35,462 nucleotides of DNA, taken from Clostridia bacterium. GTDB lineage: Bacteria > Bacillota > Clostridia > Christensenellales > CAG-314. The number at the start of each line of letters is the position of its first letter. Position 1 is the first letter of the stretch. Below the pieces are notes generated by a model that was not told the origin of the DNA, did not search any database, and worked only from the letters and a program-made list of their open reading frames with translations. The DNA lies in assembly GCA_017500905.1 (NCBI GenBank), contig JAFVXX010000114.1:1-35462 (forward strand). Direction: 5' to 3'. Shown here piece by piece: positions 1 through 35,462 of the stretch. The position numbers and the translations under genes are program-made.

Positions 1-387
<387 letters not shown>

Positions 388-395
388 TTAGTTTA

Positions 396-424
396 ATAAT
401 ATACTTATTTGTCCCAGATGTCAA
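396..424 (-). promoter_or_regulatory. sigma-70-like promoter for trpS
   Basis: Read on the minus strand: TTGACA (424-419), a 17-nt spacer, then TATTAT (401-396), about 30 nt upstream of the trpS ATG. Confidence 0.45.
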
Positions 425-440
425 CAATTTGGGAACTAAA

Positions 441-470
441 ATAAAAAAGCCAACTGTTGCAGTTGGCTTG
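441..470 (-). terminator. rho-independent terminator after rpmE
   Basis: Stem agccaactg / cagttggct (448-469) with a 4-nt loop. On the minus strand it is followed by a T-run (plus-strand A-run 441-447). Confidence 0.8.
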
Positions 471-474
471 TTTA

Positions 475-678
475 TTACATACCGTATCTTTTCTTGAATT
501 TGTCTACACGTCCACCGGCATCTACAATCTTTGCCTTACCGGTAAAGTAAGGGTGACACTTGTTGCAGATTTCAACCTTGATCAAGTTTGTATTTTTGGT
601 TGTACCGGTTTCGAAAGTAGCGCCACAAGCACATACAACAGTCGCTTTGTGATAATTCGGATGTATACCTTGTTTCAT
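475..678 (-). CDS. rpmE: 50S ribosomal protein L31
   Basis: 67 aa, [29 protein letters not shown]...CHPYFTGK. This is the classic L31 signature, including the C-x-C ... C-x-x-C-H zinc-ribbon residues. Confidence 0.95.
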
Positions 679-734
679 TTGCCTTACCTCTCAAAACATT
701 ATATTTTGTCGACATGCGACAATTCAGCCTGACA

Positions 735-763
735 ATTATATACCCAAATTTGCATTTAGTCAA
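735..763 (-). promoter_or_regulatory. sigma-70-like promoter for rpmE
   Basis: Minus strand: TTGACT (763-758), 17 nt, TATAAT (740-735). The 5' UTR contains the small hairpin TTGTCG-acatg-CGACAA (704-720). Confidence 0.5.
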
Positions 764-773
764 GCGTTTTTTA

Positions 774-1568
774 TCATTTAAGTTGAGCTTTGGCAAAAAC
801 AAAGTAGCCAAGCACGCCCTCGCCTGCAGCAAGCAAGCCGTTGACAAGCAAAATTTTGCCCAGCAACGCACCGTTGTTGGCGCCGGCATTAAAAAACATT
901 TGTTGCGCAAAGGGTATCCATTGCAAAGCCCCCACTGCCATCCCCTGTACCTGTGCAACAAGCACGACAACCTCAAAGACGGTTGCAAGCACCATGGTTC
1001 CTGCCAATGGCAAAATTACTGCCAGCACCCTTTTTTTAGTTCCAACCAGCACAAGCAGAGTTGTTGCTGCCATCACAAAACAGGACAGCACGCCCAAGCC
1101 AATGGAGGAAAAAATGCCCGTCAAAGCCTGCACAAGGGTGTACTTTGCAAATTCGCCCATCAATGCCAATGCTACAACGTATACGGCAGCCTGAGCAAAA
1201 ACAAACGCTATGCAGCAGCCCACCGAAACAATTAGGTAAGCAAGGTAAATTTGCAAGCGACTTTTGTTGGAAAGCAACACATTACGCAGGGTGCCTTCGG
1301 AAAAATCCGTGCCAACAAACAGCGCAACAAAAAACACTACAAACATTGCCGAGTAGGAATCTGTACGGGCAAGGGTGGAAAACGTGGTTGCAAACGCATC
1401 ACCGCCAAGCAGAGTTGCCACCATATCAGAGCCGGAGCCTGCAATCAAGGGCAACAGCTTAAGCAAGCCAACGTCTAACAAGGCCATTGCCACCGTCAAC
1501 GCCAGCAGCACCCACAAAATTTTGGATTTTTTTAGACGAAACAACAAGGTGTTTAGCACTTTTGACAT
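774..1568 (-). CDS. ABC-2 type transporter permease
   Basis: 264 aa and hydrophobic throughout, with about 6 predicted TM segments. AGGAGG SD upstream. Overlaps the upstream ABC ATPase gene by 16 nt, indicating translational coupling. Confidence 0.75.
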   Translation of the reverse strand: MSKVLNTLLFRLKKSKILWVLLALTVAMALLDVGLLKLLPLIAGSGSDMVATLLGGDAFATTFSTLARTDSYSAMFVVFFVALFVGTDFSEGTLRNVLLSNKSRLQIYLAYLIVSVGCCIAFVFAQAAVYVVALALMGEFAKYTLVQALTGIFSSIGLGVLSCFVMAATTLLVLVGTKKRVLAVILPLAGTMVLATVFEVVVLVAQVQGMAVGALQWIPFAQQMFFNAGANNGALLGKILLVNGLLAAGEGVLGYFVFAKAQLK

Positions 1569-2461
1569 TTTTTGTCCTCCTTTAGCAACGCCACGTAGTA
1601 GTCCTCCAGCGTTTGGCTGATTGTTTGGACGTTGACAATATCCACGCCGCCCTGTGCCAGCACGCCTACCACGTCGGCAACCTTTGCATCGGCATCAAGC
1701 ACGTCAATTTGCCCCAATCTGCCCTCTACGGTGTAGCCAGCCCCCTTAAGCAACGAGTAAGCTGTGGGCACGTCCTGCAAATTTACTCGCACAAGCTTGC
1801 TGCAGTTGGATTCGATTTCTGCTGCTGTCGCCTGCTTGATAAGTCTGCCGTTGTTTACAAAGCAGTAGCTTGTTGCAAACTTGCCCAGCTCGCTTAAAAT
1901 ATGGCTGGAAATTACAAACGTTATGCCAAATTGTTGGTTGAGCTGCACAAACAGCTGCCTCAAATCCATTATGCCCTGCGGGTCAAGGCCGTTGGTAGGC
2001 TCGTCCAGCAGCACCAAGCTGGGCTTGCCAAGCAAAGCCACGGCAATTGCAAGACGTTGCTTCATGCCAAGCGAAAAGGTAGCAGCCTTTTGGTTGCCTG
2101 TATCCAGCCCCACCAGCTGCAAGGTTTTGTCAAAGTAGGCACGGTCGTCTGCAATGCCCAGCAATCTTGCCTGTGCACGCAAATTGTCCATTGCGCTCAG
2201 CCCTCCGTAAAGAGAGGGAGCTTCGATAAGTGCAGCAACCTTTGTGTCGGTGCGGGCTTGATTGGGACAAATTGCAAAGCTGCCGCTTGTAGGGGTGATT
2301 AGCCCTGTCAAAAGGCGCATCAAGGTGGTTTTGCCGGCTCCGTTTTTGCCTACCAAGCCACAAATTTCGCCTTGGTTGATTTGCAGGGTTACGTTGTCTA
2401 CCACCCTTTTGCCGTTGTACTCTTTGGTAAGGTTGGTAGTAGTGATGATTGCGTTAGTCAT
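1553..2461 (-). CDS. ABC transporter ATP-binding protein
   Basis: 302 aa. Walker A is GKNGAGKTT, the ABC signature is a LSLGMKQR-like block, and Walker B is LVLLDEPTNGLD. SD is AAGGAGA. Confidence 0.9.
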   Translation of the reverse strand: MTNAIITTTNLTKEYNGKRVVDNVTLQINQGEICGLVGKNGAGKTTLMRLLTGLITPTSGSFAICPNQARTDTKVAALIEAPSLYGGLSAMDNLRAQARLLGIADDRAYFDKTLQLVGLDTGNQKAATFSLGMKQRLAIAVALLGKPSLVLLDEPTNGLDPQGIMDLRQLFVQLNQQFGITFVISSHILSELGKFATSYCFVNNGRLIKQATAAEIESNCSKLVRVNLQDVPTAYSLLKGAGYTVEGRLGQIDVLDADAKVADVVGVLAQGGVDIVNVQTISQTLEDYYVALLKEDKKCQKC

Positions 2462-4298
2462 TGTTTTCTCCTTTTGGCGACGCTACGTGAAAGTAGTCGT
2501 ATACCTTTTGAGCCGAGGCTGCCGTCATGCCCTTTACTTGCTTCAGCTGGTCGATGGTTGCATCCTTGATGGCATCAATATTTTTGAAAAAGCGATACAG
2601 CGCCATTTGACGCTTTGGTCCAATGCCGTCTATTTCGCCCAAAATTGTCTTAAGCGAGTTTTTGCCGTGCAGCTTCCTAAAGTAGGTAATTGCAAAGCGA
2701 TGCGCCTCGTCACGCAGGTTGATTAATAAATTAAGTGCGTAGCTGTTGCGTGGCAAAAAGATGGGCTGATTGTTGTGCAAGGTGTACACCAATTCCTCCC
2801 TTTTTGCAAGCGAAACAAGGGGTACGTGTACGCCCGTTTGCTCCATTGCCTGCCGTGCGTAGTCCAGTTGACCAAGGCCACCATCCACCACAATCAAGTC
2901 GGGCTTTGCGCCAAAGCGAGCGTCCTCATCCTTGACGTGCGTAAGCCTGCGCACAAGCGTTTCCTTCATGCTGGCAAAGTCGTTTGCGCCCTGTACCGTC
3001 TTGATTTGAAAGCGTCTGTATTGCCCCGAATCCCTTTGCCCGTTGGTAAACACCACCATGGACGCCACCTTGTCTACGCCACTGATGTTGCTTATGTCGT
3101 AGCACTCGATGCGCTTTGGCAATTGCTTTAGCCCCAACAGCTCCTTAAGCTGATGTACGGCCCCCACCGTAGTGTTGTACTTGCGATCAATTTCCGTTTG
3201 GCTTTTGGTAAGATACTCCACGGCATTGCGGTAGCTCATATCCACCAGCTTGCGCTTTTGCCCACGTTGAGGATGGGCAATGGTCACCCTTGATTTGCAC
3301 TTGGTTGCAAGCAGGCCTGCAACGGCATCGGCATCGGGCAAGGGCAAATTGACGTACAGCTCGCCCGACAAATCCACCGTGGGGCAGTACTCGGTCAAAA
3401 AGCTTTGAAGCGTTTGCGCCTCGTCTATGCCGGCATCAGTTACGGCAAAGTTGTCGGAAAAAGTAACCTTGCCACCACGCACCATCATGTGATTGACAAC
3501 GGCGTTTTTGCCGTTGGAGGCAATGGCAAACATGTCGTAATTGACCACTTGCTTAAGCACTACAAGGCGTTTTTCGCCCATCTTTTGCACAACCTCAAGC
3601 AGCTTTTTGTAGGATAGCGCTTGCTCGTACTGCATTTTGTCGCTTGCCTGCATCATTTTTTCCGTAAGTATTTGCACCACTTCGGCATCGTCGCCCTGCA
3701 AAAATCTTACGGCTTTGTCAATTACCTTGCGATACTCCTCCTTGCTGACTGCGCCAATGCAAGGGCCACAGCACTTGCCAATGTGGTAGTTGAGGCAAGG
3801 ACGAAAGTTTTTGGGCAGCTTGTCAAAGTTTAGGTTGCACGTCACCGTTGGAAATGCGTGTGACAGCACCTCCATTACCGACTTGATTCCACCGTACGTA
3901 ATGGGGCCAAAGTACTTGCATTTGTCCCGTACAAACCTACGGGTAGGCACCAATTTGGGAAACTTAGCCGTCAAATCCACCTTGACGTAGGGGTACTGCT
4001 TGTCATCCTTAAGCAAAATGTTGTAGGGTGGAGTGTGCTTTTTGATTAGTGTGTTTTCCAGCGAAAGCGCATCCGTTTCCGTGCCTGTAATTACGTAGCG
4101 AAACGTGTCTACGTGCGACAACATTGCCAGCACCTTTTCCGTCTTGTTTGTGGACGCAAAAAAGTACTGCCTAACACGGTTTTTTAGGTTTTTTGCCTTG
4201 CCGACGTACAGCAAATTGCCGTCGGCGTCGTACATAAGGTAAACGCCCGGCTCCTCCGGCAAATTTTTAAGCTTGGTTTGTAGATCTACACTTTGCAT
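2454..4298 (-). CDS. uvrC: excinuclease ABC subunit C
   Basis: 614 aa. The N-terminal GIY-YIG block is GVYLMYDADGNLLYVGKAKNLKNRVRQYF. It also has the UvrBC-interaction region and C-terminal RNase H-like plus HhH regions (GIGPKRQMALYRFF). The stop overlaps the ABC ATPase start by 8 nt. Confidence 0.95.
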   Translation of the reverse strand: MQSVDLQTKLKNLPEEPGVYLMYDADGNLLYVGKAKNLKNRVRQYFFASTNKTEKVLAMLSHVDTFRYVITGTETDALSLENTLIKKHTPPYNILLKDDKQYPYVKVDLTAKFPKLVPTRRFVRDKCKYFGPITYGGIKSVMEVLSHAFPTVTCNLNFDKLPKNFRPCLNYHIGKCCGPCIGAVSKEEYRKVIDKAVRFLQGDDAEVVQILTEKMMQASDKMQYEQALSYKKLLEVVQKMGEKRLVVLKQVVNYDMFAIASNGKNAVVNHMMVRGGKVTFSDNFAVTDAGIDEAQTLQSFLTEYCPTVDLSGELYVNLPLPDADAVAGLLATKCKSRVTIAHPQRGQKRKLVDMSYRNAVEYLTKSQTEIDRKYNTTVGAVHQLKELLGLKQLPKRIECYDISNISGVDKVASMVVFTNGQRDSGQYRRFQIKTVQGANDFASMKETLVRRLTHVKDEDARFGAKPDLIVVDGGLGQLDYARQAMEQTGVHVPLVSLAKREELVYTLHNNQPIFLPRNSYALNLLINLRDEAHRFAITYFRKLHGKNSLKTILGEIDGIGPKRQMALYRFFKNIDAIKDATIDQLKQVKGMTAASAQKVYDYFHVASPKGENND

Positions 4299-4304
4299 AT
4301 TACT

Positions 4305-4333
4305 ATTATACCACCATTTGCACCATCTTTCAA
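4305..4333 (-). promoter_or_regulatory. sigma-70-like promoter placed for a leaderless uvrC mRNA
   Basis: Minus strand: TTGAAA (4333-4328), 17 nt, TGgTATAAT (-10 at 4310-4305). Only 6 nt (agtaat) separate it from the uvrC ATG at 4298, and there is no SD. Confidence 0.5.
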
Positions 4334-4364
4334 CATATTTTTTTATTCACACTTGCTTTTATGC

Positions 4365-4394
4365 AAAAAAAAAGCAGATGCCAACAGCATCTGC
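4365..4394 (-). terminator. rho-independent terminator after ssrA
   Basis: Stem gcagatgc (4374-4381) / gcatctgc (4387-4394) with a 5-nt loop. A 9-nt T-run follows on the minus strand (plus-strand A-run 4365-4373). Confidence 0.8.
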
Positions 4395-4422
4395 TCTACT
4401 TTTTGCGTGCAACCAGCACTTT

Positions 4423-4768
4423 TGGTGGAGATGACGGGACTTGCACCCGTGTACCAACGCAAGACCATCAAGCTTTCTACGTGTGTAGACTTGTTTGTAA
4501 CGTCACGCAGTAGCCAAACGGTCAAAAGCTACTACGCCAAGATTGTAAAGGTTTGCTACAAGCATACAATCATTTGCAAGCAGCTATTCGCAATGTCTGG
4601 CGCCACTTTTACGCCTTGCGAAGCAACGTAAGGTGACGCGCTGGCTAATTAGGCAGCGTATGCGTAACTATTGTTAGCGTTTAAATTTAGGTTTTGCCTT
4701 TTTACGAAGCTGCACTTCGACACGCTTACTCAACCATCATTACACTGGGCGAATCTAAAAACATCCCC
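4423..4768 (-). ncRNA. ssrA: transfer-messenger RNA (tmRNA, SsrA)
   Basis: Minus-strand RNA of 346 nt. The 5' end is GGGGATGTTTTTAGATTCG and the 3' end is ACGGGTGCAAGTCCCGTCATCTCCACCA. The acceptor stem GGGGATG/CATCTCC contains the G3:U70 alanine identity pair. The internal tag ORF is GCT AAC AAT AGT TAC GCA TAC GCT GCC TAA, giving ANNSYAYAA followed by a stop, the typical ...YA(L/Y)AA degradation tag. Confidence 0.9.
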
Positions 4769-4783
4769 ATGTATTTTGGATAT

Positions 4784-4815
4784 ATTATATTATACCACAA
4801 CTTTGCCTTTGTCAA
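4784..4815 (-). promoter_or_regulatory. candidate promoter for ssrA
   Basis: Minus strand: TTGACA (4815-4810), followed by overlapping -10 candidates. These are TATAAT with a 15-nt spacer, TAATAT with a 17-nt spacer, and TATAAT with a 20-nt spacer. The register is ambiguous. Confidence 0.35.
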
Positions 4816-4972
4816 TACTTTTTTGCTTGATTCAACTAAAATTTGAACAATTTTGCCGTTTTATTGAAAATTGCGTGACAAAGAAACGTAATTTATCCTT
4901 AGCAAATACCTTGAAAACTACACCTTGCTACAACTAACACAAGCATGCAATACCTAAATTTGCAAAAAAATA

Positions 4973-5001
4973 TTGCAATCAAAAATTAATTGCGTTATAA
5001 T
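4973..5001 (+). promoter_or_regulatory. sigma-70-like promoter for the lipoprotein gene
   Basis: TTGCAA (4973-4978), 17 nt, TATAAT (4996-5001). Confidence 0.5.
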
Positions 5002-5031
5002 GGTTGTAGAAATCAATTTAGGAGGCGTAAA

Positions 5032-6099
5032 ATGAAAAGAAGGCTACTGCTATCAACGTTGACTTTTGTTTTAATTGCCGTTTTGACACTTTTTGTTGCT
5101 GCGTGCGAACTACCCTTTGGAACGTCCAAAAATTTTAGCAACGACAACATTACTCCCGTACCATCTCAAGAGGGCTACTACACCGACGACGCCTTGGCGT
5201 TTTGCGCCGAAATTAGAGGCTCGTACAAGGCAAACAGGCCGTTTACCTTGGACGAACAAAACAACAATTTGCGTATTTGGGACAACATGTATTTGTACGA
5301 ATACGACTACTTTCAAATGATCGCCAGCGAAAAAGCCGACATTTTTTACTCGGTAAACACCGATGACCTGGAATACGTAGAGGTTGACGACAAGTTTGCT
5401 CAAGCAACCGTAAAGGAAGGCAAATCGGGTATTTACAAGGTAACGTTTGATTTGTCAACTAAGATTTTTGATTTGCAATACCTTGGCGAAATTGTAACAC
5501 CTGTATACGAAAAAATGGATGGTTGCGACGTGTACTCGTTAAAATCGGGCTTTACTCAACTGACACCAAACCCAAACAACCTTGACGAACTTATGATTGC
5601 CAACTACTCTATCGAAAGTGGCGCATTGATATCCTTTTACAACCACGGGGACGTGCATCTAAGCAATTACAAGGTTGTTTTAGACAGCGCAAATCAAAAC
5701 AAATATGCAACTTCACTTGAAGACGGCGACAAACACTTGTCCTTTGCAATTGGTGGTATCTACAATTTGTACGTCAACCCCACTACCTACGCCGTCAGGG
5801 TAGAACTTACAAACCCTGATACTGCAAGCTACTCGTTGCAGGTGTACGAAAACGGCGAGCCTGTTGCATTAAGCGCAACAAATCCAAGCACTCCGTACAT
5901 ATTTACATACGTAATGACAGCCAAGAGAAACCAATCGCTACCAATTTTTGTAAGCGCTTATTACAATATGTACGTTTTGTCGCTCAACCCATCGGAATAC
6001 ATGGACAACGATTACGAGAAGTTTAACGAAGCAGGCACCTATCGTTTAGAAATAAACCTAAAAACATTTACCGTAACGGTAGAACTTGCACCACAATAA
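5032..6099 (+). CDS. putative lipoprotein, function unknown
   Basis: Start moved from the track's TTG at 4990 to the ATG at 5032, which lies behind AGGAGG. The N-terminus MKRRLLLSTLTFVLIAVLTLFVAAC has a lipobox-like VAAC. The mature part is rich in Y/N/T and looks beta-rich. Confidence 0.7.
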   Translation: MKRRLLLSTLTFVLIAVLTLFVAACELPFGTSKNFSNDNITPVPSQEGYYTDDALAFCAEIRGSYKANRPFTLDEQNNNLRIWDNMYLYEYDYFQMIASEKADIFYSVNTDDLEYVEVDDKFAQATVKEGKSGIYKVTFDLSTKIFDLQYLGEIVTPVYEKMDGCDVYSLKSGFTQLTPNPNNLDELMIANYSIESGALISFYNHGDVHLSNYKVVLDSANQNKYATSLEDGDKHLSFAIGGIYNLYVNPTTYAVRVELTNPDTASYSLQVYENGEPVALSATNPSTPYIFTYVMTAKRNQSLPIFVSAYYNMYVLSLNPSEYMDNDYEKFNEAGTYRLEINLKTFTVTVELAPQ

Positions 6100-6115
6100 A
6101 AGTTTTGTCTAAAAA

Positions 6116-6147
6116 GCAGATGCAAATTGTTGCATCTGCTTTTTTTT
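6116..6147 (+). terminator. rho-independent terminator after the lipoprotein gene
   Basis: Stem gcagatgcaa (6116-6125) / ttgcatctgc (6130-6139) with a 4-nt loop, followed by an 8-T run. Confidence 0.85.
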
Positions 6148-6171
6148 GTGTTTATATACAATGATTTTACC

Positions 6172-6200
6172 TTGATTTTGCCCTTGACGTGTGGTATAAT
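6172..6200 (+). promoter_or_regulatory. sigma-70-like promoter (extended -10)
   Basis: TTGATT (6172-6177), 17 nt, TGgTATAAT (-10 at 6195-6200), upstream of the 6232 gene. Confidence 0.5.
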
Positions 6201-6231
6201 AGAGCAAACAAACACAAGGAGCAATCCTGCT

Positions 6232-7185
6232 ATGAAAAAGACAAACAAACCAACGTATACCGTAAGCGAGTGCAGCGTTTGCGCAATTGACGACTACATC
6301 GGCACTGCCCCTACGCTGTGCGACTTGTACTACAGCCCAACGGACGTGCAGTATAACTACGGCTACCAGTACAAGCTTGCCAAGATAGGCGGCGCAACTC
6401 ACGGCTACTACATTGGCATAGACAGGTTTTACCTAACGGATGGCAAATGGGCAAAGGAGTACGCCCTTTACGAATACGGCGTGTACGACATGCAGTCAAC
6501 CCCACAAGCAAACGAGCAAATGTACAGCTTTTTGGTGCAAAACGCAATCCAGCTGGGTTGCAGTCGTATTTTGTTTCCAATCGAAGGTGGCAACGATGCC
6601 TTTTACAACTACTTCATGCACAACGGCTTTGTGCAAGACAACGGCTACCTTGTGCTTACGCTACCCAAGGCTACCCTGCCTGCAAAGGACCAAGTGCTGC
6701 TTCCCCAAGAGGGGGACGTAGTATCCTTTGAGCAAGCCTACTTTTTGCGAGAGCAACACTTTGAGGTAGACAAGCACTCCATTTGCTTCAACTACGCAGG
6801 CGAGCAAATTGCCATTTGCAGGGCAACGGGTGTGTGCACGTTTTCTAAGGCGTTTAGCGTTGCGGAAGGCGACACCTTTGTTTTGAATAGCCAACGTGCG
6901 TTGAGTGTGCTGGATATTTGCTGTCAGCTACTTCAACTTGGCACGACACAGGGCATTGTAATTTGCACACCACAACACAAAACAAGCGCCCTAACACCCG
7001 ACGTGTTGGTAGGCGATTGGGGCATTTTTGTAATGGAAAATGCAACCACGTCACAAATGCACGATTTTGTTACCCAACTAAAGGAAGAAACAGCTTTGAA
7101 AACGGCCACCTTGTACCAATTTTACTTCAACTTTGAGGTGGGTGGAAGGGTATCCAACCTGCATTACCTGCCACTACGCAAGTAA
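6232..7185 (+). CDS. hypothetical protein with an N-terminal GNAT-like (acetyltransferase-fold) region and a C-terminal domain of unknown function
   Basis: Start set at the ATG at 6232 (AAGGAG SD) rather than the track start 6127. The segment YSFLVQNAIQLGCSRILFPIEGGNDAFYNYFMHNGFVQDNGYLVL resembles the GNAT motif A/B region (...N..A..FY.k.GF). The roughly 170 C-terminal residues match nothing I recognise. Confidence 0.55.
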   Translation: MKKTNKPTYTVSECSVCAIDDYIGTAPTLCDLYYSPTDVQYNYGYQYKLAKIGGATHGYYIGIDRFYLTDGKWAKEYALYEYGVYDMQSTPQANEQMYSFLVQNAIQLGCSRILFPIEGGNDAFYNYFMHNGFVQDNGYLVLTLPKATLPAKDQVLLPQEGDVVSFEQAYFLREQHFEVDKHSICFNYAGEQIAICRATGVCTFSKAFSVAEGDTFVLNSQRALSVLDICCQLLQLGTTQGIVICTPQHKTSALTPDVLVGDWGIFVMENATTSQMHDFVTQLKEETALKTATLYQFYFNFEVGGRVSNLHYLPLRK

Positions 7186-7235
7186 AAAAGCACTAAACAA
7201 TTACCACAACAATTTTTACAAGGGAGCAACCATTT

Positions 7236-8012
7236 ATGCCCTACGATTACAGCCTAACTAAATACCCTCGCACACAGCATCTGGAGGGATCTCGCCTGCA
7301 AGAGGGCGATTACGACCTTAGCCAAGTGCCCTTTAGCCAAGTTTTGGGCAAGCACGTTGTGGTGGAGGAAAAGGTAGACGGTGCAAACAGCGCAATATCC
7401 TTTGACAACCAAGGCAATTTGCTTATTCAAAGCCGTGGAAGGTACCTAACGGGCGGTTTTAGAGAAAGGCACTACAACTTGCTTAAGGTGTGGGCAAACG
7501 CCAACAGGGACGCTTTGTGGGGCGCACTTGGCGACCGATACGTGATGTACGGCGAGTGGATGTTTGCCAAGCACAAGGTGTTTTACGATGCACTGCCCAG
7601 CTATTTTTTGGAGTTTGACGTGTACGACAGGGCAACGGGTACCTTTTTGGATACAGTCCGTCGCAAACAAATTGCGCAAAAGGCAGGCGCAGCCTCCGTG
7701 CCCGTACTTGCAGAGGGTGTTTTTACTTCCCCCAAGCAAATACTGTCTTTGCTGGGACACAGCAACTACGTTACGGACAGTCACCTGCAAGCGCTTGCAA
7801 CCTACTGCAACAGCCAAGGGCTGGATGCCGACAAAATCCTTGCCGAAACGGACAACTCCACCACCATGGAGGGCTTGTACGTCAAGGTGGAGGAAGGAGG
7901 CATTGTAACACAACGAGTAAAGTACGTACGAGGCGACTTTGCCCAACGTGTGCAACAGGATACATCCAACTGGCAACGCAAAGCCATTGTGCCAAACCAG
8001 CTTAAAAAGTAA
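7236..8012 (+). CDS. ATP-dependent RNA ligase family protein (covalent nucleotidyltransferase, KxDG type)
   Basis: 258 aa. The N-terminal KYPRTQHLEGS block is followed by nucleotidyltransferase motifs: I (EEKVDGAN), III-like (YVMYGEW), IV (EGLYVKV) and V (RVKYVR). AGGGAG SD. It lies 50 nt downstream of the 6232 gene, so co-transcription is likely. Confidence 0.7.
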   Translation: MPYDYSLTKYPRTQHLEGSRLQEGDYDLSQVPFSQVLGKHVVVEEKVDGANSAISFDNQGNLLIQSRGRYLTGGFRERHYNLLKVWANANRDALWGALGDRYVMYGEWMFAKHKVFYDALPSYFLEFDVYDRATGTFLDTVRRKQIAQKAGAASVPVLAEGVFTSPKQILSLLGHSNYVTDSHLQALATYCNSQGLDADKILAETDNSTTMEGLYVKVEEGGIVTQRVKYVRGDFAQRVQQDTSNWQRKAIVPNQLKK

Positions 8013-8013
8013 C

Positions 8014-8059
8014 AAAAAAGGCCGTCAACGGATAGTTTTTCCGTTGACGGCTTGCTTTT
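8014..8059. terminator. bidirectional terminator between convergent genes
   Basis: An 11-bp stem gccgtcaacgg (8021-8031) / ccgttgacggc (8041-8051). An A-run precedes it and T-rich sequence follows it. It serves the RNA-ligase gene (+) and the 8064 gene (-). Confidence 0.8.
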
Positions 8060-8063
8060 GTGA

Positions 8064-9128
8064 TTAGCTTGAATAGGCAATAGCAAACTCCATATAGGTA
8101 CTGCCACTTACCGTAAAGTAGTAGGTTGTAGATGCCGTAGCAGTAAATGTGATGGTGCCGTTTGCTTGCATTGTAGATACAAGGTTGGTCATTGCCCTGT
8201 CGGAGTAGACGCTTACAACCAAGCCTTCTGCACGTGCAGTTGGCGTAAACACAACCGTGCCGTTGGACTTTGGCGCAATCTTGAAGTACACAGTTGTATT
8301 TGCAGTATCCACCTTGCCCTCCAACACTTGACCTACGTAGGTGTGGATAGCATTGTTTGCATTTGTACCCAATACAACTGCACTTTCGCCCGTTTCGCAA
8401 TCGGCGGGACTAATTGGAGCAAAGGTTTCGGGATCAAGTCCCGGTGTTTTTGTAAGCAAAGTTCCTGCCATACTGTTGGGATACACTGCGCTTTGCGCCG
8501 AGCCCAGCACCGTCTTCATTGCAACCCAACGATATTCCGTCTTTCCCGTTTCGCCATCCACTTGTGGAAGGTACTCCAAGCGAGTACGGTAAATTGGGTA
8601 AATGCGTGTACCCGTTGGGTAGTTAAATCCGGAAGTATCCCACAAACCACCCGTTGTACCAAACTCTACGCCGGTAGTAAACAAATACTTGACGTTTGGC
8701 GTGTCGTGTGGCGAGTAAATCAAAAACTCCAATCCAATTGCTTCGGTACCAAACAAGGCCTTCATTTGGTTGCTTGTCCAAAAGTCCATGCTACCAAACA
8801 CGTAGTAGCCCCTGTCGGTACGGTTTTCTATTTGTTGGTTGATTTCCGAGGTTGGCGTGTTTAGTCCAATGCCTACAGTTTGACCACTTTCCTCCATTGT
8901 GCCGTTTAGGATGTTGTCAATCAGCAGACGGTGGTTGTTTCCGTTTTCGTCGTCGGGCAAAATTTCCGAGCCTTCCCACGGGAAGGACTCTATTTTGACA
9001 CCTTCGCCCAAAACGTGCGTGGCGTCGCCCGTTGCGTAGCTCCAGGTGGCCTGCACCCCTACTACCGAGCAAACAAAAATGACAGCAAGCAAAAGCACTG
9101 TCAATTTTTTTGACGTACTACTAAACAT
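8064..9128 (-). CDS. secreted protein C of the SipW-type operon (paralogous N-terminus, function unknown)
   Basis: Start set at the ATG at 9128, which is 8 nt after GAGGGGG; the track's GTG at 9137 lies inside the SD. The N-terminus is MFSSTSKKLTVLLLAVIFVCSVVGVQA|TWSYATGDA (V-x-A cleavage rule). The next block, FPWEGSEILP...NNHRLLIDNILN, is homologous to protein B. The C-terminal region is beta-rich. Confidence 0.75.
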   Translation of the reverse strand: MFSSTSKKLTVLLLAVIFVCSVVGVQATWSYATGDATHVLGEGVKIESFPWEGSEILPDDENGNNHRLLIDNILNGTMEESGQTVGIGLNTPTSEINQQIENRTDRGYYVFGSMDFWTSNQMKALFGTEAIGLEFLIYSPHDTPNVKYLFTTGVEFGTTGGLWDTSGFNYPTGTRIYPIYRTRLEYLPQVDGETGKTEYRWVAMKTVLGSAQSAVYPNSMAGTLLTKTPGLDPETFAPISPADCETGESAVVLGTNANNAIHTYVGQVLEGKVDTANTTVYFKIAPKSNGTVVFTPTARAEGLVVSVYSDRAMTNLVSTMQANGTITFTATASTTYYFTVSGSTYMEFAIAYSS

Positions 9129-9197
9129 TGCTGTCACCCCCTCTTTTTTACTGTAACTAAATTACTTTTTGCCTTTTACAGACACTATTATTTTGTT
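9022..9197. repeat. copy 1 of a 176-bp direct duplication
   Basis: About 90% identical by eye to 9734-9910. It covers the first ~35 codons of gene C, its SD, the intergenic spacer and a ghost copy of the last 11 codons of the peptidase gene (NKIIVSVKGKK-stop, 9162-9197). Confidence 0.9.
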
Positions 9198-9198
9198 G

Positions 9199-9840
9199 TC
9201 ATTGTGTTACTGTCGTAGTTGCGTTTGCCCACTTGGTTACGTCAACAGCCTTAAAGCTTTTGCCGTTGTAGGTAATGGTATCTACGGGTGCTTTGCCTGG
9301 ATAGGCAATGGTCGCCTTCCACTTGCCACTTTCGTAAACGATAACTGTTTTGTAGCAATCCACTATCGTGCCGTCTGCCACGCTAGAATTTTCTAACTTG
9401 TAGTAGGTATATGCAACCAATTGCGTATCCGAAACGTACTCTACGGCAAACTCTACGGCATCGGTTGATGCACTTTTTGGCAACATATTTTTTATGTTAC
9501 CACCCGTTGCGTGCTGCAATGCGTAAACTACACCTATGCCGTCCTCCAACAACAACTCTCTGATAAGTGGCTTGTGTGATGCGTTTAAGCCATAGCGTAG
9601 GTCGTTTACAATGATATCAATCATTTTTTGATGGTTTTGTCCAACTTGATCCATACCAACACCGGGCAAAACTTCTTCCACCGTGTACGAAAAAACGTTT
9701 AATCCCGTAGTAACGCCTGCCTTTTCGGTGTTAGCGTCGCCCGTTGCATATCTCCATGTGGCCTGCACCCCTACTACTGAGGAAACCAAAATGACAGCAA
9801 GCAAAAGCACTGTCAATTTTTTTGACGTGCTACTAAACAT
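9199..9840 (-). CDS. secreted protein B of the SipW-type operon (paralogous N-terminus, function unknown)
   Basis: Start set at the ATG at 9840, behind a GGGGGG/GTGA SD region. The N-terminus is MFSSTSKKLTVLLLAVILVSSVVGVQA|TWRYATGDA. The block FSYTVEEVLP...QNHQKMIDIIVND aligns with protein C. Confidence 0.75.
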   Translation of the reverse strand: MFSSTSKKLTVLLLAVILVSSVVGVQATWRYATGDANTEKAGVTTGLNVFSYTVEEVLPGVGMDQVGQNHQKMIDIIVNDLRYGLNASHKPLIRELLLEDGIGVVYALQHATGGNIKNMLPKSASTDAVEFAVEYVSDTQLVAYTYYKLENSSVADGTIVDCYKTVIVYESGKWKATIAYPGKAPVDTITYNGKSFKAVDVTKWANATTTVTQ

Positions 9841-9910
9841 TGCTGTCACCCCCCGCTTTTTTACTGTAACTAAATTACTTTTTGCCTTTTACAGACACTA
9901 TTATTTTGTT
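9734..9910. repeat. copy 2 of the 176-bp direct duplication
   Basis: Covers the 5' end of gene B, its SD and the genuine 3' end of the peptidase gene. It is offset 712-713 bp from copy 1, with one 1-nt indel in the C-run before the SD. Confidence 0.9.
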
Positions 9911-10915
9911 TTCCTTGGATTTGTCGCTCAACGTCAAATTGGAGTCCTGTCCGTTGGCAGCAAGCTGCTCCTCAGATACAAACTTGACGTGCACGTTGAG
10001 TGCATTGCCATCCAAGTTGACACGTGCAACAGGCTTGTAGGCGGTTGCCCTTTGCGTAGGGATTTTGTCCACCTTTAGACGCACTTTTTGAACAAGCTCG
10101 GCTGCAAGTTGCTTGTCTTGCTCGGTTGCATTTGGGCTTGTTGCAATTGTTGCAAGTCGCTCCATCTTGGCATTCCACAGCTTTTTGTCTACTGCAGGCG
10201 CAACAAACAACGCCACTGCAATAAGCAAAACACACAGGTATCCTGCCGGCGATTGCAAAAACATAATTAGGCTACCTACAAAAGGCACACGTTGATTTTG
10301 GTAGATGCCCTTCATTTGGCTGTAGCGCACAGGAAAACGGTCGGGGTTTTCCACTGCGTCACCCTGCAACAAAAAGTAGCGCTCGCTGTGATTTTCGTTG
10401 GGCTCCTCAATGCCAACGATACGGTGAATAACAAGTATTTCGCCCACTTCGTACACTACTACGTCGTACAGCTGTAGGTCCTCCTCTGCGGGAAGCTTGT
10501 GTACCAAAATTAGGTCAAACACTTGCAATTGATTGTCAACGCTGTCCTTGCCAAAAACGTGTTTGTTTTTTTCGTGCTTGTACGACATCGAGCCACTTTG
10601 CACCACCTGAAGCACAGGGGTAGAGCCAACCTTGTCTTTTCCGTTTACGTTGGATACCAAAGCAAAGCAAAATGCGCACAAAACTACTGCAAACAAGGCA
10701 ACGGAAACCACCCTGTCCACAATGGACAGGGTTTTGTTTCCGGATTTTTTACGGAATTTTTCGTATTCGGTTTTAATTTTTTCGTCTTCTGCGCCCGTTT
10801 TGATTAGACGTAGCGAAAGCTTGGCAATGTGGGCAATGCCCCATCCCAAAACTGCCGTAAGCAAAACAAAAACTATAAGACACAGTATAAAGACGTAAAC
10901 ATCAAATCCTTGCAT
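9875..10915 (-). CDS. signal peptidase I, SipW/archaeal-ER type (S26B-like), with extra N-terminal TM segment(s) and a ~100-aa C-terminal tail
   Basis: 346 aa. The catalytic-Ser box is VVQSGSMSY. This is followed by DLILVHK, VVVYEV..ILVIHRIVGIEE (the His box of Ser/His-type SPases) and LLQGDAVENPD (compare the GDNN..D box of SipW-type enzymes). TM segments lie near residues 5-30, 65-90 and 215-240, followed by a hydrophilic tail. Confidence 0.8.
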   Translation of the reverse strand: MQGFDVYVFILCLIVFVLLTAVLGWGIAHIAKLSLRLIKTGAEDEKIKTEYEKFRKKSGNKTLSIVDRVVSVALFAVVLCAFCFALVSNVNGKDKVGSTPVLQVVQSGSMSYKHEKNKHVFGKDSVDNQLQVFDLILVHKLPAEEDLQLYDVVVYEVGEILVIHRIVGIEEPNENHSERYFLLQGDAVENPDRFPVRYSQMKGIYQNQRVPFVGSLIMFLQSPAGYLCVLLIAVALFVAPAVDKKLWNAKMERLATIATSPNATEQDKQLAAELVQKVRLKVDKIPTQRATAYKPVARVNLDGNALNVHVKFVSEEQLAANGQDSNLTLSDKSKENKIIVSVKGKK

Positions 10916-10954
10916 AAAAAAATCTCTTCGTAAGTGTAATTGGTTGTCAAATTA

Positions 10955-11659
10955 TTAAATGTTCATCAAATCTGCAACCTTGCCCTTTTCACCAATGTTA
11001 AGCTTGAAGCTGGAAGCAGAAAGTGCTGTGTCAAAAGCCGTGTGCTTGGAGAAAGTGTCAAGCTTAAGTTGCGCACCGCCGTAGAAGGCAAAGAATGCGC
11101 CAAATTGCTCGCCTGTTACCGTCCAAGTAAAGGAGCCGTCTGCGTTTTTAGTAACTGTACCAATTTGGTTTGCTTCGGTTGCAGCTGCATTGGATACGCC
11201 GGTTGTCAAAACTGGAGAGTACAGTGTCACTTGTGCTGCAGCCGGATCACTTGCTACGGAGAAGATCTCCGTGCCTGCGTAGTTGCCCTTTGTAAGCACA
11301 ACGATCATTTCCATTGCAATACCGTTTTCAATGACGGTTTCGTCTGCACCAAGATTTGGTGTAAAGCTTACTTGAAGCTCGCCTGTGTAGTAAACTTCAG
11401 CAACGTAGTCACCTTGAGTTCCTGCAGGAACAGCGTTGCCTTCGCCATCCAAAAGGTCGTCTACCGAAATAGCCAACGTGTTGGAAACTACCTTGATGTT
11501 ACCCTTCAAGCTTGGTGTACCACTTACGTCTACAAGGCTTGGGTGTACCCACTCGGTCAAGTAAGTGTTGATGTTGCCCGTTGCATAGCTCCACGTAGCA
11601 TAAACGCCACCTACAATTAGGCACACTGCAACAAGCATCAATGCTGTAAATTTTTTCAT
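10955..11659 (-). CDS. secreted protein A of the SipW-type operon (same N-terminal motif, function unknown)
   Basis: 234 aa behind an AGGAGG SD. The N-terminus is MKKFTALMLVAVCLIVGGVYA|TWSYATGN. The mature part is rich in G/T/V/A and looks beta-rich. Confidence 0.8.
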   Translation of the reverse strand: MKKFTALMLVAVCLIVGGVYATWSYATGNINTYLTEWVHPSLVDVSGTPSLKGNIKVVSNTLAISVDDLLDGEGNAVPAGTQGDYVAEVYYTGELQVSFTPNLGADETVIENGIAMEMIVVLTKGNYAGTEIFSVASDPAAAQVTLYSPVLTTGVSNAAATEANQIGTVTKNADGSFTWTVTGEQFGAFFAFYGGAQLKLDTFSKHTAFDTALSASSFKLNIGEKGKVADLMNI

Positions 11660-11714
11660 TGTTAATCCTCCTGTTGAGATGGTTTATATTTTCCAAAACG
11701 GATAATATACTGTA

Positions 11715-11743
11715 ATTTTAGTACTAAACAATCAGTATGTCAA
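11715..11743 (-). promoter_or_regulatory. sigma-70-like promoter of the A-peptidase-B-C operon
   Basis: Minus strand: TTGACA (11743-11738), 17 nt, TAAAAT (11720-11715), about 55 nt upstream of the gene A ATG. It is embedded in AGTA(C/T)T half-sites. Confidence 0.55.
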
Positions 11744-11881
11744 TACTTTTTAACAAAGTACTATCAATAAATAGTATTAATTGAAAGTTTTTTCGATTTA
11801 ATTTGCAAAATTGCAAGCGTTGTAGGGCGACATAGTGTCACTGCGATGAAAAATCAATACTTGTGGCAACAAAAACGGACA

Positions 11882-12011
11882 GATATGGAATATTCCCCTA
11901 CGATTTGAGGTTGCTAAACCTTGTTGATGACAAAGGGTGCGTCAATGACGCCTGTCCCTACCATTAGATTGACAACAGCATGGTGTAGGGGGGCGACCAT
12001 TGGTCGTCCGT
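11882..12011. repeat. copy 1 of a ~130-bp direct repeat (REP/MITE-like structured element)
   Basis: Aligns with 12585-12712 with a handful of mismatches and a 2-nt G indel. It contains the GCGTCAaTGACGC palindrome, the inverted pair CCCCTAC...GTAGGGG and the terminal palindrome CGACCAtTGGTCG. Confidence 0.85.
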
Positions 12012-12025
12012 AAAAGCATAGTATC

Positions 12026-12226
12026 TCACACGTACAAATCCCTAAGCTCTACGCCCATCATCCTGGCAATTTTAAGCATTGGTACCACAAAGCGACACCT
12101 TTGCCTACAAAGGATTTTGTTCAAAACGTATTGAGATATATCGCACAATCTACAAAAATCCTTTTTGCTCAGCTTCTTTTCGTTAATATAAGTCAAAATT
12201 TTTTCTGTATTAATTTCACTTTTCAT
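12026..12226 (-). CDS. small HTH DNA-binding protein (Cro/CI-XRE-like)
   Basis: 66 aa behind a GGAGGAG SD. LSKKDFCRLCDISQYVLNKIL reads as helix-turn-helix, and the ...LKIARMMGVELRDLY tail is typical of HTH_3 proteins. Confidence 0.65.
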   Translation of the reverse strand: MKSEINTEKILTYINEKKLSKKDFCRLCDISQYVLNKILCRQRCRFVVPMLKIARMMGVELRDLYV

Positions 12227-12260
12227 TTTTCTCCTCCGTATATTGATAAAACAATTATTG

Positions 12261-12306
12261 TCTTAATTTTCTAAGATGTCAAGTATTTTTCTTAATTTTC
12301 TAAGAT
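12261..12306. promoter_or_regulatory. duplicated 17-bp operator-like sites in the divergent HTH intergenic region
   Basis: tcttaattttctaagat occurs identically at 12261-12277 and 12290-12306. Each copy contains CTTA-N6-TAAG dyad symmetry. Copy 1 lies in the spacer of the minus-strand promoter (TTGACA 12282-12277, 17 nt, AATAAT 12259-12254). Copy 2 overlaps -10-like hexamers of the plus-strand gene. Confidence 0.6.
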
Positions 12307-12318
12307 AATATTATTACT

Positions 12319-12525
12319 ATGACGACACTATCTAAACGAATCAAAGAATTACGGATGGAAAAAGGTCTTTCGCAACCACAGCTTGCACGAGCAATTGGTT
12401 GCAGCAAAGGTCAAATCAGTTTTTGGGAAAACGGACTAAACGAGCCAAAGGCAAGCTACGTTGTAAAACTTGCCGATGTTTTTGGCGTGTCCACCGATTA
12501 CCTTTTGGGACGCATGGATTGGTAG
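12319..12525 (+). CDS. XRE-family HTH transcriptional regulator
   Basis: 68 aa. RIKELRMEKGLSQPQLARAIGCSKGQISFWENGLNEPKASYVVKLADVFGVSTDYLLG is a textbook HTH_3 (Cro/CI) domain. There is no SD, and AT-rich -10-like hexamers lie within about 15 nt of the ATG, so the mRNA may be leaderless. Confidence 0.9.
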   Translation: MTTLSKRIKELRMEKGLSQPQLARAIGCSKGQISFWENGLNEPKASYVVKLADVFGVSTDYLLGRMDW

Positions 12526-12540
12526 CAATATTTCAACTAC

Positions 12541-12569
12541 AAGGCAAAGGCAAACCTTTGCCTTTTTTG
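12541..12569 (+). terminator. rho-independent terminator after the XRE gene
   Basis: Stem aaggcaaagg (12541-12550) / cctttgcctt (12555-12564) with loop caaa, followed by a T-run. Confidence 0.8.
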
Positions 12570-12584
12570 TTGTGGAGATGGGAG

Positions 12585-12712
12585 GATATGGAATCTGCCC
12601 CTACAATTTGAGGTTGCTAAACCTTGTTGATGACAAAGGGTGCGTCAATGACGCCTGTCCCTACCATTAGATTGACAACAGCATGGTGTAGGGGCGACCA
12701 TTGGTCGTCCGT
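12585..12712. repeat. copy 2 of the ~130-bp direct repeat
   Basis: See copy 1. Here the inverted pair is 9 bp: gcccctaca 12597-12605 with tgtaggggc 12687-12695. The palindrome GCGTCAaTGACGC is at 12642-12654 and CGACCAtTGGTCG at 12695-12707. Confidence 0.85.
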
Positions 12713-12740
12713 TTGCGCCCTCACAATGGACAATTTACGC

Positions 12741-12774
12741 AAAAAAAGGACTGAGAAAAACTCAGTCCTTTTTG
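12741..12774 (-). terminator. rho-independent terminator after hydA (hairpin flanked by A- and T-runs)
   Basis: Stem aggactgag (12747-12755) / ctcagtcct (12761-12769) with loop aaaaa. The plus-strand A-run 12741-12747 gives the minus-strand T-run. Confidence 0.8.
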
Positions 12775-12785
12775 GTTGCAAACAA

Positions 12786-14537
12786 TTAGTCGTTGGTTTC
12801 TTCTTCAAAGGTTTGTTGCTTGTTGCTGTAATGGGTGTGTAGCAGCTTGTGCGCAACCTCGCTGTTTGGCTCGCCCAAAAAATCGGCGTACAGCGTCTTG
12901 ATTTGTGGGTTTTCGCAGGATACACGGATTGCCTTGTTGCGATCAATGTTGCGAAGCCCCTCCTTGCGCATTGCAATTACGTCCTTTTGCTCGTAAAGCT
13001 TGTTGATGGGTTGGCCACCACCGTTGATACAGCCCTCGGGACAAGCCATAATCTCGATTGCATCGTAGTGTACACGGCCTGCCTTTACGTCCTCCAGCAC
13101 CTTGCGTGCGTTGGCAAGACCACTTACTACGCAAAGATGAAGCTTGACGTCATCGCCCAAGCTTACGTACGCTTCACGGGTGTTGTGAGCGCCAAATACG
13201 CCGTGGTACTCCACTGCCTTAGGCACTTGTCCCGTCATCCAAAGGGATGCCGTACGTACTACTGCTTCCATTACGCCACCACTGTTGCCAAAGATATCTG
13301 CTGCGCCTGTGGATGCGCCAAGAGGATCGTCAAATTGGCCGTCCGGCAGGTTTGCAAGGTCATCAATACCACATCTGCGCATAAGCTTTGCTACGCACTT
13401 TGCAGACATTGCAAAGTCGGTGCCGTGCATGCCGTCAAACATGCCCTCTTCACGTTTAAGCTCCTGCTTTTTGGCAATGCAAGGCATCAAGGATGCCACC
13501 ACCATGTCCTTTGGATCGATGCCTGCCTTTTGCGCAAAGTAGGTTTTGGCAATTGCGCCAAACATTTCTTGTGGAGATTTGCAGGTGGATGGAAGGTTTA
13601 GAAGCTCGGGGAATTGTGTTTCTACAAAGCTGATCCAACCGGGGCAGCAGGACGTAATTAGTGGAAGGTTTTTGCCCGATTTAAGTCTTGATACAAACTC
13701 GGTTGTTTCCTCCATGATGGTTAGGTCGGCTGCAAAGTTGGTGTCAAACACCTTTTTGAAGCCCATCATGCGTAGGGCAGTAATCATTTTGCCCGTAACG
13801 TTGGTGCCGGGAGCCATACCAAACTCCTCACCCAAGGATACTCTTACGGCAGGCGCCGTGTTTACAATTGCGTACTTGGTTGGGTCGGCAAGGATTTTTT
13901 CCAAGGTACGGGTGTCGTCTATTTGTTGCAAAGCGCCCGTTGGACACACTTGCACGCATTGTCCGCAGTTGACGCAATCGTGAGGCAAAGATATTTTTGT
14001 GCCAAAGCCACGGTTGGTTGCCGAAATTGCACCCACCGATTGCACGTGGTCACAGATGGCAATACACTTGCCACACAAAATACACTTGCTGGCATTGCGA
14101 CGCAACGAGCCCTCGTCCACGTCGACGTTTTCTTGCGACATTGGTCCCGTTATGTACAGCTTTTTGATGCCCAGCTCTACCGAAAGGTCTTGCAGCTCGC
14201 AGTTGCCACATTTGCCACACGTCAAGCAGTCGTGAGGGTGGTCGGACAACAGCAACTCCACAATGGTGCGTCTTTCACGACGGACACGCTCGCTGTGGGT
14301 ATATATTTCCATTCCGTTTGCTACGTTTGTCGAGCAAGCAGGCACAAGATTGCGTCTACCCTTTACTTCGACAACACAAACACGGCAGGATGCAGGCTTG
14401 TGCTCAAGGTCTACCTCTTCCTTCATCATGTAGCAAAGGTTTGGTATACGGATTCCGTGCTTTTTGGCAACTTGCAAAATTGTCAAAGAGGAATCTTCTT
14501 GAAACTCCATGTTGTTTATTTTGACGTTTACTAACAC
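12786..14537 (-). CDS. hydA: [FeFe]-hydrogenase catalytic subunit (HydA/HndD type)
   Basis: 583 aa, GTG start behind AGGAGG. It has an N-terminal 2Fe-2S ferredoxin-like domain and multiple CxxCxxCxxxC clusters. The H-cluster motifs are TSCCPGW, MPCIAKKQE and EIMACPEGCINGGGQP. Confidence 0.95.
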   Translation of the reverse strand: MLVNVKINNMEFQEDSSLTILQVAKKHGIRIPNLCYMMKEEVDLEHKPASCRVCVVEVKGRRNLVPACSTNVANGMEIYTHSERVRRERRTIVELLLSDHPHDCLTCGKCGNCELQDLSVELGIKKLYITGPMSQENVDVDEGSLRRNASKCILCGKCIAICDHVQSVGAISATNRGFGTKISLPHDCVNCGQCVQVCPTGALQQIDDTRTLEKILADPTKYAIVNTAPAVRVSLGEEFGMAPGTNVTGKMITALRMMGFKKVFDTNFAADLTIMEETTEFVSRLKSGKNLPLITSCCPGWISFVETQFPELLNLPSTCKSPQEMFGAIAKTYFAQKAGIDPKDMVVASLMPCIAKKQELKREEGMFDGMHGTDFAMSAKCVAKLMRRCGIDDLANLPDGQFDDPLGASTGAADIFGNSGGVMEAVVRTASLWMTGQVPKAVEYHGVFGAHNTREAYVSLGDDVKLHLCVVSGLANARKVLEDVKAGRVHYDAIEIMACPEGCINGGGQPINKLYEQKDVIAMRKEGLRNIDRNKAIRVSCENPQIKTLYADFLGEPNSEVAHKLLHTHYSNKQQTFEEETND

Positions 14538-14554
14538 TTTTAATTCCTCCTTTG

Positions 14555-16456
14555 TTACTTTTTGATTGCCTTTGGCTTAGCAGGACACTTGCTTACGCAT
14601 GCGCCACACTTGACGCACTTGTCGGGGTTGATTGCATATGCATTAAGTCTTGCATTTGCGCCTGTTTTGTCGGTACGGTAAATTGCGTTGGTTGGGCAAT
14701 TACGTGCGCACAAGCCACAGCCAAGACACAAATCGGTGACGATTTCGTAGTTGAGCAAGCTACGGCAGGAGCCTGCAGGACATTTTTTGTCTACGATGTG
14801 GGCAACGTACTCGTCCCTAAACTCCTTCAGGGTGGACAGCACGGGGTTGGGGGCAGATTGTCCCAAAGCGCACAATGCGCTGGATTGAATGGTTGTTGCA
14901 AGGTTTTCCAGCTCAAACAGGTCGTGCATTTCGCCCTTACCCTCGGTGATTCGGTTGAGTATTTCCAACATACGCATGTTGCCTATACGGCATGGCGTAC
15001 ATTTGCCGCACGACTCCTCTACGGTAAACTCCAAGTAGAACTTGGCAATGTTTACCATACAGTCGTCCTCGTCCAGTACAATCATACCACCACTGCCCAT
15101 CATGGAGCCTTTGGCAACCAGGCTGTCGTAGTCAACGGGGGTGTCAAGGTCCTTTTCCGAAAGGCAACCACCACTTGGGCCACCCGTTTGTACAGCCTTA
15201 AACTTTTTGCCGTTGGGTATGCCACCACCAATGTCGTAGATGATTTCACGCAAGGTAATGCCCATTGGCACCTCTACAAGGCCACCGTTGTTTATTTTGC
15301 CTGCCAATGCAAACACCTTGGTACCGGTAGATTTTTCCGTACCGATGCTTGCAAAGTTGGACGCACCGTTTAGCAAAATGTAGGGGATGTTTGCCCAGGT
15401 TTCGACGTTGTTTACGTTGGTTGGCTTGCCGTACAAGCCCTTTTCTGCAGGAAAAGGAGGCTTCAAGGTTGGCTCGCCACGCTTGCCCTCGATGGAGTGA
15501 ATAAGCGCTGTTTCTTCGCCACAGACAAATGCGCCTGCGCCGTACTTAATCTTGATGTTGAAGCTAAATCCCGTGCCCATGATGTTGTCGCCCAAAAGGC
15601 CCATTTCGGTTGCTTGCTTGATGGCAATACGCAAACGCTTGATGGCAAGTGGGTACTCGGCACGGATGTAGATATAGCCCTCGTCGGCACCAATTGCGTA
15701 ACCGCAAATTGCCATGGATTCTAGCACCGAGTGTGGGTCGCCCTCCAAAATGGAGCGATCCATAAATGCGCCCGGGTCGCCCTCGTCGGCGTTGCAAATC
15801 ACGTACTTTTTCTTGCTTTTTGCATTTTTGGCAAATTTCCACTTCAATCCCGTTGGAAATCCTGCGCCACCACGACCACGAAGTCCCGATGCCGTAACAA
15901 CCTCAATTACTTGGTCGGGTGTCATATCAAACAAAGCCGTAGCCAATGCTTGGTAGCCCTTGGCAGCAATGCTTTCGGCAATTTCCTCAGGGTTGATTAG
16001 TCCACAATTGCGCAACGCAATGCGGTTTTGCTTTTTGTAAAAGTCGATGTTTTCTTGCGTAAACACACGCTCGCCGTTGTTGTTTTTGTACAACAAGTGG
16101 TTGATTACGTCGTGACTACATACGTGACGACGGATGATACGCTCGGTTTCTTCTACAGTGACCTTTGTGTAAAAGGTGTGGTCGGGGAAAATCTTTACTA
16201 TTGGTCCACGCTCGCAAAAGCCAAAGCAGCCTGTAATTGCCACCTCTACCTTGTCCTCTACGCCGTACTCCTTTGCCCAATGCTTCAAGGATTTTACAAT
16301 TTCCTCCGACTTGGAGGACATACAGCCTGTGCCACCACAAACGGAAATATGGTACTTTTCGGGCTTTTCCTGCAAGGTGGTGCGTTTTTCAATTAGCTCC
16401 TTTACGTTGTCATACATGGTAAGGAGTTGCTCTTTAGATGTAATTTTTGTACACAT
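14555..16456 (-). CDS. hydB: NADH-binding flavoprotein subunit of bifurcating-type hydrogenase (NuoF-like, HydB/HndC)
   Basis: 633 aa. The N-terminal thioredoxin-like 2Fe-2S domain contains CGGTGC...CFGFC. The NuoF FMN/NADH core contains GRGGAGFPTGLKW. The C-terminus carries a 2x[4Fe-4S] ferredoxin (CLGCGLCARNCP, CVKCGACVSKCP). Confidence 0.95.
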   Translation of the reverse strand: MCTKITSKEQLLTMYDNVKELIEKRTTLQEKPEKYHISVCGGTGCMSSKSEEIVKSLKHWAKEYGVEDKVEVAITGCFGFCERGPIVKIFPDHTFYTKVTVEETERIIRRHVCSHDVINHLLYKNNNGERVFTQENIDFYKKQNRIALRNCGLINPEEIAESIAAKGYQALATALFDMTPDQVIEVVTASGLRGRGGAGFPTGLKWKFAKNAKSKKKYVICNADEGDPGAFMDRSILEGDPHSVLESMAICGYAIGADEGYIYIRAEYPLAIKRLRIAIKQATEMGLLGDNIMGTGFSFNIKIKYGAGAFVCGEETALIHSIEGKRGEPTLKPPFPAEKGLYGKPTNVNNVETWANIPYILLNGASNFASIGTEKSTGTKVFALAGKINNGGLVEVPMGITLREIIYDIGGGIPNGKKFKAVQTGGPSGGCLSEKDLDTPVDYDSLVAKGSMMGSGGMIVLDEDDCMVNIAKFYLEFTVEESCGKCTPCRIGNMRMLEILNRITEGKGEMHDLFELENLATTIQSSALCALGQSAPNPVLSTLKEFRDEYVAHIVDKKCPAGSCRSLLNYEIVTDLCLGCGLCARNCPTNAIYRTDKTGANARLNAYAINPDKCVKCGACVSKCPAKPKAIKK

Positions 16457-16465
16457 AGTTTCCTC

Positions 16466-16933
16466 CTAATACTGAGCAATGATGCTTTCCACGTCTTCGG
16501 GCGTGATGTTGCCGTAGGTTTTGTCGTTGATTTGCAACACGGGCGCAAGTCCACAAGCACCAACGCAACGCAGGGTTGTGATGGTAAACTTGCCATCGGC
16601 AGTCGTTTGACCGTTTTTGATGCCAAGTATTTGCTCGACTCGTTCCAAAATTTTGTCCGAGCCACGAACAAAGCACGCCGTGCCCATGCAGATACTAATT
16701 ACGTATTCGCCCTTTGGCTCCATGCTAAAAAACGAGTAAAAGGACACTACGCCATACACCTTGGATACGTTGATACCCAGCTTGCGTGCCACGTGCGCCT
16801 GTACTACCATGGGTAGATAGCCAAAAATTTCTTGCGCACGGTGCAAAATGGCAATAAGCTCCTGCTCGTCGCAATTGCACTCCTGCTCGATAAACCGGTC
16901 CAGCTCGTTAAACATTTCTTCGTTTGTTCTCAT
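16466..16933 (-). CDS. hydC: NuoE-like 2Fe-2S subunit of the hydrogenase (HydC/HndA)
   Basis: 155 aa with a thioredoxin-like ferredoxin Cys pattern (ICMGTACFVRG ... LRCVGACGLAPV). AGGAGG SD. It is the first gene of hydC-hydB-hydA. Confidence 0.9.
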   Translation of the reverse strand: MRTNEEMFNELDRFIEQECNCDEQELIAILHRAQEIFGYLPMVVQAHVARKLGINVSKVYGVVSFYSFFSMEPKGEYVISICMGTACFVRGSDKILERVEQILGIKNGQTTADGKFTITTLRCVGACGLAPVLQINDKTYGNITPEDVESIIAQY

Positions 16934-16982
16934 AAAGAGTCTCCTCCTAAAAATTACTGCTTTTCAAGCAAACGCTGCTTTT

Positions 16983-17011
16983 ATTTTACCAAAGTTGACA
17001 CACAGTGTCAA
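16983..17011 (-). promoter_or_regulatory. hyd operon promoter with an overlapping perfect palindrome
   Basis: Minus strand: TTGACA (17011-17006), 17 nt, TAAAAT (16988-16983). The -35 is one arm of the palindrome TTGACAC-aca-GTGTCAA (16995-17011). Confidence 0.5.
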
Positions 17012-17065
17012 TATAAGCAGATTTTATTTTACCCAATCTTTACATACCAAATTTTTATGACAACA

Positions 17066-17096
17066 TAAAAAAAGACAACGCACGGATGCGTTGTCT
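17066..17096 (-). terminator. rho-independent terminator after hppA
   Basis: Stem agacaacgca (17073-17082) / tgcgttgtct (17087-17096) with loop cgga. A T-run follows on the minus strand. Confidence 0.85.
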
Positions 17097-17119
17097 TAGT
17101 TTTAGTTGTTGTTGTCCAA

Positions 17120-19210
17120 TTAGAACAAGCTTGGGAAAGCCTCAATTACGCCTGCAAATACAATTGCAACGATGGACAAAAGCTTGATCAAGATGTTGAT
17201 AGCTGGACCAGAAGTATCTTTGAATGGGTCACCAACTGTATCGCCAACGACTGCAGCCTTGTGGCAATCGCTACCTTTACCGCCGTGAGCACCCTTTTCG
17301 ATGTACTTCTTAGCGTTGTCCCAAGCGCCACCGGCGTTGGACATCATTACTGCAAGCATAAAGCCGGATGCGATTGCGCCAAACAACATACCTGTTACAC
17401 CTGGAACACCAAGGATTAGACCAACTACGATTGGAGCAAGGATGGTGATTACCGATGGCAATACCATTTGCTTCAAGCTTGCCTTTGTGCAAAGGTCTAC
17501 GCAAGAGTGGTAGTCAGGCTTGCCTGTACCTTCCATAAGGCCGGGGATTTCCTTAAATTGACGACGTACTTCTACTACGATGCTTTGAGCAGATTTGCCA
17601 ACAGAAGACATTGTCAATGCGCTGAATAGGAATGGAAGCATGCAACCAATGAAAGCACCAATTAGTACTTGTGGGTTCATGATGGACAAATCTATAGAAG
17701 TTGTGTCTACCAAGTTGATGAAGGAGCTTAGCAATGCAAGTGCAGTGAGTGCTGCCGAGCCAATTGCAAAGCCTTTACCTGTTGCAGCTGTTGTGTTGCC
17801 AAGGCTGTCCAATGCGTCGGTACGTTCACGAACGTATTCCGGCATACCGCTCATTTCGGCAATACCACCGGCATTGTCTGCGATAGGACCATATGCGTCG
17901 GTTGCAAGTGTGATACCAAGAGTAGAAAGCATACCAACTGCTGCTACACCAATACCAAAGAAGCCCATTGTACCTTGACCACAGATTAGGTAAGATGCAA
18001 TTACTACTGCAGATACGATAACTACAGGGATAACTGTGGATACCATACCAAGTGACAAACCGGAAATGATTGTTGTTGCACTACCTGTTTCGGTGCTACC
18101 TGCAAGATTTTTGGTTGGTTTGCTGTTGTCGGATGTGTAGTACTCGGTGAAGTAACCAATAAGCACACCGCCAAGAAGACCTGCAACCATGGCAACTGCC
18201 AAGAACCACCAATCAATGTTTACAAGCAAAATAAATGCTACGGATGCAACTGCTGCCAAGATACTTGCAATGTAAGTACCCTTACGCAATGCTGCAAGCA
18301 AGGATTTGGAAGAAAGATTTTCGCCTGTCTTTACAAAGAAGGTACCAATCAAGGATGCAACTACACCGATTACTGCAATTGCGACAGGAATCAACAAGCC
18401 CCAAACTGCCTTATCTGGCTCTGCAGCAAAGTACTCAGACATTGCTGCGTAGCCAAGTGCAACGGAGGATAGAAGGCTACCTACGTAGGATTCGTACAAG
18501 TCTGCACCCATACCGGCAACGTCACCAACGTTGTCGCCTACGTTGTCTGCAATAACAGCAGGGTTACGTGGGTCGTCCTCGGGGATACCTGCTTCGACCT
18601 TACCAACAAGGTCTGCGCCAACGTCTGCTGCCTTTGTAAAGATACCACCACCAACACGTGCAAACAATGCCATGGAGGATGCACCAATACCAAAGGTAAC
18701 CATTGCGTTGGTCAAAGCTGCGTATTCCAAACCAAATGCGTACTTGGTCAAGAAGTACCAGATGGAGAAATCCAACAAACCAAGACCTACTACTGTAAAG
18801 CCCATTACGGAACCAGCCTTGAAAGCAACCTTCAAGCCGCTGTTTAGAGACTTTTCTGCTGCGAAAGCTGTACGAGAGTTAGCTGTTACGGCAATATTCA
18901 TACCTACAAAGCCTGCCAAACCGGAGAAGATACCACCGGTTAGGAAAGCAAATGGGGTAAACTTGCTAACAAGCTCCAATCCCGGAACAAATGCAAGTAC
19001 CAACAATACTACAAACACTGCAGCAAAGAAAACGCCTACTGTTTTGTATTGTCTTTTTAGGTATGCGCTTGCACCCTTACGGATGGAAGCAGCAATTTCT
19101 TTCATTTTGTCTGTGCCTTCTGGAGCCTTTTTGACGCCATAGGCTGCAATAAGTGCGTAACCTAACGCCAAAATAGCAGCGATAGGAGCAATTATCATGA
19201 AAATTTCCAT
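17120..19210 (-). CDS. hppA: membrane-bound ion-translocating pyrophosphatase (K+-dependent subfamily signature)
   Basis: 696 aa with about 16 TM segments. Signature blocks are GDNVGDVAGMGADLYESY and DTVGDPFKDTSGP. GNTTAATGKGFAIGSAAL carries Ala at the known K+-dependence determinant, where K+-independent enzymes have Lys. Confidence 0.95.
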   Translation of the reverse strand: MEIFMIIAPIAAILALGYALIAAYGVKKAPEGTDKMKEIAASIRKGASAYLKRQYKTVGVFFAAVFVVLLVLAFVPGLELVSKFTPFAFLTGGIFSGLAGFVGMNIAVTANSRTAFAAEKSLNSGLKVAFKAGSVMGFTVVGLGLLDFSIWYFLTKYAFGLEYAALTNAMVTFGIGASSMALFARVGGGIFTKAADVGADLVGKVEAGIPEDDPRNPAVIADNVGDNVGDVAGMGADLYESYVGSLLSSVALGYAAMSEYFAAEPDKAVWGLLIPVAIAVIGVVASLIGTFFVKTGENLSSKSLLAALRKGTYIASILAAVASVAFILLVNIDWWFLAVAMVAGLLGGVLIGYFTEYYTSDNSKPTKNLAGSTETGSATTIISGLSLGMVSTVIPVVIVSAVVIASYLICGQGTMGFFGIGVAAVGMLSTLGITLATDAYGPIADNAGGIAEMSGMPEYVRERTDALDSLGNTTAATGKGFAIGSAALTALALLSSFINLVDTTSIDLSIMNPQVLIGAFIGCMLPFLFSALTMSSVGKSAQSIVVEVRRQFKEIPGLMEGTGKPDYHSCVDLCTKASLKQMVLPSVITILAPIVVGLILGVPGVTGMLFGAIASGFMLAVMMSNAGGAWDNAKKYIEKGAHGGKGSDCHKAAVVGDTVGDPFKDTSGPAINILIKLLSIVAIVFAGVIEAFPSLF

Positions 19211-19265
19211 TTTTTTATCTCCTTAAAGATTTTGTATTGTGTGTTAATGTATCATTAACCAAACA

Positions 19266-19294
19266 ATTATAAACTTTTTGTCAAAGTATGTCAA
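19266..19294 (-). promoter_or_regulatory. sigma-70-like promoter for hppA
   Basis: Minus strand: TTGACA (19294-19289), 17 nt, TATAAT (19271-19266). Confidence 0.5.
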
Positions 19295-19394
19295 CTGCTT
19301 TTGGGCCTTTGCCACAAACAATTTACTAAATGAGTAAATTAGGCCGCCGAGTGCACGTTGCACTGCAAGCAGCCTAACTACGTTTTACTTGTTG

Positions 19395-20975
19395 TCAATT
19401 GCCAAATGCGTCGTCCCAATTTGTGTCAATGTGGTCAAAGCTGTTGCCCTTTTGGCCATTGATACGGGCAATTTCATCCTTGATGATTTCGCCCAAGGTT
19501 TGCTCGTCAATTTCGACGTCCTTTTCGGCTGCTGCCGATTCGTCGGCAAAGGTGTCAAACACAGTCTGCTTGTCCTCCAGCATCTTGGTGATTTTTTCGT
19601 CAATGGTATCCTCGCAAAGCAACCTGTACACCAGCACGTTGCGTGCCTGTCCCATGCGATACGCACGGGAAATTGCTTGGTTTTCGATGGACGGCTTAAG
19701 CTGTGGTTCGCAAATAACCACCACGCTTGCCGACTGAATATTAAGTCCCGTGCCACCCGAAAGTATTTGTGCAACCAGCACCTGACCGGCAGGGGCGTTG
19801 TTGAAATCATCAATTATTTGCTGACGTCTTGCAGGGGGCACAGCGCCCGTGATGGGCTCGCAGCATTGGCCGTCAAACAGGCCTGCCACCTTGTTGATTG
19901 TGTCCAAAAAGAAGGAAAACACCAGCACCTTGCGTCCCTCGGCCTCGGCCTCCTCGACAATTTCGGCAAGGCGTATTGCCTTGGACGAGTGCTTGTCAAC
20001 CTCCGACACGTGCCAAGACAGCCTGCGTGCCTCGGGGTAGGTGCCGTGCAAAATGGCATGCTCGTAAGCCTTGCGCTCGATTGCGCCCATTTCGCACCAC
20101 TCCTTTGTTTCAATCAGCTCGGGCAGCTCGGTCAGCACGTCGTCACGCTTGCGCCTGTAGTAGACGGATGCAACCCTGTTTTTAAATTGCTCGGCTGTGG
20201 ACATAAAGGCAATGGTTGCCAGCTCCTTTGCCAAGGCAGGGTCCAGCACGCTTATTAAGCTGATCATTTCGTCCACCTTGTTTTCCAACGGGGTACCCGT
20301 CATAAACAGCAAGCGTGGAGCATGCTTGCACAGCCTTTTGCAGTTGACGGTGCGCTGCGCATTGGGGTTTTTGATGTAATGAGCCTCGTCCAACACAAGC
20401 ATCGACAGCTTGGAGCCTTGACTAAGCTTGAAGTGACGTGTGGTTTCGTAGGTTGTGACGGCAACGCCACCACAGGCAAGCCACCTATCCAATGCCTCTG
20501 CCCTGTGGGCTCCGTGCACCTTGATGGCCTTAAGTGTGCTGTGCTTGGCAATTTCTCTACACCAGTTGGTAAGCACGCTGGCAGGACAAACAACCACAAA
20601 ATGCGTTTCGCCCGTGTTGGCAAGCGCAACCATTGCAGCAATGGCTTGCACGGTTTTGCCCAAGCCCATTTCGTCTCCCAGTAGCACCCTTTCCTGATGC
20701 AATATGTACTTGACGCCCCACTCCTGGTAGCGACGAAGCTCGCAGGTTAGGCCCTGCAATGCAACGGGCACCTCTTGGATTTGCTGTGCCAGCTCCTCGG
20801 GCAAGCCGTACAATTGGTCGTCGTTGCCAATTACGTCGGGGCGCAGCTCCTCAATCAGGTTGAAGTAGGCAACGGTGTTTTGCTCAAAATCTGCCCACGC
20901 ATTGTCAGCATTGACGTAGACGTAGAATCCAACTGGTTGCAAGCCGATTGCACCACCTCGGCATAGTTGCCCCAA
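19395..20975 (-). CDS. SNF2-family helicase, ATPase core (second of two overlapping ORFs; true start unresolved)
   Basis: ELRRYQEWGV (Q-like motif), motif I LGDEMGLGKTVQ, motif II VLDEAHYIKN, and C-terminal lobe GGTGLNIQSASVVVICEPQLKPSIENQAISRAYRMGQ. The only start upstream of the Q-like motif is a TTG lying 121 nt inside the upstream ORF. Confidence 0.85.
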   Translation of the reverse strand: MGQLCRGGAIGLQPVGFYVYVNADNAWADFEQNTVAYFNLIEELRPDVIGNDDQLYGLPEELAQQIQEVPVALQGLTCELRRYQEWGVKYILHQERVLLGDEMGLGKTVQAIAAMVALANTGETHFVVVCPASVLTNWCREIAKHSTLKAIKVHGAHRAEALDRWLACGGVAVTTYETTRHFKLSQGSKLSMLVLDEAHYIKNPNAQRTVNCKRLCKHAPRLLFMTGTPLENKVDEMISLISVLDPALAKELATIAFMSTAEQFKNRVASVYYRRKRDDVLTELPELIETKEWCEMGAIERKAYEHAILHGTYPEARRLSWHVSEVDKHSSKAIRLAEIVEEAEAEGRKVLVFSFFLDTINKVAGLFDGQCCEPITGAVPPARRQQIIDDFNNAPAGQVLVAQILSGGTGLNIQSASVVVICEPQLKPSIENQAISRAYRMGQARNVLVYRLLCEDTIDEKITKMLEDKQTVFDTFADESAAAEKDVEIDEQTLGEIIKDEIARINGQKGNSFDHIDTNWDDAFGN

Positions 20976-22150
20976 AGGTGATTTTTAAGCAACGTGTAGC
21001 TGTCTACAGCCTCTTGCTTGGTCTCATTATCCTCAAAAAAGTACATACGTCCCGTGCCCAACTGCTCAAGACAGCCTACGGCATCGTGCAAGTCGTCGCT
21101 GTGGTTATTTTGCTGCTGCTCCAACAAAATAAGTGCCTTTTTGCTTTGGCGTAGACGGAAAATATCCTTGACAAGCTCGGTAGAAGCCTTGCTTTTGTTG
21201 TCCACCGAAAGCTTGAGCTTAAGCCCCTTTTTCATTTCCTCGGCAAAGCCAACGGAAACGTCCCTGATGTTCTCAGCCATTTCCCAGCTGATGCCATAGA
21301 TTCGTTCCAGCCTGCCGGTTGTGGCAAGGTAGGTGTCGGCAATTGAAGTGTAGCCTGCATCCACCAGCGTTTTGATGCGTATTCCCCCTTGACCACGTGA
21401 CAGCTCCTCTGTGGGGATTTTGCGTAGCGTTTCTATCAGCTGCTCGTCCAGCAGCTTGTCGATGGATTTTTCGACAATCCCACTACGCCTTTGCTGGATG
21501 TCGTCAATTTTGTCCAGCACCTGCTGAAGGCTTTCGTACCTGTCAAACAGCTTTTGCAAAAAGTCAGGCGTATTGCCAAACAAAATTTTGGGGTAGATTG
21601 CTTGCAATGCGCTGTAAAATGCTTGACGGTCATGCTCAAATGCCTGCTTGACGGTGGCAAAGTCCGTTGTGGTGAGGGCATCCAGCTGCGTCAATGCTTT
21701 TTTGACGTTGACAAAAAAGGGCGAATCCTTACGCTCATTCAGCTGTAGATAGGCGTCCTCCATCTTTTGCTTGTTTAGCGGCGACAAAAACAGCCACTTT
21801 ACTTGGTTTTTTGCAAGGCTTAGGTCGGCAGTTAGATTGTAAATTTTGCCCTGATTGTCCGAGTACACCTTGGTAAAGTACGTTGAGTATCTTTTGGCCT
21901 CGATGTAGCTGTACAGCAGCGTAAACAGGTGCTTCAGCTTGACAAAATCGGTTGGCTGCACAACGCCCTGCTCAAAATCGTTTTGCAGCAGGTTGTCAAA
22001 GGTGTGGCTGTAGGTGAGGTAATCCACGTCCGAAACCACGTCGTCGGCAATTGCGTTGTAACGAGTCCTTGCTTTGTAGACGTTGTGAAGCAGGTCGTAA
22101 AACTCCTGCAGCAAATCCTTAGATTGCTTAAACGTAAAGTTTTTTGGCAT
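20855..22150 (-). CDS. N-terminal (non-ATPase) portion of the SNF2-family protein, encoded as a separate ORF
   Basis: 431 aa behind an AAGGAG SD. It is helical and contains an HhH-like segment (GIRIKTLVDAGYTSIADTYLATTGRLERIYGISWEMAENI). Its end overlaps the ATPase ORF by 121 nt in a different frame. Confidence 0.65.
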   Translation of the reverse strand: MPKNFTFKQSKDLLQEFYDLLHNVYKARTRYNAIADDVVSDVDYLTYSHTFDNLLQNDFEQGVVQPTDFVKLKHLFTLLYSYIEAKRYSTYFTKVYSDNQGKIYNLTADLSLAKNQVKWLFLSPLNKQKMEDAYLQLNERKDSPFFVNVKKALTQLDALTTTDFATVKQAFEHDRQAFYSALQAIYPKILFGNTPDFLQKLFDRYESLQQVLDKIDDIQQRRSGIVEKSIDKLLDEQLIETLRKIPTEELSRGQGGIRIKTLVDAGYTSIADTYLATTGRLERIYGISWEMAENIRDVSVGFAEEMKKGLKLKLSVDNKSKASTELVKDIFRLRQSKKALILLEQQQNNHSDDLHDAVGCLEQLGTGRMYFFEDNETKQEAVDSYTLLKNHLWGNYAEVVQSACNQLDSTSTSMLTMRGQILSKTPLPTST

Positions 22151-22182
22151 GTAAAGCTCCTTGCAAAACTGGTATTACATCA

Positions 22183-22211
22183 ATTTTAGCACAAACAAAA
22201 GGTAATTTCAA
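22183..22211 (-). promoter_or_regulatory. sigma-70-like promoter for the SNF2 locus
   Basis: Minus strand: TTGAAA (22211-22206), 17 nt, TGcTAAAAT (-10 at 22188-22183). Confidence 0.45.
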
Positions 22212-22256
22212 TAAATTTTACCCTTAGAAATTGCACTAAATTGCATTTTTGCAAAC

Positions 22257-22288
22257 AAAAAAAGCGACAGGCCGATTGACCTGTCGCT
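22257..22288 (-). terminator. rho-independent terminator closing the repeat-array interval
   Basis: Stem gcgacagg (22264-22271) / cctgtcgc (22280-22287). A 7-nt T-run follows on the minus strand (plus-strand A-run 22257-22263). Confidence 0.7.
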
Positions 22289-22322
22289 GTTGGTGGAATA
22301 TACTTAACAAAAGTGGAAACTT

Positions 22323-22487
22323 AATGAAATCACCTATGGTGATGAAATCCTCGTTTCGCTCGGATGAAATCTTCGGTGTACAACCTCAGATGAAATTAAA
22401 TCCGCTCCTAATCCTGCCGCAAGGCAGATTTCATCGCAAAGCGATTTTATCCACAAACGGGGATTTATTCCGCATTAGCGGATTTAG
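22323..22487. repeat. array of GATGAAATC units followed by inverted GATTTCATC-like units
   Basis: The direct units are (A/G)ATGAAATC at 22323, 22341 and 22363, plus GATGAAAT at 22389. A central hairpin tgcc-gcaa-ggca lies at 22415-22426. The inverted units are GATTTCATC at 22427, GATTTTATCC at 22443, GGATTTATTCC at 22461 and GGATTTAG at 22480. Short hairpins sit between the units. Confidence 0.8.
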
Positions 22488-22490
22488 TTG

Positions 22491-22520
22491 AAAAAAACCT
22501 CATCCTGTTTGGATGAGGTA
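22491..22520 (-). terminator. rho-independent terminator after tRNA-Val
   Basis: Stem acctcatcc (22497-22505) / ggatgaggt (22511-22519). A T-run follows on the minus strand (plus-strand A-run 22491-22497). Confidence 0.8.
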
Positions 22521-22526
22521 TTTTTC

Positions 22527-22603
22527 TGGTGGAGACAGCAAAACTCGAATTTGCGACCCCTTGCATGTCAAGCAAGTACTCTAACCAACTGAGCTATGCC
22601 TCC
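22527..22603 (-). tRNA. tRNA-Val (anticodon GAC), CCA encoded
   Basis: The minus strand reads GGAGGCATAGCTCAGTTGGTTAGAGTACTTGCTTGACATGCAAGGGGTCGCAAATTCGAGTTTTGCTGTCTCCACCA. The acceptor stem is 7 bp, the anticodon stem is CTTGC/GCAAG with loop TTGACAT, and the T-loop is TTCGAGT. Confidence 0.9.
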
Positions 22604-22614
22604 AAGTAATGACT

Positions 22615-22643
22615 ATTGTACCACCAAAGCCCTTTTTTGGCAA
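22615..22643 (-). promoter_or_regulatory. sigma-70-like promoter for tRNA-Val
   Basis: Minus strand: TTGCCA (22643-22638), 17 nt, TGgTACAAT (-10 at 22620-22615), about 11 nt before the mature 5' end. Confidence 0.5.
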
Positions 22644-22724
22644 GCAAAATTGAGGTAAAAACATGTATTAAACAAAAAACCATTTGCAATTTATGCTACT
22701 TTGCTAAAAAATACATCAAATCAT

Positions 22725-22753
22725 TTGCAAAATTGAAAAACTTGTGCTATACT
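22725..22753 (+). promoter_or_regulatory. sigma-70-like promoter for tRNA-Glu
   Basis: TTGCAA (22725-22730), 17 nt, TGcTATACT (-10 at 22748-22753). Confidence 0.5.
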
Positions 22754-22772
22754 AACTAGGCAAACAACATAT

Positions 22773-22848
22773 GCCCTCATTGTCTAGAGGCCTAGGACGC
22801 CGCCCTCTCACGGCGGAAACAGGGGTTCGAATCCCCTTGGGGGTACCA
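22773..22848 (+). tRNA. tRNA-Glu (anticodon CTC), CCA encoded
   Basis: GCCCTCATTGTCTAGAGGCCTAGGACGCCGCCCTCTCACGGCGGAAACAGGGGTTCGAATCCCCTTGGGGGTACCA. The anticodon stem is CCGCC/GGCGG with loop CTCTCAC, the T-arm is AGGGG-TTCGAAT-CCCCT, and the D-arm GTCTAGAGGCCTAGGAC is typical of tRNA-Glu. Confidence 0.9.
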
Positions 22849-22856
22849 CTAAAAAG

Positions 22857-22884
22857 GAACAAGCAAGAGCTTGTTCTTTTTTTT
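22857..22884 (+). terminator. rho-independent terminator after tRNA-Glu
   Basis: Stem gaacaagc (22857-22864) / gcttgttc (22869-22876) with loop aaga, followed by an 8-T run. Confidence 0.85.
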
Positions 22885-22987
22885 ATGTCAAATTGCAACA
22901 ATTTGACTTCACCGTTGCCATTGTAGCACCTTTGAAAAAATTTGCAACTACAAATTGGTTTTCGGTAGCAAATTGACAATATTTTGC

Positions 22988-23013
22988 AAAAAAAGACGCT
23001 CCCTGTGGGAGCG
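22988..23013 (-). terminator. orphan terminator-like hairpin with no annotated upstream gene
   Basis: Stem cgctccc (22997-23003) / gggagcg (23007-23013) with loop tgt. On the minus strand it is followed by TCTTTTTTT. No convincing minus-strand CDS lies upstream of it. Confidence 0.4.
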
Positions 23014-23279
23014 CCTTGGCTGGTCGTACGTGACCAATCGAATACATGGAAAATATAGAGGAGATTAAACATAAACACAAAAAAGGGTTTACAAGGGGGG
23101 GTATTCGATTGATCTACGTGCTTATTGTAAGACGTAATCATTAAATAAACCTTAAAAAACGTGCAATTGCAAAAAATGCCTGTTGACTAATCGTCCATTT
23201 TGTGATACCTTGTAATTACACTTCAGTTGAGTTTAAGACAAAATTTGTAAAATTTTGGCATACATAGGAGAAAACAGCC

Positions 23280-23957
23280 ATGAAAATACTAATAATTGAT
23301 GATGAAGTCAAGCTTGCCGACGCCATAGGCGAATTGTTTCGCCAACACAAATACGTGGTAGACGTTGTCTATGACGGAGAGGACGGCTTGTATTGCGCCA
23401 ACAACGGCGATTACGACGTTGTTTTGCTGGACGTAATGATGCCCAATATGGATGGCTTTGAGGTAATCAAAAAGCTGCGAGAAAGCAAAAATGCCGTCCC
23501 CGTAATTATGCTTACGGCAAAGGACGACCTTCAAAGCAAGGTCAAAGGCTTGGACCTTGGTGCAGACGACTACCTGCCCAAGCCCTTTGCCATGGAAGAA
23601 TTGCTTGCTCGTGTGCGTGCCTTGGCACGTCGTCACGGCGAAATGGTTGTAGACACCGTTTGCTACCGGGACGTTGTGCTTAACACCAGCAACTACACCC
23701 TTCATTGTGGCGACAAATCGGTTAGTCTTGGCGCAAAGGAGTACAACATACTGTACTTTATGCTGACCAATCCCAAGCAAGTGCTGTCCAAGGATATGAT
23801 TATATCCAAGGTGTGGGGGCTGGATTGCGACATCACCGAAAACGACGTAGAGGCGTACATGTCCTTTTTGCGCAAAAAGCTTAGCTTTGTAGGAAGCAAG
23901 CTGACCATACTAAGCAAGCGTATGCTTGGCTACTACTTGGAGACCGACCGTGATTAA
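23280..23957 (+). CDS. OmpR/PhoB-family response regulator
   Basis: 225 aa. The receiver domain reads MKILIIDDE...VVLLDVMMPNMDG...MLTAKD. The C-terminal winged-helix region contains LGAKEYNILYFMLTNPKQVLSKDMIISKVWG. SD is AGGAGA. Confidence 0.95.
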   Translation: MKILIIDDEVKLADAIGELFRQHKYVVDVVYDGEDGLYCANNGDYDVVLLDVMMPNMDGFEVIKKLRESKNAVPVIMLTAKDDLQSKVKGLDLGADDYLPKPFAMEELLARVRALARRHGEMVVDTVCYRDVVLNTSNYTLHCGDKSVSLGAKEYNILYFMLTNPKQVLSKDMIISKVWGLDCDITENDVEAYMSFLRKKLSFVGSKLTILSKRMLGYYLETDRD

Positions 23958-25194
23958 GAAGCTCAAAAAGAAAATTGCACTAATCAACCTTGTGCTTGCA
24001 GGCATAATCCTGTTTACTGCACTGCTGGTGGTGTTTGTAATTGGCTCGTCACGTATACAAAAGGATACGCAACGCCGTATACAAAGCGTGCTGCAGGGCG
24101 AGACAACCGTGCAGGACATACAAACCAACGACGAGCTTAGCGACATTTCGCTGATTGTAATTGACAGCAGCAACGTTGCGCGCATTTACAGCTCGCACAA
24201 ATCCCGACTGGAAAACGACGAGCTTATGCAGGCTGTGCCCCACATACTGCAAGCAAAAAAGGACAGTGGCTACGTGATGCGTATGCGCTGCAAGTACGTG
24301 CGCCAGGTGGACGTACAACAGGGCACAACAAAAATAGTTGTGCTGGACGGCTTTGCCCGTAGCAGCAACTACGGCAGCTACTTTTCGCTGTCGGCACTGC
24401 TGGCGTTTGTAAGTCTGGGGCTTTTTTACGTAATAAGCACAATGCTTGCACACATCGCACTGCAGCCTGTAGAAGAAAGCTGGCAAAAGCAAACGCAATT
24501 TGTTGCTGATGCCTCGCACGAGCTAAAAACACCCCTTTCCATCATCATGGCAAACACAGACATCGTCACCTCACACGCAGACGAATCGGTGCAAAGCCAA
24601 ATGAAGTGGCTGGAGGCAACACGTAGCGAAAGTCAACGCATGAGCGAGCTGGTATCCAATTTGTTGTTTTTGACCAAAAACGACAGCGGATTGCAGGTCA
24701 ACATGGAAAAGGTTAGCCTTAGCGACTGCGTTGGCACCACTGCACTAAGCTGTGACGCCATATTTTACGAAAACGGCAAAACCTTCAACTTTGACGTCCC
24801 GTTGGACGTGTACGTATACGGCAACAAGCAGCAGCTGCAACAGCTTGTAACCATACTGCTGGACAATGCCAACAAGTACAGCACGGGCGTAGGAAACGTA
24901 CAGCTGACGCTGCAGCAGGCAGACAAATACGCTCAGATTACCATTTCCAACGACAGCACCCAACTAAGCGACGAGCAAATTGCACGCATGTTTGACAGGT
25001 TTTACACGTTGGACTCGTCCCACAACAAAAATCTTAGTGGACACGGCCTTGGCCTTGCCATTGCAAAGTCTATTTGCGAAACGCACAACGGCAAAATAAA
25101 GGCGGACCACAGCAACGGTCGCACCTCTATCAGCGTAAGCATCCCCTTGTACGACAGCAAAAAGACAAAAAAACTGCTTGCCAGCAAAAACTAA
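23950..25194 (+). CDS. sensor histidine kinase
   Basis: Start placed at the GTG at 23950 (GGAG 8 nt upstream, GTGATTAA overlap with the regulator's stop); the track's TTG at 23926 is the alternative. It has two TM segments. The H-box is ADASHELKTPLS, the N-box LLDNANKYS and the G-box GHGLGLAIAKSICE. Confidence 0.9.
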   Translation: MIKKLKKKIALINLVLAGIILFTALLVVFVIGSSRIQKDTQRRIQSVLQGETTVQDIQTNDELSDISLIVIDSSNVARIYSSHKSRLENDELMQAVPHILQAKKDSGYVMRMRCKYVRQVDVQQGTTKIVVLDGFARSSNYGSYFSLSALLAFVSLGLFYVISTMLAHIALQPVEESWQKQTQFVADASHELKTPLSIIMANTDIVTSHADESVQSQMKWLEATRSESQRMSELVSNLLFLTKNDSGLQVNMEKVSLSDCVGTTALSCDAIFYENGKTFNFDVPLDVYVYGNKQQLQQLVTILLDNANKYSTGVGNVQLTLQQADKYAQITISNDSTQLSDEQIARMFDRFYTLDSSHNKNLSGHGLGLAIAKSICETHNGKIKADHSNGRTSISVSIPLYDSKKTKKLLASKN

Positions 25195-25201
25195 TCTACA
25201 C

Positions 25202-25243
25202 AAAAAAGCAAGGAGCTTGGTAAACCCAAGTTCCTTGCTTTTT
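25202..25243. terminator. bidirectional terminator between the kinase gene and sdaA
   Basis: Stem gcaaggagcttgg (25208-25220) / ccaagttccttgc (25226-25238) with one G:U pair, flanked by an A-run and a T-run. Confidence 0.8.
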
Positions 25244-25250
25244 GTAACAA

Positions 25251-26444
25251 TCACTTTGTTGTGTAGTGCTTTGCCAAGCCACCAAGCGAGGTTTCCCTGT
25301 AGCCTGCATTGATGTCCTTGCCCGTTTCGTACATGGTCTTAAGCACCATATCCAGCGAGATTTTGCCGCTGTCGGCCAAAAACCCTGCCAGATTTACTGC
25401 GTTGATGGCACGCATTGCAGCAACGGCGTTACGCTCGATACAGGGGATTTGTACCAATCCACCAATGGGGTCGCACGTAAGTCCCAGATGATGCTCCAGC
25501 GCAACCTCGGCTGCGTACTCAATTTCGTCAATGCTCATACCCAGCATTTCGGCAAGGCCTGCTGCTGCCATGCTGCATGCAACGCCCACCTCGGCCTGAC
25601 AGCCGCACTCTGCACCACTGATGGATGCGTTGTGCTTTGCAAGATTGCCTACAAGGCCTGCCGTCATCAATCCATGAACGACGGTGTCAAGCCCAAGCGA
25701 ACGCACCTCCGATTCGTACCTAAACACGGCAGGAAGCACGCCACATGCACCACAGGTGGGGGCAGTAACTATTTCGCCACCACTGGCATTTTGCTCGCCA
25801 ACGGCAAAGGCGTAGGCTGCTACGACACGGTTTTCGTAGGTGCGCTGATCCTCGTTGACAAGGGGCTGCGACAGCTTTTTTGCACGTCGAACAACGCCCA
25901 AGCCACCCTCCAGCACGCCCTCGGCAGCAAGGCCTTGATTGATGGCGTTGCACATTGTTTGCCACATTTGCTCAAGGTAGACCACAACGTCGTCGCCCTC
26001 GCATTGCAAAACGTACTGCCACAATCTAAGCCCATTGTCCTTGCAATATTGCTTGATTTCGGCAAAGCTTTTGTGAGGATAGACAGGCTTGTGGCTTGCC
26101 CCCTCCTCGCCTTCGATGACGATTGCTCCGCCACCGATGCTAAATACACGCATTTGGCAGGGGACGTCCCCCTCCGTTGCGTAAAAATCCATTGTGTTGG
26201 GATGAGGCACAGGTGTGTTGCAATCAAAGATAATGTCCACCTGATTGTTACCAAACGCCTTGGCGATTGCCCTGTCGGTGCCGTGTCCCTTGCCCGTCAA
26301 AGCCAACGAGCCGTACAGCACCACCTTGCATTGGTCCGCATTGGGGTAGCGTTGCAAAAAGCATTGCACTGCCTTGACCGGCCCCATTGTGTGCGAGCTG
26401 GACGGACCAACTCCCTGCTTGTACAAATCCTTGATGGTAATCAT
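25251..26444 (-). CDS. sdaA: L-serine ammonia-lyase (iron-sulfur dependent, single-chain type)
   Basis: Start set at the ATG at 26444, giving MITIKDLYKQGVGPSSSHTMGPVKA, the canonical SdaA N-terminus. It overlaps the dtd stop as TAATG. Cys residues are present in the C-terminal alpha-like domain (APTCGACGVLP). Confidence 0.9.
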   Translation of the reverse strand: MITIKDLYKQGVGPSSSHTMGPVKAVQCFLQRYPNADQCKVVLYGSLALTGKGHGTDRAIAKAFGNNQVDIIFDCNTPVPHPNTMDFYATEGDVPCQMRVFSIGGGAIVIEGEEGASHKPVYPHKSFAEIKQYCKDNGLRLWQYVLQCEGDDVVVYLEQMWQTMCNAINQGLAAEGVLEGGLGVVRRAKKLSQPLVNEDQRTYENRVVAAYAFAVGEQNASGGEIVTAPTCGACGVLPAVFRYESEVRSLGLDTVVHGLMTAGLVGNLAKHNASISGAECGCQAEVGVACSMAAAGLAEMLGMSIDEIEYAAEVALEHHLGLTCDPIGGLVQIPCIERNAVAAMRAINAVNLAGFLADSGKISLDMVLKTMYETGKDINAGYRETSLGGLAKHYTTK

Positions 26445-26884
26445 TACTTTTTCTCCATTACAATGGTGACAGGGCCATCGTTGCATTGATTGATAGTCAT
26501 ATCTGCACCAAAAACACCCAACTGCACGGGTACTCCGTAAGCCTTCAAAAACTCGGCAAAGTTTAGATACAAAACGTTGGCAAGCTTAGGCTCTTCGGCC
26601 TGAGTAAATGAGGGACGATGTCCGTGATCGGTATCTGCCAAAAGGGTAAACTGCGAAACAAGCAACACCTGACCACCCACATCCACTACGGAGTGATTCA
26701 TCTTGCCGTTGTCGTCCTCAAATATGCGCAATTTGGCAATTTTGCGCGCAAGGTAGGCAGCACTGACGTTGATGTCGCCCTTCTCGATGCCAAGATACAC
26801 CACAAGCCCCTTGTCAATTGCCGAAACTTGCTTGCCGTCTACCCATAAATTTGCTTTTTTTACACGTTGAATTACTACTTTCAT
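26444..26884 (-). CDS. dtd: D-aminoacyl-tRNA deacylase
   Basis: 146 aa, MKVVIQRVKKANLWVDGKQVSAIDKGLVVYLGIEKGD...SQFTLLADT..GHRPSF...GADM. This is the standard Dtd pattern. Confidence 0.9.
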   Translation of the reverse strand: MKVVIQRVKKANLWVDGKQVSAIDKGLVVYLGIEKGDINVSAAYLARKIAKLRIFEDDNGKMNHSVVDVGGQVLLVSQFTLLADTDHGHRPSFTQAEEPKLANVLYLNFAEFLKAYGVPVQLGVFGADMTINQCNDGPVTIVMEKK

Positions 26885-26889
26885 ATTTC

Positions 26890-26914
26890 AAAAAGCGATT
26901 GTTGCCAATCGCTT
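26890..26914 (-). terminator. hairpin (weak terminator or attenuator) between the kinase gene and dtd
   Basis: Stem aagcgattg (26893-26901) / caatcgctt (26906-26914) with loop ttgc. On the minus strand it is followed by TTTTTGAAAT and then directly by the dtd ATG. Confidence 0.45.
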
Positions 26915-26925
26915 CGTTACTGATG

Positions 26926-27477
26926 TCATCTGTTGAGCCACTCTAAAAATTTGTCAAATTGATTTTTCAGGTCTTGCACGCTGCCGTTGTTGTCAATGTA
27001 GTAATCGGCAATGGAAATAGGGCCACCCTTTTCAAGATTTTCAATTTCCGAAACGTCACGACTAAATGCTTGCTCGGCTGTAAGTGGTCTAAACTCACGG
27101 CAAGCCAAGCGTTGATAGCGCACGCTGCGATTGGTTGTGATTGCAAGCACCACCAAATCATCACCAAATTTTTCACGAAGGATTTTGTACTCCGACCAGC
27201 TGTAAAGCCCATCCAAAACGGTGTTAGTTTTGTCCAGCTTTTGTGCAATTTCTTCCACCAAAAGCAATGCAAATGCACCCATTCCGTATTGCTTTCTAAG
27301 CCCTTCACGCATTGCACGCTCGTTGGCCTCGTTGATTTCCAGTCCTTGCTTTTTAAGCTGAGCAACCGTTACGCCGCCAAAGTACACCTTTTCCCATCCC
27401 AGCTGAGTAAAAAACTCCGTCAAGACGGATTTGCCACTACCACACATTCCTACAAGTGCTACTGCTTTGTTTGCCAT
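26926..27477 (-). CDS. P-loop nucleotide/nucleoside kinase-like protein (dephospho-CoA-kinase-like / dNMP-kinase-like)
   Basis: Start set at the ATG at 27477 behind AGGAGA. The Walker A region is VALVGMCGSGKS. The protein is about 183 aa with a lid-like R-rich segment (NRSVRYQRLACREFRPL). Confidence 0.65.
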   Translation of the reverse strand: MANKAVALVGMCGSGKSVLTEFFTQLGWEKVYFGGVTVAQLKKQGLEINEANERAMREGLRKQYGMGAFALLLVEEIAQKLDKTNTVLDGLYSWSEYKILREKFGDDLVVLAITTNRSVRYQRLACREFRPLTAEQAFSRDVSEIENLEKGGPISIADYYIDNNGSVQDLKNQFDKFLEWLNR

Positions 27478-27579
27478 ATAAATTGTCTCCTGATGTGTTT
27501 TTATTAAGTATACCAAATTTGAAGGCTTTTGAAAAGTATTTTGTAGCAATGTGCCAACTAAATATTTTGCAAAACGCTA

Positions 27580-27608
27580 TTGACCAAAATTGTTTTGCGT
27601 GTTATAAT
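27580..27608 (+). promoter_or_regulatory. sigma-70 consensus-like promoter for the MarR gene
   Basis: TTGACC (27580-27585), 17 nt, TATAAT (27603-27608). Confidence 0.55.
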
Positions 27609-27627
27609 TTAATTTATGAGGTGCACT

Positions 27628-28080
27628 ATGACAGAAAAAATTTCGCAAATGACGCAGTCGGTTTTTTACCTATATCCAACCATACGCAAAAGCTTTCGCT
27701 CGTTGGTGGCGCTAAAGTCGCTACCCCTATCCACAACACAGCTGGTATGCCTAAACACCGTTGGGGCGCTGGGCTCGTGCACAATGTCTGCCCTTGCTAA
27801 GGAGCTGCAAATGAGCAACCAACAGCTTACAAAGGTTGTAGATGCCCTTGTCGAAATGGGCACCGTCGAGCGCAAATGCAACGAAAAAAATCGCCGTCAA
27901 ATACTTGTTTGCACCACCGAAAAGGGTACAAAGCTGTTGACAGACCTGCGTTGCGAGGTAAACAAGCGCCTTGCCGAGCTATTTGTTTCGCTGCCAAGTG
28001 ATGAAAGCCAAAGCCTGATTGACAGCATACAAGGCTTGTTGGACAATCTGATGCGATTGGACGCAAAGTACAAAAAGTAA
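27628..28080 (+). CDS. MarR-family transcriptional regulator
   Basis: Start set at the ATG at 27628 (GAGGTG SD); 27616 is the alternative. The winged-helix region is LSTTQLVCLNTVGALGSCTMSALAKELQMSNQQLTKVVDALVEMGTVERKCNEKNRRQILVCTTEKG. Confidence 0.9.
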   Translation: MTEKISQMTQSVFYLYPTIRKSFRSLVALKSLPLSTTQLVCLNTVGALGSCTMSALAKELQMSNQQLTKVVDALVEMGTVERKCNEKNRRQILVCTTEKGTKLLTDLRCEVNKRLAELFVSLPSDESQSLIDSIQGLLDNLMRLDAKYKK

Positions 28081-28103
28081 TTTGCCTGCACCATTTACTA
28101 CCA

Positions 28104-28146
28104 AAAATCAAAAGCACACTGACTTGTAGTCAGTGTGCTTTTTTGA
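28104..28146. terminator. bidirectional terminator between MarR and the flippase-like gene
   Basis: A 13-bp stem aagcacactgact (28112-28124) / agtcagtgtgctt (28128-28140), followed by a T-run and preceded by A-rich sequence. Confidence 0.85.
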
Positions 28147-28156
28147 TGTCAAAGTT

Positions 28157-29437
28157 TTATTCAGCTTGCTGGCTGTCAGCGTCCTCTTGCTCTTGCTGAG
28201 GCTTTTGCTCCTCTACTGCTGCCTGAGCAGCGTCCCTTGCCAAACGCTTTTGTCTGCCCTTACGGACGCCGTTTCGAATCATTTCAAATATGGTGATGCC
28301 AAATCCCACCAAAATGTACACGTAGTACACCAGGCTTCGCCATGTAAGCACTACCCAAAACAGAACTTCCTCGGTGATTTTGGAAAATGCCGCCATTACT
28401 GCCGACTCCAACGCACCACTGTTGCCGGGTGTAGGTACAACCGTTACGGCAAGCGTTGCAAACACGTTTAGTGTAATTACGTCAAACAGCGTTGCAATGC
28501 CTCCTGCATCGGACAGACCGTTGTAGGCACGCATTACAAAGTAGGGCAATGCAAACACAAGGGTTACTTCCATTGCACAAAGCAACAGTAAAACAAGCAA
28601 TCTCCAAGGGTGATGAATCATGATGGATATTGCCGCCTTGAAGTCCTTGACCGTCTTAAACGCCTTGTTTTGCGTCCTTTCCTCGTTTTTTACAATCCTA
28701 AGCTTTGCGCCCAGCCTGACAACGCCACGCACTATTGCCGTGCCGACGTTGGGTAGCAGCATAAAAAATATGGCAAAAACAGGCAAAATCATGTTGATTG
28801 ACCAGCCCAGCCAACCACCTGCAACAAGCGTTCCTTGCATTTCAGGCGCCAATCCCGTCAAGGCGTCCTTGTTGAATATCATTGCAACGGCAGACACCGT
28901 AAGCCACATAAATATGTTGGCAATGTACTTAATCAAAATTACGGCAGTGGACGTGCCACCCGAAAAGCCCTTTTTGTGAAGGTAGCTTATTTGCCAGGGC
29001 TGACCACCCGAAGCAAAGGGAGTCACGTTGTCGTAGTACTTGCCCAAAAACATAACCTTGATGCTTTCCTTCCAGCGAGGCTTGCCGTCGATGACCGAAA
29101 TGATGGTTGCATACTTGCTGCTTTCCAGCGTAAACAACACAAACAGCACGCCCACGGTAACAAGAGCAAACGTCACGTCGGCATTGGCAATTACTTCGTC
29201 AAAGGATTTGATCCCACCCTCCATGTTTTGACCAAGCTGAAGCATAATGAAAATTGTAGCACAAATGACAACAACCAGCAATATGTTGCTAAGCCAATTG
29301 TTGCGCTTCTTTTTGGGCTCGACGGGTGCAGAATCGTTTTCTGCAAAGGTTTGCATTGCGCTTTCCATCGATTGTGGAACAAACAATTTTTCGCCATTAG
29401 CCTTTTTATTAAGTTTTTCTTGGTTATCCTTTTTCAT
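28157..29437 (-). CDS. flippase-like membrane protein (LPG-synthase-TM / UPF0104-like)
   Basis: 426 aa with about 8 TM segments. Conserved-looking blocks are TPFASGGQPWQISYL and VVPTPGNSGALESAV (compare the P.PGG.G..E block of this family). Both the N- and C-terminal tails are charged. Confidence 0.65.
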   Translation of the reverse strand: MKKDNQEKLNKKANGEKLFVPQSMESAMQTFAENDSAPVEPKKKRNNWLSNILLVVVICATIFIMLQLGQNMEGGIKSFDEVIANADVTFALVTVGVLFVLFTLESSKYATIISVIDGKPRWKESIKVMFLGKYYDNVTPFASGGQPWQISYLHKKGFSGGTSTAVILIKYIANIFMWLTVSAVAMIFNKDALTGLAPEMQGTLVAGGWLGWSINMILPVFAIFFMLLPNVGTAIVRGVVRLGAKLRIVKNEERTQNKAFKTVKDFKAAISIMIHHPWRLLVLLLLCAMEVTLVFALPYFVMRAYNGLSDAGGIATLFDVITLNVFATLAVTVVPTPGNSGALESAVMAAFSKITEEVLFWVVLTWRSLVYYVYILVGFGITIFEMIRNGVRKGRQKRLARDAAQAAVEEQKPQQEQEDADSQQAE

Positions 29438-29517
29438 GATTATCCTAAAACTTGATTAAAGCCATTTCTAATTGTATCACACTTGCCTACTACTTTACAA
29501 TGATTTTGGCAAAATTG

Positions 29518-30261
29518 TTACAATTTTTTGTAATCTGCCACAAAAGTGAAGCAATTTGCGCCGTCTTTTTGCCCCAAAACCCTGTGATGACCGTCTTTTA
29601 GGCTGCTGTACAGCTTAAGCATGTCACCCAAGTGGCACTCTCCGTGGTATGTTACTTCAAATTTGCCGGCATACGTGCCGTCAAGAGTTTTTTCGTCAAG
29701 ACAATCAACGGCAAAGTCAGCGTACTTTGTGTTGTTGACGTGACGATTGAGGTCCAAATCCGACCAGCGAATTTGCCTGCTGTAGCTTTCGCTGAAGGTG
29801 TCGTCCAAAACAATCTTTTGACCTTCAAATTGAGCTCCGCATATCTTATCCAGGTAGTCGCCATCGTAAAAGCGCTGCGAAACATCCTTGGGATTGACCA
29901 TTTTGCGTGTGGTGTAGTCGATTATGCACCAGCGTGAAATGGCCTCAGCAACCAACTGTCCGTTGCCGTTGTGTATTTGGTAGTGTCTGTCAGCAACAAA
30001 TCTGTTGGGTACAACAGGCCAGGTTGTAACGGTGACAACGTCGTTTAGCATTACAGGGGTGTGAACCTGAACTGCAACCTTAGATACAACCCACAGCGTG
30101 TTGCAAGAGGCAAGGGCCTTCCAACCGTAACCAAGATGGTCGGCGTGCAGCACGGCAACGTCCTGACAAATTTGCAAAAGATACTTGCACGTTGCGACGT
30201 TGTTGGCGTCCACACAGCTTGTGGTTACGTCAAAGGATTTGCTTAGGTAGTTTTGCTTCAT
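29518..30261 (-). CDS. acyl-[acyl-carrier-protein] thioesterase
   Basis: 247 aa with a double hot-dog layout. The blocks VDANNVATCKYLLQICQDVAVLHADHLG, LWVVSKVAVQVH and DLDLNRHVNNTKY are typical of the FatA/B-like family. The ATGA start overlaps the upstream PII gene's stop. Confidence 0.8.
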   Translation of the reverse strand: MKQNYLSKSFDVTTSCVDANNVATCKYLLQICQDVAVLHADHLGYGWKALASCNTLWVVSKVAVQVHTPVMLNDVVTVTTWPVVPNRFVADRHYQIHNGNGQLVAEAISRWCIIDYTTRKMVNPKDVSQRFYDGDYLDKICGAQFEGQKIVLDDTFSESYSRQIRWSDLDLNRHVNNTKYADFAVDCLDEKTLDGTYAGKFEVTYHGECHLGDMLKLYSSLKDGHHRVLGQKDGANCFTFVADYKKL

Positions 30262-30632
30262 TGCTCGTCAACCGTAGCCTTTGGTTGAGGCTGCACGTCC
30301 TCTACCTTGTCGACGGGCTTTTCAAACACACCCACCACGTCGTCTACCGGCAAGGAAAACACAATTCCCTTGGCGTTGGTTTCCAGCCCTGCACCCTTAG
30401 CAATGGCCTTCATGATTCGTTCCTTGTCCTTTACAGGGGCAAGTATCAGTACAAACTCCTTTTCGGGTTGGATGGTTATGCCAAATAGTTGGGCAATTTC
30501 ACTGTCACCCGTGCCACGTGCGTGCAACACAGTGCCACCTGTTGCGCCTGCTGTTTTGGCTTGCTTCATCACTTCCTCCGAGTAGCCGTGATCTATGATA
30601 GTAACAATTAGTTCAAATTTGTTTTTTGCCAT
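30258..30632 (-). CDS. P-II-like signal-transduction protein
   Basis: Start set at the ATG at 30632 behind AAGGAGG. About 124 aa, KFELIVTIIDHGYSEEVMKQAKTAGATGGTVLHARGTG...EKEFVLILAP, consistent with a PII ferredoxin-like fold pattern. Confidence 0.7.
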   Translation of the reverse strand: MAKNKFELIVTIIDHGYSEEVMKQAKTAGATGGTVLHARGTGDSEIAQLFGITIQPEKEFVLILAPVKDKERIMKAIAKGAGLETNAKGIVFSLPVDDVVGVFEKPVDKVEDVQPQPKATVDEQ

Positions 30633-30642
30633 GATGGCCTCC

Positions 30643-30978
30643 TTACTTAAACATTTTGCCTGCCAGCGATTGCAGCGTTGCCATACCACCTACGCTTGTG
30701 ATGGGTATGGTAAAGAAAATGCCTGTGCCAGCCTTGCCAAACTTGTACTTGTCTACAAACAGCTTGGTTAGGTCGGCAATTTTGTCCTGCATTACGGTGC
30801 AAAGTATTACGTCCTTGCTGGGCTCGCCAATGCCAAGCACTGCAAGCACCTCCGAGTGCGCTGTGCCGTGACCGTACATCACGTTGATTACGTTGACGTA
30901 CTTGTTGATGCTTTTGACAACCTTGCGTCCAACGCTGCGGTCAACGATGATTACTGCAAGCTTAAGTTGACTTTTCAC
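30643..30978 (-). CDS. P-II-like signal-transduction protein
   Basis: 111 aa, GTG start behind AGGAGGTG, overlapping the DUF1538 stop (GTGA). LKLAVIIVDRSVGRKVVKSINKY...MYGHGTAHSE...DVILCTVMQD is PII-like. Confidence 0.7.
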   Translation of the reverse strand: MKSQLKLAVIIVDRSVGRKVVKSINKYVNVINVMYGHGTAHSEVLAVLGIGEPSKDVILCTVMQDKIADLTKLFVDKYKFGKAGTGIFFTIPITSVGGMATLQSLAGKMFK

Positions 30979-32564
30979 TTTGTCGCACCTCCTTTTTTGC
31001 TTCTGCGTGGCTTTTGACTTGCAAAAAACTTTGCTACGTCCACAATTTCGTCACCCTCAAGGGCAATTTGACGCTTGATTTCTTCGGTAAGCTTGGCTCT
31101 TTGCGACAGCTTGATTTTGTACACAACTCCCAAGCATTGTATGGTTACAAGGGGCGTCATTGCAACAAATGCCACTACGCCAAACGCATCGGTAAAGGCG
31201 TTGCCTCCCAGCTGCGCACATGCTCCCAATGCAAATGGAAGCAAAAAGGTTGTCGTCATGGGGCCGCTTGCCACGCCACCGCTGTCAAATGCGATACCTG
31301 TAAATATCTTTGGCACAAACAAGCTAAGCAGCAGCGCAACTGCGTAGCCGGGGACGATTATCCACCAGATGGAAAGCCCTGTAAGCACACGCACCATGGA
31401 CAATCCCACTGATACGCAAACCGACACGGACAGCACCTTTAGCATTGTGCTGCGCTTGATGATACCCGACGTAATTTCCTCTACCTGCTTGGTCAGCACG
31501 TGTACTGCCGGCTCGGCAAGGACGATGCATGCGCCAATCACCATGCCTACAGGCACAATCAGGCAATTGTTACCCAGCCCTGCCAACGTTTTGCCAATGT
31601 AGGAGCCTGCACTCATAAAGCCAACGTTGACGCTTGTCAAAAAGACGGACAAGCCCACGTAGGTGTACACTAAGCCGACGCCAATCTTTAGCCATTGCAG
31701 TCGTGACAGCTTGCCGTTGAACGATTGAAACAATGCAAAAAACGCCGTGATGGGCAACAGCGCCACACCTACCTCCTTTAGGTAGTGCGGAAACGCCTTT
31801 ACAAAGGTGCCCAACACCTGTACAAAGCCGGTGTATGTAACCATATCCTGTGGTCGGCCTGCCTCGGGGCTGATTTCGGGATGGTAAAACAATCCCAGCA
31901 GCACCACCATAAGTATTGGCCCAACCGAGCACAAAGCAATCATACCAAAGCTGTTGTCTTGCGAGTTTTTGCCGCCAAGGTTGGCCGACAGGCCTATGCC
32001 CAACGCCATGATGAAGGGCACCGTGATGGGGCCTGTGGTTACACCACCGCTGTCAAAAGCAAGGGGGACAAAGTTGCTGTCCACAAAGCCTGCCAGGGCA
32101 AACAAAATTACGTAAAACACAACAAGCAGCACGTTTAGGTTGATTTTGACAAAAATACGCAAAAAGGAAAGAAGCAAAAAGATGCCAACACCCGTAGCAA
32201 TGGTTACAAGCAGCACGGTTGGTGGGATTGCATCCCCCACTTGACCGGCAAGCACCATCAAATCGGGCTCTGCAATGGTCACGATGAAGCCAATGATGAA
32301 GGCAACCAGCAAAATTGTGGGCAAACGCCTGCGCTTGGTAGTAAGCAAACGGCCAATTTGCGTGCCTATCGCCGTCATGGACGTGTCACTTCCCAGCGAA
32401 TACAACGCCATGCCACCTATCAAAAACAATGCTCCCAACAAAAATGCCACCAAATTGAGCGTGGGCATTGGCGTAGTGACAAAGTTTAGTATCACCACGA
32501 TGATTGTGATGGGAAGCACGGCAACTACGGCTTCTTTAAGCTTTTCCAACAAAATTTTTGCCAA
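30975..32564 (-). CDS. DUF1538-type integral membrane protein (tandem-domain, putative transporter)
   Basis: Polytopic. The motif FDSGGVTTGPITVPF in the first half recurs as FDSGGVASGPMTTTF in the second half, indicating an internal duplication. I favour the TTG at 32564 (AAGGAG 8 nt upstream). The longest ORF starts at the TTG at 32594, which has no SD. Confidence 0.7.
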   Translation of the reverse strand: MAKILLEKLKEAVVAVLPITIIVVILNFVTTPMPTLNLVAFLLGALFLIGGMALYSLGSDTSMTAIGTQIGRLLTTKRRRLPTILLVAFIIGFIVTIAEPDLMVLAGQVGDAIPPTVLLVTIATGVGIFLLLSFLRIFVKINLNVLLVVFYVILFALAGFVDSNFVPLAFDSGGVTTGPITVPFIMALGIGLSANLGGKNSQDNSFGMIALCSVGPILMVVLLGLFYHPEISPEAGRPQDMVTYTGFVQVLGTFVKAFPHYLKEVGVALLPITAFFALFQSFNGKLSRLQWLKIGVGLVYTYVGLSVFLTSVNVGFMSAGSYIGKTLAGLGNNCLIVPVGMVIGACIVLAEPAVHVLTKQVEEITSGIIKRSTMLKVLSVSVCVSVGLSMVRVLTGLSIWWIIVPGYAVALLLSLFVPKIFTGIAFDSGGVASGPMTTTFLLPFALGACAQLGGNAFTDAFGVVAFVAMTPLVTIQCLGVVYKIKLSQRAKLTEEIKRQIALEGDEIVDVAKFFASQKPRRSKKGGATK

Positions 32565-32700
32565 ATCTACTACTCCTTTGGGCAAACTTTTCAATTTTTA
32601 ATTGAAAACTACTTCTGTAAATATCATAGCAAACCCGGCTTGCTTTTGTCAAACAAATTAGAGTCCGTCCAAATGTAAAAATTGTGTATTTTTTTACACT

Positions 32701-32727
32701 AAAAAACAGCGAACAATGTTCGCTGTT
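32701..32727 (-). terminator. rho-independent terminator after the cysteine-hydrolase gene
   Basis: Stem aacagcgaac (32705-32714) / gttcgctgtt (32718-32727). A T-run follows on the minus strand (plus-strand A-run 32701-32706). Confidence 0.8.
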
Positions 32728-32733
32728 TAGTAA

Positions 32734-33249
32734 TTAATATACTACCTCAATTTGGCACATTTTCATTGCCTCCAAGGCGTTGCTGTGGCTGGCAGGCGTA
32801 ACCCCTGCACAACAATTGGCATGCACAACCACCTTTGCTTCGGTGCTGTACGCCTTGATAAGCATTGCGTTGCTGATGACGCAAATGTCGGTGCACAAGC
32901 CCACAAGATTGACCACGTCGAAGCCTCCATCCTTTACGTATTGCGCCAAATTGACGCTGCCAAAGGTGGGCTTGTCGATTACGTTGGTGGCATATTGCGC
33001 CAATTGATCCACAATTTGCCAGCCCCAAGTGCCCTTTATGCAATGCTGTACGGGTAGCCTTGCGCCCTCTTGGGTGGAAAGGTAATTTTCACCGTGAGTG
33101 TCACGGGTAAAGACAACCTCGTTGCCGTTGCCGACGGCTGCTTGGCACAAACGCACTACGTTGTCTACAATGGCTTGCGCCTCTGCAGTGCCCAATGCAC
33201 CCGTTACAAAGTCGTTTTGCATATCCACAACTACCAAAAGCTGCTTCAT
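32734..33249 (-). CDS. isochorismatase-family cysteine hydrolase (nicotinamidase-like)
   Basis: Start set at the ATG at 33249 behind AAGGAGGTG. VVVDMQNDF supplies the catalytic Asp region and GLCTDICV the catalytic Cys. Confidence 0.85.
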   Translation of the reverse strand: MKQLLVVVDMQNDFVTGALGTAEAQAIVDNVVRLCQAAVGNGNEVVFTRDTHGENYLSTQEGARLPVQHCIKGTWGWQIVDQLAQYATNVIDKPTFGSVNLAQYVKDGGFDVVNLVGLCTDICVISNAMLIKAYSTEAKVVVHANCCAGVTPASHSNALEAMKMCQIEVVY

Positions 33250-33318
33250 AGTTGCCACCTCCTTGTCTTTGGTACAATTATACTACTACCTTGCAAAAAA
33301 CTCAACTGCATTTGCCCA

Positions 33319-33711
33319 TTACAGCAAAATTTTGTTGCAAGCAACAAGCTGCGCCTGACACCCATCCAGTCTGTACACAAACAGCTGCGTGCATGGCAAA
33401 TCGGCATCGCCCACGGCAAGCAGCAAGCAGGTTGTGCCATCCCCCATGCAAACGGTGCTTATTTGGGGACGCCATCCACACGTGGCAGCAGGCACAAAGC
33501 TGTAGCCCTCCTTGCCGCCTACGACAATTTTGATGGAATTGGCAAACATGCTTTTGCCCTTGTACTCCACCACCAAATCCACGCTGACGTCGCCAAAGCC
33601 AAAGTCGGCATCCAGCGTCTGCGCCACCATTTCGCCCCCTGCAAGACCAAGCAACGCACAGGGCAACGTTGCAAAAAATGTTACTGCCGAAACAAGTGTT
33701 TTAAGCTTCAT
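33319..33711 (-). CDS. small secreted protein, function unknown
   Basis: Start set at the ATG at 33711 behind AGGAGG, replacing the track start 33846. The signal-peptide-like N-terminus is MKLKTLVSAVTFFATLPCALLGLAGG. About 130 aa. Confidence 0.6.
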   Translation of the reverse strand: MKLKTLVSAVTFFATLPCALLGLAGGEMVAQTLDADFGFGDVSVDLVVEYKGKSMFANSIKIVVGGKEGYSFVPAATCGWRPQISTVCMGDGTTCLLLAVGDADLPCTQLFVYRLDGCQAQLVACNKILL

Positions 33712-33828
33712 TTTGCCTCCTACCATACTGATGAGTTTAGATTGTGCAATTGCACAAATTTTACGCATGGAATTGACAATGCAGGGCGTAAATGCTACAA
33801 TTAAACAAAGGAGCAACACACATACACT

Positions 33829-34524
33829 ATGTTTACTCGTACACAACTGCTTATTGGAAGCAACAACCTACAGCTTTTGCAAGCTCAGCACGTAGCCGTG
33901 TTTGGCGTGGGTGGAGTTGGCGCATTTTGCGCCGAGGCCCTTGCCCGTGCAGGCATTGGCAAGCTGACCATTGTAGACAACGACGTTGTAAAGACAAGCA
34001 ACCTCAATCGTCAGCTGATTGCCACCACCAACACCATTGGTCAACACAAGGTGGAGGTGCTTAAGCAACGCCTGTTGCAAATCAATGCCAGCCTGCAGGT
34101 GGAGGCATTTAATTGCTTTTTTGACGCAACCACCTGCTGTCAAATGCCCTTTGACACCTTTGACTACGTTGTGGACGCCATTGACACGGTAACAAGCAAG
34201 CTTCTTCTTGCCGAAATTTGCCACAAACAGGGCATACCGTTGGTCAGTTGTATGGGTACGGGCAACAAGCTGCATCCCGAGTTGCTACAAATTGCAGATA
34301 TCAGCCAAACCTCCGTTTGCCCCCTTGCAAGGGTGATGCGTAAGGAGCTTAAAGCACGTGGCGTACCCTCCCTAAAAGTAGTTTTCTCCAAGGAGCCACC
34401 CGTAAAATTGGATTTTCAACCCACCGAAAACGGCAGGCATATCCCTGCAAGCATATCCTTTGTGCCACCCACAGCCGGCATGCTACTTGCCTCAGCCGTC
34501 GTAAACGATTTAATAAAAATGTAA
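33829..34524 (+). CDS. tcdA: tRNA threonylcarbamoyladenosine dehydratase (ThiF/MoeB-fold, TcdA/CsdL type)
   Basis: 231 aa. The Rossmann motif VAVFGVGGVGAFCAEALARAGIGKLTIVDNDVVKTSNLNRQ and the overall size fit the TcdA subgroup of E1-like enzymes. Confidence 0.8.
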   Translation: MFTRTQLLIGSNNLQLLQAQHVAVFGVGGVGAFCAEALARAGIGKLTIVDNDVVKTSNLNRQLIATTNTIGQHKVEVLKQRLLQINASLQVEAFNCFFDATTCCQMPFDTFDYVVDAIDTVTSKLLLAEICHKQGIPLVSCMGTGNKLHPELLQIADISQTSVCPLARVMRKELKARGVPSLKVVFSKEPPVKLDFQPTENGRHIPASISFVPPTAGMLLASAVVNDLIKM

Positions 34525-34534
34525 AACAGCAACC

Positions 34535-34566
34535 AAAAAGGACTGACGCCTGTCAGTCCTTTTTTG
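34535..34566. terminator. bidirectional terminator between tcdA and the AT-rich gene
   Basis: Stem aggactgac (34539-34547) / gtcagtcct (34552-34560), flanked by an A-run and a T-run. Confidence 0.8.
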
Positions 34567-34578
34567 GTGTTTATCTTA

Positions 34579-35106
34579 TTATATTTTTTCTACAACAAAA
34601 TAAAAGGTGGTTTTGTGTATTTCAACCTCGTTACTTTTCACCATATCATCATTTACTAACAAAATAGCAAAGCCATTGAATCTCTTGGGTTCGTTGACTC
34701 TATTGTTGGCGTCCAATAAGTCTTTCAGTTTTATCTTATCCTTTTTGTATCCTTCAATTCGTTTGGAAATTACGTTGTTAGGAATATTTTCCAATTTATT
34801 AACGCCCTTTAAGTCGTTTTTCACCTTACCCTTGGTACCATACTTCAATTCAATCAGTGTGTATTTGTTTTCTTCCACTTCCACAACAATATCAACGTAA
34901 ACGTATTTACCTTTTGAAGTTACTCCTGGGTTCTCAAAGGGCACTTCAACGTAAACATTGTCATAGGCTTGCAATTTGTGTGGTGTATTGCATCCATGCT
35001 TTAACATCTCCACCAAAGCATATCTAAATTGTTCTTCATTTTGAAAAACGTATTGTGCCTGTTTACACACGGCTTCAACATATTTCTCAAGCGCATCTTT
35101 TTTCAT
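34579..35106 (-). CDS. hypothetical protein with a PD-(D/E)xK nuclease-like motif, in an AT-rich segment
   Basis: Start set at the ATG at 35106 (GGGGTG 8 nt upstream). YVEVPFE...KYVYVDIVVEVEENKYTLIELKYGTKG fits the E...D...E-x-K arrangement of restriction-endonuclease-fold proteins. The gene is visibly AT-richer than its neighbours. Confidence 0.5.
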   Translation of the reverse strand: MKKDALEKYVEAVCKQAQYVFQNEEQFRYALVEMLKHGCNTPHKLQAYDNVYVEVPFENPGVTSKGKYVYVDIVVEVEENKYTLIELKYGTKGKVKNDLKGVNKLENIPNNVISKRIEGYKKDKIKLKDLLDANNRVNEPKRFNGFAILLVNDDMVKSNEVEIHKTTFYFVVEKI

Positions 35107-35121
35107 AATTAACACACCCCA

Positions 35122-35462
35122 CTATCCAAGTAAGCAATCTTCTAAAAAGTCAAGGTCTTCGTAGGTAAAGCGATTGTCGGCGCACATCAAGGCAATGCAC
35201 AGACAAACAAACGGTTCCTTTGCCTTGTAGGGCAGGCTTTGCTTAAAGGTTGATACTGCGCGCTTGATCTTGATGCTTTGAAAAGATGCCACCTTGTCGC
35301 AATAGTAATCGTAGTTGCACTCGTGAATATCAAACACGTACTTTATAAACTCCCACTCGCCACTAAGCAACTCGCCGTCCAATCCTGCTACAACCACCAA
35401 GCTGTCGATGGTTGCCTCGGTAATTTCAAAACCGCTTATGTAATTACACAATACGTCCCACA
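35122..35462 (-). CDS. hypothetical protein, tentatively TerB-like helical domain (5' end probably beyond the window)
   Basis: The frame stays open to the window edge; the track start at 35451 is a TTG. VVVAGLDGELLSGEWEFIKYVF and LCIALMCADNRFTYEDLDFLEDCL resemble the paired A-D-G...E helices of TerB-type domains. The stop lies 15 nt before the next gene. Confidence 0.35.
   Translation of the reverse strand, partial: WDVLCNYISGFEITEATIDSLVVVAGLDGELLSGEWEFIKYVFDIHECNYDYYCDKVASFQSIKIKRAVSTFKQSLPYKAKEPFVCLCIALMCADNRFTYEDLDFLEDCLLG

Follow-up and report, generated by a model that had tools for sequence, protein, structure and literature searches.

Why a signal peptidase should be encoded amid genes for secreted proteins, and whether such genes together make up one secretion and assembly system, is the question raised by a locus in the 35,462-nt stretch of clostridial DNA analysed here (the window). 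Four open reading frames lie where the original prediction had placed them, all on the minus strand, and form a co-oriented run, A-peptidase-B-C, bounded by a near-consensus sigma-A promoter, also at its predicted place, and a strong terminator (Table 1). The terminator is bidirectional and is common to the operon and a convergent RNA-ligase gene. The locus belongs to a three-gene cassette of uncultured gut Clostridia, in which genes for secreted proteins from two unannotated families flank that of a SipW-like peptidase.

Table 1. Features of the cassette in the window (↓, predicted cleavage).
Feature	Position	Strand	Remarks
Intrinsic terminator, operon end	8021..8051	-	12-bp stem with 8 GC pairs, then T run
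Gene C	8064..9128	-	354-aa precursor (from ATG), B/C family long form
C-terminal PPC / collagen-binding-like beta sandwich of C	8067..8390	-	residues ~247-354; Foldseek
Junction repeat copy 1	9016..9204	.	direct repeat; peptidase 3'-end remnant, RBS, first ~40 codons of C
C motif codons	9033..9062	-	VGVQA↓TWSYA, residues 23-32
Gene B	9199..9840	-	213-aa precursor (from ATG), B/C family short form; mature ~186 aa
Junction repeat copy 2	9728..9917	.	direct repeat; true peptidase 3' end, RBS, first ~40 codons of B
B motif codons	9745..9774	-	VGVQA↓TWRYA, residues 23-32
Signal peptidase I, ER/archaeal-type (S26B-like)	9875..10915	-	346 aa; NCBIfam profiles, conserved residues
Peptidase Asp186 codon	10358-10360	-	invariant in alignment A3
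Peptidase His164 codon	10424-10426	-	invariant in alignment A3
Peptidase Ser109 codon	10589-10591	-	invariant in alignment A3
Gene A	10955..11659	-	234-aa precursor, conserved first cassette gene; ORF, homologues, alignment A2
A motif codons	11582..11611	-	GGVYA↓TWSYA, residues 17-26; predicted cleavage after Ala21
Sigma-A-type operon promoter	11715..11743	-	TTGACA-17-TAAAAT, 11/12 consensus positions matched

The sequence marks the peptidase as SipW-like, a divergent signal peptidase I of the ER/archaeal (Ser-His-Asp) type. It scores 50.4 bits against NCBIfam TIGR02228 (E 2e-13), slightly under the curated cut-off of 51.85, and 49.1 bits against the SipW model NF046067 (E 5e-13), far short of the equivalog cut-off of 190, and none of the Pfam peptidase models matched it in the profile search. 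The SGSM, HRIV and GDAVENPD boxes are found in it and the proposed Ser/His type holds, with Ser109, His164, Asp186 and Asp192 invariant in an alignment (A3) of 24 sequences sharing 43-81% identity with the peptidase of the window. P-type signal peptidases have a Lys where this one has His164. The invariance of Ser109, His164 and Asp186 argues for an active enzyme. There are three hydrophobic segments (residues 6-24, 69-87 and 224-242, from hydropathy and charge), and the predicted topology would place the catalytic domain outside the membrane. The enzyme departs from SipW in an additional transmembrane segment at the N-terminus and in two parts predicted to be cytoplasmic, a conserved loop, GAEDEKIKxEY, and a hypervariable tail.

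The predicted mature form of A has 213 amino acids (22.3 kDa, pI 4.26), lacks Cys and is rich in beta strands. Its AlphaFold model (pLDDT 79.7), built on 24 sequences only, has no structural match in PDB or BFVD and no similarity to known fibre subunits. B and C form one size-variable family, with one gene in most species and two in this strain. Full-length homologues of B, of about 205 aa, are found downstream of it in about 25 peptidase loci, and the homologues of C come to 109 cluster representatives among 1.84 billion proteins. The model of C (pLDDT 91.4, pTM 0.84) has a conserved N-terminal body and a C-terminal beta-sandwich domain. Foldseek matched this domain to 3jqw, 5sv5 and 1nqd with probability 1.0 (target TM-score 0.56-0.67, rmsd 3-4 Å), and the last ~100 residues superpose on the PPC/collagen-binding domains of ColG and ColH (target TM-score ~0.6, rmsd 3-4 Å), a likeness of one domain in one cargo protein that does not imply collagen binding. 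Pfam PPC (PF04151) matches 7 of 68 members of the family, and the window's own C gives nothing with it at E<=1. The PPC-like domain also recurs as repeats within larger proteins. The cargo had been described as three paralogues, which is correct for B and C; A shares only its first ~40 residues with them. The two families are alignable across the first 41 columns alone (hhalign, probability 96.7), and A was rejected as a paralogue of B and C, the signal module being all they have in common.

It is this module that connects the cargo. The signal peptides of A, B and C are all of the Sec type and end in G-V-x-A↓T-W-x-Y-A, and the N-termini read as originally quoted: VGGVYA↓TWSYATGN in A, VVGVQA↓TWRYATGD in B and VVGVQA↓TWSYATGD in C. 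The exact cleavage site is probably the one after V-x-A, and an alternative second site may follow W-x-Y-A. Members of the A family are about 30% identical elsewhere, yet G17, G18, V19, Y20, A21, W23 and Y25 are invariant (alignment A2), and the entire N-terminal segment, hydrophobic core included, is unusually conserved. Counted relative to the Trp in 67 unique A-family and 137 unique B/C-family N-termini, respectively, position -4 is V in 97% and 77%, -2 is A in 97% and 85%, 0 is W in 96% and 87%, and +2 is Y in 91% and 80%; position -3 is Y in 97% of the A family and Y or F in 59% of the B/C family. With TasA as positive control, the SipW-cognate signal model TIGR04088 (NCBIfam) did not detect the motif, and A, B and C matched none of PF12389, TIGR04088, TIGR04089 and TIGR04090 in profile searches; cargo and motif fall outside the TasA/camelysin class, as had been suggested.

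The expectation that the motif would accompany SipW-type peptidases in relatives was borne out. When 80 loci in public genomes were surveyed with the peptidase as anchor, clustering placed an A-type gene immediately upstream of it in 75 and a B/C-type gene immediately downstream in 68, nearly all with the motif, and the order cargo-peptidase-cargo is kept across many species. The motif pattern matched 93 of the 3248 ORFs in these loci, and every match flanks the peptidase directly on the same strand. A motif-anchored metagenome survey gave 40 stretches matching the pattern, 27 of them in a signal-peptide context, and wherever such a match had enough flanking DNA the peptidase was adjacent (17/17). 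The shared motif is far beyond chance, and hundreds of commensal species have the cassette as a conserved part of the chromosome. Near it the 80 loci share no conserved cell-wall anchor, sortase signal or partner assembly gene.

The relatives also inform on regulation. When the 200 nt upstream of the A gene were scanned in relatives, 45 of 71 A genes had a sigma-A promoter matching at least 11 of the 12 consensus positions, 22 perfectly; among 490 control ORFs the corresponding values were 11.4% and 3.5%. Judged by these near-consensus housekeeping promoters, the cassette is strongly promoted. Two small adjacent HTH genes, flanked by 110-nt direct repeats, had been compared with sinR/sinI. The near-identical strain L127 has them, the syntenic locus of a different species (L004), where the H+-PPase gene abuts A, lacks them, and clustering found no recurring HTH family among the 80 loci, so the analogy is without comparative support.

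Among known systems, B. subtilis tapA-sipW-tasA likewise has an ER/archaeal-type signal peptidase encoded between two secreted cargo genes, one cargo conserved and the other more variable, and a conserved cargo motif that spans the cleavage site with a Gly-Gly break, an aromatic P2, an Ala P1 and an aromatic P2'. The motif sequence differs, VGGGTWA↓AFND in TasA (mature from residue 28, entry 8AUR) against (V/I)GGVYA↓TWxY in the cassette; the sole alignment of TasA with the A family, which is not significant, matches VYA↓TW position by position to TWA↓AF. SipW processes TasA, whose Trp at P2 blocks LepB, and LepB cleavage is inefficient with an aromatic P2' (PMC10269814). The cassette differs in having cargo outside the TasA/camelysin family, with no TasA-like jelly-roll found for A or C in the structural comparison that had been proposed, in lacking conserved SinR/SinI-type regulators, and in that its fibre formation is putative. 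Another clostridial operon, C. perfringens sipW-bsaA-bsaB-bsaC, also joins a SipW-type peptidase to several secreted proteins; the peptidase is co-transcribed with the matrix proteins it is thought to process, and two of the latter, BsaA and BsaB, are remotely homologous to TasA and polymerise through donor-strand exchange with isopeptide bonds (PMC11580942). Unlike in the cassette, the peptidase comes first there and a vWA protein is included (PMC11580942), and A, B and C match none of its families. In archaeal bundling pili the subunit self-assembles outside the cell after signal peptidase I cleavage; AbpA/AbpB have Sec signal peptides for signal peptidase I, as is predicted here, and a larger accessory protein is encoded adjacent to the major subunit (PMC9245690). 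AbpA is, unlike A, a TasA-like jelly-roll, no dedicated peptidase is encoded nearby (PMC9245690), and A has no detectable similarity to AbpA.

Could the shared N-terminus be a mere trace of recent duplication in this strain, functionally unconnected with the peptidase? B and C do owe their identical N-termini to a recent duplication, a 190-nt direct repeat whose copies are 92-96% identical, and for that reason the two do not count as independent evidence of the motif in the window. Strain L127 has a single junction copy and no B, so that the window, by comparison, has an insertion of 712 nt. As an account of the motif itself, however, duplication is hardly credible and already contradicted by the two surveys: the motif is common to two otherwise unrelated families and is kept beside the peptidase in proteins 25-50% identical, in 80 genomes and independent metagenome contigs. 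It is also unlikely that the N-terminus stays uncleaved and anchors A and B/C in the membrane, the peptidase-like protein being a chaperone or assembly factor. SipA/LepA signal-peptidase homologues have such roles in streptococcal pilus assembly, the A-family segment is conserved through its hydrophobic core as in pilin-type anchor helices, and the peptidase family profile weakly touches SipA (4n31) and LepA (4k8w) in PDB. These matches (E 0.7-0.9) are not significant, though, a core of only ~13 residues, with a Gly-Gly break and then V-x-A behind it, is built like a cleavable signal peptide, and the invariant catalytic residues speak for an enzyme.

TasA first came to light as CotN, a spore-associated protein, and the cassette could make a sporulation-associated structure, e.g. 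a spore-surface or intermembrane component; it is co-oriented among the spoIIGA-sigE and sigG-ylmC genes in 13 of the 80 loci and adjoins spoVT in 6. We regard this as improbable, because most A genes, including those of L043 and L084 in sporulation neighbourhoods, have near-perfect sigma-A promoters and not promoters of the sigma-E, -K, -F or -G type. The neighbours are unrelated in the window and most loci. Slightly less probable still is a role of B and C as secreted toxins or lectin-like effectors, with A as a companion. The C body distantly resembles the aerolysin-like elongated beta folds of botulinum HA70 and C. perfringens enterotoxin (Foldseek to HA70/HA3 and CPE, E 1e-4 to 3e-3, probability 0.8-0.99), residues 175-216 of the model form a long beta hairpin, and the family varies in its C-terminal modules, but with TM-scores about 0.2 and rmsd about 22 Å the fold match is unreliable. 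A chromosomal cassette conserved among commensals under constitutive-type promoters, with no immunity gene or mobile context alongside, also fits poorly with a toxin.

The reading we prefer, with a probability of about two in three, is a self-contained secretion-processing cassette whose own peptidase releases A and B/C, where A builds an extracellular structure and B/C is accessory. One near-consensus housekeeping promoter would drive all four genes. Both cargo families would enter the Sec pathway via a short signal peptide, MKK and then the hydrophobic core, ending in [ST]-[VI]-G-G-V-[YF]-A↓[TS]-W-x-[YF]-[AS], and the predicted cut would put aromatics at P2 and P2', as in T-W-A↓A-F of TasA. 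Ordinary Ser-Lys signal peptidases would handle such sites poorly, and we therefore propose that the cassette's own enzyme, membrane-bound and with the active site, Ser109-His164-Asp186, at the membrane's outer face, would be the releasing step on which the cargo probably depends. That the enzyme is dedicated we infer from linkage. The conserved junction of peptidase 3' end, RBS and signal-peptide codons would be a recombination handle for gain, loss and exchange of B/C genes, and the variable B/C protein would serve as an accessory or adhesive component. A, presumably abundant, would most likely build an abundant extracellular structure, a polymer or a surface array. By analogy, it is plausible that the cassette functions in the manner of the TasA biofilm-fibre operon of Bacillus, though with unrelated cargo, and has a fibre or surface-layer role in these gut Clostridia.

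The four minus-strand genes A, peptidase, B and C belong to a real, conserved and unannotated system. In the window the four open reading frames are co-oriented with short gaps between them, and the genes, the N-termini quoted for A, B and C and the SGSM, HRIV and GDAVENPD boxes of the peptidase all read exactly as given in the original prediction, a sequence-only note by a model that likened the locus to tapA-sipW-tasA of Bacillus. Relatives of the peptidase occur in at least 276 stretches of species-representative genomes, nearly all of them gut MAGs of ruminants, birds and humans, with the labels Christensenellaceae, Ca. Scatosoma, Acutalibacteraceae, Faecousia, Eubacteriales and Clostridia. 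Despite these numbers, the proteins of the cassette, where they are named, are nearly all called "hypothetical protein", which is a gap in the annotation. The homology search with the peptidase gave 1662 matches at E<=1e-3; the best 120 of these all score at least 279 bits, none of the 120 has a precomputed Pfam domain, and the named proteins among them are almost all hypothetical.

Features of the window around the cassette, with positions in nucleotides
Feature	Position	Strand	Remark
tmRNA gene	4423-4768	minus	132.5 bits
RNA-ligase family gene (PF09414)	7236-8012	plus	convergent with the operon
Terminator, 12-bp stem	8051-8021		downstream of C
Gene C, 354 aa	8064-9128	minus	ORF
190-nt direct repeat, one copy	9016-9204
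Gene B, 213 aa	9199-9840	minus	ORF
190-nt direct repeat, other copy	9728-9917
Peptidase gene, 346 aa	9875-10915	minus	ORF
Gene A, 234 aa	10955-11659	minus	ORF
Promoter TTGACA-17-TAAAAT	11743-11715		upstream of A
110-nt direct repeat, one copy	11882-11991
XRE-type HTH gene	12026-12226	minus
XRE-type HTH gene	12319-12525	plus	divergent from the first
110-nt direct repeat, other copy	12585-12694
[FeFe]-hydrogenase cluster	12786-19210	minus	with the H+-pyrophosphatase gene
tRNA gene	22530-22603	minus
tRNA gene	22773-22845	plus

The promoters in front of the cassette rank among the best in its host genomes. Housekeeping-type promoters sit 60-100 nt 5' of the A genes and are followed by strong Shine-Dalgarno sequences; at least 11 of the 12 consensus positions are present in 45 of 71 A-gene promoters (63%) versus 11.4% of 490 control ORFs from the same loci, and a perfect 12/12 is seen in 22 of the 71 (31%) versus 3.5% of the controls. 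Neither the long 5' leader nor the surroundings of the HTH genes yielded a riboswitch or any other known RNA.

From its sequence, we treat the peptidase as a divergent signal peptidase I of the ER/archaeal type (MEROPS S26B; SipW/Sec11), SipW-like in mechanism and constituting a distinct subfamily. It significantly matches the NCBIfam models TIGR02228 (sigpep_I_arch; E 2.1e-13, 50.4 bits, curated cut-off 51.85) and NF046067 (SipW; E 4.7e-13, 49.1 bits, cut-off 190), both below their cut-offs, while Pfam, including the S24/S26 models, gave no match and a profile search of PDB sequences only non-significant touches with SipA, LepA, SEC11A and SEC11C (E ~0.7-1). In an alignment of 24 diverse members, 43-81% identical to the enzyme of the window, S109 (SGSM), H164 (HRIV) and D186 and D192 (GDAVENPD) are invariant. 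The Ser/His type that had been proposed for the peptidase was thereby borne out, and the enzyme is predicted to be Ser-His(-Asp), not Ser-Lys.

Hydropathy gives three hydrophobic segments, at residues 6-24, 69-87 and 224-242, and the catalytic domain is predicted to lie outside the membrane, between the latter two; there are 10 Lys/Arg in the loop 32-64 and 19 in the tail, and the catalytic region is net acidic. Compared with SipW, the peptidase has an additional first segment (6-24), and this extra transmembrane segment is joined to the usual N-terminal anchor by the cytoplasmic loop 32-64, which is Lys-rich and conserved (L.R.GAEDEKIK.EY, with Gly41 and Asp44 invariant). Such a loop is not known from SipW-type enzymes, and it may serve in regulation or docking. 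The C-terminal cytoplasmic tail is hypervariable and comprises ~300-600 residues in some species, with internal repeats. Many members of the family have long tails of this kind (e.g. P0045, P0054, P0060, P0102; also L121, 241-1188); total protein length reaches ~576-843 aa, the tails consist of repeated modules of ~100 aa (KGKTLNAYI...YPMRVKVSSDRQ..W), and a Pfam search of these long tails revealed no domain.

The N-termini of A and of B/C have the form of a Sec signal peptide, with a basic n-region, a core of ~13 residues, a Gly-Gly break and V-x-A. Anchored on the Trp, the consensus of A is MKK-LSLLIAL.L..T-[VI]-G-G-V(97%)-Y(97%)-A(97%)-T(73%)-W(96%)-x-Y(91%), and that of B/C is [KR]-hydrophobic core-[ST]-V-G-G(77%)-V(77%)-[YF]-A(85%)-[TS]-W(87%)-x-Y(80%). 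The ending GGV(Y/F)A↓(T/S)WxY, where the arrow marks the predicted cleavage point, is a simple sequence rule for locating substrates. A regular expression for it matched 93 of 3248 ORFs in 80 peptidase loci, each match being on the strand of the peptidase and flanking it, and the loci missed by the strict expression have related forms instead, for example GGVYAAW.Y, GGVYAVW.Y or GGVYATF.Y. That the motif would recur next to SipW-type peptidases in relatives was borne out: by clustering, an A-type gene lies upstream in 75 of the 80 loci and a B/C-type gene downstream in 68 (several of the loci without one of the two genes stop close to the cassette), and in a metagenome collection the DNA pattern for GGVYATWxY was found in 40 stretches, 13 of them unrelated internal or non-coding occurrences and 27 in signal-peptide context, with the peptidase adjoining the motif gene in all 17 signal-context stretches that have enough flanking DNA. 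In two human-gut MAGs labelled "uncultured Bacilli" (loci L034 and L036), the A-type gene and the B/C-type gene alike encode Phe instead of the motif Trp, giving GGVYATF(N/D)Y. Within one genome, the signals of the two cargo genes seem to vary together.

A cut after the Ala of V-x-A, the predicted site, puts Tyr/Phe at P2, Ala at P1 and Trp at P2'. The site of TasA, T-W-A↓A-F, and that of the cassette, V-[YF]-A↓[TS]-W, thus both have an aromatic P2 and P2' around an Ala at P1; the mature TasA chain begins at residue 28 in PDB 8AUR, the entry against which the TasA sequence used here was checked. In hhalign comparisons of the cassette families with TasA only the signal end was aligned, not significantly, with VGGVYA↓TWS in register with VGGGTWA↓AFN, and there was no similarity in the body (probability 4% for A and 0.9% for B/C). 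The model TIGR04088 scores TasA, the positive control, at 38 bits (cut-off 19) but, with E values up to 10 allowed, finds no match in the A and B N-termini, so that by this test the motif is a new class; full-length A, B and C are matched neither by it nor by the related TIGR04089 and TIGR04090. PF12389 (TasA/camelysin, IPR022121) gave nothing at E<=1 for A, B and C and one noise-level match (E 0.8) among 24 A-family members, and for 68 B/C members, which matched 42 families in all, it does not appear in the top 25 by frequency. The best 50 Foldseek matches of C, which are PPC, GH43, HA70 and CPE, do not include any TasA entry (jelly-roll 5OF1/8AUR). Membership of the cargo in the TasA/camelysin class is therefore ruled out by Pfam, NCBIfam, hhalign and Foldseek, as the original prediction had stated for the motif and thought possible for the cargo, and the comparison with the TasA jelly-roll that it suggested found no such match in the PDB for the models of A or C. 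In the literature searched we found nothing joining SipW with Christensenellaceae, and the usage of "SipW-dependent" that we did find concerns Bacillus.

According to published work (PMC10269814), an aromatic P2' makes cleavage by LepB of E. coli inefficient, LepB is blocked by the Trp that TasA has at P2, and it is the archaeal-like SipW that processes TasA. The simplest reading by analogy is that the cassette would use the same trick with another motif, i.e. that its signal end would be refractory to housekeeping signal peptidases and would need the co-encoded enzyme. The N-terminus could instead be an uncleaved anchor and the peptidase homologue chaperone-like, but this is unlikely because the catalytic residues of the peptidase are invariant. 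A role of the cassette in sporulation has some basis in its neighbourhood: it lies, in the same orientation, among spoIIGA-sigE and sigG-ylmC genes in 13 of the 80 loci (e.g. L043, L073, L083, L084) and adjoins spoVT in 6; L001 (10329-10871) also has one of these settings. Yet even the copies in sporulation neighbourhoods have sigma-A promoters of their own; we reject sporulation control on these grounds and regard a role in sporulation as a minor alternative to a housekeeping-expressed cassette with its own signal peptidase.

The cargo was described as three paralogous proteins, and this has to be replaced by two families with one common N-terminal module. No Pfam or NCBIfam family was found for A, B or C. 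Within the window, A resembles B/C over the first ~35 residues only and B resembles C over the first 79 only. When C is compared with B-type proteins of ~205 aa from the 80 related loci, identity is 28-31% over residues 8-215 (E 1e-7 to 1e-10), and B and C are thus distant members of one downstream family, with forms of ~205, ~230 and ~320-360 aa. Profile-profile alignment of A with B/C covers only the first 41 columns, signal peptide and motif (probability 96.7), which rules out A as a paralogue of B/C. Word-indexed homology searches were shallow, with 24 matches for A and 7 for B, and the breadth of the families came from the peptidase-anchored loci and an exhaustive search with C.

Mature A is predicted to be 22.3 kDa with a pI of 4.3 and without Cys. 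Its AlphaFold model (pLDDT 79.7; 24 sequences went into it) is rich in beta structure, and its N-terminal arm is disordered: residues 1-28 have pLDDT <50, and over residues 22-35 the values go from below 50 to ~66. With regard to polymerisation by N-terminal donor-strand exchange, this disorder in the model would be compatible with a free N-terminal arm. Foldseek of the model against the PDB gave nothing at E<=0.001 (best target TM-score 0.11), the viral fold library BFVD gave no match, and the A profile found nothing meaningful among PDB sequences; no known fibre subunit is related to A. For C the model is confident (pLDDT 91.4, pTM 0.84), and its last ~100 residues superpose on 3jqw, 5sv5, 1nqd and 4hpk in Foldseek (probability 1.0, target TM-score 0.56-0.67, rmsd 3.0-4.4 Å), a beta-sandwich like the PPC and ColG/ColH collagen-binding domains. 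Pfam PPC (PF04151) matches 7 of 68 B/C relatives (best E 3e-4) and is below detection in the C of the window itself. For the body of C, the resemblance to HA70 and C. perfringens enterotoxin is unreliable (TM-score ~0.2).

The near-identical N-termini of B and C in the window are due to the 190-nt direct repeat, 92-96% identical, that spans the 3' end of the peptidase gene together with the RBS and the first ~40 codons after it. In L127, the locus of another strain on a 137-kb contig with a 99% identical peptidase and 97-98% identical DNA, there is a single junction copy (10999-11181) and the cassette consists of A, peptidase and C only, without B. Compared with it the window has a 712-nt insertion, made up of B and the second repeat copy. 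The conserved junction seems to be a recombination handle for gain and loss of B/C genes, and suggests a simple route for strains to vary the accessory protein.

The small HTH genes next to the cassette had been compared with sinR/sinI. They are present in the near-identical L127 and absent from L004, a syntenic locus of another species (A 66% identical), and no HTH family recurs around the cassette in the 80 loci, so the analogy is without comparative support. The pair is bracketed by two 110-nt direct repeats, 97% identical to each other, which among the other loci analysed occur only in L127 (both copies, ~91% identity) and have no match in Rfam. Conserved regulators are ruled out on these grounds, and the pair with its repeats may be a small insertion cassette. 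Beyond it lies the [FeFe]-hydrogenase cluster, with a HydA-like (583 aa), a NuoF-like (633 aa) and a NuoE-like protein (155 aa), which resembles electron-bifurcating hydrogenases and is followed by a membrane H+-pyrophosphatase gene. In L004 the pyrophosphatase gene abuts A, and hence it is only in the lineage of the window that the hydrogenase and HTH block separates the two genes. On the other side, the RNA-ligase family gene shares the terminator of the operon, and a gene of this kind comes after the cassette in both L004 and L127 as well.

A dedicated ER-type signal peptidase with a cognate signal peptide is known from SipW with TasA and TapA, and the layout of tapA-sipW-tasA is mirrored here, with a small conserved subunit that is probably abundant, an accessory protein that is variable and has a binding-type module, and the peptidase between them. 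The cassette is a variation on this SipW-type principle in which the motif is new, the architecture of the peptidase is modified and neither cargo family has known relatives. It takes the concept of a private signal peptidase with a matching signal peptide beyond the TasA superfamily; an aromatic P2/P2' may be a general mark of such peptidase-signal pairs. The picture would fit, at somewhat less than even odds, a polymer or surface array outside the cell whose partner is adhesive or nucleating. The most far-reaching reading, to which we give a probability of about 0.35, is that A would build an extracellular filament or surface array of a kind not seen before, with a fold that has no solved relative, be freed by a private signal peptidase via a new class of signal peptide, GGVYA↓TWxY, and be decorated by an adhesin, B/C, that is swapped at the junction. 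The semi-tryptic A peptide TWSYATGNINTYLTEWVHPSLVDVSGTPSLK in metaproteomes would mark both the abundance and the cleavage site. If the reading is true, a large clade of uncultured gut Clostridia would have the structure formed by A as a major feature of its surface. The cassette suggests that these poorly known gut bacteria have an abundant component of their surface or matrix, one that could matter for adhesion, aggregation and recognition by host or phage.
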